A stretch of 64,000 bases of DNA from Armatimonadota bacterium (GTDB taxonomy: Bacteria > Armatimonadota > UBA5829 > DTJY01), in assembly GCA_023511795.1 (NCBI GenBank), contig JAIMAU010000012.1:2008-66007 (forward strand). Reading direction: 5' to 3'. The position numbers and the translations under genes were made by a program. Below the pieces are notes generated by a model that was given only the letters and a program-made list of their open reading frames with translations, made no database searches and was not told where the DNA came from. Below, piece by piece: positions 1 to 64,000 of the stretch (the first letter of the stretch is position 1; the number at the start of each line of letters is the position of its first letter).

Positions 1-179
1 AGAAAGTATCGAAGAAAAGATGGATTCTGCATACAACTACCTCTTTGGCAATTTGAAAGATTTCCTCGCTTCGTTTTAGAACAAGAACACCACGATTCAC
101 CTTTACTTTAATATTTAGTATTAACAATTCCCTATATCATGCCAATAATTAACTTGATAAACGCTTAAAAGGTTCAAAA

Positions 180-1772
180 TTGGACGCATCAAAAGAAAGC
201 TTAGAAAAACTATTAAAGAAACAGCACGCTGCCCATCACAAACAAGCCCAACTTTGGTTGCTTGCGATAATAGTTATAAGTGTTTTAACTTTGTGTATGG
301 TGTTGATGGATATCTCATCAGCCATTCTGCAACACACAAGATACATCAGATACTCCAATTTCTTTATAGAAAACCGCATTTTGCGGATTGGCCTGGTGTC
401 TGCAATCCTCCTGCTTTGTATTTATTTCTTCGACTCTTCAAGTAGGGCGAGAAAGACAAGTCTCCAGCTCACCAAGGAACTGGCTGAGAAAAACCATATA
501 ATAGAACAGCGAAATAGAGAATTATTAAAACTTAAAGAGATCTCAGACCGACTAGTTGGCAATCTGGATATGCAAGAAGGCTTGGATATGCTCCTAAGCA
601 TGGCACTAGAGATAACAAGGGCAGAGACTGCCTCAATTCTCTTAATGGACCAAGAATTGGGCTTACTTGATTATATGTCCGCAAGAACAGTATCCGTCAA
701 CGGAACTTCCACAGATTTATCACATATAAAACGCAGCCTTGCAGAGTGGGTTGCAAAAAATAGTAAGCCGGTATTGGTCAACTCTGAATCAGACGAACCT
801 GAAATTTCGGCGTTACTTGGCACGCGGGGTGTCGCACCCACAATGATTGCACCAATTGTTGTTGGCGGGAAAACGCTTGGTGTCCTCTCAATTGTGCGTG
901 GAAAGACAGATGAACCCTTTAATCAAAATGACATTCAAGCAATTTGTGAATTAACTGATCGTGCTGGATTGGCAATTGAGAAGATGCATTTATATAGAAA
1001 GCTTCGCGAGCAAGTGGTTTGTCTGCGCTCAGCATTAAGGGATTTAAAGCGCGCCCAGGCAGGTCTAATTCAAAATGAGAAACTTGCGTCCATAGGTCAA
1101 CTAGTTGCCGGTATGGCACACGAAATAAACAATCCATTATTGGTAATTCTTGGTCGTGCTGAGATGCTTTTAGTTGACATGGATCCTGATAATCCTACTG
1201 CAAAAGACCTTGAAATAATAAAATCCGAAACACAGCGAATAGCAAATCTGGTGCGAAATTTACTTGGGTTTTCACGCACTAGCCATCCTGGCATGCTAAA
1301 TCCTGTTAATATAAATGAACTGATAGAACGCACGTTAGAGCTTGTGCAGACCCAAGGTGGCATTACCATAGTAAAACGACTCACTGAAGGTCTCCCAATG
1401 ATATATGCTGATGCAAGCGAAATTCAGCAGATTTACATGAATATTGCTATTAACGCTGTTCAGGCAATGAAAGAAACAGGAGGCAAGTTGATTGTAGAGA
1501 CTTCGCAGGATGATGCAGGCTTTGTCGTTGCAAAGTTTGCCGACACCGGCCCAGGGATAAAACCCGAGCACCTCAGTAAAATATTCGACCCCTTCTTTAC
1601 GACAAAGCCTGAGTTTGAGGGTACTGGACTTGGCCTCTCTGTAAGCAAAAGCCTTGCTGAGAAATATGGCGGCAAAATCGAAGTTGAGACACGCGTCAAG
1701 CAAGGTGCAACATTTATTGTAAAACTACCTGCAATACAAGAACCACTTCAAGAACTTCCCAAAGTCGCTTGA
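180..1772 (+). CDS. Membrane-anchored GAF-domain sensor histidine kinase
   Basis: Full ORF with two N-terminal hydrophobic helices and a central GAF-like segment. HisKA H-box (MAHEINNPL) and HATPase_c boxes (DTGPGI, GTGLGLS) are present. TTG start as in the track; the start is uncertain. Confidence 0.85.
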   Translation: MDASKESLEKLLKKQHAAHHKQAQLWLLAIIVISVLTLCMVLMDISSAILQHTRYIRYSNFFIENRILRIGLVSAILLLCIYFFDSSSRARKTSLQLTKELAEKNHIIEQRNRELLKLKEISDRLVGNLDMQEGLDMLLSMALEITRAETASILLMDQELGLLDYMSARTVSVNGTSTDLSHIKRSLAEWVAKNSKPVLVNSESDEPEISALLGTRGVAPTMIAPIVVGGKTLGVLSIVRGKTDEPFNQNDIQAICELTDRAGLAIEKMHLYRKLREQVVCLRSALRDLKRAQAGLIQNEKLASIGQLVAGMAHEINNPLLVILGRAEMLLVDMDPDNPTAKDLEIIKSETQRIANLVRNLLGFSRTSHPGMLNPVNINELIERTLELVQTQGGITIVKRLTEGLPMIYADASEIQQIYMNIAINAVQAMKETGGKLIVETSQDDAGFVVAKFADTGPGIKPEHLSKIFDPFFTTKPEFEGTGLGLSVSKSLAEKYGGKIEVETRVKQGATFIVKLPAIQEPLQELPKVA

Positions 1773-1779
1773 AAAGTCA

Positions 1780-3657
1780 TCACTTAAAGCTCGGTAGAAT
1801 GATACCTCTCATGATAACATTTTGTGCAAAGACGAACACTGTTAGTGTTGGTATGGCCGCTATTGTCAATGCAGCCATCGTTATATACTTCGGGGCCGTA
1901 ATCTGAAGCTCATACAGCCAAACCATCATCGTCCACATTTTTGGGTTTTGGCAAACCAGGAACGCAAACATAAACGCGCCATACGCCGCCGTAAACGAAC
2001 TGAGTGCAATTACTGCAAAAATAGGCTTAGATAGCGGAATTGTGATTTGCCAAAACATCCGCGCTTCGGATGCTCCATCGATTATTCCCGCTTCATAAAG
2101 TTCCTTCGGGAGGCTATCAAAGAAACCTTTAAGTAGGAAAATCGAAAACCCACCAGCCATTCCCGGAAGAATCAGCGCCCAAAAAGTGTTAAGCATATGG
2201 AGCTTCTTTAGGAGCAAGAAATTTGGAATCAATGTTACTTCCGCAGGAAATGCCATTGTGGCCAACAAAAAGAGCAACACCTTGTACGAATAGCGAAGGT
2301 TATACCGCGAAAGAGAATAAGCGCACAGTGGGTTAACAATTAAATGGGTTAAAATAGCAGCGAGACAAAAGACAAAGGTGTTGAATACTGCCCTGCCATG
2401 AAGAAGTATGTAGTTCAAAACCATTGCATAATTGCGAATTATAAAATGCTTTCTTAATTCCCTATGGTGTGCAAGTACATAATGCCAGTCGGCAAGGTGC
2501 TGGGGGGGAGATAGGTCTAAAAGAGAAGCATACTTTGTTCCATAGGCTTTATTGATTGCATCAAGGCTACCGTATTTTCTGAAAAGATATTGTCTGTATA
2601 GGTTTTCTGAGTTTACAGCTTTTATTGCGGTGACTGGAACAACTTTCGAAATAAAATCCATCCAGTCAACGAGCGGTGTTCCCTCAGCTGGTGCCTCCTT
2701 TGGTAAGACAATCTGGTCAAACGATGAGTAACTTGTACCATAGATCCTATTTACCTCTTCGATATTTCCCCCATAACGGTTTTGAAGAAACTTCCGATAA
2801 GCCGGCAATGCCTTTGAGTTTAGAACCATATAACGGAACGGGAGCATAGTTCGTGCGAACTCTTCCCAGTCGGCTCTTTGCCTGGGATCAGCGGGAAGGG
2901 TAGGGGAAAAGTGTACTTCCATAAATGATTTGTAATTAGTACCGTAGGCTTTGTTTAGTTTGGCTATATCGCCATCGTATTTGTTCTCCTTTAAGAATGT
3001 CCAAAACAATGGGTCAATGCAAATTATCCGCCGAAATTCCGATGGCAATGATGCTTTGAACTCCAGCCACTCTTGCATTTTTGGGGTCTTCTCTGGCTGC
3101 CACTCACGGCTTTCCGTGCGCTCAAAAGGCGTAAAAACGGTCTCGAAGCTTTCATTTTCCTCGCGATAAAGCTTGTTGAGAGCATTAATGTCGTTATTAA
3201 ATCGCCTTCGAAGCCAAGCCCGATATTCGTTCAGCAAACGGCTTGGAGCATTACTTATGACACCATAATTAGCTTGCATATATTTAAGCGGAATTGTCCG
3301 ACTAAAATCCTCCCAGTCCTTTACCATTCTCATTTGATTTGTTGTGAGAGGTGTTTTCTGAGGTGGAGCAATGTCCTCCATTTTCGCAAAGTCGGTACGG
3401 TAGTAGCCATTAATTGCATCCATATCGGCAGCATACTTTATCTCGGCAAATTTGGCGAAAAGAATCGAATCGTCATACCAGTATTTAGGTATTACGCTGT
3501 AGTTGTTAACATCAACACCGCTTTTTGTGGAAGTTGCCAACATAATGAGGAAGGGATAGACCATCGTTATTGCCCCCAAAGTTAGGACAATATATAATCC
3601 CGCGATGAGCAAGCGCATTGACCACGAACGTCTGCCAACAGTTGGGATAATCGACAT
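1780..3657 (-). CDS. CUT1-type (MalG-like) ABC sugar permease with a ~350-aa extracytoplasmic insertion
   Basis: The C-terminal ~220 aa is a permease core with an EAA loop (LYEAGIIDGASEARMFWQITIPLSKP). A single N-terminal TM is followed by a long non-membrane repeat region. The ATG abuts the stop of the upstream ORF (3657/3658), which implies translational coupling. Confidence 0.85.
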   Translation of the reverse strand: MSIIPTVGRRSWSMRLLIAGLYIVLTLGAITMVYPFLIMLATSTKSGVDVNNYSVIPKYWYDDSILFAKFAEIKYAADMDAINGYYRTDFAKMEDIAPPQKTPLTTNQMRMVKDWEDFSRTIPLKYMQANYGVISNAPSRLLNEYRAWLRRRFNNDINALNKLYREENESFETVFTPFERTESREWQPEKTPKMQEWLEFKASLPSEFRRIICIDPLFWTFLKENKYDGDIAKLNKAYGTNYKSFMEVHFSPTLPADPRQRADWEEFARTMLPFRYMVLNSKALPAYRKFLQNRYGGNIEEVNRIYGTSYSSFDQIVLPKEAPAEGTPLVDWMDFISKVVPVTAIKAVNSENLYRQYLFRKYGSLDAINKAYGTKYASLLDLSPPQHLADWHYVLAHHRELRKHFIIRNYAMVLNYILLHGRAVFNTFVFCLAAILTHLIVNPLCAYSLSRYNLRYSYKVLLFLLATMAFPAEVTLIPNFLLLKKLHMLNTFWALILPGMAGGFSIFLLKGFFDSLPKELYEAGIIDGASEARMFWQITIPLSKPIFAVIALSSFTAAYGAFMFAFLVCQNPKMWTMMVWLYELQITAPKYITMAALTIAAIPTLTVFVFAQNVIMRGIILPSFK

Positions 3658-6135
3658 CTATTCTTCCCTCCCTGCTGCGGAAAAGCGTACGTTTCTCAAT
3701 ATGCGTAGCTGATACATTGTGAAGGCTATCAGCATACTTCCCATCATCCAGGCGGCAGCCGTAGCATATCCGAATCTTAGATACATAAATGCGTTATACC
3801 AAATTTCAAGGCCGATAGTGTGAGTTGCATTTAGGGGGCCACCACCTGTCATGACAAAGATGTTTTCCATTGCCTTAAACGAACCTATGAATGCTCCGAC
3901 GAAATTGATGATTATAAGAGGCTTTAGGGTTGGCAACGTTATGCGCCATATCTTGCTCCATACGCCAGCTCCGTCAATATCCGCTGCCTCGTACATTTCA
4001 TCAGGAATGCTCTTCATTGCAGCTAGATAAATAATACTTCCAGGCCCAGCACCCGCCCATATGCCTGGGAGTATGACGCAAAGCATAGCCAGTTTTGGGT
4101 CACCCAGCCACTTAAGAGGCAAATTAAATTTGAGGATTTCAGGGTTAATTCTTAATGTATTCGCAAGAGCTTCTGCAGCTTGATTGTAGAATCCTAAAAG
4201 TGTGTTGAACAGTCCTTGAGGCGTGGGGTCATAGAACCACATCCAAAGAAACATAATCACCAGACCACTTGTCACCGCAGGTAGGTAGTAGAGAGTTCTA
4301 AAAAGCATCTTGCCACGCGGAACTTCATGAAGCATTAATGCTAGGAAAATTGGTACGCAGAAGCCAAGGCTTAGATTCATTCCGGCATATAATAAACTGT
4401 TTAAGATACCCCGCCAGAAAGTTTCTGTTGTAAACACCTCAATAAAATTGTCTAAACCAACCCATCTACTGTTGCCAATAATTCGGTAATCCTGGAATGC
4501 CATAATCATTCCACGAACAAGCGGGTAGTATGCCCAGACGAGTATTGAAAGCACTGCCGGAAGCATAAAAAGCCAAGCGACTACATGAACCATCTTGCTA
4601 CCGCGCACGACCCTCGTGTCTGCAGTTTCATCAGCATGTGCCTTTGCCAACTTCCTAACCTGCGTAGCACCAACTGAGCAAATGAGTACTAGGAGTGTCG
4701 CAAATATAACACGAGCCGTCTTTCTCCTTCTTTCTTGAACCCCAGGGTCTACATAGCCAAGCATTTTGCGGTCAATATTGCGAGCGGCTTCATCCAAAAT
4801 TTGTTTAGGGTCTTTGTCAGGACGAAGGACAGCTTCCTGCAGGGGATAATCTAGCTCAATATAAATCATCTCGCAATTTTTGCCATGAGGCTCGGGCCGA
4901 CCATATTTAAAAGCTTCCCTGTTAGCTTCGATCCAACTCTTTGGAATTCCACGGAGATATTCGACATAGCCATACTTCTCGAGCATAACGGGGTTAACCA
5001 TTTTTCCCAACCCTGACTCTACGTACGCCTTTGTCCTCACCCTGTCGGCCTCTTCGCTGCCCATGAACTTGATGTACTCCCAAGCAGCATCTCGAACACG
5101 CTTGTCTCTAATTGTAGCATTGATTCCCCACATACCGGCGTTGATTTCATTCGCATGCCCTGCCGGGCCCGCTGGGAGCGGCGCAATTCCTATCAGGCTC
5201 GGATTGATGTTCGAGCGGTTAGTTACAAGATCCGTGGAATATGCAAACCACTGAGCTATTTTCCCTTGTTCAATATCCTGTGCGTAGGTGGCGGTCCTAG
5301 TTGCAACTCCAATCATTTCACGGCCATTGCGCTTCCATTTTCCAATCATTAGCTTTTTATAAAAATTAAGCGCTTTCACACCAGCCGGGGAATTAAAGAC
5401 GCAATGCCACTCGCCTTTTTCATCTTGAGCAACAATATCGCCGCCAGCTTGCCAGAGAAAATTAATCCAATGGAAAGCCGTACTACTTGGCCCTGATGAG
5501 AACGCAAAACCCCATTGACCCTTTTCAGGGATAGTTAGCTTCTTGCAATACTCATAGAATTCGTCCCAAGTTTTGGGAGGCTTGTTTGGATCGAGGCCGG
5601 CAGCTTTGTAAAGGTCTTTACGATAATATAAGGCTTGTACGCATTGAAACCATGGAATCGAATATACCTTGCCATCTACAGTGATGACTTTTCGGATTTC
5701 TGGGTGAATCTTTTTTAATATTTCAGGGTCCTTTTCGATGTACTCATTGAGGGGATAGAGAAACCCTTGGTTTATAAAATTGTGAAGCTTCCGGAAGTTT
5801 ACATAGAAAACGTCAGGGGCAGTACCGCCTGCCATTGCCATGAGTAAGCCACTCTCTGCTGCCCTTCCTTGTACCTGCAAGCCGCTTGCGCTAATGATTT
5901 TTATGTTCGGGTGCAATTCCTGAAAGCGCTCAAAAACTGCGCGATTTGCACGCCGCCAAGGGTCGGTAGCGTCTTTAGGAGGAATACCCCAATCTCCACC
6001 CCATAAGCGAAGCTCAACAATTTCTTCCTTAGCGGACTTGTTAGTAACGGTATCGGCAAAAATGAGCCCTGAGCCGCAGGAAATTAACACACAAGCAAGC
6101 AGTAAGCGCAGTATATGCTTTTGGATCTTGAACAA
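3658..6135 (-). CDS. Fusion protein: lipoprotein-type sugar-binding protein (family 1 SBP) + extra TM + MalF-like ABC permease
   Basis: The ORF extends to 6201. The likely start is TTG at 6135, preceded by GGAGG with a 5-nt spacer, which yields a signal peptide with lipobox LISC. Residues ~45-485 look like a sugar-binding protein. An extra TM (ARVIFATLLVLICSVGATQV) precedes a C-terminal permease with an EAA loop (MYEAADIDGAGVWSKIWRITLP). Confidence 0.85.
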   Translation of the reverse strand: MFKIQKHILRLLLACVLISCGSGLIFADTVTNKSAKEEIVELRLWGGDWGIPPKDATDPWRRANRAVFERFQELHPNIKIISASGLQVQGRAAESGLLMAMAGGTAPDVFYVNFRKLHNFINQGFLYPLNEYIEKDPEILKKIHPEIRKVITVDGKVYSIPWFQCVQALYYRKDLYKAAGLDPNKPPKTWDEFYEYCKKLTIPEKGQWGFAFSSGPSSTAFHWINFLWQAGGDIVAQDEKGEWHCVFNSPAGVKALNFYKKLMIGKWKRNGREMIGVATRTATYAQDIEQGKIAQWFAYSTDLVTNRSNINPSLIGIAPLPAGPAGHANEINAGMWGINATIRDKRVRDAAWEYIKFMGSEEADRVRTKAYVESGLGKMVNPVMLEKYGYVEYLRGIPKSWIEANREAFKYGRPEPHGKNCEMIYIELDYPLQEAVLRPDKDPKQILDEAARNIDRKMLGYVDPGVQERRRKTARVIFATLLVLICSVGATQVRKLAKAHADETADTRVVRGSKMVHVVAWLFMLPAVLSILVWAYYPLVRGMIMAFQDYRIIGNSRWVGLDNFIEVFTTETFWRGILNSLLYAGMNLSLGFCVPIFLALMLHEVPRGKMLFRTLYYLPAVTSGLVIMFLWMWFYDPTPQGLFNTLLGFYNQAAEALANTLRINPEILKFNLPLKWLGDPKLAMLCVILPGIWAGAGPGSIIYLAAMKSIPDEMYEAADIDGAGVWSKIWRITLPTLKPLIIINFVGAFIGSFKAMENIFVMTGGGPLNATHTIGLEIWYNAFMYLRFGYATAAAWMMGSMLIAFTMYQLRILRNVRFSAAGREE

Positions 6136-6338
6136 GCAGACCTCCGTGGTGATATTACGAAGATGTCCTAAGAAGAACAAGCTACACAGGAAGTATAACA
6201 AAGCTTACATGTGATGTCAACTCAAATGCAAAATAAACATATACATGAGTGGTAGTAGGGCTTTCTCAAAATATGAACTAAGTTCTTTAATGGAGGCTAG
6301 TTGTTAGGCAAGAAATATAAACTCTTTTTCCATTTCCT

Positions 6339-7298
6339 CTAACCTTTTGAAGTAATTCTAGATCGGTAGTAATCAAGGATAACAGCCAATACTATCACAA
6401 AGCCTGTAATCATTCGCTTCGTTGCTTCTTCTGTGCCAATCTGTGAAAGTCCGCTACTCAGTATTGCCATAAATAAAACACCCAACATAGAGTTTATTAC
6501 CGAACCACGGCCCCCCATTAGGCTAGTTCCGCCGATTACTACTGCCGCTATTGCTTCTAATTCGAAACCTGTGCCAGCATTGGGATTTGCCGAAGCCATG
6601 CGGGCGGTGTTCACCACTGCAGCCATTGCGCAAAGGAAGCCTGAAAGCGCATACACTGAGACTTTTATCCTTGACGTATTAATTCCCGATAAATATGCCG
6701 TTTGCTCATTTGAGCCAATGGCAATTAAGTACCTCCCAAAAGTACATCGCGACAAAACCAATTGGCCTAAGACGACCGCAACAATTGCAATAATAAACAG
6801 CACAGAAATATTCGCAATCCCAAACCCTGCGATTTTGCTAATCTTAGAACCCAAATAAATTGTGCGAGTTTCGGTAAGAAGGAAAGTTGCGCCACGGGCA
6901 ACTTCAAGCATTCCCAAGGTAACAATGAAGGGTGGTAAAACCCACCTTACAATTACAAGACCATTGATCATCCCGCAAAATAGTCCCGTGGCAATACAAG
7001 CTAGAATTGCTATCGGAAGAGGTAAACCAATGCGGTCAATGCTGAGTCCCAGTACCGCACCAGAAAGCCCCACAAGCGAGCCAACCGAGAGATCAATCCC
7101 CGCGGTAATTAATACAAATGTCATTCCAACAGCAACCAATAACGCAGCAGGTATTTGATTAGCAATTGCAGTAAAGTTCGTGGCCGTCAAGAAGTTTGGA
7201 CTTCTAATGCTGAAGTAGACCACAAGAGCGACTAAGATGGTACCTAAACCTACTATATCTTTCAGCCACTTAAAGGTTGACGAAGTTGCCTTTTTCAT
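6339..7298 (-). CDS. CUT2-type (RbsC-like) monosaccharide ABC permease
   Basis: 319-aa polytopic membrane ORF with typical RbsC/AraH-family sequence (GIDLSVGS, GGTSLMGGRGS). Confidence 0.85.
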   Translation of the reverse strand: MKKATSSTFKWLKDIVGLGTILVALVVYFSIRSPNFLTATNFTAIANQIPAALLVAVGMTFVLITAGIDLSVGSLVGLSGAVLGLSIDRIGLPLPIAILACIATGLFCGMINGLVIVRWVLPPFIVTLGMLEVARGATFLLTETRTIYLGSKISKIAGFGIANISVLFIIAIVAVVLGQLVLSRCTFGRYLIAIGSNEQTAYLSGINTSRIKVSVYALSGFLCAMAAVVNTARMASANPNAGTGFELEAIAAVVIGGTSLMGGRGSVINSMLGVLFMAILSSGLSQIGTEEATKRMITGFVIVLAVILDYYRSRITSKG

Positions 7299-7340
7299 AT
7301 TTTCTCTGGCAGCGATTAATGCTCTGAAGTTTTTGCAGTG

Positions 7341-8279
7341 CTAATTTTCTACTTTAGTTATTAAATCTACCGGAGTTTCTTTATCTTTTGGCGCAGTCTT
7401 GCCTCGAAGCATTTCTAGAGCATATTCAATGCCATAAACGGCAAGTTGACCAGCATGCTGGTCAGCCGTGGCAAGCAACTTACCTTCCTTAAGGAGCTCT
7501 TGTGCCGCGCTGATATTATCATAGCCCACCACTAAAATCTTTCCAGACTTTCCCGCCTCTTCGACGGCTTTTACCGCACCAATAGCCATACTGTCATTCG
7601 CACAGAGGAGTGCCTTGATATCTGGATGTGCAGTAATAATACTGCGTGCAAGTGCGTTCGCTTTGTCGGTTTCCCAATACGCCGTTTGGGAAGTAACAAT
7701 CTGGATTCTAGCTGCTTTCATGGCATCTTGGAACCCTAATTTTCGCTGCTCGCCATTATATGCGTTCGGCGCTCCCTCTAAGATCGCAACCTTATCGCCA
7801 GGCTTCAATAACTTAGCTGCCACCTCACCAACCGCTCGCGCACCTTTGCGGTTGTCCGGACCAACAAAAGGCGCCTTGAGCCCTGCTTCTTTGAGAGCAG
7901 AGCTATCAAACCGATTGTCTATATTCACGACAACAATGCCTGCATCAGCAGCTCTTTTGCATACCGAAACCAAGGCTTTCGAATCAGCAGGCGCAATTAC
8001 AATCGCGTCAACACCTTGAGCAATCATCTGCTCAACAAGCTCAACTTGCTTATTTACATCTAATTCGTCCTTGATTCCGTTTACAATTAGTTCATACTCG
8101 GACGCATGCTCTTTATTATGCTTTTCCGCACCCTCTGCCATCGTTTTAAAAAATTCATTGGCGAGTGACTTCATTATCAATGCAATTCTCGGCTTTTCAG
8201 CTTGCTTTTTGCCGCAACCAGTGACACCGACAACTAAAATACAAATAACCAAGAATATGGCAATCTTTCTTAATACCAT
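7341..8279 (-). CDS. Periplasmic sugar-binding lipoprotein (RbsB/LacI-type fold, CUT2 SBP)
   Basis: The ORF runs to 8291. The ATG at 8279 has GGAGG 5 nt upstream and gives signal peptide MVLRKIAIFLVICILVVGVTGC (lipobox VTGC). The body is typical of ribose-binding-protein-like SBPs. Confidence 0.85.
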   Translation of the reverse strand: MVLRKIAIFLVICILVVGVTGCGKKQAEKPRIALIMKSLANEFFKTMAEGAEKHNKEHASEYELIVNGIKDELDVNKQVELVEQMIAQGVDAIVIAPADSKALVSVCKRAADAGIVVVNIDNRFDSSALKEAGLKAPFVGPDNRKGARAVGEVAAKLLKPGDKVAILEGAPNAYNGEQRKLGFQDAMKAARIQIVTSQTAYWETDKANALARSIITAHPDIKALLCANDSMAIGAVKAVEEAGKSGKILVVGYDNISAAQELLKEGKLLATADQHAGQLAVYGIEYALEMLRGKTAPKDKETPVDLITKVEN

Positions 8280-8392
8280 ATCTGCCTCCAAAAGTAATAT
8301 CTTCTAATGACCTTTACACCATAATAATCAAAATAACCTTCAGCTTCGAAGGTATTATTGATAACATAGCGAAAAGAAAATTGGTGGCGCTT

Positions 8393-9949
8393 ATGGTTGA
8401 AAAATCGAAAAACCTAACAAGCAGAAAGCCTAACATTGTTTTAATCTTAGCAGATGATATGGGGTTTTCCGATGTTGGCTGCTATGGCGGTGAAATTTCC
8501 ACCCCTAACATAAATCGGCTAGCCGAAAATGGTATCAAGTTCGCTCAATTTTATAATAACGCGGTATGTATGCCAACTCGCGCATCTATTCTCACCGGCC
8601 TTTACCCTCAACAGGTAGGCTCTACCGAAAAGGCAAAACTTAAAGCATCTGGAAACGTGACTATTGCAGAAGTATTGAGAAGCGCTGGGTATCGGACTCT
8701 TATGTCTGGCAAGTGGCATAACGGCAACTCATCTTGCGAGCTACCAACATCGCGCGGTTTTGATAGGTATTTCGGTCTCCTCAGTGGAAGCAGCAACTAC
8801 TTCAACCCTGGCTTAAAACGCCCATACGAACCCGAGCCAGCGCATAAATCTCCAGGCGACATGCGCCCTTGGGGAATTGATGAAAAGATAATCCATCCAT
8901 TTACCCCTGACGATCCTGATTTTTACGCGACCGATGCTTTCACCGAGAATGCTTTGGCATTTCTCGACCGATACGGTCATGAAGATAAACCCTTTTTCCT
9001 CTATGTTGCATATACCGCCCCCCACTTTCCAATACAAGCAAAACCTGAAGACATCGAGAAGTATCATGGCAAATACATGCTCGGTTGGGATGTAATTCGC
9101 AGCCAGCGGTATGAACGCCTTATTGAAATGGGCATTCTCGACACCAAATGCCGCTTATCTCCGCGTGACCCGCTTGCGCCTTCATGGGAAGACGTTAATG
9201 ATAAAGACACATGGGACCTTAAAATGGCAGTATACGCCGGCATGATAGAATGCATGGACCGCGGCATCGGAAGAATCGTTGACAAAATCAAAGCACTTGG
9301 GAAACTGGAGGATACAATGATAATATTCCTCTCAGATAATGGCGGCTGTGCTGAACATATTAATCGCACGCCAGACATTCCGACTGGTCCCGTAAACTCA
9401 TACTCCACCGTAGATGCGCCATGGGCAAACGCAAGCAATACGCCTTTTAGGCGATTCAAGGTATTCCACCATGAAGGCGGCATCTCAACGCCTTTAATAA
9501 TCTCATGGCCGCGCTTAATCGCAGGCGGAACAGTTTGCCACGAACTTGGACATGTAATGGACCTTATGCCAACACTTGCTGAAATTGCTGGCGCCAAGTA
9601 TCCAAATAAATGGAATGGTCAGCGCGTCTTGCCAATGGAAGGCATTAGCCTTACTTCAATGTTCAGCAAGACCGCATCCTCAAAGAAATGGGACCGTCCT
9701 CCCATCTGTTGGGAATTTAAAGGCTGTCGGGCAGTGAGATTCGGCCAATGGAAGCTAGTCACACAAGGTCCGCCTCGAGTACATATCAACATTCCTATTG
9801 AGCCTGGAAACGAAGCTTGGGAACTTTATGATATGCTTGAAGACCGTTCGGAAACAAACAACCTCGCCGAAAAATATCCAGATAAGGTTAGAGAGCTTGA
9901 AAAGATTTGGCTAGATTGGCACAGGCGCTGTAGCCCACAACACCAATAA
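8393..9949 (+). CDS. Cys-type arylsulfatase (sulfatase family), no signal peptide
   Basis: Sulfatase signature C-x-P-x-R in AVCMPTRASILTG. The N-terminal metal-binding motif LILADDMGFSD and the later LSDNGG are present. The ORF begins at 8381 (TTG); the ATG at 8393 is preferred. Confidence 0.85.
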   Translation: MVEKSKNLTSRKPNIVLILADDMGFSDVGCYGGEISTPNINRLAENGIKFAQFYNNAVCMPTRASILTGLYPQQVGSTEKAKLKASGNVTIAEVLRSAGYRTLMSGKWHNGNSSCELPTSRGFDRYFGLLSGSSNYFNPGLKRPYEPEPAHKSPGDMRPWGIDEKIIHPFTPDDPDFYATDAFTENALAFLDRYGHEDKPFFLYVAYTAPHFPIQAKPEDIEKYHGKYMLGWDVIRSQRYERLIEMGILDTKCRLSPRDPLAPSWEDVNDKDTWDLKMAVYAGMIECMDRGIGRIVDKIKALGKLEDTMIIFLSDNGGCAEHINRTPDIPTGPVNSYSTVDAPWANASNTPFRRFKVFHHEGGISTPLIISWPRLIAGGTVCHELGHVMDLMPTLAEIAGAKYPNKWNGQRVLPMEGISLTSMFSKTASSKKWDRPPICWEFKGCRAVRFGQWKLVTQGPPRVHINIPIEPGNEAWELYDMLEDRSETNNLAEKYPDKVRELEKIWLDWHRRCSPQHQ

Positions 9950-10041
9950 GTTCGCAAATGCGAAGATAATGCTTTGGTTAGAAAACAATTGAAAAGTTAA
10001 TGTATTCCAACAGCTTGCTTGTAAAGTGAGGGATACCAAAA

Positions 10042-11439
10042 GTGAGCACTTCCAAACCTAAAATTGGTCTTCTACCCCTTTACTTTGAGCTTTATGACAA
10101 GGTTCTACCGCACGTGAAACCGAAGATTGACGCTTTTTATCAAACAATAGCCAATTCGCTGGAAGAACGGGGTCTTGAAGTAATAAAAAGCGCCGTTTGT
10201 CGTGTTAGAACAGAGTTCGAACATACTATGGATAAATTTTTACAAGCTGGAGTGGATGCTATCGTTACCTTACACCTAGCCTACTCCCCATCTCTCGAGG
10301 CGGCAGATGTGCTAGTCAGAACAAAATTGCCAATTATTATCCTAGATACGACACCTGCTTATTCCTTTGGTCCCAGCCAAAATACTGAAGAACTCATGTA
10401 CAACCACGGAATTCATGGCGTTCAAGACTTATGCAATCTACTAATCCGACGTGGAAAAAGCTTTTATATCGAAGCTGGCCATTGGGAAAAGTCCGACGTC
10501 CTCGACCGCGTGGCATTATGGGCACGGGCAGCTTTACTCACAACCGCAATTCGAACCGCAAATGTAGGGCTTATAGGAAGACCTTTTGAGGGAATGGCAG
10601 ATTTTTTGATATCACCTGACTTGCTGAGGAGCAGCATTGGCATCAAAACCGTCGAAACCACTTTTGTCGCCCTTGCGACGCTCCTTCCGTCAGAAAATGA
10701 CCCCAAAGTAGAGGATGAAATAAGAGCTGACCACTCAACTTTTTTACTCAAAACAGTTGACCATCAGGCACACAGAACTACAATTCGGGCATGCTTGGCA
10801 GTACGCTACTGGATGGAAAAAGAGCAACTCAGCGCATTTACTTTTAATTATAGAGAGATTAACCGGTCTACTGGGTTTCCAACTGCACCTTTTCTTGAAG
10901 CTAGCAAAGCCATGGCAAGGGGTATGGGATATGCAGGGGAGGGCGATATTCTCACTGCCGCTCTTGTTGGAGCTCTCGCATCACAATACCCTGCAACGAC
11001 CTTTGCCGAGATGTTCTGCCCTGACTGGGAAAACAACTGTGTTCTTATAAGCCATATGGGTGAAATGAACTTTCAACTTGCGGACAGCAAGCCTGCTTTG
11101 GTTAAAAAAGAGATGCCATGGGTGGATGCAGAAAGCCCAGTATTGGCAGTCGGACGATTCAGAAAAGGGGAAGCAGTATTGGTTAACTTAGCACCGGGTG
11201 CTGATGAGAACTTTACGTTGATTCTTGCTCCGGTTGCCATGCTGCAAATTGAAGGCGAAGATAGAATGACTGATTTGGTAAGAGGCTGGATGCGCCCGAA
11301 AATGCCGCTTGTCGATTTTCTGACGGATTTCAGCTACCTTGGCGGAACCCATCACTCTGCACTAGTTTATGATGCAGACATCGACAACCTAATACGCTTC
11401 GGGGAATTAATGGGCTGGCGCACTGCACTATTGGAATGA
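10042..11439 (+). CDS. L-arabinose isomerase-like sugar isomerase family protein
   Basis: 465-aa ORF with a GTG start. The N-terminal Rossmann-like layout and the motifs GEGDILTAAL and ISHMGE resemble the AraA EGD..TAAL and SHM.E segments. Substrate is unknown. Confidence 0.6.
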   Translation: MSTSKPKIGLLPLYFELYDKVLPHVKPKIDAFYQTIANSLEERGLEVIKSAVCRVRTEFEHTMDKFLQAGVDAIVTLHLAYSPSLEAADVLVRTKLPIIILDTTPAYSFGPSQNTEELMYNHGIHGVQDLCNLLIRRGKSFYIEAGHWEKSDVLDRVALWARAALLTTAIRTANVGLIGRPFEGMADFLISPDLLRSSIGIKTVETTFVALATLLPSENDPKVEDEIRADHSTFLLKTVDHQAHRTTIRACLAVRYWMEKEQLSAFTFNYREINRSTGFPTAPFLEASKAMARGMGYAGEGDILTAALVGALASQYPATTFAEMFCPDWENNCVLISHMGEMNFQLADSKPALVKKEMPWVDAESPVLAVGRFRKGEAVLVNLAPGADENFTLILAPVAMLQIEGEDRMTDLVRGWMRPKMPLVDFLTDFSYLGGTHHSALVYDADIDNLIRFGELMGWRTALLE

Positions 11440-11581
11440 GGTTCTTTTTTAGGAAGTATCGGAACTACGCCAGCAATATGTACAGCAGTTCGTGAGGTTT
11501 GCAAGGTTCCCGGTTCTCACGGGCTACTATTATGCAACCTATTCCAAATCGAGTCTGGTTCCTCAATGAAAATGGCTTGCT

Positions 11582-12727
11582 TTAAAAAGGCTTAGGAAAG
11601 TCTACCCAACTGTGCGTTAATGCTGATTCTTCGGCAGCAGCCAGCAACTTCTGGACATAAAGCCCTCTTTTAAGCGACGGTTCGGCTGGTTTCCCTTCCG
11701 CAACTGCCAAGAGGAAATTGTATAAGCAGTGCATGTGACCCCTCAACCAACCGATGCTCGCTTTGCCCGATGGGAATACTGCAGGCTTATCATACTTTTG
11801 AACGCAAGATATTTTCTTCCAACCTCGCGAACCACCTAGCGGAGCATCAACGTCACGAAGGTCATATGCTTCCAACCAATTCAAATCCATCAGGTTGAAC
11901 CGAATTGCACCTTTATCACCATGTATTTCGAACCGGAACTCGTCTTCTGTTCCTGTGGCAATTTTAGATGCCTCAAGCGTTCCGACAGTACCGTTTGGCA
12001 GTCGAACAAGCATCACAACCTGATCATCCGCCTCCACTTGGACAATCTGGCCGTTCTGGTTGGGACGAGTAGGGTATAAAATGCGCAATTCGGCAAGAAC
12101 TTTTTCAAATGGACCAATATACCAATCCATTAAATCAACCACATGGGATCCTAGGTCTTGGAGCACTCCAGCACCCTCAGATTTTAACTGCTTCCAACGC
12201 ATTGGTATGTTTGGATCAACCTGGCCTGAATGTAGGTATGCAGCTCTGAAGCCGATAACATTACCTAGAAAACCTTCCTCAATGAGATGTTTCGCCCGAA
12301 TTGTAGCAGGAAGAAAGCGGTAATTAAACGTCATTTGCCCAATTCCTTTGTATTCACAAAGCGCTTTCTCAATCTTTTCTATGGCATCCTTCCCGACTAC
12401 AAGTGGCTTGTCACAATATATATGCTTCCCCGCAGCCATTGCCGCAAGAAGCTGGTCTGTATGCTGGCTGTTTGGCGTGCAAATGTTTATGATATGAATA
12501 TCCTCTCGCTTAATAAGCTCACGCCAGTCTGATGTGGCAAATTCAAAACCACCTATCTCCTTAGCTTTTTGCGCCGTTTCAGACCGCGAGGTAGCGACAC
12601 CAACGAGCTTAGTGCGCACAGGCACGGGGTCATAAAACAAAGGCATGTTTAAATAACCATATGCATGCGCTTTGCCAATAAAACCAAATCCGATTATTCC
12701 TACACCTAGCGTGTCCATATCCAACAT
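11582..12727 (-). CDS. Gfo/Idh/MocA family NAD(P)-dependent oxidoreductase
   Basis: N-terminal dinucleotide-binding motif GIIGFGFIGKAH, a conserved C-P (EKP-like) segment (IYCDKPL), and a family-typical C-terminal alpha/beta domain. Confidence 0.85.
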   Translation of the reverse strand: MLDMDTLGVGIIGFGFIGKAHAYGYLNMPLFYDPVPVRTKLVGVATSRSETAQKAKEIGGFEFATSDWRELIKREDIHIINICTPNSQHTDQLLAAMAAGKHIYCDKPLVVGKDAIEKIEKALCEYKGIGQMTFNYRFLPATIRAKHLIEEGFLGNVIGFRAAYLHSGQVDPNIPMRWKQLKSEGAGVLQDLGSHVVDLMDWYIGPFEKVLAELRILYPTRPNQNGQIVQVEADDQVVMLVRLPNGTVGTLEASKIATGTEDEFRFEIHGDKGAIRFNLMDLNWLEAYDLRDVDAPLGGSRGWKKISCVQKYDKPAVFPSGKASIGWLRGHMHCLYNFLLAVAEGKPAEPSLKRGLYVQKLLAAAEESALTHSWVDFPKPF

Positions 12728-13116
12728 TCCTTAATATCCCATCCCACGTTCTACTTTAGCTTTTGGATTCCTTGCTATATCCATAGCCGCAATTTATTCG
12801 CATCAATCTGCGACCATATTAAAAGGGTGTTCCTGGCAAGCATAACCTTTCTGAAATCTGAAAAAATAGTACCTTGCTTGTCCTCAATTGTCAAGCTAGG
12901 TTACTGCTAAAGAAATTAGCTTTATAAAGCTATCAAAAAGCGCACATATACATTTTTGGCATGATTCTTGCAGGTAACATTACTAGAAAAATACCATTCG
13001 TTCAGCACCTAAAGTGCTATCACTAAAACAGAAAAGTTTTCGGTAAGCAATGTTCAATCTTGCACTAACCGATTCCAATAGGTAGGCGATTATGATTGGC
13101 AGAGGAGGTAATACTA

Positions 13117-13926
13117 ATGGGGCGTAGGTTTCAGTTCGCAGTTAGTTTGGCTCTTCTAATTCTAATTTGTTACTCAGCAAATGCTGACCCAGTCAAATAC
13201 GTCCAGAATCCCAATCGTGACATTAGTTTCGATTATGCATCTCATATACTAAATGGTGTGGGATTTTTAATGGCTGATGATTGGACATGTAGCGATGGCC
13301 TTCCAATAACAGACATTCACTGGTGGGGGTCGTATTGGGTTCCTCCCACTACAGGGCCTATTTCATATTCTGATTGGCGACCAAGCGCACCTCCCGGCGG
13401 AATCACCAAGTTCACAATTGCAATTTTCTCCAATGTTCCAGCAAATGACCCGAACAATACACTCGGGTTTGCGCATCCTGGCAATTTAAACTATCCTCTA
13501 TGGATTGGTGAATACACAGGTGGGTGGAACGAAACTTTTGCCTTCAGTATAGACAAAGGTAATGGAGTTTTCGAAAACGTATATAAGTACAGTGTATTTC
13601 TCGAAGATGGATACAATCCACTTACACAGTCTCCATCGCCCCCCACTTTCAACCAATCAAAAGATACGACCTATTGGTTGGCGATTTGGGCTGAACTCCC
13701 CGCTGGCAAGCAGTGGGGTTGGCATGAAGCTGCTGGCCACTATGGTAATTATGCCGTTCAAACAGAAATCAGTGGCACGGCTGAAGACTGGTTTATCCCC
13801 TGCGGCGGGCGAGACATGGCATTTGAACTCACAGTAGTACCCGAGCCTAGCTCGGTACTAGTTTTGAGTATTGGAGCAGCTTCTCTCTTCGGCCTCCAGG
13901 TAATAAAAAGAAAACGCTCAAGTTAA
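13117..13926 (+). CDS. PEP-CTERM sorting-domain exported protein
   Basis: The ATG at 13117 has GGAGG 8 nt upstream (the track ORF starts at TTG 13096). There is an N-terminal signal peptide. The C-terminus VPEPSSVLVLSIGAASLFGLQVIKRKRSS gives the PEP motif, a TM helix and a basic tail. Confidence 0.8.
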   Translation: MGRRFQFAVSLALLILICYSANADPVKYVQNPNRDISFDYASHILNGVGFLMADDWTCSDGLPITDIHWWGSYWVPPTTGPISYSDWRPSAPPGGITKFTIAIFSNVPANDPNNTLGFAHPGNLNYPLWIGEYTGGWNETFAFSIDKGNGVFENVYKYSVFLEDGYNPLTQSPSPPTFNQSKDTTYWLAIWAELPAGKQWGWHEAAGHYGNYAVQTEISGTAEDWFIPCGGRDMAFELTVVPEPSSVLVLSIGAASLFGLQVIKRKRSS

Positions 13927-13958
13927 CTAACATCTTATTAAATAGGTGCTAAGAAAAA

Positions 13959-13993
13959 GCCTGGAAGATTCTAAATCTACCAGGCCCTTTTGC
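13959..13993 (+). terminator. Candidate intrinsic terminator after the PEP-CTERM gene
   Basis: GCCTGG-15 nt-CCAGGC followed by CCTTTTGC. The stem is short and the loop long, so the call is weak. Confidence 0.4.
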
Positions 13994-14051
13994 ATCTGCC
14001 ACAGATCATAAAGATTTGACGGGCTAATCGAACATTAGATATACTTCTGGT

Positions 14052-15287
14052 ATGAAGCCTCAAACCATCCGCATAATAGACAAATGGGTTGGACAACCTT
14101 TATGCGGATTGCTAACCCTTTTCCGCACAGCCACAAGCCCATTAACAAAGAAATCGCGCCCGTTGAGGAAAATCTTATTTATCAAATTTATTGAGCAAGG
14201 GGCTACTGTCCTCGCATATCCTGCCATCAAGAGGGCAATTGAGCTTGTGGGACGAGAGAATATTTACTTTTGGGTGTTTGAGGAAAATCGGCCAGTACTG
14301 GATTTCCTTGATGTCATTCCCTCCGAGAATATCTACACTGTGCGCACAGACAGCATCTCTACGTTTTTATCCGATATTCTGCGAACTCTTTGCCAAATTA
14401 GGCGAGAAAAAATCGACGCCACCATCGACATGGAGTTTTTCACACGCGCACCAGCAATTCTTAGCTACCTAACTGGGGCTTGTCGCCGCGTCGGGATGCA
14501 CCGCTTCACTAGCGAAATACCCTATCGTGGCAACTTAATGACACATCGAATACAATACAACCCTTATCTCCACACAGCTGTAACATATTATACACTAGTA
14601 GAATCCCTCCTGCGAGATTCATCTGAAATACCGATGGTAAAATGCAAGCTTGCAGATATCGACCTGTCGCCTCCTTCATTCAATCCTAGCGAAAAAGAAA
14701 AAATAAGAATGCGAGAAACTTTGAGTCAGATAGCTGGACGAAACGTAGAACGACCAATTGTTTTGCTCAATCCAAACGCCAGCGATTTGATACCGATAAG
14801 ACGCTGGCCGAAAGAATACTTTGTTGGTCTTGGAAAGCGAATACTTGCAGACCATCCGAGAGTTACCCTCGTAATTACCGGCTCACCATCCGAAAAAGAC
14901 ACCGCGCTTGAAGTTTCCCGCGAAATTGGCTCGGACCGGATAATCAATATGGCAGGCAAGACAACGCTTCGCGAACTGTTGGTGCTTTACACCATATCCG
15001 ATATACTTGTAACCAACGACAGCGGGCCAGTTCACTTCGCATCTCTAACTAATATCAACTCAGTTTGCTTATTCGGGCCAGAAACCCCTAGGCTTTACAG
15101 GCCGCTTGGCAACCGAGCTTACGTTATAACATCAGACCTTGCGTGTAGCCCTTGCGTAAATGTCTACAACCATCGTTTTTCGCCATGCCGAGATAACACA
15201 TGCATGAAAACAATCACGGTGGAAGAAGTTTACAAGGTTGTTTCTAGCTTATTATCCGAAATTGATACAAAAGAACATGCAAAGTAG
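14052..15287 (+). CDS. Glycosyltransferase family 9 (heptosyltransferase-like)
   Basis: 411-aa ORF. The C-terminal half has the GT9-typical motif VTNDSGPVHFAS and the LCLFGPETP region. Confidence 0.8.
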   Translation: MKPQTIRIIDKWVGQPLCGLLTLFRTATSPLTKKSRPLRKILFIKFIEQGATVLAYPAIKRAIELVGRENIYFWVFEENRPVLDFLDVIPSENIYTVRTDSISTFLSDILRTLCQIRREKIDATIDMEFFTRAPAILSYLTGACRRVGMHRFTSEIPYRGNLMTHRIQYNPYLHTAVTYYTLVESLLRDSSEIPMVKCKLADIDLSPPSFNPSEKEKIRMRETLSQIAGRNVERPIVLLNPNASDLIPIRRWPKEYFVGLGKRILADHPRVTLVITGSPSEKDTALEVSREIGSDRIINMAGKTTLRELLVLYTISDILVTNDSGPVHFASLTNINSVCLFGPETPRLYRPLGNRAYVITSDLACSPCVNVYNHRFSPCRDNTCMKTITVEEVYKVVSSLLSEIDTKEHAK

Positions 15288-15319
15288 CCGCTTCAAACAA
15301 ACGTGGGACGAAAAATCAG

Positions 15320-15348
15320 TTGCAATTACTTACTGGTCGTAGTATAAT
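15320..15348 (+). promoter_or_regulatory. Sigma70-like promoter for tRNA-Ala
   Basis: TTGCAA-17 nt-TATAAT, ending 17 nt upstream of the tRNA 5' end. Confidence 0.4.
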
Positions 15349-15365
15349 ATTTTTGAATTTAACGT

Positions 15366-15440
15366 GGGGCTGTAGCTCAGAGGGAGAGCGCTTCCTTGGC
15401 ATGGAAGAGGTCGTGGGTTCGACTCCCATCAGCTCCACCA
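15366..15440 (+). tRNA. tRNA-Ala (anticodon GGC), CCA encoded
   Basis: I folded the cloverleaf by hand. Acceptor GGGGCTG/CAGCTCC carries the G3:U70 alanine identity pair. D arm is GCTC-AGAGGGA-GAGC. Anticodon arm is CTTCC-TTGGCAT-GGAAG (anticodon GGC). T arm is GTGGG-TTCGACT-CCCAT. The 3' end is ACCA. Confidence 0.95.
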
Positions 15441-15577
15441 TTTAATTTTATACAGACCTTAACTACAATAGGCAGGAAGCATTGATAACAATAACAAAGA
15501 AAGGGAGCATGTCTTACACCTTACAAAGCTCTCCGACTTTCTACGGACGGGCTTGCCCTCTTAAAATCCACTGGAAA

Positions 15578-16267
15578 ATGATTGTTAAACTTCTCCCTTT
15601 AATCCTTGCCATTCTCTTAACTCTTCCAGCAAAAGCAAAGACCACCCCCAAACTTTTCGAGCCTGACGTACTTGTGTTCATTCAACTTACAGGCACTAAC
15701 ATGGATTTTGTGTCTTTTACTTATCCAAAGGTCGTGTCGAAGACCCAAGCAATGACACATTTGAATCGTGTGACAGCAGAAACCGGCTGGCAGGCACTGG
15801 ATCTCCGTATAACTAACAACAGCCTCTTAAAAAGTGGAAGCAACCCAATGACGTCAGTTGAGTTTGTTACACCACAAGCAGTCAAACTTGATTTAGGGGG
15901 ACTTCCGGTCGAGCCGTTTGTGAAGGCTTTCAAGGATTTAAACCATATCGAGCTTGTGTATGCAACACCACCAAACTTCATATTTCAAGGATTGAGGCAG
16001 TTTGAAAATAAATACGTCAAAATCTCGCTTCAACGTGGCACTAATACTTATAGATACTTGATTACAATTAAGGATTCGAACTTTGAAACGCTTGGGCTGC
16101 CATTTCTACAGCCTGAAACACCATCCGCACCCAAAACAGAAAGACCTGTTGAGCACAAGTCTCGTACTCTTGCAGCCATACTGATTATTATTCTTGCGCT
16201 AGTAGCTGGAGCATTAACATATAAGCTCGTCGGACGACTAGTTTATTCGAGTCGCTCCGGCAGATAA
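15578..16267 (+). CDS. Hypothetical exported protein with C-terminal TM anchor
   Basis: The ORF is open from 15482. The ATG at 15578 gives a canonical signal peptide (MIVKLLPLILAILLTLPAKA). A C-terminal hydrophobic helix (LAAILIIILALVAGALTY) is present. I recognise no family, and alternative starts are 15482 and 15509. Confidence 0.6.
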   Translation: MIVKLLPLILAILLTLPAKAKTTPKLFEPDVLVFIQLTGTNMDFVSFTYPKVVSKTQAMTHLNRVTAETGWQALDLRITNNSLLKSGSNPMTSVEFVTPQAVKLDLGGLPVEPFVKAFKDLNHIELVYATPPNFIFQGLRQFENKYVKISLQRGTNTYRYLITIKDSNFETLGLPFLQPETPSAPKTERPVEHKSRTLAAILIIILALVAGALTYKLVGRLVYSSRSGR

Positions 16268-16286
16268 AGGAGATGAGCCAAAACAT

Positions 16287-17345
16287 ATGGATCTAGTTGA
16301 ACTTTTAAAACTGGCAGCAGATAAGAAAGCATCAGACCTATTCTTGAAAGAAAATGCCCCACCTACACTTCGCGTAAACGGGCAAGTAACACCGACTGAT
16401 TATCCAAAACTGACAGCAGATGACGTTCGGCAGCTTGCTTATAGCATTATGACCCACGACCAAATCGGGCGATTTGAACATAGACACGAACTAGATTTAG
16501 CTTTCACAATGGAAAATGTTGCCCGATTTAGAGCAAACATATATCAGCAGCGAGGAAGCATCGCAATGGTGCTCCGAATCATCCCCTTAGAAATCTACAC
16601 TCTTGACGAATTGGGGATACCATCGGTTATAAAGGACCTTACAATGCACCGCCAGGGACTGGTGCTTGTCACTGGCCCAACAGGTTCGGGCAAATCCACC
16701 ACGCTGGCAGCAATGATAGATTTAATAAACAACACTCGCACATGTAATATCGTTACCATCGAAGACCCAATTGAGTTTGTTCATGAAGACAAAAAGGCCA
16801 TTATAAGTCAGCGCGAAGTAGGGATAGACACGGATTCGTTTACTGATGCGTTGAAGTACGTTGTGCGCCAGAGCCCAGATGTCATCCTTATAGGAGAGAT
16901 GCGCGACGTTGAGACTATGAACGTAGCATTGGCAGCGTCCGAAACTGGACATTTGGTTTTCTCGACGGTGCACACAACCAGCGCAGCAGAAACACTCGAC
17001 CGAACTATAAATATGTTCCCTCCGCATGACAAACCGCAGATTTGTATGCGCATGGCCAACTCACTTCGAGGCATAATTTCACAAAAGCTATTGCCCAAAG
17101 CAGATGGTTCGGGGCGAATCGCCGCAGTAGAAATCATGATATCAACACCAACAATAAACAAGCTTATCGAAGAGGGACGCTCAGGGCAACTCTACGCTGC
17201 AATCAGCGAGGGAGGATTCTGGGGTATGCAGACGATGAATCAATGTCTGGTAAAATACTACAAGGCTGGGTTGATTACCGAAGAGGAAGCCATACTTAAT
17301 GCTGGCAACCTAACTGAGCTTAAGCAAATGATTAGGCGTCCATAG
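16287..17345 (+). CDS. pilT: Type IV pilus retraction ATPase PilT
   Basis: Walker A GPTGSGKST, the PilT-family motifs TIEDPIEF and ILIGEMRD, and the AIRNLIRE-like segment; RBS AAGGAG upstream. Confidence 0.9.
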   Translation: MDLVELLKLAADKKASDLFLKENAPPTLRVNGQVTPTDYPKLTADDVRQLAYSIMTHDQIGRFEHRHELDLAFTMENVARFRANIYQQRGSIAMVLRIIPLEIYTLDELGIPSVIKDLTMHRQGLVLVTGPTGSGKSTTLAAMIDLINNTRTCNIVTIEDPIEFVHEDKKAIISQREVGIDTDSFTDALKYVVRQSPDVILIGEMRDVETMNVALAASETGHLVFSTVHTTSAAETLDRTINMFPPHDKPQICMRMANSLRGIISQKLLPKADGSGRIAAVEIMISTPTINKLIEEGRSGQLYAAISEGGFWGMQTMNQCLVKYYKAGLITEEEAILNAGNLTELKQMIRRP

Positions 17346-17392
17346 AATTTGCTTTTAATAATTAATTTCGAACAATTTTAATAGAACGATGA

Positions 17393-18163
17393 TTATTCAA
17401 ATGGCTTCGCTAGGGTAGGGCAGCCGCATTTAGAATCATCGGGTATCATCATAATTGCCCGCTCCAAAAGGCTTCGTATCTCCGTAGAGCGGGCCTTTAC
17501 CATTTTGACAACATCTTCATGTGAAAGAATCACATCCGACAATCCTGCGCCATAATTCGCAACGATTGCAAGGCATGAGTAACACATGCCAAATTCCCTC
17601 GCAAGAATTGTTTCAGGAACTGCCGTCATGCCTACAACGTCGCCACCAAGTTTGCCAAGCATTCGAACCTCCGCTGGAGTCTCATATCTGGGTCCACTCA
17701 TCCCAACATAAGTAACTCCTGGCAAATTCCCCAATCCAAGGCAAAGAGCAGCTTGCCGAAGGAAAGACATAAGTTCAGTACAATACGGCATTGAGAAATC
17801 GACATGCACAATCATTCCGGGCTTGTCATAACGTGTAATCGGATGCCCCTTCATAAAGTCTATAAAATCTTCTAGCAATGCAAGGCTTCCAGGTCCAATA
17901 TCTAATCGAAGAGATCCAACAGCGGCTGTTGCAATAATTCTTGATACACCAACCTCCTTTAAAGCCCATAAATTAGCATGATAGTTTACTAAGTGCGGCG
18001 GCCTATCCATACCAAGCCCATGCCTTCTGAGTACTATAACCTCGCGACCACCAATGTTTGCATGGGTTATGCATGCAGAACCATAGGGAGTTTGGATTTC
18101 CTCCCATGTTCCTAATTGAAATAGGTCTCCCGTCCCTGTGCCTGCTATCAGAGCGAGCTTCAT
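17393..18163 (-). CDS. mtnP: S-methyl-5'-thioadenosine phosphorylase (MTAP/PNP family)
   Basis: The N-terminus IAGTGTG...TPYG, then LRRHG...PPHLVNYHANLWALKEVGV and AAVGSL, are typical of MTAP. GGAGG RBS upstream. Confidence 0.8.
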   Translation of the reverse strand: MKLALIAGTGTGDLFQLGTWEEIQTPYGSACITHANIGGREVIVLRRHGLGMDRPPHLVNYHANLWALKEVGVSRIIATAAVGSLRLDIGPGSLALLEDFIDFMKGHPITRYDKPGMIVHVDFSMPYCTELMSFLRQAALCLGLGNLPGVTYVGMSGPRYETPAEVRMLGKLGGDVVGMTAVPETILAREFGMCYSCLAIVANYGAGLSDVILSHEDVVKMVKARSTEIRSLLERAIMMIPDDSKCGCPTLAKPFE

Positions 18164-18239
18164 CTTAACCTCCTAAGGGTTGAAAAGCTTGACATGGAAA
18201 AGACTAAAAGGTAAATTTACATAGGATTAATCTATTGGC

Positions 18240-18268
18240 ATTCTAAAGCAAACTACGAACAATCTCAA
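18240..18268 (-). promoter_or_regulatory. Candidate sigma70-like promoter for the MTAP gene
   Basis: The minus strand reads TTGAGA-17 nt-TAGAAT, about 75 nt upstream of the start codon. Confidence 0.3.
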
Positions 18269-18387
18269 CAAAATCTAGGCACAAAATTTGCTTTCCCCCT
18301 TATTTGGCACAGCAGGCAAGAAACCTTTCGCATTAGTGAAGTTGAGGCAAGGTTCTTAATCCCTTGCCATCTTCAACACATATATGG

Positions 18388-18416
18388 TTAGCATTCGAGG
18401 GAATATTGGGTATAAT
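18388..18416 (+). promoter_or_regulatory. Candidate sigma70-like promoter with extended -10, heading a ~370-nt leader
   Basis: TTAGCA-17 nt-TATAAT with TGG immediately upstream of the -10 (TGnTATAAT). The next + strand gene starts at 18785. Confidence 0.4.
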
Positions 18417-18784
18417 ACCAACAGCTGAAGGTTCACTAATAATGCAAGTATATTTGCCCAACGGCTGACTTGGGTGGCAAAAGAAACATGCCATTACAAG
18501 AAAGCTAGTAACCCGTTTATTTTTGAAGGTAAATTTTTTACTAACGTTAAAATTAAAGATAGTCGGCGGACAAAACCTTCAGATGGAATGTTAAAAATTA
18601 ATCATTTGCAACACCTACACAATTGCCCTCAGAATAGGCAATGACTTAATTGTTTTCATCGCCCGCGATGAAAACAAAAACATCAGGTTGGAACCAGACC
18701 CAGCTCTTGCTGGGAAACCATGCACTTTCGACCTCAAACTAAACTTTAGCTAAGCGAGGTTCATTCAAATAAGGAGGGATGACT

Positions 18785-19135
18785 ATGGAGACGGATCTCG
18801 ATATTAAAATCAGAAGAGCTGGCAATGTTCCTGTAATTGACCTTAAAGGTGATGTAGACTCATATACTTGCATTAAACTTCGAAACGCAATTGTCGACCT
18901 GATTGAAAATGGTGAATTTCGAATATTAATTAGCATGGAAGGTGTGCAATATATAGATAGTGCAGGGCTAGGCACCTTAATAGGTGGTCTTAGGCGAACG
19001 GGCGAAAGAAACGGAGGCATGGCACTTATCGGAGCAAATACCCAGGTCAAGAAAGTACTAAGCATTACCGGTTTGACAAAGGTTCTTGACCTCTATGATA
19101 ATGAGGCAGATGCCATACGCCAGCTTACCAGCTAA
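18785..19135 (+). CDS. STAS-domain anti-sigma-factor antagonist (SpoIIAA/RsbV-like)
   Basis: The ATG at 18785 lies 7 nt after AAGGAGG. The conserved phosphorylatable-serine context YIDSAGLGTL and the C-terminal LSITGL motif are present. Confidence 0.85.
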   Translation: METDLDIKIRRAGNVPVIDLKGDVDSYTCIKLRNAIVDLIENGEFRILISMEGVQYIDSAGLGTLIGGLRRTGERNGGMALIGANTQVKKVLSITGLTKVLDLYDNEADAIRQLTS

Positions 19136-19203
19136 CAAGAGACCACTGGCAGTGTATTCTTTTATCCACAAAATTCGAAAAAAAAGGGTGATGGGAGAAA
19201 TAC

Positions 19204-20508
19204 ATGAATACAAGGATGGCAAAAGACTCTTCGCAAGATACCTCGCTTGTCGGTTGGCAGAGTGAGACACTTCGCGAAGGTAAATGGAGACCTGATGACC
19301 TTCGGATGTTCAAATTCTTGCGAAGGGTGCTCAATAATATCAATATTGCCTATATAGCAACCTATCCGCCAACAGAGTGTGGCATAGCAACATTTACCCG
19401 AGATTTAGTTGTCGCAATATCCAAATACACACCGTTTTCAGAACCAATTGTGTTAGCGGTTGGTGGAACCATTGAGCAATATCCGAAAATAGTCAAATAT
19501 CGGGTTATGAAGCAAGATCTTGACTCCTATATTCAGGCTGCCAATTTCCTTAACAATTCGAGCGCAAAAATTCTTAATGTAGAACATGAATACGGTATCT
19601 TTGGCGGTCCCGACGGCGAATACATTCTGTCGCTCATGGAACGAGTAAAAATCCCAATCGTGACAACTCTTCATACAGTACTTTTCAATCCTAGCCCAAA
19701 TCAAAAACGCATTGTTCAAGAAATTGCACGCTTATCCCAAGCTGTAGTTGTAATGGTAAAAACTGGCAAAGAAATGCTTATAAATAATTATGGAATCCCA
19801 GCCGAGAAAATCGTGATTATTCCTCATGGAGTACCTAACGTTCACCGCGTAAATCCCGCTGCGGTGAAAAAACTCCTTGGGATTGCAAACCGACCCATAA
19901 TATCTACATTTGGGCTAATTAACCGCGGCAAAGGAATAGAATGGGCAATCAAAGCAATGCCAATGATTCTTGAAAAAAACCCCGATGCCTTGTATCTGAT
20001 TTTAGGTGAAACTCATCCAGGGGTTCGCAATTATGAAGGTGAAACTTATCGTAACGAGCTTTTGCAGATTGTGGCGGACCTCAATCTTGAAAAACATGTA
20101 CGCTTCAATAATAGATACCTTACGCTGGAAGAATTAGTAAACTACCTTTGTGCAACAGACGTATACGTTACTCCATATATCAACCGCGACCAGATAGTAA
20201 GCGGTACACTTGCATATGCTCTCGGGTGTGGCAAAGCAATCGTGTCTACACCATATCTATATGCAGAAGAAGTACTTGCTGACGGCAGGGGAAAATTGGT
20301 GCCAATGAAAAACTCTGAGGAAATCGCCAAAGCAGTGAACGAAATTCTTTCAAACCCAACTTTACGTGAAAACATGGAATCTAAAGCATACCGTTATGGA
20401 CGACGAGCTGCTTGGTTTAACGTAGCCATCGACTATCTTGACTTGTTCCATACCATACTTCAGCATACAAAGGCACACCAAACAATTGAAAGCCATTCAG
20501 AGGCTTAG
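19204..20508 (+). CDS. Glycosyltransferase family 4 (GT-B, group 1)
   Basis: GGGAG lies 6 nt upstream of the ATG. The N-terminus has YPPTECGIATF. The C-terminal half has the GT4 E-x7-E-like region (TPYLYAEEVLADGRGKLV). Confidence 0.85.
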   Translation: MNTRMAKDSSQDTSLVGWQSETLREGKWRPDDLRMFKFLRRVLNNINIAYIATYPPTECGIATFTRDLVVAISKYTPFSEPIVLAVGGTIEQYPKIVKYRVMKQDLDSYIQAANFLNNSSAKILNVEHEYGIFGGPDGEYILSLMERVKIPIVTTLHTVLFNPSPNQKRIVQEIARLSQAVVVMVKTGKEMLINNYGIPAEKIVIIPHGVPNVHRVNPAAVKKLLGIANRPIISTFGLINRGKGIEWAIKAMPMILEKNPDALYLILGETHPGVRNYEGETYRNELLQIVADLNLEKHVRFNNRYLTLEELVNYLCATDVYVTPYINRDQIVSGTLAYALGCGKAIVSTPYLYAEEVLADGRGKLVPMKNSEEIAKAVNEILSNPTLRENMESKAYRYGRRAAWFNVAIDYLDLFHTILQHTKAHQTIESHSEA

Positions 20509-20528
20509 ATCTAAAAGGAAGTGATTCA

Positions 20529-21707
20529 TTGAGTAAATACCCTCCAATAAGCCTGGACTATCTAAAAGCTCTTACGGATTGCACAGGAATATATCAACAC
20601 GCTGTCCACAGCGTGCCCAACTTAAAGCTTGGCTACACTACAGACGATAATGCTAGAGCTTTGATTGTCGCCGCTAAGCATTATGACTTGACAGGAGATC
20701 CTAGCGATCTTGCACTTGCCACTAGATATTTAAGCTTTATCCACTACGCGCACACCTCCGAAGGTTACTTCAGAAACGACATGAGTTTCCAGCGTAACTT
20801 CCTTGATGAACATGGAACCGAAGACTGTTATGGGCGAGCTATTTGGGGCTGTGGCTGTGCAGCATCAAGCAAGCTCCCAGAAAATGTAAGCATAGTTGCC
20901 AAAAAACTGCTAATCGATAGCTTGGGACGAGTCGGTGACCTCGAAAGTCCTCGTGCTAGAGCATATGCAATTCTTGGCATGTATAATTTTCTTCAGCAAA
21001 ACGAAGATACAAATGGAATTGCCGACAAAATCACAGCGCTGGCAGACTCACTTGTTGCCGGGTATGCAACATACCATGATAAGGAGTGGCACTGGTTCGA
21101 ACCATATTTAACTTATGGCAACGCAATTTTAGTTCATGCGATGTTAGTCGCGGCGGAGATTACCGGCAAGAAATCTCATAAAAATGTGGCTATGAAGACC
21201 TTGGGATTCCTTACCGATACGCTGATTGTAAACGGACGACTTGAAATCATTGGCAACAACGGCTGGTATCTAAAAGGACGTGAAAGGGCTTGGTATGACC
21301 AGCAAAGCATTGATGCGGGATATACAGCGTGTTTATTTGCAGAAGCCTATAAACAGCTTCGCCAAAAGGAATACCTAGAATTGGCGTATACTTCTTACGA
21401 TTGGTTTTTTGGTAAGAATAGATCAGGAGTTTGGGTATATGACCCTGTGAACAAAGGTTGCTATGATGCAGTAACTCCATGGGGATTAAATTTAAATCAA
21501 GGCGCCGAAGCCTGCATTTCATTTTTACTTGCTCAACTTGCAATCCACAATCTTGAGCAAGAAATAGAAAGTGCTTCTAAAAACCCCTCGCATGGAGGTT
21601 TTGAACAGAATGAAAATAAAAGAAATTATGACGACGCCAGCGATAACAGTAAGCGAAAACGCTCCGCTCGCAGAAGTAGTAGCCTTGCTGAGCAGTGCAA
21701 GGATTAG
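20529..21707 (+). CDS. Hypothetical protein, possibly an (alpha/alpha)6-barrel glycosidase-like fold
   Basis: 392-aa ORF, helix-rich with regularly spaced aromatic/acidic motifs. The last ~50 aa are low-complexity and basic, and they overlap the next gene. The fold assignment is an impression only. Confidence 0.55.
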   Translation: MSKYPPISLDYLKALTDCTGIYQHAVHSVPNLKLGYTTDDNARALIVAAKHYDLTGDPSDLALATRYLSFIHYAHTSEGYFRNDMSFQRNFLDEHGTEDCYGRAIWGCGCAASSKLPENVSIVAKKLLIDSLGRVGDLESPRARAYAILGMYNFLQQNEDTNGIADKITALADSLVAGYATYHDKEWHWFEPYLTYGNAILVHAMLVAAEITGKKSHKNVAMKTLGFLTDTLIVNGRLEIIGNNGWYLKGRERAWYDQQSIDAGYTACLFAEAYKQLRQKEYLELAYTSYDWFFGKNRSGVWVYDPVNKGCYDAVTPWGLNLNQGAEACISFLLAQLAIHNLEQEIESASKNPSHGGFEQNENKRNYDDASDNSKRKRSARRSSSLAEQCKD

Positions 21708-22053
21708 CAGTATTCCTATAGTAAACTCAGCTGATGAACTGGTTGGAATAATTTCAGAACATGATATTATAAAGGCCATGATGCCTACCTATGAAGACTT
21801 GCTGAGTTCTGAACCCGCAATTGTCGATATCGACGTTATGGAAACGCGAGCAGCAACTATTCGTGATAAACCCGCAAGTAGCATTATGACTAGAAAAGTA
21901 GTTACATTAAAAGAAGATGATGATGTCCTTGATGCCGCAGCGATGATACTCCTTAAACATATTAAGAACATTCCTATTGTTAGAGGAAAGCAAGTTGTAG
22001 GCATCGTAGCTAGGATTAATGTAATAAACGCCATAATGCAGGGCAAAATCTAG
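21610..22053 (+). CDS. CBS-domain pair protein
   Basis: The ATG at 21610 lies 11 nt after GGAGG. Two CBS repeats are visible (IMTTPAITV...GIISEHDI and IMTRKVVTL...GIVARINV). Confidence 0.8.
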   Translation: MKIKEIMTTPAITVSENAPLAEVVALLSSARISSIPIVNSADELVGIISEHDIIKAMMPTYEDLLSSEPAIVDIDVMETRAATIRDKPASSIMTRKVVTLKEDDDVLDAAAMILLKHIKNIPIVRGKQVVGIVARINVINAIMQGKI

Positions 22054-22062
22054 GGGACAAGA

Positions 22063-22935
22063 ATGCGTGGAAAAGAATTAATTGAGCAAGCAAGAAAGCA
22101 ACCGATACTTGGCGATGGAGCAATGGGAACCATGCTCCAAAATAAGGGGCTACCACCTGGAAGCTGTCCAGAACTCTGGAATGTTGAGCATTTTGATGTC
22201 ATACGTTCAATTCACGCGGCATATATCCAGGCCGGCTCGGAAATGATATCAACTAACACATTTGGTGCAAACCGATTAAAGCTTGCGCTCTTTGGGCTAC
22301 AGGATCGAGTCTGCGAACTGAATAAATTTGGCATCCAAGCAGCGCGAGAAGCAGCAAACGACAGAGTGTTTGTGGCTGGTTCCATTGGTCCAACGGGGAA
22401 ATTTCTTGAACCCCTAGGAGATCTAATCGAAGAAGAAGCAATCGAGGTTTTTGCTGAGCAAGCAATGGCTATGGCAGAAGCAGGAGCTGACATAATCCTA
22501 ATGGAAACATTTGCTGATTTGACCGAACTCAAGGCGGCACTTAAAGGGTCGCTTCAAACAGGCTTGCCATGTTTATGCACGATGCCCTTTGATACAAATG
22601 GACGAACAATGATGGGCGTATCACCAGAAGAAGCGGCCCATGTTCTAACAGCTATGGGAGCATCTGGGGTAGGAGCAAATTGCGGTGTCGGGCCAAAGGA
22701 GACACTTGACGTTATCAAACAAATACGAGCGGCAACGGATTCTATCGTAGTCGCCCAACCAAATGCGGGAGTGCCACGAATAGCTGATGGTGTTACAGTC
22801 TACGACAGCACCCCCGAAGAAATGGCATTGTTTGCGGCGGAGGCAGCAAATATTGGGGTCAATATAATAGGAGCATGCTGTGGAAGCACACCGGAGCATA
22901 TTCGAGCAATGGCAACAGCTCTGGGCCGCATATAA
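22063..22935 (+). CDS. Homocysteine S-methyltransferase domain protein (MetH N-terminal-like)
   Basis: Motifs GDGAMGTML, TNTFGAN, GANCG and GACCGSTPEHI (zinc-binding cysteines) are present. Confidence 0.8.
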   Translation: MRGKELIEQARKQPILGDGAMGTMLQNKGLPPGSCPELWNVEHFDVIRSIHAAYIQAGSEMISTNTFGANRLKLALFGLQDRVCELNKFGIQAAREAANDRVFVAGSIGPTGKFLEPLGDLIEEEAIEVFAEQAMAMAEAGADIILMETFADLTELKAALKGSLQTGLPCLCTMPFDTNGRTMMGVSPEEAAHVLTAMGASGVGANCGVGPKETLDVIKQIRAATDSIVVAQPNAGVPRIADGVTVYDSTPEEMALFAAEAANIGVNIIGACCGSTPEHIRAMATALGRI

Positions 22936-22961
22936 TTTACTTTCATTTTGAAAGTAATGAT

Positions 22962-22998
22962 AGACCTGGAAAAGATTTCCAGGTCTATTGTAATTTTG
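22962..22998 (+). terminator. Intrinsic terminator
   Basis: AGACCTGGAA-AAGA-TTCCAGGTCT (10-bp stem) followed by ATTGTAATTTTGG, 27 nt after the stop codon. Confidence 0.7.
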
Positions 22999-23048
22999 GG
23001 TAAACCAATTTTAAGTAAAAATCAGCTTGTGAAGATGTGGGAGGTAAA

Positions 23049-23435
23049 GTGCAACCTAAAGACCTAAAATATACGAAAACTCACGAATGGGTTAAGATAA
23101 AAGGTAAGGGCAACCTAGCTACCGTCGGCATCACAGACCATGCACAATCAGAACTAGGCGAAATCCTGTTTGTTGAATTACCGCAAATCGGCGCCCTTGC
23201 AAAAAAGGACGCAGTAATTGGAACTGTCGAATCACTAGATGCATTTTACGAAATTCTTGCGCCCGTAAATGGAAAAATAGTTGAAGTGAACAATGAACTT
23301 TCCGAGGCACCAGAGAAAATCAACGAAAGTCCATACCACAGTGGTTGGATGTTTACTATCGAGATGTCTAATCCAGAAGAGGCTAATACACTAATGAGTG
23401 CCGATGATTATGAGGAGTTCATAAAAAACCACTGA
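23049..23435 (+). CDS. gcvH: Glycine cleavage system H protein
   Basis: N-terminal LKYTKTHEWV. The lipoyl-lysine context ESLDAFYEILAPVNG diverges from the usual ESVKA motif. C-terminal NESPY..GWMF is present. GTG at 23049 lies 4 nt after GGGAGG; the track ORF starts at 23037. Confidence 0.85.
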   Translation: MQPKDLKYTKTHEWVKIKGKGNLATVGITDHAQSELGEILFVELPQIGALAKKDAVIGTVESLDAFYEILAPVNGKIVEVNNELSEAPEKINESPYHSGWMFTIEMSNPEEANTLMSADDYEEFIKNH

Positions 23436-23614
23436 ACGGCCATTGGAAAAATTTATAGGGGAGAAAATTGCCAATCTAACATGCAAATACTACTCAAACT
23501 ACGCTCTCAAGCTTCCGATTATAGAAAAGGGGCTGATGATATATCGCCTAACCCCGATATAATACATATTTCAACTTTATTAACTGTTGGGTAAATATTC
23601 CAAAAAGGCAAACG

Positions 23615-23644
23615 TTGACAATGATATTAAATGTACGCTATACT
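23615..23644 (+). promoter_or_regulatory. Candidate sigma70-like promoter for the receiver-domain gene
   Basis: TTGACA-18 nt-TATACT, 32 nt upstream of the start codon. Confidence 0.4.
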
Positions 23645-23675
23645 ATTTGAGATAGTCTGAGAGGAGGCTGCCTTT

Positions 23676-24086
23676 ATGCCACGCAAAATTTTGGCTGTCG
23701 ATGATGAAAAACACATAGTAAGATTAGTACAAGTTAACCTTGAGCGTCAAGGTTATGAGGTTGTCACTGCATCTGATGGCAAGGAAGCCCTTCAAAAAGT
23801 TGAAGAAGAAAGACCCGACCTTGTAATCCTAGACGTAATGATGCCCTATATGGATGGGTTTGAGGTGCTACAGAATCTACGCCGCAACCCCAGCACTCGT
23901 GATATCCCCGTAATCATGTTGACAGCAAAAGCGCAAGATGCCGACGTCTTCAGGGGATGGCAGTCTGGTGTTGATTGCTATCTAACTAAGCCTTTCAATC
24001 CCATGGAGCTTATATCATTTGTTAAGCGAATTTTTAAGTCCATGGAGGATGAAGACTACGGCGAAAAGAGATATGAGATCACCTAA
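23676..24086 (+). CDS. Single-domain response regulator (CheY-like receiver)
   Basis: Acidic pocket DDE, phospho-acceptor context LVILDVMMP, LTAK and KPF motifs. There is no output domain. Confidence 0.9.
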   Translation: MPRKILAVDDEKHIVRLVQVNLERQGYEVVTASDGKEALQKVEEERPDLVILDVMMPYMDGFEVLQNLRRNPSTRDIPVIMLTAKAQDADVFRGWQSGVDCYLTKPFNPMELISFVKRIFKSMEDEDYGEKRYEIT

Positions 24087-24091
24087 TTAAT

Positions 24092-24346
24092 ATGGCAGAT
24101 TTACACAGTGCGGAGGGCACGAGGGTGGACGACAAAAAGACATGGCCAGTTGTATTGGGCGTTGCTGCCGGAATAATCGGCGGAGTCGTTGCTGGGCTTT
24201 ACATTTATTCTATCAATAAAAAGGAAACAAACGTTGGTGTTAGTCTTCGTACTGCCCAAGAAATTATTGAGGCTTGCCACAGTAAAATTAAGGAAATTGA
24301 AGCTGGTCTTAAAAGCTTAAAAGAAGCCACTCCAATACAAAACTAG
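24092..24346 (+). CDS. Small membrane protein (one TM plus a coiled-coil tail), unknown function
   Basis: 84-aa ORF starting 5 nt after the receiver gene stop. It has a Gly-rich TM (WPVVLGVAAGIIGGVVAGLYIY) and a helical C-terminus. Confidence 0.55.
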   Translation: MADLHSAEGTRVDDKKTWPVVLGVAAGIIGGVVAGLYIYSINKKETNVGVSLRTAQEIIEACHSKIKEIEAGLKSLKEATPIQN

Positions 24347-24459
24347 CCAGAATATTTATTTCCAAATAGACATTTCCTAGAGCGCTTAAATTGGGGGTTA
24401 AAAGTGAGAAAATAAACGTCCGATAAGTTATCTTATGTTAACTTTTTATTTTCCACCTT

Positions 24460-25014
24460 TTAGTCTTCCCTTGTCGCCTGCTGGAGAACTGATTCTGCCA
24501 TGTAAATTGGCGCCTTTGCTCTCAGCGCTAGAGCAATTGCATCGCTTGGCCTTGCATCTATATCTATGAAATTACCATTCGTGGAAACAGTAATTTTGGC
24601 ATAATATGTATCTTGCCAAAGGTCATCTATAGTAATTCTGTCAACTTTTCCGCCCAACCGATCAAGTATATTTTTCATCAAGTCGTGAGTCATCGGACGG
24701 TCTAGGGTTGCTCCTTCTAACGCAACTGAGATCGCATAGGCTTCGAATCTGCCAATATAAATAAGCACCTGCCGACCACTGTTATCCCTCAGTAGGACAA
24801 ATGCAGCAGGCGGCATTCCCTGCTCGATATGCTCGTAAACGCCAACGACCTTAACTTCCTTTTCGTCTAGCGTTCGCGGCTGCTTGTTTTCAATTTCAGG
24901 TGGAGGCTCGCCTTCAAACAGGCCATCGAAGTCTCCATGCTGAAACATCTTCCCGCTCAGCAAATCATCGAGGTCTTTGAACTCCTCCTCAGGCTGCTCG
25001 TCCTCTTCCCTCAC
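24460..25014 (-). CDS. Bifunctional nuclease family protein (DUF151/BFN domain)
   Basis: GTG start 8 nt after GGAGG. Conserved segments are IGRFEAYAISVALEG, RPMTHDL and IDARPSDAIALALR. Confidence 0.8.
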   Translation of the reverse strand: MREEDEQPEEEFKDLDDLLSGKMFQHGDFDGLFEGEPPPEIENKQPRTLDEKEVKVVGVYEHIEQGMPPAAFVLLRDNSGRQVLIYIGRFEAYAISVALEGATLDRPMTHDLMKNILDRLGGKVDRITIDDLWQDTYYAKITVSTNGNFIDIDARPSDAIALALRAKAPIYMAESVLQQATRED

Positions 25015-25092
25015 GATACTATCCTCCCCTGCTCTGTCCTATTTCGTCCTGTTATTACAATTATGGCTTTTGTTACCCTTGTTTGCAAGTAA

Positions 25093-26367
25093 CTAATCCA
25101 ATTCTGTACTCTTCATTGTTTTATCCACAATTTTCAAAAATTCAGCATTATTCTTTGTATGCGCAAGGCGATCTATAAGCAACTCCGTTGCCTCAACGCT
25201 GTCCAACGCCGCAAGCAATCTGTGCAACTGCCATACACGCTTGAGGGTCTCCTCGTCATAAAGAAGCTCATCATGGCGTGTTCCAGAACGCTTTACATCT
25301 ATAGCAGGATAAATACGCCGTTCAGCAAGCGCTCTGTCTAGCACCAATTCCATGTTGCCTGTACCCTTGAATTCCTCAAAGATCACGTCATCCATACGGC
25401 TTCCAGTTTCGACAAGGGCTGTTGCAAGGACTGTGAGGCTTCCTCCTTCCTCGATGTTTCGCGCGGCGCCAAAGAATCTTTTTGGTCTATAAAGCGCCGA
25501 TGGGTCCAGCCCGCCGGACAGCGTTCGACCGCTAGGCGTAACAGTTAGGTTAGATGCTCTTGCAAACCTTGTTAGGCTGTCCAAAAGCACAACCACATCC
25601 TTGCCTGACTCAACAAGCCGCTTTGCCTGCTCAAGGACCATATCAGCAACTCGCATATGATTCTCGGGCATTTCATCGAATGTCGAGCTGACTACATCCC
25701 CTTTAACTGAACGTCGGATGTCTGTAACCTCTTCCGGCCGTTCGTCTATTAGTAAAACGATTAAATGAATTTCGGGATGGTTGGTTGTTATACTATTTGC
25801 AATTGTTTTTAGGAGCGTAGTTTTACCAGCCTTTGGAGGCGACACAATGAGACCGCGCTGCCCCTTTCCTATCGGCGCTATTAAATCAATAAACCTTGCT
25901 GAGATATTCTTGGAGTCTGTTTCGAGAACAATTCGCTCGTTTGGATAAAGCGGAGTAAGGTCATCGAAATTCACCCGGCGGCGTGCCACCTCAGGGTCGA
26001 GCCCATTAACAGCTTCAACTCTAAGGAGCCCATAATATTTTTCGCTCTCCTTGGGCGGCCTAACTTGCCCCAACACCACGTCGCCGGTCTTCAACGCAAA
26101 TCGCTTTATCTGCGTCTGGGAGACGTAGATATCCTCTGGACCTGGTGTAAAGTTGGGATTTCTTCGTAAAAAACCCCATCCGTCCGGGAGGATTTCCAGC
26201 GTGCCCTGAGCGAAAATGAGTCCGCTTTGTTCAGTCTGCGCCTGCAAAATTTTGAACATTAGGTCCTGCTTCCGCAGATCGGTTTCCTCAATCCCGAGGT
26301 CCTTTGCAATTTCTTGGATCTCTTCTAAACTTTTACTTTCGAGGTCCGCAAGTTCTAGTAGTTCCAT
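25093..26367 (-). CDS. rho: Transcription termination factor Rho
   Basis: N-terminal Rho_N and cold-shock-like RNA-binding domains ([14 protein letters not shown]), Walker A PPKAGKTT, and the C-terminal RecA-like domain. Confidence 0.95.
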
Positions 26368-26555
26368 GAGGGTATAACTCCTGTTAGGCTCAATTATTTA
26401 AAAATGCAACCCCGCCGCTTTTACAAGAGACGGAGAAAAGAAAGAAAGCGCAAAAAGAAAACTGAGATTCCGATGGAGCATTACCAGGTGCCGGAGAGTA
26501 AGGCAAATCTATTACAACATTCCAGACACCGGGGAAACATTCACATTCACTAGTA

Positions 26556-26584
26556 ATTATACCATGTATACGCACTTTTGTCTA
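26556..26584 (-). promoter_or_regulatory. Candidate promoter for rho
   Basis: The minus strand reads TAGACA-17 nt-TATAAT with a TGG extended -10, implying a leader of ~180 nt. Confidence 0.4.
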
Positions 26585-26617
26585 CAAAAATAGGCAATCA
26601 AATCTAATAATTACGTT

Positions 26618-27175
26618 TTAAACCTGCCTCTGTTTAAAAATTTCCTCCTTCAGCACTCCTATGAAGGGAAGATTTCTGTAAAGTCCGCCAAAATCTAGGC
26701 CGTAGCCCACAACAAACTTATCTGGAATGGTAAAGCCCTTGTAATCTGGTTCGATATCCACTTGCCTTCGAGCTGGTTTATCAAGAAGCGTGCATATCTT
26801 TACGCTGGCTGCTTTTCGCCGCTCAAGGTTGTCTTTCAAGTAACTTAGCTTAAGCGTCAAACCAGTATCAATGATGTCCTCCACTATTAACACATGTTTA
26901 TTTTCGACGCTTTCATCCAGGTCCTTGAGAATTTTTACCACGCCCGACGAGCGCGTAGATGGTCCATAACTAGATATGGCAACAAAATCAACTAATAAAG
27001 GGATTGAAATCTGCCTCATAAGGTCAGCTAAGAAAACAACAGCGCCTTTTAGAATACCAACTAATACTAATTCCTTGCCAAGGTAGTCCTCAGAAATCTT
27101 GCGCCCCAGTTCTGCAACCCGGGCTTCTATTTGCTCTTTGGAAATTAAAATCTCAGCAATTTCCTCAGCAATCAA
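26618..27175 (-). CDS. hpt: Hypoxanthine phosphoribosyltransferase
   Basis: PRPP-binding motif [13 protein letters not shown] and the [13 protein letters not shown]-terminus typical of Hpt. TTG at 27175 lies just after the guaA stop with GGAG 7 nt upstream. The longer track ORF (to 27232) would overlap guaA by 53 nt. Confidence 0.9.
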
Positions 27176-27179
27176 TCTC

Positions 27180-28724
27180 CTACTCCCATTCGATTGTTGA
27201 AGGAGGTTTTGAGCTGATGTCGTAGAGCACACGGTTTACTCCCTTGACCTCATTGACTATGCGCCTGCTGATTCGCTCGAGAACTTCTGTCGGGAGTTTA
27301 GCCCAGTCAGCCGTCATTGCATCATCACTAGTTACAGCTCGGACGACGACCGGATATGCATAAGTGCGCTGGTCACCCATAACGCCAACAGACTGAACTG
27401 GCAGAAGTACGGCAAAGGATTGCCAAAGCTCTCGATAAAGCCCCGCCTTTTGAATTTCTTCGAGCACAATGGCGTCCGCTTCCCTTAGTATATGAAGACG
27501 TTCCTTTGTTACTTCGCCTACCACACGAACACCCAATCCTGGACCAGGAAACGGTTGCCGCCATGTTATTTCATCCGGCAAACCGAGCTCTTTGCAAACA
27601 TCCCGAACTTCATCCTTGAACAAATAACGAATCGGCTCAATTAATTCGAATTTAATATCATCAGGAAGACCCGCAACATTATGGTGTGTTTTAATTTTGG
27701 CGGCAGATTTAGTCCCGCTTTCGATTACGTCAGGATAAATAGTCCCTTGCGCTAGAAATCGAATATCCCCAAGTTTCGAGGCTTCTTCTTCAAACACTCG
27801 GACGAACTCGCTACCGATAATATTTCGTTTTTGTTCAGGATTTACTATTCCCCTAAGCTTATTTAAAAATCTCTCTTCAGCCTCAATGTAAACCAACTTA
27901 ATGTTAAAATGTTCCTCAAAAGTCGATCGAACCATCTCTGCTTCGCCTTTGCGAAGCATACCATGATTGACAAAGACACAGGTTAGTTGATCTCCAACTG
28001 CTTTGTGGACAAGCACTGCAACTGCAGATGAATCCACACCGCCGCTTAGAGCACATATTACTTTTTCACTACCAACCTGCTTTCGAATTTCTTCAACCGA
28101 CTGCTCTATAAATGAGCCCATTGTCCAAAGGCCCTTGCAACCACACACATCATACAAGAAATTGGATATAATCTGCTTGCCTTTAGGTGTGTGGGCAACC
28201 TCGGGATGAAATTGCACGCCATAAAGCTTTCTTTCAGGGGCAGCCATGGCGGCTATTGGCGTATTTTCAGTTCGCGCTATGCACAAGAAGCCAGGCGGAA
28301 CATCCTCGACGCTATCTCCATGGCTCATCCAAGTTGTAACCTTACCCTTTAGACCTTTAAACAAATCCCCTGAGCTTAAAATTTCAAGCTCAGTTTTACC
28401 GTATTCTCGCTTTGCGCTTCCTATTACCCGTCCGCCTAACAAATGTGCCATTAGCTGCATGCCATAACAAATACCTAAAACCGGGATACCGAGCTCAAAT
28501 ATAGTTTTATCACAAGTGGGAACGCCAGCGTCATAAACGCTTGAGGGACCACCTGAAAGTATTATTCCAGATAAACCCATTGCCTTTATGTGCCCAGGCG
28601 AGATGTCGTGCGGCAGTATTTCAGCATAAACATGGCACTCCCGCACTCTTCGGGCTATCAGCTGGCTGTACTGCGCACCGAAGTCAAGAACTCCAATTCG
28701 TTCAACTGAGGTACCAATCTCCAT
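27180..28724 (-). CDS. guaA: GMP synthase (glutamine-hydrolysing)
   Basis: GATase domain (GICYGMQ, the catalytic Cys context), ATP-PPase motif SGGVDSS, and a C-terminal dimerisation domain ending IEWE. Confidence 0.95.
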
Positions 28725-28842
28725 TCTAGAGGAACCCCTGGGGAATGTTGTTTGACTGTTGTTTAATCACTGGGCTACAAAACTACTGGGGCACATTATA
28801 AGCTATTATCTACTTCCATAGAGCGGCAAAATTAACGTGTTC

Positions 28843-28872
28843 ATTCTACTAAATTGTCATTAATGATGTCAA
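28843..28872 (-). promoter_or_regulatory. Candidate promoter for guaA-hpt
   Basis: The minus strand reads TTGACA-18 nt-TAGAAT. It lies between the post-groEL hairpin and guaA. Confidence 0.4.
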
Positions 28873-28889
28873 GGCAACCCCAGCTTTTT

Positions 28890-28928
28890 AGGAGTGCGAT
28901 GGTTTGAAATTCAAACCATCGCACTCCT
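28890..28928 (-). terminator. Large hairpin downstream of groEL (terminator-like, no U-tract)
   Basis: AGGAGTGCGATGGTTTGAA-A-TTCAAACCATCGCACTCCT is a 39-nt near-perfect palindrome 63 nt after the groEL stop. On the groEL strand it is followed by AAAAAGC rather than a T-tract. Confidence 0.4.
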
Positions 28929-28990
28929 ATTTGTGAAATGCATTCCCACTGCCTTTATCTTTTGGGAATGAGTGTAAATGACTTTTTCAA

Positions 28991-30628
<1,638 letters not shown>

Positions 30629-30913
30629 TTACTGGACTATGGCGAGAACATCATCTTGTCGGAGGACAACATACTCCTCAGAGCCAATTTTTATTTCTGT
30701 GCCGCCATATTTGGAATAGATAACCTTGTCTCCTGCCTTGACTTCCATAGGAACAACTTTGCCATTTTCCATGGTCTTCCCTGGACCTACGGCAATTACC
30801 TCACCCTCCTGTGGGCGTTCCTTAGCGGTGTCAGGAAGTACAATACCTCCCTTTGTCATTTCTTCACCCTTTGTTGGCTTCACAACGATTCGATCAGCAA
30901 GTGGCTTCAACAT
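30629..30913 (-). CDS. groS: Co-chaperonin GroES
   Basis: [13 protein letters not shown] followed by the mobile loop. The ATG at 30913 lies 7 nt after GGAGGTGG. Confidence 0.95.
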
Positions 30914-30946
30914 GTTATATCCACCTCCGTTCAACTTAACATAGTT

Positions 30947-30973
30947 TTAGCACTCTACGGGTGAGAGTGCTAA
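30947..30973 (-). promoter_or_regulatory. CIRCE operator (HrcA binding site)
   Basis: TTAGCACTC-TACGGGTGA-GAGTGCTAA matches the CIRCE consensus TTAGCACTC-N9-GAGTGCTAA perfectly. It sits 34 nt upstream of the groES start. Confidence 0.9.
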
Positions 30974-30981
30974 CGCCCATT

Positions 30982-31011
30982 ATCATACTATAAACTCACT
31001 TCGACATGCAA
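30982..31011 (-). promoter_or_regulatory. Candidate groESL promoter
   Basis: The minus strand reads TTGCAT-18 nt-TATGAT. The -10 ends 8 nt upstream of CIRCE, so the operator would overlap the transcription start. Confidence 0.4.
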
Positions 31012-31014
31012 CCC

Positions 31015-31809
31015 CTAATCATTTGGATGCAAAGAAACGCCAAGTAATGATGCTATCATCTGGGCATTTTTAGCTGCATTACCGGCATGATGATTGTTAA
31101 AAAATAAGTATGTTCGGTCGCAAGATTCGGCCAGCTTGCGAATTTTCGGAACCCATTCTGACAACTCCTCATTTGTGTACAAATAATCATAACGTTGCCA
31201 CGCTTCCTCATGAGTCCACCACTTTTCAGCGTTCCGTCCGTGAAAACGCACATAGCCGATTGCTGAAGTTGCTACTACTACATCTGGCATTAGGCCGTGC
31301 AATCTGGGCTCATCTACACAACAAAATCCAATGTTATGCTCCCTTAGCAGTTCAAAGGTTTCTTTTGAAATCCATGAGGAATTCCGAAACTCAACAGCTA
31401 CGGGCAGTTCACCAAACTCATGTCTAAGTTTGCGCACTCTATCCATATTTTCAATATTTTTCCGAAAGCTCCAAGGATATTGTGCAAGGATACACCCCAA
31501 CTTCCCCGATTCGTTTAGTGGCGAAATTGCCATTTTAAATTGCCTAAAAAAATCCAAATTTACTTCCGGGCTATGCGTCAGCTCTTTGTAAGCCTTAACA
31601 ACGAAGTCGAAATCGGTAGGAGTTTTCTCTACCATTCGCTTGAAAGTATTAGCAGAAGGAATCGCATAAAAGGTCGAATTTACTTCAACAGTGGGAAACT
31701 TGCTTGCATAATAAGCAAGCATTTCTGACTTGGAAATACCTTGTGGGTAGAAAGGCCCCTTCCAATCATCATAGCTGAACCCAGATGTGCCAATGCGAAT
31801 TTCTCCCAT
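31015..31809 (-). CDS. DUF72 (UPF0759/YecE-like) family protein
   Basis: The N-terminus IGTSGFSYDDWKGPFYP and the overall 264-aa TIM-barrel-like pattern are typical of DUF72. Confidence 0.85.
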   Translation of the reverse strand: MGEIRIGTSGFSYDDWKGPFYPQGISKSEMLAYYASKFPTVEVNSTFYAIPSANTFKRMVEKTPTDFDFVVKAYKELTHSPEVNLDFFRQFKMAISPLNESGKLGCILAQYPWSFRKNIENMDRVRKLRHEFGELPVAVEFRNSSWISKETFELLREHNIGFCCVDEPRLHGLMPDVVVATSAIGYVRFHGRNAEKWWTHEEAWQRYDYLYTNEELSEWVPKIRKLAESCDRTYLFFNNHHAGNAAKNAQMIASLLGVSLHPND

Positions 31810-31892
31810 GATTTACAATTGTACCACCGCTTTATTAAGCTTGACCTCGATGCTTACATTCTGCTTTTCATCAGGAAGTTCTAAACTTGGTG

Positions 31893-32690
31893 CTAGACAG
31901 ATCGGATAATTGCAATGAAATCGGAAACTTTTAAGCTTGCACCTCCGACAAGCGCACCATCTATCTCCGGCTGGCTAAGGAGTTCTTCGGCATTATCAGG
32001 TTTTACGCTTCCACCGTACTGTATCCTAATACCATCAGCAGCTTCATTGCCAAACATCGAACGTACTAATCCTCGAATCATGCCGCATACTCGATTAGCC
32101 TCTGCGGCATCGCATACTTCACCTGTGCCAATAGCCCACACTGGCTCATATGCGATAACCATACCTGCTGCCTGCTTCGGCGTCAATCCATTTAACCCTT
32201 TCTCAACTTGAATTCGAATAACATCATCAGTCTTGCCAGCTTTTCGTTCGTCGATTGTTTCACCAACGCAGACAATCGGCACAAGCCCTCCGCTAAAAGC
32301 CGCATGAAGCTTGAGATTTACGCTTTCGTCCGTCTCAGCGAAATATTTGAGCAAATTAGGGGGCATATCAGCGTCTACCTTGCCGAAGCGTCCTCGTGTC
32401 TCTGAATGGCCTATGATGACATACGTGCACCCTGCATCAGCGAGCATTTTGGGCGATATTTGACCTGTATACGCCCCTTCTGTCTTCCAGAAAACGTTTT
32501 GCGCCCCAACACCTACATTCGAACCCATTAGCGTTCGTGCGACTTCATAGATTGCAGTAAATGGCGGGCAGACAATTATCTCGGCATTTTTGACGCCGGC
32601 AACTTCGGTACGAAGGCGTTCGACAAAATCAACTGCCTCACCAACTGTCTTGTTCATTTTCCAATTGCCAGCAATTAGGGGTAACCTCAT
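31893..32690 (-). CDS. tpiA: Triosephosphate isomerase
   Basis: Motifs IAGNWKMN, IGHSE, AYEPVWAIGTG and YGGS. Confidence 0.95.
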   Translation of the reverse strand: MRLPLIAGNWKMNKTVGEAVDFVERLRTEVAGVKNAEIIVCPPFTAIYEVARTLMGSNVGVGAQNVFWKTEGAYTGQISPKMLADAGCTYVIIGHSETRGRFGKVDADMPPNLLKYFAETDESVNLKLHAAFSGGLVPIVCVGETIDERKAGKTDDVIRIQVEKGLNGLTPKQAAGMVIAYEPVWAIGTGEVCDAAEANRVCGMIRGLVRSMFGNEAADGIRIQYGGSVKPDNAEELLSQPEIDGALVGGASLKVSDFIAIIRSV

Positions 32691-32724
32691 TTTTATTTCC
32701 TTCCTCTTGAGTTATTCTGAATTT

Positions 32725-32757
32725 GTATGCCCCCGAAACAGCGTTTTGGGGGCATAC
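32725..32757 (-). other. Strong intercistronic hairpin between pgk and tpiA
   Basis: GTATGCCCCCGAAAC-AGC-GTTTTGGGGGCATAC forms a ~15-bp stem including one G-T pair. No U-tract follows on the operon strand. Confidence 0.5.
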
Positions 32758-32802
32758 AGTGTGCAATGTGATTATTTGGAATGCATTGTATTAGGAAAAG
32801 CC

Positions 32803-34011
32803 CTATTTATCGTTTAATGCTGCAACACCAGGGAGTTCTTTGCCTTCAAGGAATTCTAGCGATGCCCCACCACCAGTTGAAACATGGCTCATTTTATCCG
32901 CAAGTCCCATCTGCTCTACTGCGGCAGCGGAATCTCCGCCGCCTACTATTGTTGTTGCTGTTGATTCTGCCATGGCCTTGGCAATCCCTAATGTACCATT
33001 TGCAAAGCGTGGGTCTTCAAATACCCCCATTGGACCATTCCATACCACGGTGCGCGCAGACTTGATTTTCTGTGAAAACAGTTCTACTGTTTTCGGACCA
33101 ATATCTAGGCCACGGTATCCTTCTGGGATGGCTGTTGCAGGTACAATTTTGATGTCAACATCTGCGGGGACGCCTGAGGGTATATCGAAATCTGCCGGAA
33201 GTTCGACTGCAACCACGTCTACTGGCAATTCAAGGTCTACACCAAGGGCTTTTGCCTTTTCCATTGCATTCTTTGCAAGCTCGATTCCTGGTTTATCAAC
33301 CATTGAGTTTCCAACCTTATACCCCTGCGCAACCAGGAATGTATAGATCATTGCGCCGCCAATTAAAAGTGCATCAACCTTGTTGAGGAGATTTTCAATT
33401 ACGGTGATTTTGTCAGAAACCTTTACACCACCAAGCACTGCAACAAAAGGCCTATCTGGATTGGAAAGCGCTTTACCTAGATACTCTATTTCTTTTTTCA
33501 TTAGGAAGCCTGCAACAGCAGGAAGGTAGTGCGCAACACCCTCAGTAGAAGCATGGGCACGGTGGGCAGTGCCAAACGCATCATTTACATAGATCTCTGC
33601 TAGTGAAGCAAGCTTTTTTGCAAATTCGGGGTCGTTTTTTTCTTCCTCTTCATAAAAACGAATGTTTTCCAAAAGGATGACATCCCCGGGCTTCATCTCG
33701 CTTACGGCAGCCTCGACCTCTGGGCCTATGGCATTATTAAGCTTTTTGACCGGTTTTCCAAGAAGTTCACTGAGTCTTTTCGCAACTGGATCCAACCGCA
33801 ACTTATCGCTTGGCCCTTTCGGACGTCCAAGGTGCGTTACAAGGATTATTTTCGCATTGTGGTCGATTAGGTATTTTATAGTGGGTAATGCAGCTACTAT
33901 TCTGTGGTCGTCGGTGATGTTGCGATTTTCATCGAGGGGAACGTTGAAGTCAACTCTGACTAGTACTCGTTTATTGCTGACATCAATATCCTCAACATTT
34001 TTTTTGTTCAT
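32803..34011 (-). CDS. pgk: Phosphoglycerate kinase
   Basis: Motifs [25 protein letters not shown] and [13 protein letters not shown]. Confidence 0.95.
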
Positions 34012-34148
34012 GGAAAACTCCTCCCTATAAAACGACGAATAAGATTTTCAGTGTTTCTTTATCAGGCGTCGGGATCGTTAGGTAATTATTTAAAAACTTT
34101 CACCCGACGACCCCGACCGTCCTTAGCAGAATCACCAGTTAATAGGAA

Positions 34149-35207
<1,059 letters not shown>

Positions 35208-35229
35208 TTACCAGACCAGAAAGCACTCT

Positions 35230-35265
35230 AATGGTTTTTCATTCGGCTGTCGAATGAAAACCATT
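35230..35265 (-). terminator. Hairpin downstream of yvcK-like gene (terminator-like, no U-tract)
   Basis: AATGGTTTTTCATTCG-GCTGT-CGAATGAAAACCATT forms a ~15-bp stem with one bulge, 40 nt after the stop. No T-tract follows on the minus strand. Confidence 0.4.
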
Positions 35266-35304
35266 GTATTTTAGCCAAGGGTTGTATGTGTGTCAAGCTT
35301 TCAG

Positions 35305-36648
35305 CTATCTAGGCAGGAATGATTTTTCAAACACCAGCCTAATAATAGCCTGAGCAAGCTTTTGGGGGTCATGCCGTACTACTTCGGTTTCACTGATGTA
35401 ATTCCCCGTTACAGGTTTATACCCCATTTCACGGATTGCATCTACATCGGGCGAAACCAGCTCAGCACCTTCGCGCTGATACTTCTCTAGTAGACGGATA
35501 GAGGGAACTTCTTTGTTCACGAGGACATAATTGAAGATGCGCTTTCCCGTATGTTCAAAAATTGCCTTTACGTGGTCAGAAGCACGATAGCCATTGGTCT
35601 CACCAGGTTGCGTCATCACATTGCATACGTAAATCTTCACAGCGTCAGAATCCATTATTGCCTCTACCATACCTTTTACTAGAAGGTTTGGAATCACACT
35701 AGTGTAGAGGCTTCCCGGACCAACAACAATAGCATTAGCAAGCCTGATTGCTTCCAAAGTTTCATCAAGCGGCATAACATCTTCCGGAAAAAGTGATATA
35801 CGTTTTATTGCCAGAGGTGATTTTGTGATGTTAGTTTCGCCTTCTAAAATAGAACCATCCTCCATCTCCGCCCGAAGAACTACGTTTTGCAGAGTAGATG
35901 GTAATACGCGCCCGCGGATTGCGAGAATATTGCTTGTTTCCTTTATTGCTCTCTCAAAATCACCAGTAATGTTAGTCATGGCGGCTATTAGCAGGTTGCC
36001 AAAAGAATGGCCTGCCAACCCATCGCCTACCTCATCAAACCGATGCTGGAATAGTTCGGTCATTAGCGGTTCTGCGTCTGCCAAGGCGACAAGACAGTTC
36101 CTAATATCACCAGGAGGCAACATTCCAAACTGTCGCTGAAGTCTGCCCGAGCTACCGCCGTCATCGGTTACCGTAACAATCGCCACGATATTACTCGTGT
36201 GTTCCTTTAAACCCCTTAGGAGGGCAGAAAGGCCTGTTCCCCCGCCGATTACGACCATCCTATGTCCCTGAGCGAGATGGCGGCGCTTGTAAATTACATC
36301 GGCTAGACGGTCCTTATCCTGCGGACTTATCACGCTGGCGATGGATGCAATTACCTGCCGGAAGCTTACGAATATCAACGATAACCCAACTAAAATGAAG
36401 AGAATAGAAAGAGGGATATAGACTCTTGGTTCGCTGAGGTTTAATGGCTTTGGTAAAAACTCACTGCTCGTCTGATAGACCCAATTTGCAACATTGTTAA
36501 GGTAATCAACTACCTGAGTATTTGTAATGAGGGTAACTCCGATTATTACTAAGAACACGCCGATGGGTGTCAGGAATAACCAGCGCTTTACACGCATGCC
36601 AGGATAAAGCCATTTAAGCGCGCTTTTTAACCTTCTCTTCCATGGCAT
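35305..36648 (-). CDS. YvcK/CofD-like gluconeogenesis factor (UPF0052) with N-terminal membrane anchor
   Basis: The core IGGGTGLSALLRGL...VTVTDDGGSSGRL...GDIRNCLVALAD is typical of YvcK. About 120 aa of N-terminal extension carries two hydrophobic helices. Confidence 0.85.
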   Translation of the reverse strand: MPWKRRLKSALKWLYPGMRVKRWLFLTPIGVFLVIIGVTLITNTQVVDYLNNVANWVYQTSSEFLPKPLNLSEPRVYIPLSILFILVGLSLIFVSFRQVIASIASVISPQDKDRLADVIYKRRHLAQGHRMVVIGGGTGLSALLRGLKEHTSNIVAIVTVTDDGGSSGRLQRQFGMLPPGDIRNCLVALADAEPLMTELFQHRFDEVGDGLAGHSFGNLLIAAMTNITGDFERAIKETSNILAIRGRVLPSTLQNVVLRAEMEDGSILEGETNITKSPLAIKRISLFPEDVMPLDETLEAIRLANAIVVGPGSLYTSVIPNLLVKGMVEAIMDSDAVKIYVCNVMTQPGETNGYRASDHVKAIFEHTGKRIFNYVLVNKEVPSIRLLEKYQREGAELVSPDVDAIREMGYKPVTGNYISETEVVRHDPQKLAQAIIRLVFEKSFLPR

Positions 36649-36655
36649 TACAACG

Positions 36656-37516
36656 CTACTCCTTTGCTACATCCCTGTGCTTGACAATTACTTTGTAGTT
36701 TTTACCCTTCAAAAAGGCAGCTAGCTTATTGGCTATAACGACAGACCTGTGTCTGCCCCCGGTGCATCCAATTGCTATATTCAAATATGCTTTTCCTTCA
36801 TTTTCATATTGCGGCAATGAAAAATCAATTAAACCAAGAAGCCGCTGCATAAACTCTTTTGTCAATGGGTCATTGGTAACATATTCTTCAACTGGCTGGT
36901 CGCGGCCGTCGAACGGGCGCATTTCAGGCACATAATGGGGATTTATGAGGAACCGAACATCGAAAACGAGGTCTGCATCAAGTGGAAGACCCCATTTAAA
37001 CCCAAAGGAAGTAACCGTTATAATTAGTCCAGCGTCCGAGCTGTCGTCTCCAAAATAAGTCACTATTTCAGTTTTTAAGCGCGCCGGGTCAAGCTCTGAG
37101 GTGTCTATCACTTTGTCGGCTAGCTCTTTCAAGTCTACAAGCATCTTTCGTTCCAATGCTATGCTCTCTAGAATGCCATGGCACCTGTCAAACAAGGGAT
37201 GTTTGCGGCGCGTTTCCTTAAACCGCTGTACGAGCACCTCCTCGCTGGCATCGAGGAAGAGGATTCTAGCTTTCTTGAACCCATCGAAAAGGATTGGCAG
37301 CGCCCGCGCAAGGTCGGAAAGGAGTTCCCCCGAGCGAACATCTACCACAACAGCAATTCTTTCGTCGGCGCATTCGCTGTTTCTGCAAAACTCGCGCAAG
37401 TTCGGCAAGAGGTTTGGAGGAAGGTTATCAACGCAGAAATAACCCATGTCCTCAAACGCCCTAATCGCAAGCGTCTTTCCTGCGCCAGACATCCCTGTTA
37501 CAATAACAAGCTGCAT
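36656..37516 (-). CDS. rapZ: RNase adapter protein RapZ (YvcJ family)
   Basis: Walker A GMSGAGKT, the VDNLP motif, and the C-terminal GCTGGRHRSV. Confidence 0.9.
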   Translation of the reverse strand: MQLVIVTGMSGAGKTLAIRAFEDMGYFCVDNLPPNLLPNLREFCRNSECADERIAVVVDVRSGELLSDLARALPILFDGFKKARILFLDASEEVLVQRFKETRRKHPLFDRCHGILESIALERKMLVDLKELADKVIDTSELDPARLKTEIVTYFGDDSSDAGLIITVTSFGFKWGLPLDADLVFDVRFLINPHYVPEMRPFDGRDQPVEEYVTNDPLTKEFMQRLLGLIDFSLPQYENEGKAYLNIAIGCTGGRHRSVVIANKLAAFLKGKNYKVIVKHRDVAKE

Positions 37517-37522
37517 ATTCCC

Positions 37523-37882
37523 CTACTTCCTATGTCCAATTAGATTATTTGCCAAGCCGCTGATTATTCCCATTACAATCGAGCCGAATAATGCCGCAAG
37601 CGGCCCCTTCACTACAAAACCGGGAACAAGCTGGCCGGCAAGCCAAAACATCAAGCCGTTGATAAGAAATGTAAATATCCCAAGCGTTAGGCAATTCAAC
37701 GGAAGCGTGAGGATTACTACAATGGGCCTGATTAGTGCATTTATAATCCCAAGAATTACCACCGCAAGCAAAGCTGAAAATGCGCCAGTAAGTCGAATTT
37801 CCAATCCAACCTTTTGAGCCAAAAACGCAGTTGCATACAAAGCCAACACGCTAATTAGCCACCTAATCGCTAAGCCTTTCAT
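37523..37882 (-). CDS. Small 4-TM membrane protein (phage holin family IV / YvlD-like)
   Basis: 119 aa with four hydrophobic helices. Sequence style (ILGIINALIRPIVVILTLPL..LTLGIFTF) matches that family from memory. Confidence 0.6.
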   Translation of the reverse strand: MKGLAIRWLISVLALYATAFLAQKVGLEIRLTGAFSALLAVVILGIINALIRPIVVILTLPLNCLTLGIFTFLINGLMFWLAGQLVPGFVVKGPLAALFGSIVMGIISGLANNLIGHRK

Positions 37883-37927
37883 CTAGCCGTACCCCTACCC
37901 TATTCAAAACAAAAAATTGCCAAAACT

Positions 37928-38440
37928 CTACACAACTGCCGCACGTTCTAATTCAAGCAGTCTTGCCTTCATGTCAATGCCACCACTAAATCCGCCCAGC
38001 TCGCCATTTGATTTTATCACGCGGTGACATGGGATTATAAGCGGGATTGGGTTTTTGGCAAGCGATTGACCGACCGCGCGATACGCCCCCACTCTTCCAA
38101 TCCTTTCAGCAACCCAAGCGTAAGATCGAACATCTCCATACCCAATCTCCGACGTGGCATCCCAAACAAGGCGGTCAAATTCATTCTGCCCGCTTAAATC
38201 TACCTCACAATTGAAGTTAACAGTCTCCCCCTTAAAATAACGAATGATTTGCTCAGCAATTGAATCTAAATCACTATCTGATTCGATAGCAAGCTCACTC
38301 GTTCCTTTAATTAGCCTGCAATAAGCCTCATCCCTAGTAACTACCGGGAGCGAAAGCCTGCAAATGCGACCGTCGGCATCTCCAAGTAATCCAACCCAGC
38401 CAAAACAGGTGTGTATCAATCTGTATATCTTTTTGGTCAT
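37928..38440 (-). CDS. ogt: Methylated-DNA-protein-cysteine methyltransferase
   Basis: Active-site motif IPCHRV and the upstream helix-turn-helix segment (YRAVGQSLAKNP). Confidence 0.85.
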   Translation of the reverse strand: MTKKIYRLIHTCFGWVGLLGDADGRICRLSLPVVTRDEAYCRLIKGTSELAIESDSDLDSIAEQIIRYFKGETVNFNCEVDLSGQNEFDRLVWDATSEIGYGDVRSYAWVAERIGRVGAYRAVGQSLAKNPIPLIIPCHRVIKSNGELGGFSGGIDMKARLLELERAAVV

Positions 38441-38443
38441 TTC

Positions 38444-40261
38444 TTAACTATTCTTTAACCGTTCGTGTATTTCCTCTGCAATCGGTTTGGTTATGCCAGG
38501 CACCTTGAGAAGGTCCTCGATGCTAGCTTGCTTTATAGCCACAACCGAACCAAACTGTTTTATGAGCGCCCTCCGACGCTTCGGCCCAATCCCTGGAATG
38601 TCGTCAAGCAGTGATTTCTTTGCCTTCTTCTCGCGAAGCTTTTGGTGATATGCGAGCGCAAACCTGTGAGCCTCATCGCGGATTTGCTGCAAAAGATGCA
38701 GTGCCTTCGAATCGGGTGGAAGAAGCATCGGCTCAGGTCTTTCGGGGACGTAGATTTCCTCAAACTGCTTCGCCAGCCCAACAACTGGAATCGTCAGCCC
38801 CGCCTCCGAAAGCACCTCTAGAGCGGTGTTCAGCTGGCCTCTACCACCATCAATCAACAGAAGGTCCGGCAAATTGGCGAATCTTTCTTCCTCTTTCTTC
38901 GCAAATCTTCGCCGGAGAACTTCGCGCATCATCCCGTAGTCATCCGGTTGGTCGATTGTTCTAATCTTGAAACGGCGGTAGTCCGACTTCGCAGGCATTC
39001 CGTCCTCGAAGACAACCATTGACCCAACTGCTTGCATCCCTTGGATATTTGATATATCGTATGCCTCAATGCGACGCGGAAGCTTGGGTAGCTCCAATAC
39101 TTCCATCAACGCCCCCACCATTTCCATCTTGCGCGATTCATCCTCGGCCGAGAGCTCTGCTTCCCGTTCCGCGGCAAGCGCCGCATTGACCGCCGCCATC
39201 TCCACAATTTTCTTCTTCTCACCACGCCGCGGGTAAGTCAGACGAACCGCCCCGCCCCGCTTAATCTTCAGCCACTCCTCAATTACTTCTCTGTCCGGAA
39301 GCTCGTGCGAAATGAGTATCTCCGGTGGAACGCTTGCGCCCCTGCCGTAGTACTGCTTGACGAACTCCTCCAGCGCATGCTCAGCCGTCTCATCGGTTAT
39401 CCCCTCCATGAAAAACGTTTCCTGCCCAATGAGACGCCCAGACCTAATAAAGAAAACTTGGACGCATGCAGTTCCATTCTTGGTCGCCAGAGAGATAACG
39501 TCTTGCTCCGCATGCGCAGTGCTGATTATCTTCTGCCTTTCAACTACCTTGTTAATAGCTTCGATTTGGTCCCGCAGACGAGCCGCTCTCTCAAACTCAA
39601 GATTCTCAGCCGCCAGCTCCATTTCCGCGACCATCCGCTTCACCAGCGATTCGTGCCGCCCCTCGAGAAATAGGCAGGTGTCCCGTACCAGGATGGCATA
39701 TTCCTCAGCGCCAATCTTCCCCGAACAAGGAGAAAGGCACTGCTCAAGATGGTAGTTCAAACACGGCCTGTCTTGCTCAGAACCACTAAGCTTTTTGTTG
39801 CAGCTTCGTATCTTGAAGACCTTCCGTATTAGGCGCTGGGTGTCCCGCACTGCTTCCGAGTTCGTGTAAGGCCCAAAATACTTGTTTCCGTCCTGCTTCG
39901 ACCGGCGAGTTATGACTACGCGGGGAAAAGGTTCGCTCAAAGTTACGCACAGGTATGGATAATGCTTGTCATCCCGCAGGCGCACGTTGTAGCGCGGCCG
40001 ATGCTGTTTGATTAGGTTGCATTCGAGCATCAGCGCCTCAACTTCGCTGTCGGTAACCAGCCAATCAACGTCGGCAACCTTCGCAATCATTGCTGACACC
40101 TTCGCAGGATGCATCTGCCCTTTTTGAAAATATGAGCGGACGCGCGCACGAAGCGAAGCGGCTTTTCCAACGTAGATGACCTCTCCACGCTCGTCTTTCA
40201 TCATATAAGCCCCGGGCTTCGCCGGCACGTGGGCTAATTTCTTCTCTAGGTCTGCGTTCAT
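38444..40261 (-). CDS. uvrC: Excinuclease ABC subunit C
   Basis: GIY-YIG N-terminus (GAYMMKD...VIYVGKA), a UVR domain, an Endo V-like domain and a C-terminal (HhH)2. Confidence 0.95.
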   Translation of the reverse strand: MNADLEKKLAHVPAKPGAYMMKDERGEVIYVGKAASLRARVRSYFQKGQMHPAKVSAMIAKVADVDWLVTDSEVEALMLECNLIKQHRPRYNVRLRDDKHYPYLCVTLSEPFPRVVITRRSKQDGNKYFGPYTNSEAVRDTQRLIRKVFKIRSCNKKLSGSEQDRPCLNYHLEQCLSPCSGKIGAEEYAILVRDTCLFLEGRHESLVKRMVAEMELAAENLEFERAARLRDQIEAINKVVERQKIISTAHAEQDVISLATKNGTACVQVFFIRSGRLIGQETFFMEGITDETAEHALEEFVKQYYGRGASVPPEILISHELPDREVIEEWLKIKRGGAVRLTYPRRGEKKKIVEMAAVNAALAAEREAELSAEDESRKMEMVGALMEVLELPKLPRRIEAYDISNIQGMQAVGSMVVFEDGMPAKSDYRRFKIRTIDQPDDYGMMREVLRRRFAKKEEERFANLPDLLLIDGGRGQLNTALEVLSEAGLTIPVVGLAKQFEEIYVPERPEPMLLPPDSKALHLLQQIRDEAHRFALAYHQKLREKKAKKSLLDDIPGIGPKRRRALIKQFGSVVAIKQASIEDLLKVPGITKPIAEEIHERLKNS

Positions 40262-40339
40262 CTTACTCTAACTGCCTTCAAAAGGGAACTTAGGGAGTCT
40301 TTTAGCAAAGTTAACAAAAACGAATGGCTTTCTTCTTCC

Positions 40340-43165
40340 CTACTGCGAGACGTTCAGCACACGTTTCAAGAACTGTCCGGTGTATGAAGCCTCGACTCTC
40401 GAAACTTCCTCCGGTGTTCCGCATGCAATCACCTGCCCGCCGTTCTCGCCGCCCTCAGGTCCAAGGTCAATGATGTAGTCCGCACTCTTGATTACATCGA
40501 GGTTGTGCTCGATTACGATTACAGTATTCCCAGCATCTACCAAGCGATTCAATACATCAAGTAGTTTTTGGATGTCCGCAAAGTGAAGGCCAGTCGTCGG
40601 CTCGTCTAGTATGTAGAGCGTCCGCCCTGTGCTTCTTTTAGAGAGCTCTGCGGCAAGTTTCACCCGCTGTGCCTCTCCGCCAGAAAGCGTTGTCGCTGGT
40701 TGCCCAAGCTTTATATAGTCCAACCCAACGTCGTGGATTGTCTGCAACCGCCGTGTAATCGAGGGGATGTTCTTGAAGAACTCGAGCGCAGTGCTGACAG
40801 TCATGTCCAAAACGTCGGCAATGTTCTTCCCCTTGTATCTTACCTCCAGCGTCTCCCTATTATACCGCTTCCCCTTGCATACTTCGCACGGCACATACAC
40901 ATCAGGAAGAAAGTGCATCTCTATTTTGATGATGCCATCGCCCCGACACGCCTCACACCTCCCGCCTTTTACGTTGAAGCTAAAGCGGCCCGGTTTGTAG
41001 CCCCTAACACGCGCGTCCGGAGTGCTTGCAAAAAGGTCGCGGATTAAATCAAACGCTCCGGTGTAAGTTGCAGGGTTTGAGCGCGGCGTTCTACCAATAG
41101 GAGACTGGTCTATATCAATTATCTTGTCAATGTGTTCAATTCCCGTAATCTCATCATGCTCGCCCCAAGAGCCGTGAGAGCCGTGCAACTGATACATAAG
41201 CCGCGGGTAGAGCGTTTCTTGAAGGAGCGTGCTCTTACCAGACCCGGACACGCCAGTGACGCAAATGAAAGTCCCCAGGGGAAATCTTACGTTAATATTC
41301 TTAAGATTGTGCTGCCGTGCACCTTTGATTTCAATGAACTCACCGCTCGGCTTCCTCCGCTTTCTAGGAACGGGAATCCTCTTGACGCCGCTGAGGTACT
41401 GCCCTGTAATTGAGTCCTTATGCTTGATAACGTCTTCCGGCGTGCCAGAAACGACAATCCACCCGCCTCGCTCGCCTGCGCCAGGCCCTATGTCAATTAT
41501 GTGGTCCGCACTGCGGATGGTCTCCTCGTCGTGTTCAACCACGATGATTGTGTTGCCGAGGTCCCTCAGCTTGATAAGCGTGTCTATCAGCTTTCTATTG
41601 TCGCGCTGATGCAGTCCAATGCTCGGCTCATCGAGTATATAAATGACGCCCATCAGTCCAGAGCCAATCTGCGTCGCTAGACGAATCCTCTGCGCCTCTC
41701 CACCCGCCAACGTGGCGGCGGGACGGTCGAGCGTGAGGTAGTTGAGCCCGACGTTAATGAGAAAACCCAGCCTAGTCTTAATCTCCTTTATGACCTGCCG
41801 CGCGATTACGTATTCCCGCTCGCTAAGTTTTATCTCGTCGAAATAGCGATAGGCTTCCTCAACAGTAAGTGCGCTCACCTCCGATATGTTCATTCCGTTG
41901 ATTGTTACCGCAAGGCTTTCCGGCTTAAGACGCAGTCCGTTGCACGAAGGACACTTCCGCGTAGACATGTATCTCTCGGTCTCCTCGCGCACAATCTGCG
42001 ACGTCGTCTCTTTGTAACGTCGGTCCAGGATGTTTACAATCCCTTCGTACGTCGTTTCAAAGCGCCTTATCCGCCCATAACGGTTTCTGAACGTCACACA
42101 AACGGGGTGCTCAGTGCCGTAAAGAATTGCGTTGACTTGTTCATCGGTGAGCTCCCTTATGGGAGTCCGCGTGGAGAAGCCTAGAGCCTCAGCCAACCCA
42201 GAGAGCAAAGCCGGGTAATACTCGCTAACTGCCCTGCGGAGCGGTGCAATAGCGCCCTCCTCGATAGAAAGATTTTTGTCCGGTATGATAAGGTTTGGGT
42301 CAAGCTCCGTATGCGTTCCCAACCCGTGGCAGTCGGGGCAAGCGCCGTAGGGACTGTTGAACGAGAAGTTCCTTGGGGCAATCTCCCCAAGGCTAATCCC
42401 GCACTCGGTGCAGGCAAAATGTTCGGAGAAAAGCATCTCCTCGCCGTCAATGACGTCAATGCCAACCGTGCCCTGCCCCATCTTAAGCGCGGCCTCAACA
42501 GAATCTGCCAACCGCTTTTCAATCCCCGGCTTAACAATGAGACGGTCGACGACGACGTCTATCCAATGTTGCTTATACCTGTCAAGTTCGATGTCATCGG
42601 TTACTTCGTAGGTCTTCCCGTCCACACGAACGCGCACATAGCCTTCCTTTCGGATGTCCTCGAATACATGTCTGTACTCGCCCTTGCGGCCGCGAACCAC
42701 GGGCGCTAGAACTTGTATCCTAGCGCCTTCAGGAAGAGCCATAATCGCGTCCGCCATTTGCTCAACCGTTTGTTGGGCGATCTCCCTGCCGCATTTCGGA
42801 CAGTGCGGCTTCCCAATCCTTGCAAAAAGAAGCCTAAGGTAGTCGTATATCTCTGTAACCGTCCCAACAGTCGAACGAGGATTTTTCGTCGTCGATTTTT
42901 GGTCGATGGAGACCGCTGGAGAAAGTCCCTCAATGTAATCAACGTCGGGCTTATCCGCTTGACCGAGGAACTGCCGAGCGTAAGCGCTCAACGACTCGAC
43001 GTAACGCCTTTGGCCCTCAGCGTAAATCGTGTCGAAGGCAAGGGAAGACTTGCCCGACCCGGATACGCCCGTGATAACGACAAACCTATCCCGCGGAATC
43101 TCAACATCAATATTTTTCAGATTGTGTTCTCTTGCGCCGCGGATGATTATGCTGTCGGTCGCCAT
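40340..43165 (-). CDS. uvrA: Excinuclease ABC subunit A
   Basis: Two ABC ATPase modules (GVSGSGKSS and GVSGSGKST), zinc-finger cysteine clusters and LSGGE signatures; 941 aa. Confidence 0.97.
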
Positions 43166-43528
43166 TTCTCGCTTTCCCGTAGTTTTGTGCGAACATTCAT
43201 TCTACCAAAAATGCAGGCTCAGGTCAATGCGACGTGCCTTTTCCGCCCGCTGGCGACCCTTTCGATTCCATCTTCGCAGAGAATTGGCGGCTTACACCGC
43301 GCACCCCTGCCGCTTGCCAAAACCTCTTGTGAACCTGCGAAAGTGTCTAGGTTTCTTGCGATTTGCTTTACATTCTCTGACACTTAAAACGCCGGCCCGC
43401 CTTTCGAAGTTCGCCCGCCTGCCTACTCGCCCAATCCTGCCGCCACCAAAGCGGTGCAGTCCTCCCGCCCGATGTTCGCATCCCCCAACCCGCAGGTCAA
43501 GCAGGCGAAAAAGGTTCGTTAATTGGCA

Positions 43529-43561
43529 CAGCAAAGCAAAAGGCGGGGGAACGTCCCCGCC
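43529..43561 (-). terminator. Intrinsic terminator of the orphan gene 43604-44260
   Basis: The minus strand reads GGCGGGG-ACGTTC-CCCCGCC followed by TTTTGCTTTGCTG, 43 nt after the stop codon. Confidence 0.65.
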
Positions 43562-43603
43562 CTTCGCTCTACCCTTGTTTGACAGCCTGACAACCGCCAA
43601 AGA

Positions 43604-44260
43604 CTACGCAACCAAAAGGCCGCCAGCCGCGATTGTCGCCGGCGTGGACACATTACCAACGTCCGACGCCCTTGTGCCGCGGTACTGCACGACGTAAGTA
43701 TAATCAGCCGCGGGCCCATTGATTATGTCAATGTAGGGCGAAGCGGTCTCAAAGGCGATGAGTGTGTACTCTTCCTCACCATTCTTTTTCCTATAGATAT
43801 TGCATCCCCTAGCCCACGATGGCTTGCCGTTGTACTTCTCATTTGCCGGGGCAGTGCCAAAGTGAACCATAATCTTCCCCGGAACCGCTTCGAGGTAAAT
43901 ATCTGGAACTTCCTCGCCCGGCATTGCATTCGTTCGCGCATCATCCTTAACAGGAAGCCCAAGCGCCGCCCTTATTTCGTTCGTCATCGCCGGATGGTTG
44001 TTTATTCTTCTTACAAGAGGGCGCAGTATTTCAATACTATTCTTCCTTACCGCTTTCTTCGCCTCTGTGGCTTGCCTAGCGGCCGCCTGCCGTGTTACGT
44101 GCGTCGAGAGAGCACCGTCAAATATTATCTTCGCTTCATCAAGCGGCGTGAAGTCGCTCATTTGCAACCCGAAGTCTGCCAAATGCTCCTGAAGCACCGC
44201 CAGGAAGTTCGCAAGCCATGCAACGTACTGCGAGTCATTTCTCGGTACATAATCTGCCAT
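43604..44260 (-). CDS. Hypothetical protein, no recognisable family (helical N-half, beta-rich C-half)
   Basis: 218-aa ORF. ATG lies 8 nt after GGAGG, and the gene has its own terminator. No signal peptide or TM is visible, and base composition is similar to the neighbouring genes. Confidence 0.7.
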   Translation of the reverse strand: MADYVPRNDSQYVAWLANFLAVLQEHLADFGLQMSDFTPLDEAKIIFDGALSTHVTRQAAARQATEAKKAVRKNSIEILRPLVRRINNHPAMTNEIRAALGLPVKDDARTNAMPGEEVPDIYLEAVPGKIMVHFGTAPANEKYNGKPSWARGCNIYRKKNGEEEYTLIAFETASPYIDIINGPAADYTYVVQYRGTRASDVGNVSTPATIAAGGLLVA

Positions 44261-44406
44261 TCTATTTTCCTCCTCAGATTTGTTTAATCATCAAGTGCCC
44301 CCTCCAGAAAGTTTGGCGGCTTCGCAGATATATTTCAATGCGGGTTGAAATTGCTTGCCAGCATTTCTTGCGTAATTCTACCTCCCTCCAACCTCTTCCC
44401 ACCTTA

Positions 44407-44612
44407 GTACAAATCTTTTGTACTTTTGTGCAATCTTTTTGTACTTTTGTACAACATTTTTGTACTTCGGTACAACACTTTTGTACTTCGGTACAACACT
44501 TTTGTACCGCGGTACAACATTTTTGTACTTCGGTACAACACTTTTGTACTGCCGTACAATTCTTTTGCACAAGTCTTTTACAATCTTGCACGATGGTACA
44601 TCAGGCTTGTAC
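44407..44612. repeat. Tandem array of ~10 x 21-bp units with alternating GTACAA / TTGTAC half-sites
   Basis: Seven exact 21-bp units (consensus GTACAACAYTTTTGTACTTCG; units 3 and 6 are identical) plus three decaying units. There are 16 GTAC tetramers in 206 bp and no unique spacers. Confidence 0.9.
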
Positions 44613-44980
44613 TGCAGTTGGATGACGCTGGAGAGAGTCCCAATTCTTTCCCCAAAAAGCAGGAGCAACTTCTAGCGCTTTCTCTGTTCAACCGCTGTCC
44701 CCATCTAAAAGTACGACAGCTGATGATTTAATCGAATTATCAGTTAAAAACTGCTGAATCTTTAGTAAACAAATAATATTTTATTAATAAACCTCTTATC
44801 TTTTCTGAATTGTCAGATTGCCCAGCTTGCCAAGAAGTTTGCAAGACAAAGGGACTAAATAGCAATCTGGCGTACAATTTTCGCAAACTGAATGAAGGAT
44901 TAAGATGACCTGCGCAATAAGTTATCCAAAGGCTGTTCGAACATGCCTAATTCACAATGCTTGAAGCAAAGGAGAACCAC

Positions 44981-45988
44981 ATGGTAGGCGAACGCAAGAT
45001 TAAGTGTGCAGTCGTGGGATACGGCGGCGCATTCAACATGGGAAAAGCTCATGCACAGTGGATGAACGATACGGGGCGGATGATAACCGTTGCCGCCTGC
45101 GACATCAACCCTGAAAGGATGGAAGCGGCAAAGAGAGACTTTCCCAACATCCAAACTTACACCGACATCGACGATATGCTCAAGAAGAGCGACGCCGAGC
45201 TTGTCGTCATCGTTACCCCGCACAACACCCATGCCGTTCTAGGGCTAAAGGCAATCGAGGCAGGAAAGCACGTCGTTTTGGAAAAGCCCATGTGCCTCAC
45301 TGTAGAAGAGGCAACCAAAATGATAGAAGCCGCTAAAAAAGCTGGTGTAACGCTCACAACGTTTCACAACAGGAGGCACGACGGCGACTTCATGATGATT
45401 AAGGAAATCATCGAAAAGGGCTTAATTGGAGAAGTCTTCCACATCGAGGCTTTTATTGGCGGCTACAGTAAACCCGGGTCTTGGTGGAGAAGCGACAAGG
45501 AGATTTCGGGTGGATGCCTGTACGACTGGGGTGCGCACTTTGTGGACTGGATACTCAACCTCATCCCCGAAAAAATAGAGAATGTTACTGGCTTTTTCCA
45601 CAAGCGCGTTTGGCATGATGTAACTAACGAAGACCAGACGCAGGCGATTATCAGGTTTAGGAACGGGGCGATGGCGGATTTGCAGGTCTCCAACATCGCG
45701 CGGCTTCCGAAGCCAAAGTTTCGCATTCTCGGCACAAAAGGTGCAATTATTGACGAATGGAAAGGAACGCTTAGGCTTTCGACGGAGATTGAGGGCATCC
45801 CGATTGACACAGAGGTGAAGTACAAAGAAAGCACTTGGCACGAGTATTACCCGAATCTTGCCGCTCATCTTCTCGACGGCGCGCCGCTGGAGGTAACGCC
45901 CGAATCTTCTCGCCGCGTTATCGCCGTCATTGAAACTGCGGAGAAATCGGCAAAAAGCGGGAAGGCTGAGCCTGTACCGTATGAGTAG
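44981..45988 (+). CDS. Gfo/Idh/MocA family oxidoreductase
   Basis: The ATG at 44981 lies 6 nt after AAAGGAG (the track ORF starts at 44957). The N-terminal motif VVGYGGAFNMGKAH and the EKP motif (VLEKPM) are present. Confidence 0.85.
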   Translation: MVGERKIKCAVVGYGGAFNMGKAHAQWMNDTGRMITVAACDINPERMEAAKRDFPNIQTYTDIDDMLKKSDAELVVIVTPHNTHAVLGLKAIEAGKHVVLEKPMCLTVEEATKMIEAAKKAGVTLTTFHNRRHDGDFMMIKEIIEKGLIGEVFHIEAFIGGYSKPGSWWRSDKEISGGCLYDWGAHFVDWILNLIPEKIENVTGFFHKRVWHDVTNEDQTQAIIRFRNGAMADLQVSNIARLPKPKFRILGTKGAIIDEWKGTLRLSTEIEGIPIDTEVKYKESTWHEYYPNLAAHLLDGAPLEVTPESSRRVIAVIETAEKSAKSGKAEPVPYE

Positions 45989-46072
45989 GCAGTTCGCAGA
46001 CCGCCAAACGATGAGCGAAGCTTGCCGAAGCAATTAGAAAAGCACTCTGAACTTCTGGGCAAACCAAACAAG

Positions 46073-46921
46073 CTAATCCATGGGGAGCACTGCGTTGTCG
46101 ATGAGCCTTGTACTTCCGATGCGGACTGCGAGGAGGAGGACAACAGGCTTTGAGATTTCCACCACGGGCGCGAGGTTGTCGGGGTCGCGGACGGCAACAT
46201 AGTCTATGCGCGCAAGAGGTTCTTTGCGGATGTATTCTTCAACCTCGTGCTCAAGCCGCTTTCCGTCTGTGAGCCCGTATTTGACAAGCTCATTTGCGTA
46301 TTGGAGAGCCTTGTAGAGGACAACGGCGGCGCGGCGCTCCTCATTATTTAGGTACGTGTTCCTAGAAGACATCGCAAGGCCGTCTTCTTCGCGGATGATT
46401 GGCATGGGAACAATCTCAATGGGTAGATTGAGGTCGTTCACCATTTTCTTAACGACAAGAAGCTGTTGATAGTCTTTCAGCCCGAAGTAAGCACGGTCGG
46501 CAGGTAGGATGTTAAAGAGCTTGAGCACGACGGTTGCGACTCCTCTAAAGTGGCCTGGGCGGAACTCGCCCTCCAAAGTTTCGGTAATGCCTTCCACGTT
46601 TACAAAAGTGGCATAACCTTCGGGGTACATCTCCTCAACAGATGGGTTGAAGATTACATCAACCCCCACCTCTTCAGCCAGGCGGGCGTCGCGGTCGACA
46701 TCGCGGGGGTATCGTGCGAAATCCTCGTTCGGGCCGAACTGGGCGGGGTTGACAAAGAGGCTAACAACTACGACATCGTTTTCCACCCTTGCGCGCCGCA
46801 TGAGGGAAAGATGGCCCTCGTGGAAGTAGCCCATGGTGGGCACTAGGCCTATTTTCTTCCCTTCACGACGGGCGTTCGAAATGTATTCTCTTGCTTCGTT
46901 GATTGTGTGCAGAATCAACAT
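46073..46921 (-). CDS. panC: Pantoate-beta-alanine ligase
   Basis: Starting at 46921, MLILHTINEAR...GLVPTMGYFHEGHLSLM aligns with PanC N-termini. The track ORF extends 25 codons further upstream. Confidence 0.9.
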   Translation of the reverse strand: MLILHTINEAREYISNARREGKKIGLVPTMGYFHEGHLSLMRRARVENDVVVVSLFVNPAQFGPNEDFARYPRDVDRDARLAEEVGVDVIFNPSVEEMYPEGYATFVNVEGITETLEGEFRPGHFRGVATVVLKLFNILPADRAYFGLKDYQQLLVVKKMVNDLNLPIEIVPMPIIREEDGLAMSSRNTYLNNEERRAAVVLYKALQYANELVKYGLTDGKRLEHEVEEYIRKEPLARIDYVAVRDPDNLAPVVEISKPVVLLLAVRIGSTRLIDNAVLPMD

Positions 46922-47005
46922 TTTATCTTTAAACTTTTCCGACCTGCGGCGCTGATGATTCGGCAAGCGCCCCAGCCACTCCGCAGGCGGGTGCATTCTT
47001 TCTGC

Positions 47006-47857
47006 CTACGAGCTGTGCTCAGGGCCTGGGAATTTACCCGACTTCACTTCCTCGATGTACGTTTTGAATGCATTCATAACGGTTTCGAAAAGGTGGACAT
47101 ATTCCTTGACATGCTTAAACTTGACGCCGTACAAGCCGAGCATATCGTAGGAGACCAGCACTTGGCCGTCGCAGTGCGGACCCGCGCCGATGCCAATAGT
47201 GGGAACCGAAAGCGCCTCTGTTATTTGCTTTGCCAGCTCGCGGGGCACCTTTTCCAAGACAATTGCAAAAACGCCGGCGTCTTGTAGAGCAATGGCGTCC
47301 CTCATAATCTTCTCTGCCTCCTCTTCTGTACGGCCGTGCACCCGCGGACCGCCGAATACAGCGGCCGACATCGGAAGCATGCCAAGGTGTCCCATCACGG
47401 GAATCCCCGCGTCAACAATTTTCTTAACGGCATCAATCACGTTCTGCCCACCGCCTTCGAGCTTCACGGCAAGAGTAAGAGCCTCGGTAGCGGGTCTGCC
47501 AGCCTCCAAGGGCGGTGTGATGGCGCCCGCCTCTTTTGCAAATCGGGCCGCATTCCGAAGAGCTTCGTCCGGGCCCAGTTGGAAGCTCATAAACGGCATA
47601 TCAGCGACAACCATCGCACGTCTAACTCCTCGGACGACTGCTTTGACGTGGTGGAGCATGTCATCCATAGTTACAGGGAGCGTTGTCTCGTAGCCCAACA
47701 CGACTTGACCCAAGGAATCCCCGACGAGAATTACATCCACCCCTGCGGCATCCATTAGCTTTGCCATGGAGAAATCGTACGCGGTGAGGCATGTAATTTT
47801 CTCCCCCGCGCGCTTCATTTTTATTAAGGTTTGCGTAGTTACCGTGGACCCGTTCAT
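47006..47857 (-). CDS. panB: 3-methyl-2-oxobutanoate hydroxymethyltransferase
   Basis: Motifs LTAYD, ILVGDSLG, VVADMPF and KLEGG. Confidence 0.95.
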   Translation of the reverse strand: MNGSTVTTQTLIKMKRAGEKITCLTAYDFSMAKLMDAAGVDVILVGDSLGQVVLGYETTLPVTMDDMLHHVKAVVRGVRRAMVVADMPFMSFQLGPDEALRNAARFAKEAGAITPPLEAGRPATEALTLAVKLEGGGQNVIDAVKKIVDAGIPVMGHLGMLPMSAAVFGGPRVHGRTEEEAEKIMRDAIALQDAGVFAIVLEKVPRELAKQITEALSVPTIGIGAGPHCDGQVLVSYDMLGLYGVKFKHVKEYVHLFETVMNAFKTYIEEVKSGKFPGPEHSS

Positions 47858-47968
47858 TTTTACTCCTTGTTATCGCAGTTTCATCGTGCGCTTTCCGAAG
47901 GCTTGCGCCTATTCTTCAATCGGCTTCGCTAGCGGCTTAAGGCATTCCGCATGCTCACCTGGCGGCTC

Positions 47969-49090
47969 CTACCAGCCGGGACGGAATGTGTCCCCAATTC
48001 CCCAGCCAATCAAGATGGCAGGAAACGCCAGGTTGCCTCCAAACATCAAGACCTGGCTTCTGCCAACTGAATACATTATAGCCGCAATCGCCACCAAAAT
48101 AAAAGTGGCGGCGAAAGCCCGCGCAACACTCTTCGAAATGCTTTCTTGAAAGGAGCCAAACAAAATATAAATAAATGCCGCAAGGTAGAAATTGAAGAAG
48201 TTAATAAGAACCAAAAGGAGCCCAATCGGATAATTCATCGGGCGGCTTCCGCCAACGTAGATGGATTGGAATACCAATTCGTCGTCAATGCGGCCAACCC
48301 AGTCATTTAGGGCGAGAAGAAAGCCAAATATCACTCCATTAATCAGCAAGACCGCGATAAGCATGGTGTTCCACTTGCCAATAAAAGGCAGATACTGCGC
48401 CAGCACTTGCAGTGGGGGTTCGGCGGAGATAGACAGCAGGATGAATAAGATGCCAGCAATCGAAACGCCGATTAGATTCAGCCCTATTCTGAAGGCGACT
48501 TGCTGTTCGATTGACTTAACGCCGCTAACGCCGGGCTTCCTAGTGCGGGCAAGTTTCCTCAAGAGCGCCTCGGCTTCCGCATTTCGGGGATCGAGTTGGA
48601 GGACCATGGTATACATTGCGATAGCCTCATCAATGCGTCCCTGCATGCGGTAAATGTTTGCCAACATGAGGTGAGCTCGGATGTGCCGCCTGTCAATTGA
48701 GATAATTTGCCTGCAAATGTTGGCGGCGGTGCGAAACTGGGCGGTAGCGAATGCACGTTCTGCTTCCATGAAGAGCCGAGTAATATCCGAGGATTCGGCA
48801 TAAGTTTTGCCGTGCTGTTGAGCCCCGTGAGGGGGCGGCGGCTCTCTGCGGGGAGGCACGCGCATCATTTCGGCATCGAGCTGTGCGTCGTAGATAATGC
48901 GCCTATCCGGATTGCTGAGCGTTTGATAAGCTTCGGTGATTTCGATGAAAGCGGCCTTCGCCGCCGCTTTGTCTTTCGCAACGTCGGGATGGTACTGGCG
49001 GACGAGGTAACGGTAGCGGCGCTTGATTTGTTCGGGCGTCGCCGACCTTGGCACTCCTAGGATTTCGTAGTAATTTCGCTTGCCATGCAT
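47969..49090 (-). CDS. J-domain / TPR / polytopic membrane protein
   Basis: N-terminal DnaJ J-domain (NYYEILGV...YHPDV), a TPR-like middle (ANIYRMQGRIDEAIAMYTMVLQLDP), and a C-terminal ~190 aa with about five hydrophobic helices. Confidence 0.8.
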   Translation of the reverse strand: MHGKRNYYEILGVPRSATPEQIKRRYRYLVRQYHPDVAKDKAAAKAAFIEITEAYQTLSNPDRRIIYDAQLDAEMMRVPPRREPPPPHGAQQHGKTYAESSDITRLFMEAERAFATAQFRTAANICRQIISIDRRHIRAHLMLANIYRMQGRIDEAIAMYTMVLQLDPRNAEAEALLRKLARTRKPGVSGVKSIEQQVAFRIGLNLIGVSIAGILFILLSISAEPPLQVLAQYLPFIGKWNTMLIAVLLINGVIFGFLLALNDWVGRIDDELVFQSIYVGGSRPMNYPIGLLLVLINFFNFYLAAFIYILFGSFQESISKSVARAFAATFILVAIAAIMYSVGRSQVLMFGGNLAFPAILIGWGIGDTFRPGW

Positions 49091-49099
49091 AAGAAATCG

Positions 49100-50281
49100 C
49101 TAGTGTTTGAGTATATTTGAATAGTAGCTTGAGTAGAAATTGACCACAATTTTTCCAATATAAGCGGCAACTCCTAGAAACAAGAGCACACTGCCGACAA
49201 CGGTCAACTGGACGACGGCAACTTGTGCGTCGCTTTCCACATATTCTGCCACCTTCTCGAGCATCGAGTCCACCCTCCCGCTTTGCTCGCCGGTCCTGAG
49301 CATTTCCAGCGCGGTGGGAGGTATAACGTACGTGCGCTCAAGCGATTCGAAGAGCGTCCTGCCCTGTCTTAGATTGGGAACCGCCTTATTAAGTTTGGAA
49401 GTCAGATAATAATTTCCGGCGGCTTTCGAAGCATGTTCGACGGCTTGCGCCGCTGGTACGCCCGCGGCATAAAGCGCGGCGAGGGCGCGGTAAAATCTTG
49501 CGAGAGCCAACATTCTCACAACGGACCCCACCCTAGGAATGGTGAGCTTAAGCACATCAATCATGTACCTAAAGGACACAATTTGGGTGAGGATTCTAGA
49601 AGCCACCCAAAGGGCTAGCAAGACGATGATAATCGGGACAAGCAAGTTCAGGCACGATTTAATATATTCCCTAAGGCTTCCAAGAATGAGGATAAGAATG
49701 TTGGGAATGAAGATAAGCGCAACAACAAGAATCTTCGGGTAGAAAGTAGCGATGCTGAGCTTTCGACGAACGTTCACCTCGCGCTCCATATATTCGGCGA
49801 TTCTTTCGAGGATTTTGTCGAGGTTTCCGCTTTCTTCAGCGGCGCGCAGGAGGCTTATATGAAGCTCAGGAAAAACCCACGGATAGCGTGAGAAAGAATC
49901 GCTAAGCTTGCCGCCAGATTGGATGAGCGGGAGGACCTCGCGCGCAATTTTTCTTAACACCCAGCTCCCGCCTTGTTTCTGAAGCATGCTAATCGCCTGG
50001 ACAATCGTCATGCCAGAGTTCACCATTGCGGCGAATTGGCGATAAAACACAGCAAGCTGAATAGGAGACGCACTGGCGAAAATTGGATTAACAAACAATC
50101 GAACAAAGAGCGCAAGGGGACTCAAGCCTGCCGCCCTAGGTTCGCTTTCTTTCTGGATATTGAGTATAAAGTAGCCCATTTCACGCAGGCGAGTCGAGGC
50201 TTCGCGTTCGTCGTTCGCATCCATAAAGCCGTCAATCGTTTTGCCAGCTTTATCTTTGACTTTGTACTTAAATAATGTCAT
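49100..50281 (-). CDS. Type II secretion / type IV pilus platform protein (GspF/PilC family), paralogue 2
   Basis: N-terminus MTLFKYKVKDKAGK..G typical of PilC/GspF, two T2SSF-like repeats and three hydrophobic segments. Confidence 0.85.
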   Translation of the reverse strand: MTLFKYKVKDKAGKTIDGFMDANDEREASTRLREMGYFILNIQKESEPRAAGLSPLALFVRLFVNPIFASASPIQLAVFYRQFAAMVNSGMTIVQAISMLQKQGGSWVLRKIAREVLPLIQSGGKLSDSFSRYPWVFPELHISLLRAAEESGNLDKILERIAEYMEREVNVRRKLSIATFYPKILVVALIFIPNILILILGSLREYIKSCLNLLVPIIIVLLALWVASRILTQIVSFRYMIDVLKLTIPRVGSVVRMLALARFYRALAALYAAGVPAAQAVEHASKAAGNYYLTSKLNKAVPNLRQGRTLFESLERTYVIPPTALEMLRTGEQSGRVDSMLEKVAEYVESDAQVAVVQLTVVGSVLLFLGVAAYIGKIVVNFYSSYYSNILKH

Positions 50282-50293
50282 GGCTCTTCCTCA

Positions 50294-51523
50294 TTATTTG
50301 AACAGCCAATCCACCCAGTCAAACATATTGCTATATGTTTGGCTGACAACGCATGCCGAGACGATCCCAAATACAATTAGATTGAAAAGAATGCAAACGT
50401 GCAAGCCAGCCCATTTCACCGCGTTCGCGGCCGCCACCGCCGCTTCCTCATAGTGGACAACGACTTTCTCGAGCATATCTACAATTTGCCCAGTTTGTTC
50501 ACCCATTATCAAGATGCGCTGATGTTTGTCAGTTAAGTAACCAGTTGCGGCGAGGGCTTCGCTTAGCTTCATGCCAGACCGAAGAACGCTGACCTGCTTG
50601 CGCAAATCAGATGCGATGACTTCATTCTCGGCGGCCGCGGATGCCGCTTCCCATGCGGTAATGGGGAGAATGCCTGCCTTCAGGAGACGCCAAAGTATCC
50701 GCGTGAATCCAGCGATTGAGCGGAGCTTACTTGCGTGGCCGGCGATTGGCACCATTAAAAGCAGGGAGTGTCTAACACGTCTCAGGCCAGGGCGGCGGAG
50801 AATAAACAATATACCATAATAGCCGAGAATGATGACCAGCATTATTGGGAGCATGCGCATCCACGTGAAATGCCACCACTTAGCGATTCCCTCGAATACG
50901 TTTGTCACCCCTGGGGAGAATATCATTGGGGGAAGCAGGGCAAAAAGAATCAACCCAAAAGCATTTAACCAGCCAAGCCAGCAACCTATTTTGAAATAAA
51001 AGTTTACCGCTTTGTTAGCAATCTCATAATCATTAGCAATGTCGCCTACTACGATTGGCAGGAAGCCGCCAAGTTCGCCGGCTGCTACTACGCCGATGAC
51101 ATGTGGTGGGAACGCCTTGGGAAACCCTTCCATTGCTTGGCTAAGCTTTTCGCCGGATTGGACGCGGCTCGCCATTCGCTGAGCAATGAAACGAACGCTT
51201 TTCTTCGGGGTTTGATTAGCGATTCTAATAAGAGCTTCGTGAACGCTAACGCCAGCAACTAGAAAAGAAGCTAGACCTCTAAAAAAAACCGCCATCTCAG
51301 ATGGTGGCGCCGTTGTCCGCCGCCTAGGAAAAGAAGCCAAACTAGCTCTTTGAACCTGCTGAGGCGGTTGCGCCTGCTGGCCTGGCGGTTGGACTATCAG
51401 CCTAACTTGAAAGCCCTGAGTGCTCAGACGATGCCGGACCTCTGCTTCGGAAGAGGCATTCATTACACCTCTTAGAATCTTCCCCGACTTATCTGCAACC
51501 TCATATCTAAACAGCGGCATCAA
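50294..51523 (-). CDS. Type II secretion / type IV pilus platform protein (GspF/PilC family), paralogue 1
   Basis: N-terminus MPLFRYEVADKSGK..RG, two T2SSF-like repeats. It overlaps the folK stop by 4 nt. Confidence 0.85.
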   Translation of the reverse strand: MMPLFRYEVADKSGKILRGVMNASSEAEVRHRLSTQGFQVRLIVQPPGQQAQPPQQVQRASLASFPRRRTTAPPSEMAVFFRGLASFLVAGVSVHEALIRIANQTPKKSVRFIAQRMASRVQSGEKLSQAMEGFPKAFPPHVIGVVAAGELGGFLPIVVGDIANDYEIANKAVNFYFKIGCWLGWLNAFGLILFALLPPMIFSPGVTNVFEGIAKWWHFTWMRMLPIMLVIILGYYGILFILRRPGLRRVRHSLLLMVPIAGHASKLRSIAGFTRILWRLLKAGILPITAWEAASAAAENEVIASDLRKQVSVLRSGMKLSEALAATGYLTDKHQRILIMGEQTGQIVDMLEKVVVHYEEAAVAAANAVKWAGLHVCILFNLIVFGIVSACVVSQTYSNMFDWVDWLFK

Positions 51524-52008
51524 CGGACCTCCGAAAGCTTGCGCACGCTTTGATTCTTCAACTCCTTGAGGACGTCGTTTGGAGTGCGTCCGTCGGGCAA
51601 CGCAAGGTCGGGTGCAATTTCCGCAAGCGGCGCCATTACGAACGCCCGCTCAGTCATGCGCGGGTGTGGTATAACAAGCTCGTCCGTGTTCACTCTGACA
51701 TTATTATATAAAAGAATATCGATGTCTATTATTCTTGGTCCCCATTTGAAATTGCGTACTCTCCCCATCTCCCGCTCAATTTTCAATACGACGTCGAGCA
51801 GTTCCTTTGGCGACAGGTCTGTTTCAATGGCGGCGACAGCATTCACGAAGTCTGGCTGGTCTCGAAAGCCGACGGGTGCAGTTAGGTAAAAGGAGGAGAC
51901 GGCGCGAACTTTCACCTCAGGCTGTGATTCGAGTTTGTTGAGAGCCATACGGATGTTGGCCTCTCTATCGCCAAGGTTCGACCCGAGTCCAAGGAAAACG
52001 GTCGCCAA
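51520..52008 (-). CDS. folK: 2-amino-4-hydroxy-6-hydroxymethyldihydropteridine diphosphokinase
   Basis: Motifs LGLGSNLGDR, RWGPRIIDIDILLY and PHPRM. TTG start after GGAG. Confidence 0.9.
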   Translation of the reverse strand: MATVFLGLGSNLGDREANIRMALNKLESQPEVKVRAVSSFYLTAPVGFRDQPDFVNAVAAIETDLSPKELLDVVLKIEREMGRVRNFKWGPRIIDIDILLYNNVRVNTDELVIPHPRMTERAFVMAPLAEIAPDLALPDGRTPNDVLKELKNQSVRKLSEVR

Positions 52009-52146
52009 GATTTCCGCTCCTCTCGACTAATCAACAGCAAGATGATATAGTATATCTACTTTCGCGGCAGATAAAAGTATTATAGCGAACAGCAAGTCTA
52101 GATGTCCACGAAAAAGAAAGAGCAGGCGGAATCTGCGAAATAATTA

Positions 52147-54051
52147 ATGAAAAGGATAATCATCGGCACAGCTGGACACGTAGACCACGGAAAAACCACG
52201 CTCATCAAGGCGCTAACGGGCATAGACACTGACCGCCTCAAAGAAGAGAAAGAGCGCGGGATGACGATTGACCTTGGATTCGCGATGCTCAATCTCCCAA
52301 ATGGCTTGCGAGTTGGCATCGTTGACGTTCCTGGGCACGAGCGGTTCATCAAGAACATGCTTGCGGGCGCTGGCGGAGTTGACGTTGCGCTCATGGTAAT
52401 CGCCGCAAATGAATCCGTTATGCCGCAGACCATGGAACACCTCGATATTCTCCGCCTTCTTGATGTGAAGCACGGCGTAATTGCGCTCACAAAGGTTGAC
52501 CTTGTCGAGCCTGAGTTCCTCGAAATTGTAAAGGAAGACATCTGCAGTCGGCTGGCGAACACTTTTCTCGAAGACGCTCAGATTATACCTGTCTCTGTGA
52601 TGACCAATGTTGGAATCCCCGAACTTCTTTCAGCGCTGGAGGACGTTTGCAGTCGTGTGCCGCAACGGGATTCCCTTGGTCCGTTTCGCGTGCCTATTGA
52701 CCGCGTTTTCACAGTAACAGGGTTCGGCACGGTCGTCACGGGGACGCTTGTATCGGGCACGGTTAGGACAGGCGATGCCGCTGAAATTCTCCCAAAGGGA
52801 ATTAACACAAGGATTCGCGGCATCCAGGTTCACGGACAAAAAGTGGAGGCGGCAGAAGCAGGAAGCAGGGTTGCGCTGAATCTCGCTGGGGTTGAACTTC
52901 CGGACATCGAGCGCGGCGACGTTTGCGCGACCCCTGGGATTTTAAAGGCTTCCAAGTTGCTTGACCTAAAGCTGACTCTCCTAAAGAACATCCCAAAGCC
53001 GCTTGCAAATAGAGCGCGCGTGAGGTTTCATATTGGAACGGCGGAAGTAATTGGGAGGATTGTTCTTCTTGACCGCGATGAGGTCGGGGCAGGCGAAGAA
53101 GCATTCGCCCAGTTTAGAGCGGAGACTCCTGTAGTAGCAATGAAAAATGACCGCTTTGTAATCCGCACTTATTCACCAATGCTTACAATCGGCGGAGGAA
53201 TTATCATTGAATCGTCAGCACGAAGGCACAAACGCTTTGACGAGTCAGTTATTGCACTGCTTGAAGAAACCAGCTCCGGTACACCATTTGCGACGATTGA
53301 GCAAATTCTCAAGCGTGCCGACGCTGGAATAACCCCTGCAGAAATAATTAAGAGTTCTGAACTTACATCTCTAGACATTCAGGAACTGCTAGAAAAACTG
53401 AAAGCCGCTGGTCATGTCATTGAGCTTGAAAGCGGACGCCTATTTCATGCCTCGGTCATTGCCTCATATGCCGATAAGATTTACAAATCGCTTGTTGATT
53501 ACCATTCTCGCCACGCGCTTAAACTAGGAATGCAAAAGGAAGAGCTCCGAAGAACCGCATGTAAACTTCTTGACAACAAAACATTTACGGCTCTTCTCAC
53601 CAAACTCATGAACGAAGGGAAAATAAATATGTCGGAGGCACTAATCTCGCTGCCCGACTATTCGCCAAAGCTCAACTCCAAACAGCAGGCGGCTTGTGAA
53701 TTCATTATTTCAGAACTACGGCGCACAGGTTTGAACGCTCCCTCAGACGATGAACTTCTTCAAGGAACTGGACTGCCGATTGTGGAAGCAAAGGAGATAA
53801 TGGAACTGCTCGTACACCGGGGTGAGGTCATAAAGATTACCGATGGGCTTTACCTTCATCCGTCGGTTGTTAGCCAAGCAGAAAAGCTTATTCGCGAATA
53901 CCTTGAGAAGAATGGCAAGCTGACTGTTGCCCAAGCGCGTGATATCCTTGGCTCATCGCGGAAGTATATTATTCCGTTAATGGAATACTTTGACAAAAAG
54001 CGCATTACGCGCCGCCTTGGCGACGAGAGGATACTTTTAAAGGAAGCGTAG
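52147..54051 (+). CDS. selB: Selenocysteine-specific elongation factor SelB
   Basis: G-domain [15 protein letters not shown]...[19 protein letters not shown] is typical of SelB. EF-Tu-like domains II/III follow, then a long C-terminal winged-helix extension; 634 aa. Confidence 0.9.
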
Positions 54052-55078
54052 ATTCGAATTCTTTCAATTCTTTCTCGGTCTTTGGCGGCTTGATTTTGCC
54101 TTCAATAATCGCCTGTTTGAGCTCCTCAATCATATCCATCGTGCCAGGCGGAAGAACTTGTTTTGTATACTTCATTGGGCTCAGGCCGACTCCACCCTCT
54201 TTTAACCCCAGGATACGATCGCCTGGCTTAAAAGTATGCATGACAACTGACTTGCAAGTTGAGTAAACAGCATTATCCACGCGCTTCATCATGCTCGTGA
54301 GTACTCTTCCTGGCGCAATATAATCCTGGTCTGCATCTACACCAATTGCAAAAAAGCCCTGCCCCTTTAGCTTTGCTGCCTCAATTACACCAAGGCCACA
54401 AGACCCAGAAGCATGAAAAACAATATCTGCACCCCTACCGAACTGCGAAAGTGCAAGCTCCTTGCCGCGTGCGGGATCATCCCACCTTCCCGTGTAAGCT
54501 GTAAAGACCTTTATGCCCGGGTGCGTAGCCATTGCGCCAGCTTTGTAGCCACACTCAAAGCGCTTTATTAGCGGTACTTCCATTCCACCCACGAACCCAA
54601 TTTTTCCCGTCTTCGTAACCATTCCTGCCAATGCCCCAGCCAGAAAACAGCCTTCCTCTTCGCGAAACTTGAGCGCTACTGCATTTGAGGTATTAGGTGC
54701 ATTTCCATCGATGATTGCGAACTTAGTTTTAGGGAATTTTGGCGCAACTTGGGCAAGAGCATCCTCCATTAGGAATCCAACTGCAAAGATTATGTCATAC
54801 CCTTGTTCTGCGAACTTCCGAAGGTTTGGTGCATAATCAGCTTGTTCCTTTGATTCCAGAAACTTTATTTCTATTCCAAAATCTTTTCCAGCTCTTTGAA
54901 GACCTTCCCAAGCCATTGCATTGAATGACATATCGCCAATGCCGCCAACATCAGTAACCACTGCGGCCTTTAGTTTGCCTTCCGAGGGAGCTTGTTTGGG
55001 TTTTGAACAACCGGAAACACAAAATAAGAAGAAGAGCAAAATTAGAAGAGGTATAGTGAAAATAGTCCAACGACTCAT
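54005..55078 (-). CDS. BMP-family (PnrA/Med-like) ABC substrate-binding lipoprotein
   Basis: Signal peptide with lipobox VSGC, and the motif VTDVGGIGDMSFNAMAWEGL typical of BMP-family nucleoside/sugar binders. Confidence 0.85.
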   Translation of the reverse strand: MSRWTIFTIPLLILLFFLFCVSGCSKPKQAPSEGKLKAAVVTDVGGIGDMSFNAMAWEGLQRAGKDFGIEIKFLESKEQADYAPNLRKFAEQGYDIIFAVGFLMEDALAQVAPKFPKTKFAIIDGNAPNTSNAVALKFREEEGCFLAGALAGMVTKTGKIGFVGGMEVPLIKRFECGYKAGAMATHPGIKVFTAYTGRWDDPARGKELALSQFGRGADIVFHASGSCGLGVIEAAKLKGQGFFAIGVDADQDYIAPGRVLTSMMKRVDNAVYSTCKSVVMHTFKPGDRILGLKEGGVGLSPMKYTKQVLPPGTMDMIEELKQAIIEGKIKPPKTEKELKEFESTLPLKVSSRRQGGA

Positions 55079-55141
55079 ATATCACCCCGCAAGCCGAATA
55101 TCCAAATAGAATATTCGACTCGCATCGAGGGCAAACCTTCA

Positions 55142-56707
55142 CTATCCTTTGTGCAGTGATTCGCCATCTGCATCTAAAGCGGCTTCTTTAACAACTTCCG
55201 AGAGGGTTGGATGAGCATGAACCGCGCGCCCGATTACGTCAATCGTTGCCTCTGCTTCCATTCCGATTACTACTTCGTGGATTAAATCGGTTGCATGAGG
55301 GCCAATCATGTGGCAACCAAGAACCTCACCATATTTAGCATCCGTGATAAACTTGACGAATCCAGTTGTTTCACCTAGCCCCAAAGCTTTTCCGTTCGCT
55401 CGGAAGTAAAACTTGCCAACGCGGTAGTTAATCTCTGCGCGCTTGGCTTGGTCTTCAGTCATTCCTACCCCTGCGACTTCAGGATTGGTGTAGACTGCGG
55501 AGGGCACCGTGTTGTATTTCATCTTGCTTGACCTGCCCATTATGTTCTCAGCGGCAACGATGCCCTCTTCCGACGCCTTATGTGCAAGCATCATTCCACC
55601 AACTGCATCGCCAATCGCATAAATTCGCGGGATGTTGGTCTGCATGCGCTCATCCACTTTAATCCCCTTCTGGTCGAAGGCAACGCCGACCTCCTCCAAC
55701 CCAAGGTTCTCCGTGATAGGTCGGCGTCCGACTGCTACCAGTAGTTTATCGGCAATAATCTGTTGCTGAGATTCCGAAGAAACAACAGTAGCGAGAACCT
55801 GGTTATCCCTTTCCTCTACCTGTGAAACGCGAGAATCGGTAAGGATTCGAATGCCTATCTTTTCTAGGGACTTTCTAAGCTCCTCTGCAACCTCAGAGTC
55901 ACCACCAGGGAGAATTTGAGGCATCAGCTCTACAATCGTAACCTCCGAGCCGAATTTGCGGAACATATAACCCCATTCAAGGCCTATTGCACCACCGCCA
56001 ATGATGAGGAGGCTACCAGGAAGTTCGGTAGCCGCAAGGGCGTCATCGCTATCCCAAATGTTCTTGCCTTGCAGACCAGGAATTGGAAGCTGAACAGGCT
56101 CAGAGCCGGTTGCGATAATAATACTTTGCCCAGCGATTTTTTCTTTTTTGCCGTCTTCGAATGTTACCTCAACGGTAGTGCGAGAAGCGAGGCGCGCAGT
56201 TCCTTTTACCACACGAATGCTATGCTTTTTCATTAGGAAATGCAAGCCAGAAACCAACTGCTTGACGACTTTTTCTCTGCGTTCTACAACCTTTTTGTAA
56301 TCCAACGAAACCGTGTTCACCGTAAAACCAAACTCTGAACCGCCGCGGAGGGCAAGGTCATAAGCGTTGGCACTCGACAGCATAGCTTTTGTAGGAATGC
56401 AGCCCTTGTTTAGGCAGACGCCTCCCAGTTCATTCTTTTCTATAAGAACAACTTTGCCGCCTAGCTGTGCCGCGCGAATTGCCGCTACATATCCACCTGG
56501 GCCGCCGCCAATAATTACTACATCAGCTGAAACTGGAAACGGCTGGTTCATCATTTCCTCGACCTGCTGAATTAGATGCTCACTATTTTTCGTTTCCATA
56601 TCTAGTTGGGGCAAAAATGAAGCGAAAACAGCGGAGGCAGGTTCGCGAACAATGCCGGCGGCAGAAATCCCTTTTATGCTCGTTGTGTATTTTTCCAAAT
56701 CCTCCAT
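55142..56707 (-). CDS. lpdA: Dihydrolipoyl dehydrogenase (E3) with ~50-aa N-terminal extension
   Basis: FAD motif IIGGGPGGY, redox-active disulfide GGVCLNKGCIPTK, NAD motif GGGAIGLE, and a C-terminal HAHPTLSE interface. The ATG at 56707 lies 8 nt after GGAGG; the track start is GTG at 56716. Confidence 0.9.
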   Translation of the reverse strand: MEDLEKYTTSIKGISAAGIVREPASAVFASFLPQLDMETKNSEHLIQQVEEMMNQPFPVSADVVIIGGGPGGYVAAIRAAQLGGKVVLIEKNELGGVCLNKGCIPTKAMLSSANAYDLALRGGSEFGFTVNTVSLDYKKVVERREKVVKQLVSGLHFLMKKHSIRVVKGTARLASRTTVEVTFEDGKKEKIAGQSIIIATGSEPVQLPIPGLQGKNIWDSDDALAATELPGSLLIIGGGAIGLEWGYMFRKFGSEVTIVELMPQILPGGDSEVAEELRKSLEKIGIRILTDSRVSQVEERDNQVLATVVSSESQQQIIADKLLVAVGRRPITENLGLEEVGVAFDQKGIKVDERMQTNIPRIYAIGDAVGGMMLAHKASEEGIVAAENIMGRSSKMKYNTVPSAVYTNPEVAGVGMTEDQAKRAEINYRVGKFYFRANGKALGLGETTGFVKFITDAKYGEVLGCHMIGPHATDLIHEVVIGMEAEATIDVIGRAVHAHPTLSEVVKEAALDADGESLHKG

Positions 56708-56981
56708 GCCCTCCACCTCCGGTAAGCGTCTTAATGTAATTATGACCCGCTTTGTCGCGGGTCAACCGTCCCGGGCATGTTTTTTAAAATGCCGTCTTAC
56801 TTTAGCAGAACGGTCCCTTATATGTCAATTGAAGATTCTACCGCCAATTTGCTAATTAATAGTAGTGCAGAGAAAGATTATGGCTAGCCGCAAATCAAGA
56901 TAAAAACGTATTGCAAAGTTTCAAGCAAAACAAAAATAATATTTCGACCTAGTCAATAAAACTTCATAATGTTTTTAGCGG

Positions 56982-58178
56982 CTAATTATCAACCTTTCGC
57001 ACCATATTGTGGCCAGGGACAATTTTACCAAGGATGACGTGGTGCTTTGCTCCAGTTGCGGATGGCACGTTCGAAGGCTGAAGATGGATAGCTTCGCTTG
57101 CCAATAAAGCGACTGAGAGGGCTTCCTTTGCCTTGTTATTGATACCAAAGTCTTCATGGGTCATAACTTTTACCCCTCGCAATCCTTCCGCAAGCATTCT
57201 CATAAGCGTTGGATTCTCTGCACCCCTACCACCAACAATCAATTCATCTGGCAGTTTTGGAAGCCATTTGTGGTAGCTGTGAATTATGGTACGGGCGACA
57301 AATGCTGTAACCGTAGCAACAAGATCCTCAATGGGCAAGCTTCCAAACTCCTTGAGAATTACCCCTGCGAATTCTCGCCCAAAATCGCCTGGGCTTGCAG
57401 CCTTTGGAGGACGCTTTTTAAGAAATGGATGGTCTAGAATTCGCCCCAGCATAACCTTGTCAATTTTGCCATTTGCTGCAAGCGTGCCTCCCGCATCATA
57501 GCTGAGCTTACCATCCGTTGCTTTGTAGACCACTTCATCTATAAGGGTGCTTCCTGGTCCTGTAACAAATCCGATTACATCATTCAGCCCTGTTCTGCCA
57601 GGAAGGTAGGTAATACTGCCCTTGTCTCCTATTTGCTGAACCGCTCTACCTCTATTTGCCATATGAAACAAGATGTAATCTGAATATGCCATTAGTGGTT
57701 CGCCCTGGCCCCCAGCCGCCATGTCAGCTGCTTGAAAGTTAGCAACAACAGTAACGCCTGTTCGATTGGCAATCACAGCCGGTTCGCCAATATTCAAAAC
57801 CGAGACTGCCCACATTCCTCCAATTTCTACTTGCTGAGTCTGATGAATTATGGTTTGGCCATGCGAGCCGATTAAATCAATTTGGGACACTGATAATCCA
57901 TTTTGCTTTGCTAAATCAACAGCAAACGCGGCAAAAAGCTCTCCAAGTACAAAACTAAGCGCTGAGATTGAATCTATGTTGCCAACCAATGAGTTGGACT
58001 GCTGAGAAATGACTTCTCTGATTCGTGCGTGGTAAGGATAGTATTTGTAATCGAGAAATCGAAGCCGAGAGTCTAGCCCAAAACCCTCAATTTCAACAAG
58101 CGCGGCGTCTACCCCGGCACCCGATGCGGCCGGCATCAAGCCAATAACCTTAAGTGTATCCTGACCATTTATTTCCAT
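56982..58178 (-). CDS. anmK: Anhydro-N-acetylmuramic acid kinase
   Basis: N-terminus IGLMPAASGAGVDAALVE (the GLMSGTS.DG.D-like motif), 398 aa, with an AnmK-typical GGRGAENPTLM segment. Confidence 0.8.
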   Translation of the reverse strand: MEINGQDTLKVIGLMPAASGAGVDAALVEIEGFGLDSRLRFLDYKYYPYHARIREVISQQSNSLVGNIDSISALSFVLGELFAAFAVDLAKQNGLSVSQIDLIGSHGQTIIHQTQQVEIGGMWAVSVLNIGEPAVIANRTGVTVVANFQAADMAAGGQGEPLMAYSDYILFHMANRGRAVQQIGDKGSITYLPGRTGLNDVIGFVTGPGSTLIDEVVYKATDGKLSYDAGGTLAANGKIDKVMLGRILDHPFLKKRPPKAASPGDFGREFAGVILKEFGSLPIEDLVATVTAFVARTIIHSYHKWLPKLPDELIVGGRGAENPTLMRMLAEGLRGVKVMTHEDFGINNKAKEALSVALLASEAIHLQPSNVPSATGAKHHVILGKIVPGHNMVRKVDN

Positions 58179-58217
58179 AGCCCACCTCGCATATTGCCCA
58201 TTGGAGCACCTGGTTTA

Positions 58218-58246
58218 TTGTCTTAATAAGCTTATTTTGGTATAAT
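58218..58246 (+). promoter_or_regulatory. Candidate promoter for the zinc-ribbon gene
   Basis: TTGTCT-17 nt-TATAAT with a TGG extended -10. Confidence 0.4.
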
Positions 58247-58294
58247 TCCAGTGGAAAAATTGTGCAATTTTTATCTTTATAGAGAGGTGATGCT

Positions 58295-58561
58295 ATGCCA
58301 ACGTACGGTTACGAATGCACGAGATGCGGTTACCGATTTGAAGTCTTCCAAAGAATAACCGACGAGCCCATCACCGAATGTGAAAAATGCAATGGTGAAG
58401 TTCGCAAGCTCTTCTTTCCGGTAGGCATAGTTTTTAAAGGCACAGGGTTTCATGTCACAGACTACAGGAAACCTGACAAGAAAGATGGTGACGGGCGCAA
58501 ACCCGAATTTTCTCTCCCGTCAGATACCTCTTCGGAGAAGGCGGAATCTACAACATCCTAA
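58295..58561 (+). CDS. FmdB-family zinc-ribbon protein
   Basis: MPTYGYECTRCGYRFEV...CEKCNG carries two CxxC pairs, the classic FmdB N-terminus. Confidence 0.8.
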   Translation: MPTYGYECTRCGYRFEVFQRITDEPITECEKCNGEVRKLFFPVGIVFKGTGFHVTDYRKPDKKDGDGRKPEFSLPSDTSSEKAESTTS

Positions 58562-59994
58562 CCTTCCCTTATATATTCACCCATTCCAAGAGTTTTCTTT
58601 ATAAAGGAAGCGGGCACCATGATGCGGCCATCTTGGACAAGCGCTTCCTTTTCCATTATTACTGGCTGAAAGTTAACTATTGCCTCTGCACTACCAAGTT
58701 GCAGGGTAATATCGTACTCTGAAGAGAGTGCCCGAACTGTCTTGGACTCGCCATCCCATACGATTGTTCCTTTTACAGCCTCAAAGACGGGCCTTATCGG
58801 AACCATCAAAACCTCACCTTGAGGTTGGGGTATCCGAAGCTTATCGCCGATTCTTATGAGGCTTGGGTCTTTTATATCATTTAGACTGATAAGCTTTGCG
58901 ACTGGCACGTCAAACTCATTGGCGATGCGAATTAAGCTATCGCCTTCTTTTACTATATACTCCGACATAATCTCTTGCTTAGTTTGGAAGGCATCTGTCT
59001 TTGCCTTGTCATCAGGTGCTTGAACAGCAATGCCAGGCTCATTGCGAATAGATTCAATTGCGCCGGCAACCGACGACTTAACAATCTGCACTTCGGGTGC
59101 ACCTTGCGCATCCGGCTCAAGAGATGAGTTTTTCTCGCCATTAAGCTTCTCATGCACAACTTCTGCAACAATCGGTGTTGTTCGTTTATATTCTTCAATG
59201 ACTGAACTCACCTTAACTACGGGTTCTTTGGCAACATCCGACTTCTTGGGCGAACTCGTAGGGAGCGCGCGAGTAGACGGCGCTACTACTGGAGCACCTT
59301 TTGAAGGATTCTTCACTATTACTCGAACCGGCTTTGAGTCTCGGCGATTATCTAAGTTGTCAATGGCCTTGACTTCGATTGTATGCGGACCGTTTGGCAC
59401 CTCAGTAGTATCCCACTCGTAAGTATACGGCGGGAAGTTCCTCATTGCCTTGACTACTTTGTCAATCGAGATTGTTACATATGGCGGTTGGCCGCTATTG
59501 TCGCGGGCCTGTATCTCTATTTTCACCTTCCCCGAAATCGTCTGCCCTTCAGTGGGATTGAGTACAGCCACTTGAGGCGGCTCGGTATCCAGCTCTTTTG
59601 ACTTATTGGATACCGTAACAACACACGTTGCCATTGCCAAGTACTGCTCGCCAGCGAACATCTGAATATCCAACCTGTGGCTGCCGTCTTTGGTGCGAAC
59701 TGTATCCCAAAGAAAACCAGCATTACCTTTTGAAACAGGCGGATTGAACGTTCTCTCCGAAATGAATTTGCCGTCCAAATAGACTTTTATGGACGAAACT
59801 TGTTGTTTATCATTCGAACGAAACTCTGCCAAAACCTGAACTTTACTGCCAGATATCACTGCGCCGTTTTTAGGTGAAGTAATAACAATTGTAGGAAGGT
59901 CCGATTCAGTGCTGTTTTGTGCGAATAAAATAGTCGCAGTAATTAAAAGGAAAAAGACGACACTGAAGGTGATTCTATAGTACGCTCTGTCCAT
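58558..59994 (-). CDS. Exported protein with Ig-like repeats, a LysM domain and a copper-amine-oxidase-N-like C-terminal domain
   Basis: Signal peptide, then two or three Ig-like repeats (GAVISGSKVQV, GQTISGKVKIEIQ). LysM is YIVKEGDSLIRIANEFDVPVAKLISLNDI...GDKLRIP. The C-terminal stalk-like domain ends RIMVPASFIKKTLG. Confidence 0.75.
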   Translation of the reverse strand: MDRAYYRITFSVVFFLLITATILFAQNSTESDLPTIVITSPKNGAVISGSKVQVLAEFRSNDKQQVSSIKVYLDGKFISERTFNPPVSKGNAGFLWDTVRTKDGSHRLDIQMFAGEQYLAMATCVVTVSNKSKELDTEPPQVAVLNPTEGQTISGKVKIEIQARDNSGQPPYVTISIDKVVKAMRNFPPYTYEWDTTEVPNGPHTIEVKAIDNLDNRRDSKPVRVIVKNPSKGAPVVAPSTRALPTSSPKKSDVAKEPVVKVSSVIEEYKRTTPIVAEVVHEKLNGEKNSSLEPDAQGAPEVQIVKSSVAGAIESIRNEPGIAVQAPDDKAKTDAFQTKQEIMSEYIVKEGDSLIRIANEFDVPVAKLISLNDIKDPSLIRIGDKLRIPQPQGEVLMVPIRPVFEAVKGTIVWDGESKTVRALSSEYDITLQLGSAEAIVNFQPVIMEKEALVQDGRIMVPASFIKKTLGMGEYIREG

Positions 59995-60096
59995 TCAATT
60001 ACCACCTTCCTGGTGTTCTAAAAGAGCCATGAAAAGCTAGTCCCCGGTGGGCAATCTATCATATTATGACTTCAAAGTCAAGTTGCCCAACTCAAG

Positions 60097-61008
60097 CTAT
60101 AGGTTTTTCTCCATAATCCAGAATATTCTGGAAACAACTGCCCCGCCAACTTTCCAATAGAAATAAAGAGGCCCGACGGCGCAAATATGGCATACAGGAT
60201 ATCCCTTCTCCCTCATGTCATCCATGCACCGCAGGAAAAGGACCCCTCCAATTCCACATCCCCTTAGGGACTGCGATGTTCCCATTGGCCCAAACCATCC
60301 TGGCCGCACAGCATCATAGGCGGCAAATCCTAGATATCTTTTCTCGCGCTCGGCAACAAAAACGGTCGGCGGCTTTAAATCACATGCAAAAACAACTTGG
60401 TGCTGCCAGCCTTGCGACCATCCATCTTCAGCCATCCAAGCAAGAAAAGCTTCTTTTTCGGTTGAATCTAATCGCCGAACAGTAATGCCTTGCTCGGCAA
60501 TCCGACTTTCAAGCGTCTTATCTGCAAAGGTACGATTTTCAAGAGCCAAATCCATGTTGTAGCTAATTTTCGTTCGCGTAAACCCCCGCCGCAAAAGAAA
60601 AGCTATTGCAGGAGTATACGCATTTGCATCTATACCAGGGGTAAAATAATGTGGCCTTGCCCACCCTGCTTCTAATTTTTGAACCCCAAGCTCCTTGAAC
60701 CGTTTTTCTATCCTGTTTAAAAGCGCTGTGGCAATTCCCTTTCCTCGATATTCGGTTTCCGTCGCCCAAGCCTTCAAGAAGCCCACACGATTATCATCCA
60801 TAGTTCGAACTACTGCATCCATAAACGCAATGGGCTTATCAGATTCAAAAGCCGCTAGGGAAAGCTCCTGGCTATAGTTCGGGTCACCTAGAACCTTATA
60901 TCTGAACAAATCAAGAGGCAGCTTATCGCACTCGGCAACGTTCCGCTGATAGATTTCCCATACTTTGGCTACATTATTTTCCGCAATGGGCTGAATTTCC
61001 ATTTTCAA
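60097..61008 (-). CDS. GNAT-family N-acetyltransferase (two-lobed)
   Basis: Acetyl-CoA-binding-like motifs RGKGIATALL and RGCGIGGVLF. TTG start 6 nt after GGGAG. Confidence 0.7.
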   Translation of the reverse strand: MKMEIQPIAENNVAKVWEIYQRNVAECDKLPLDLFRYKVLGDPNYSQELSLAAFESDKPIAFMDAVVRTMDDNRVGFLKAWATETEYRGKGIATALLNRIEKRFKELGVQKLEAGWARPHYFTPGIDANAYTPAIAFLLRRGFTRTKISYNMDLALENRTFADKTLESRIAEQGITVRRLDSTEKEAFLAWMAEDGWSQGWQHQVVFACDLKPPTVFVAEREKRYLGFAAYDAVRPGWFGPMGTSQSLRGCGIGGVLFLRCMDDMREKGYPVCHICAVGPLYFYWKVGGAVVSRIFWIMEKNL

Positions 61009-61032
61009 GAACTTCTCCCAACCTAGTGTGCT

Positions 61033-62082
61033 CTAAGGATAGCAAAAGTTCGACCAGTGAGAATCCTCGTAAATCCTTGCTTCGATATCTATGCCAAAGA
61101 ATTCGCCGATTGGCGCAAGGATTTCTGGGTTCTGCTTCCAAACTGTGTGCAACGCATTGCGAACAATCTGCACACCCTCAGGTGTCATTCTTCCAAGCGG
61201 CTGGCGGGCGGGACCGGCAGGCATTCCAAGGCCGTTCATGAGAACCTTAATGCCCAGAGGATTGCGGAAACGGTCCTGTACAACCACAACCTCGCCATTG
61301 GGCAGGCAACGCTTACTTTCGGCTTTGACTGTTACTATGCCGAAGAGTGGATTCAAAGCATCTCTGAGGGCCGTGGCGGCTTCCAAATTGCCGCTAAGGA
61401 TATTCGCCACCATTTGTGCGACGGCTTTCGGCGCAACGTTCGAGATAACTGAAATTACGCCTTGAGCCTTTATCGAAGATGACGTCATCATTTTGAAGGT
61501 CAAATCATCATCTCCTGAGAGAATGGCAAAATCACCACCAAGAAGCTCTCTTGTTCGCGCCATCCGCTCGAGGTCTCCCGTCGCCTCTTTGACCGCTCGA
61601 ATATTGGGATACTCATCCGCAAGGATTGCAAGGTCCTCAACCGCAAGCGCGGTGCCAGACCGACCAGGAATAACGTAAGGCACAAAGAATACCTCAGGAA
61701 ACATTTCCGCTAGCACGCCGTAGTACTCGTTGCGCAGTTCCAACGATGACGGCCCATTGTAGTAACAATCTACGAGAAGAGCTGCTTTAGCGCCATTTTC
61801 AAAAGCATGCTCTGTGCTCTCAGCCGCTTCCTGGGTTGAATTGCTTCCTGTGCCCGCAATGACCTGACAGCGGCCCGCACTCATGTCAAGACAAACTTTG
61901 ATTACAGAATTGTGCTCGTCCCAACTCAGCGTTGGAGACTCGCCTGTTGTCCCAGTCGGAACCAAACCAGTAATCCCTTGCTCTATCTGGAATTGGATAT
62001 TCTTTTCAAGACCCTCCCAATCAATTTCGCCATCCGCTGTCATCGGAGTAATAAGCGCAGTCCATGCCCCTCGAAAATCCAT
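61033..62082 (-). CDS. DHDPS/N-acetylneuraminate-lyase family (class I aldolase) protein with extended C-terminus
   Basis: GTTGESPTLS, YYNGPS and the Schiff-base lysine context IRAVKEATGD. It is about 50 aa longer than a typical DapA, so the dapA assignment is left open. Confidence 0.8.
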   Translation of the reverse strand: MDFRGAWTALITPMTADGEIDWEGLEKNIQFQIEQGITGLVPTGTTGESPTLSWDEHNSVIKVCLDMSAGRCQVIAGTGSNSTQEAAESTEHAFENGAKAALLVDCYYNGPSSLELRNEYYGVLAEMFPEVFFVPYVIPGRSGTALAVEDLAILADEYPNIRAVKEATGDLERMARTRELLGGDFAILSGDDDLTFKMMTSSSIKAQGVISVISNVAPKAVAQMVANILSGNLEAATALRDALNPLFGIVTVKAESKRCLPNGEVVVVQDRFRNPLGIKVLMNGLGMPAGPARQPLGRMTPEGVQIVRNALHTVWKQNPEILAPIGEFFGIDIEARIYEDSHWSNFCYP

Positions 62083-62160
62083 TGCTACCTCCCAAAGTCA
62101 GTTTGGCTTATTGTAAACTGCTATGCTCAATTTGGCAAGCCACCATCTTGTTTGCAAGTT

Positions 62161-62197
62161 TACAAAACAAAAAAGCCTTTCAGCAAAGGAAAGGCTT
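62161..62197 (-). terminator. Intrinsic terminator after the GH130 gene
   Basis: The minus strand reads AAGCCTTTC-CTTTGCT-GAAAGGCTT followed by TTTTTGTTTTGT. Confidence 0.7.
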
Positions 62198-62324
62198 ATA
62201 GGGCATTCAGCTTAATATTTGAAATTGCAAAGAGACGCAAAAGATACTTTGTGTGCAAGGCAAAAATTGCCTCAAAGCCGCATAATAGAGGTAAACTGCA
62301 AAGTGTTTAAAGGGGCGCTTTCGC

Positions 62325-63254
62325 CTAGGTGACTTTTTCTAACCTAATTTTGGTTAGATCCTTTTTATCCATCGTAGCCACACCGATTACTTTGTCGGCA
62401 CCGCCGTAGTAAACATAATACCGGCCATTCATTGAAATTGCGCCGCATGTAAAAACAACATTCGGAACTAACCCAACTTTCTCATAATCCATTTCAGGGC
62501 TTAGGACAGGTTCAGCAGACCTACCTATGACCTTAGAAGGGTCTTCTAGGTCTAGAAGCAGTATTCCGAGCCGATAATTGCGGTTGTGGTCAACGCCATG
62601 GTAGAAATTCAGCCAGCCATACTCGGTTTTGATAGGCGGTGCACCAGCGCCAATGCGATTGCAGTCCCACGAATCAGGCTGAACATGCATAAGCACTTTA
62701 TGGTCATGCCAGTGGATAAGGTCTTCGGAATATGCAATCCAAATATTAGGAAAGATTCGGTGCAGCATTACGTACTTGCCTTTTATCTTTTCAGGAAACA
62801 ACACAACATCTTTGTTGTCCATATCAGGCAAGATGCAGCCATGCTTTTTGAAGGTCTTAAAATCGGTGGTTGACAAGAGACCCACGCGACAGCGCCAAGG
62901 CACAGTGTGAATAGCAGACGGATGAACCTCACAACAGGGATAAACCGAAACACCTGTGTATGTAATGTAGTAGGTGTCATCTATGCGGGTAATCCGAGGG
63001 TCCTCAACTCCTAACCGCTCCAGCTCATCGCCGACAGATTCATAAATTGGCATGCTGTGACGCTCAATCACGTCCAAGCCATTTTTGCTAGCGGCATAGC
63101 CAAAACGAGACACACCATCCTCACCGATTGCCCGATAGATAATATGGACAGTTCCATTCGATCTTGCGGCTGCACAATTAAAGACTGCTTTATTCTCCCA
63201 CCAGCGCTCGGTGGGCGTAAGTACGGGATTACCTTCGTAACGCTCTAGCTCCAT
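62325..63254 (-). CDS. Glycoside hydrolase family 130 protein (mannoside phosphorylase-like, DUF377-type)
   Basis: The N-terminus YEGNPVLTP...WENKAVFNCAA...IYRAIG is typical of GH130 five-bladed propellers. No signal peptide. Confidence 0.8.
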   Translation of the reverse strand: MELERYEGNPVLTPTERWWENKAVFNCAAARSNGTVHIIYRAIGEDGVSRFGYAASKNGLDVIERHSMPIYESVGDELERLGVEDPRITRIDDTYYITYTGVSVYPCCEVHPSAIHTVPWRCRVGLLSTTDFKTFKKHGCILPDMDNKDVVLFPEKIKGKYVMLHRIFPNIWIAYSEDLIHWHDHKVLMHVQPDSWDCNRIGAGAPPIKTEYGWLNFYHGVDHNRNYRLGILLLDLEDPSKVIGRSAEPVLSPEMDYEKVGLVPNVVFTCGAISMNGRYYVYYGGADKVIGVATMDKKDLTKIRLEKVT

Positions 63255-63550
63255 TGGTAGACCTTAAAACTCTAACTGGTTCTAAAGTTTGTTTTGGAGA
63301 TTTTTCTTTCATGCGGCAACTGCGCCAGCACAATGCAAACAAGCATTCTTTTCTATCAAAATACTATCACAAAAACACCGAAGTGTCAAGATTCTATAAC
63401 ACTTATGTCACACTTTCGTCTAACTTTGATTCTTTTCCCCTATGAATTGTTCCACGATTTGCTGAACTCTTCATAGTGCTTTCTTATGCTATGCGAAGAT
63501 TGTCTTATTGGCAAGAGGTTTCAGCAATTTTTTGTAGAATTTTTGATGAA

Positions 63551-64000
63551 ATGATGCACATCAAACCGATGAGTAACCATCTTCTGCGAAAAGTAGCGGT
63601 ACTTTCAATATTCGGAATAAGCTTGGCAAACCTTAGCAGTGTGAAAGCCGAGTGCTTAGAAGGATTCGTTAAGAGCCCCTGGTTTAATGAACAGGTACGG
63701 GAAATACGAAATGACTCAGGAATACGGATGCTCATAAACGCTCCTGCACCCTTCCGCCATGACCTCCCTACTCTAGCTATTTTTTACGGAACACCAAACG
63801 GAAATACTATCGAACAAACCTTGGGAACCGCGATGGTAGAATGCCTTGACTGGCGTTTTGATATTCAGCACATCGCCGCACAAACTCGGCTTCTGAGAAG
63901 GTTGGACAAGAAAAGGAATATAGTGCTCATATGCATGGAAACCAGCGAGTTGAGCTGGCCTGCTTGGCGCCGGCAACATTCCAACGACACTCAGATTATC
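63551..64000 (+). CDS. Partial CDS (5' part), exported hypothetical protein, runs off the window
   Basis: Not in the supplied track because no stop is reached. I translated it by hand: 150 codons are open from ATG 63551 (MMHIKPMSNHLLRKVAVLSIFGISLANLSSVKAECLEGF...). The N-terminus is signal-peptide-like. Confidence 0.55.
   Translation, partial: MMHIKPMSNHLLRKVAVLSIFGISLANLSSVKAECLEGFVKSPWFNEQVREIRNDSGIRMLINAPAPFRHDLPTLAIFYGTPNGNTIEQTLGTAMVECLDWRFDIQHIAAQTRLLRRLDKKRNIVLICMETSELSWPAWRRQHSNDTQII

Follow-up and report, generated by a model that had tools for sequence, protein, structure and literature searches.

The centromere/operator arrays of partition systems (parC of R1 and pSK41, parH of TP228, tubC, and sopC of F) consist of 4-12 tandem, phased repeats situated directly upstream of the operon that they regulate. 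Each replicon has a sequence of its own, which co-evolves with the adjacent protein, and the arrays are coated by an oligomerising binder. Plasmid iterons (R6K, RK2, P1, pPS10) are direct repeats of 17-22 bp, replicon-specific and found in arrays of 5-7 beside one gene; they are bound by winged-helix Rep monomers at an origin that carries a DUE and DnaA boxes. The ArgR/AhrC operators are built of 18-bp palindromic ARG boxes placed 3 bp apart, that is, 21 bp centre to centre.

The locus described here lies in a stretch of 64,000 nucleotides from an Armatimonadota bacterium, referred to below as the window. It carries an array of 21-bp units next to the gene of a 218-aa protein. Like partition centromeres, this is a tandem, phased and locus-private repeat array directly upstream of a gene. 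Unlike them, it is accompanied by no ParA, ParM or TubZ and by no RHH, wHTH or HTH fold (15 neighbourhoods inspected), its predicted promoter lies upstream of the array, and the window locus is chromosomal; a search for phage or plasmid relatives of the module found none. With iterons it shares repeats of similar length, arrayed by one gene and private in sequence, yet its units are dyads, the neighbouring protein combines a helical hairpin with an FN3 domain, there is no sign of an origin, and the locus has chromosomal synteny with uvrA/uvrC. As in ArgR operators, the palindromes are spaced two helical turns apart and lie on the same face of the DNA; ArgR, however, uses 2-3 boxes of one regulon-wide consensus, whereas here there are 8-10 units whose sequence differs at every locus.

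Two further classes of repeat are comparable. Sponges of the CsrB/RsmZ type also display many tandem short hairpins, and the window array is probably transcribed; unlike these sponges, it shows no shared loop motif such as GGA, no covariation and no Rfam match, and it would belong to an mRNA leader rather than to a stand-alone small RNA. The cyanobacterial STRR heptanucleotide repeats and minisatellites are likewise intergenic tandem repeats whose period is 7 or one of its multiples, and heptamers also flank some genes of the family studied here. STRRs are dispersed and have no tie to a gene family, in contrast to the present array, which has dyad symmetry and is tied to one protein family. 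By analogy, the logic of the module resembles that of centromere/operator arrays and iterons, private phased repeats beside the gene that uses them, with none of their defining proteins. The initial annotation of this DNA had proposed a multi-site operator or protein-binding lattice of the iteron or centromere kind. The operator or lattice is still the best single reading; membership among iterons or centromeres we give up, given that neither Rep, ParA, ParM or TubZ nor an RHH or HTH fold is present.

Results

The window array is built of phased 21-bp dyad units

The array spans 206 bp (44407-44612, no strand assigned) and reads as ten 21-bp units made of GTACAA and TTGTAC half-sites. Units 1-8 (44407-44574) are well kept, each exactly 21 bp long and in register, units 3 and 6 having the same sequence; behind them, as far as 44612, come two to three decayed units. 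Tandem Repeats Finder (TRF) reports a period of 21 with 7.7 copies and 85% matches over 44407-44567. On the plus strand the unit is GTACAA-cay-TTTTGTAC-tycg, and on the gene-sense strand TTGTAC-CGAA-GTACAAAA-GTG. Columns 1-6 (GTACAA) and 10-17 (TTTTGTAC) are nearly invariant, variation being limited to the two spacers. The array holds 16 GTAC tetramers, compared with 129 in the entire window, and one A4-5 tract per 21 bp. The dyad GTACAA-N5-TTGTAC, allowing one mismatch at most, has nine matches in the window, all within the array (0.05 expected), and TTGTAC-N4-GTACAA has seven, confined to the array locus (0.07 expected). Nothing resembling the array units is found at other sites of the 64 kb, and a dispersed REP-like element is accordingly absent from the window. 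The initial description, a phased array of about ten 21-bp units of these half-sites, is borne out in every detail by sequence, TRF and dyad counts. It had also set CRISPR aside, rightly, as the units abut head to tail without spacers and the scanned neighbours encode no cas domains.

Dyad symmetry is a property of the arrays at large. Most unit consensus sequences, in the window and at the homologous loci described below, are dyad-symmetric. In 18 of 20 arrays, pairing energy computed with Watson-Crick pairs only is lower than after permutation of the columns (mean z = -2.1; window z = -3.2). It is unlikely that the window array is an assembly artefact, because analogous arrays occur in many independent assemblies, including a contig of 5.37 Mb; in a 94.7%-identical relative (L001) the contig breaks inside the matching array. 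The window motif itself is absent as an array from the 185,579 species genomes scanned, in which 95 unrelated stretches carry one to four matches each.

Arrays of the same period accompany one gene family

The array lies 147 bp from the 218-aa gene (43604-44260, minus strand) and 1.2 kb from uvrA/uvrC. Comparison of homologous loci indicates that its partner is the 218-aa gene rather than uvrA, the oxidoreductase or the SOS response. Every homologous locus for which upstream DNA is available has 5-21 units of exactly 21 (or 42) bp before the gene. The uvrA/uvrC and oxidoreductase neighbours, with which the array had at first been associated, are kept only in L001, the approximately 95%-identical relative. 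Looking into related genomes, as had been proposed, therefore recovers arrays at homologous loci, but the setting between uvrA and the oxidoreductase in L001 alone; the partner of the array is the orphan gene, across whose family arrays co-occur.

Unit sequences are unrelated between homologous loci, even between paralogs of one genome. The unit is TATCCC-N7-GGGATA at L004, GCAATG-N8-CATTGC at L005, CCATAGCGAATGGGGACGTTT at L007 and TGTGGT-N2-ACCACA-GAAAAGT at L115; L006 and L007 are paralogs in one MAG and their arrays differ. The distance between half-sites within a unit ranges from 0 to 11 bp between loci. The period does not vary in this way. Autocorrelation over the 400 nt upstream of the gene, which picks up arrays missed by TRF, has its strongest lag at 21 or 42 in all 19 distinct close-homolog loci. 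Even in degenerate arrays (L105, L110-L113), the units of which are only about 50% identical to one another, the period is still exactly 21 bp. In a census of the collected DNA, 245 of 946 family-upstream windows are periodic, with lags that are all 21 or 42, against 96 of 11,431 windows elsewhere, with mixed lags.

The association extends to distant members of the family. In homologs of 25-35% identity the same periodicity appears in the gene calls as heptad-periodic N-terminal extensions: all eight called proteins with an extension of at least 35 aa show a periodicity of 7 or 14 aa, and P0164, judged by eye, is a ninth protein with a periodic extension. Such N-termini mean that gene callers translated arrays of 21-nt or 42-nt units. 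Arrays are present too at loci of a more distant subfamily (L125-L130). Between L110 and L112, 97% identity is limited to the array, the gene and 15 nt, so that array and gene move together as one unit. Comparison of these loci shows array and gene to be co-inherited throughout a large protein family. The sequence changes freely, but the period stays at two turns of B-DNA, exactly 21 bp.

Within species the arrays are stable in size. Contigs of the same species from different samples have identical array copy numbers, which rules out a hypervariable contingency locus. In near-identical contig pairs most of the few differences sit inside the arrays. The cassette of array and gene occurs in two contexts. 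At L006, two of three array types are parts of a dispersed composite element, in which a long hairpin stands between the 21-bp arrays A and B; at least four copies of it lie within 3 kb. At several loci, 7-bp tandem repeats are seen 3' of the family gene.

A sigma-28-type promoter is predicted upstream of the array

A sigma-28 (FliA)-type promoter is predicted at 44736-44765 on the minus strand from motif recurrence and a leave-one-out PWM scan. It consists of CTAAAG (44765-44760), a 15-nt spacer and ACTGATAA (44744-44737), with a predicted transcription start at about 44729. The motif CTAAAGA-N13-TGCC-GATAAT recurs on the sense strand of homologous loci, and in the leave-one-out scan the promoter motif is the rank-1 match of the whole locus in 13 loci. 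When left out, the window site ranks fifth of about 128,000 positions, and the scan finds no other strong site in the window. The family motif, CTAAAG-N15-(T)GCCGATAA, with exact or near matches in L116, L117, L118 and L129, has the sigma-28 features, a -35 TAAAG and a -10 GCCGATAA some 14-15 nt apart. The fliC promoter of P. aeruginosa has TCTAAAG at -35 and GCCGATAA at -10 (PMC12784957). Since the window -10 element matches six of the eight bases, its sigma-28-type promoter is a prediction. A sigma factor, considered as a conserved neighbour, was seen in L130 only and was dropped.

Between the predicted promoter and the array lies a leader segment of about 120 nt (44613-44735, minus strand); a gap of 60-120 nt is also found in L002, L004, L007, L114, L115 and L117. 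The promoter is upstream of the array in the window, L002, L004, L007 and L113-L118, it is between array and gene in L125, L126, L128 and L129 of the distant subfamily, and in L127 arrays stand on both sides of it. Given its upstream promoter, the window array is predicted to be transcribed on the minus strand, in a long leader. At many loci only 20-50 nt separate the array from the ATG, which implies that there the array is transcribed as part of the leader.

From the window array to the start codon runs a non-repetitive leader (44261-44406, minus strand), largely conserved in L001, with a Shine-Dalgarno sequence, GAGGAGG, at 44269-44275. Each of the three sense frames meets a stop codon on the way from the array to the ATG. 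On the 3' side of the gene, at 43534-43561 of the minus strand, direct reading reveals a terminator-like hairpin, GGCGGGG-ACGTTC-CCCCGCC followed by TTTTGCTT, that the consensus scan missed.

The adjacent gene encodes a helical hairpin joined to an FN3-like domain

The 218-aa protein, characterised from its ORF by profile searches and AF2 (pLDDT 86 overall and 91 over the N-terminal domain), is confidently predicted to have an N-terminal helical hairpin (residues 9-100), including a 54-residue helix, and a C-terminal FN3-like beta-sandwich (residues 120-212). It ends in ...AAGGLLVA, the family counterpart being ...ARGxLAA. No match was found in Pfam, PHROG, NCBIfam or PADLOC. Foldseek against PDB and BFVD matched FN3 domains only, leaving the N-terminal domain without any match, and a PDB profile search returned a generic FN3 match only. 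Its close homologs number 29, the named ones all from an Armatimonadetes MAG, and a profile search retrieves 3412 cluster representatives at E<=1e-3.

The predicted structure holds no recognisable DNA-binding fold (RHH, HTH, wHTH). The family is acidic overall (mean pI 6.1), the variable region has a net charge of about -5, and only residues 67-100 are basic. Array-unit similarity correlates with the identity of residues 19-78, the variable region (Mantel rho 0.26, p 0.0002, composition-corrected), and shows no correlation with the conserved residues 79-218 (rho 0.05). The correlation is suggestive of co-evolution between array and protein, and may also be explained by shared fast rates or phylogeny.

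Discussion

Read along the minus strand, the locus would consist of a promoter, about 120 nt, 8-10 dyad units, a further stretch of some 147 nt that holds a Shine-Dalgarno sequence, the gene and a terminator. The question arises, does the array act as DNA or as RNA? We tentatively favor the former, namely that the array is a helically phased lattice of putative protein-binding sites on duplex DNA, the cis element of a self-contained gene module. With one dyad per two turns, all sites would face the same side of the helix. An oligomerising protein may coat the lattice and so set the transcription of the adjoining gene. An array in the leader, as in the window, would serve as a roadblock or operator, and an array before the promoter, as in the other subfamily, as an upstream element. 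The weakest step of this scheme is the identity of the binder. Because unit sequences differ from one paralog to the next, the binder must be specific to its locus, which leaves the gene's own product as the only candidate; that product may bind its own array, giving autoregulation through orthogonal protein-array pairs. That the protein is acidic and without a known DNA-binding fold counts against this step. A half-site spacing that ranges from 0 to 11 bp is also odd for one family of dimeric binders.

Several lines of evidence bear on DNA versus RNA. Of all constraints, the strongest and most peculiar is that the period stays at exactly two turns even as the sequence drifts. A period of exactly 21 bp at about 50% unit identity fits a constraint on helical phase better than a constraint on RNA, for which an exact 21-nt period has no obvious rationale. 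If the array acted as RNA, transcription from the sigma-28-type promoter would place it in a 5' UTR of about 470 nt, where it would form some eight tandem 6-bp hairpins or one long imperfect hairpin, affecting mRNA stability or translation or holding a multivalent RNA-binding protein, possibly the gene product. We regard this as possible but doubtful. The promoter upstream of the array in the window and nine other loci and the arrays that must be in the transcript because they end so close to the ATG speak for it, and the transcription predicted from that promoter is a point gained for the initially suggested tandem-hairpin RNA. Hairpin potential is above that of permuted controls, folding of the window leader reaches z = -8 against shuffles, and the few differences between L110 and L112, as judged by eye, either lie in loops or still allow wobble pairs on the sense strand. 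Leader arrays near the ATG together with purine-rich sense strands (17 of 22 leader arrays), the one feature that is specific to a strand, fit an RNA role and run against a DNA lattice. The tests for selected base pairs, on the other hand, lend these no support. With consensus-defined columns, compensatory cells number 53 against an expected 49.5 +/- 5.3, so there is no covariation at the level of units, and compared with chimeras that join the left arm of one unit to the right arm of another, real units gain no stability (z = +1.9). The covariation apparent in a first count was an artefact of picking columns on observed pairing and disappeared in these two unbiased tests. Stem mismatches (44 GT, 32 AC, 70 other) show no clear excess of G.U over A.C and hence no clear strand bias, and the sense strand folds better than the antisense strand in 11 of 18 arrays only. 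Rfam yields no match at the gathering threshold, only spurious miRNA matches at E<=10, and the window units lack the GGA motifs of CsrA-type sponges. Uncompensated deviations between units and the lack of strand bias in mismatches are what is expected of protein half-sites, not of selected base pairs. Arrays on either side of the promoter, the four loci with the array before it included, are tolerable for a DNA element and not for one RNA. The association with the gene, the period, the dyads, the lack of compensation and of strand bias, and the variable side of the promoter together tentatively favor the DNA lattice over a tandem-hairpin RNA leader. The joint movement of array and gene in L110 and L112 and the Mantel correlation with residues 19-78 also count for the lattice.

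It is unlikely that the arrays are selfish or protein-independent DNA, minisatellite-like expansions or a dispersed or mobile cassette riding with the gene, with a structural effect only, such as cruciform formation or absorption of supercoils. The composite element of L006 keeps this reading alive; the 7-bp repeats after the gene, the two contexts of the cassette and the concentration of differences inside arrays in near-identical contigs also agree with it. A neutral process, however, would not keep an exact 21-bp period at about 50% divergence, nor 5-10 units beside nearly every family member, nor dyad symmetry. Equal copy number between samples of one species and a window motif that occurs at one place in 64 kb, and as an array in none of the scanned genomes, argue against it as well. 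Phased A-tracts bend DNA, and the A4-5 tract found once per 21 bp in the window had suggested an intrinsically curved element that bends the leader or upstream region and so modulates the promoter. We consider this very improbable: with two wedge models, permuting the columns does not lower the predicted curvature (mean z of the arrays -0.2 and -0.6), the value for the window array is below its own permuted mean, and the GC-rich arrays L004, L113 and L124 have no A-tracts. Hardly more credible than that, and indeed less so, is a coding role in which the 21-nt units are 7-codon repeats of an N-terminal extension or leader peptide. Gene callers do extend several homologs through the array, and in L110-L113 an open frame leads from the array into that of the ATG; yet stops separate array and ATG in the window, L002, L005 and L007, none of the three sense frames is open in L105, the implied peptides share nothing, variation falls in spacers rather than in third codon positions, and some arrays are upstream of the promoter. 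Stop codons and inconsistent frames exclude coding heptads as a general reading. The chance that the array is a LexA/SOS operator linked to uvrA is negligible. The likeness to a LexA box noted at the outset came from the bare GTAC-N4-GTAC core, which occurs six times in the array, and from the proximity of uvrA/uvrC. RGTAC-N3-DGTWCB has no match in the window, the array included, neither dyad occurs elsewhere in the window, the regions upstream of uvrA and uvrC included, and homologous arrays have entirely unrelated unit sequences and different neighbours.

A broader proposal extends from the lattice to the whole family. In it, the hairpin plus FN3 family, of more than 3,000 representatives, would consist of proteins that each read a private 21-bp dyad array, as DNA or as leader RNA, through the fast-evolving N-terminal region, with many orthogonal pairs per genome under a sigma-28-type promoter and a new recognition fold. 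We hold this to be rather unlikely as a whole.

A literature search returned no description of such a module of gene and repeats, and the databases hold no family for the protein (Pfam, NCBIfam, PHROGs, PADLOC, PDB) or for the array (Rfam). In practice, the module explains spurious heptad-repeat N-termini produced by gene callers and the breaks of short-read contigs at these loci. If our reading is true, thousands of uncharacterised genes of uncultured bacteria, in Armatimonadota and others, would share one regulatory architecture. The arrays would then be a clean system for asking how a repeat period is selected independently of repeat sequence, as an invariant lattice of two helical turns would carry a sequence private to each gene copy. 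They would form a natural set of orthogonal cis elements, possibly of orthogonal pairs of binder and site, with a tie to a sigma-28 late-gene programme. If the self-addressed pairs are true, they would bring a new fold for nucleic-acid recognition, and regulation or assembly would follow a new, self-addressed logic.

Array and family gene as a common segment

In two loci the 21-bp repeat array and the family gene that it precedes, a homologue of the gene at 43604-44260 (-) in the window, are found together in otherwise unrelated surroundings. L110 1730-2568 and L112 2519-3357 are 97% identical, yet the identity is limited to the array, the gene and 15 nt, and the flanks are unrelated on both sides. 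The common segment contains no recognisable promoter. It has the appearance of a cassette, which may be mobile or the product of recent conversion. Paralogous family genes also occur as tandem pairs (L127 868-2229, L130 338-1803 and upstream in L122/L123), and in these pairs the array precedes only the first gene.

A different arrangement is found in L006, where a composite repeat, (GCCTCTTCCCAAACCCCGTGA)n followed by a long hairpin (TAACGAGAGGC...GCCTCTCGTTA) and (CTCGAGGAGATCGGTACTTGG)n, is present in at least four copies within 3 kb (1788-2330, 2840-3170 and 4380-4560), its copies lying on either side of both the family gene and a small GIY-YIG gene. Because this composite repeat recurs in the locus, 21-bp arrays can also belong to a dispersed element.

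Half-sites of the window array in other genomes

Among the stretches recovered by scanning 185,579 species genomes for the repeat unit of the window, single exact matches to GTACAA-N5-TTGTAC-N4-GTACAA are present in many Comamonadaceae, including Variovorax, Rhodoferax and Giesbergeria, as well as in Bathyarchaeia genomes, and one Bacteroidales MAG, STD2_97, carries multiple copies. The matches in these genomes could represent conserved operators or separate repeats in their own right. On an Armatimonadota chromosome (OY760504.1; L044 5139-5176) the 8-bp palindrome TTGTACAA occurs four times in a promoter-like stretch directly 5' of a gene encoding an HTH and nucleotidyltransferase-like protein; the half-site letters are identical to those of the window array, whereas their arrangement and context are different.

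Sequences downstream of the family gene and the protein C-terminus

In the window, 438 bp (43166-43603) separate the start of uvrA from the stop of the family gene. This interval includes a proline-rich plus-strand ORF ending at 43522, for which no significant domain match was found, one zinc-finger match being below threshold, and a hairpin at 43542-43561 that looks like the terminator of the family gene. In several loci 7-bp tandem repeats, among them GGGTTAT (4-5 copies) and AACCCTC (8 copies), directly follow the stop codon (L108 1932-1964, L114 961-992, L115 3669-3762, L116 3663-3700, L123 3684-3771 and L004 5767-5791). Seven base pairs is one third of the 21-bp array period, and the two heptamer runs of L115 are partly complementary to each other. 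In L123, a repeat of 61-bp period (4578-4790, 3.5 copies), some 1.6 kb 3' of the family gene, has the appearance of a small CRISPR array. The close family proteins, when aligned, end in a conserved tail, IAARGxLAA / LVA (window 43604-43630), which is reminiscent of ssrA-type ClpXP degradation tags.

Genomic neighbourhood

The paralog pair of L130 adjoins a gene for a divergent 257-aa sigma-70-family protein (1833-2606, -), whose match is confined to region 2 and which is most similar to the SigF, SigB and FliA groups; no such neighbour was found beside the other family loci. Two unrelated loci (L007 1982-4565 and, in the more distant subfamily, L125 1-3372) carry a restriction-modification/Vsr cluster, made up of Bse634I or Z1/DUF4420 together with a DNA methylase and Vsr, and have the family gene a short distance downstream of it. 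These clusters may place the family genes beside them in a genomic-island context.
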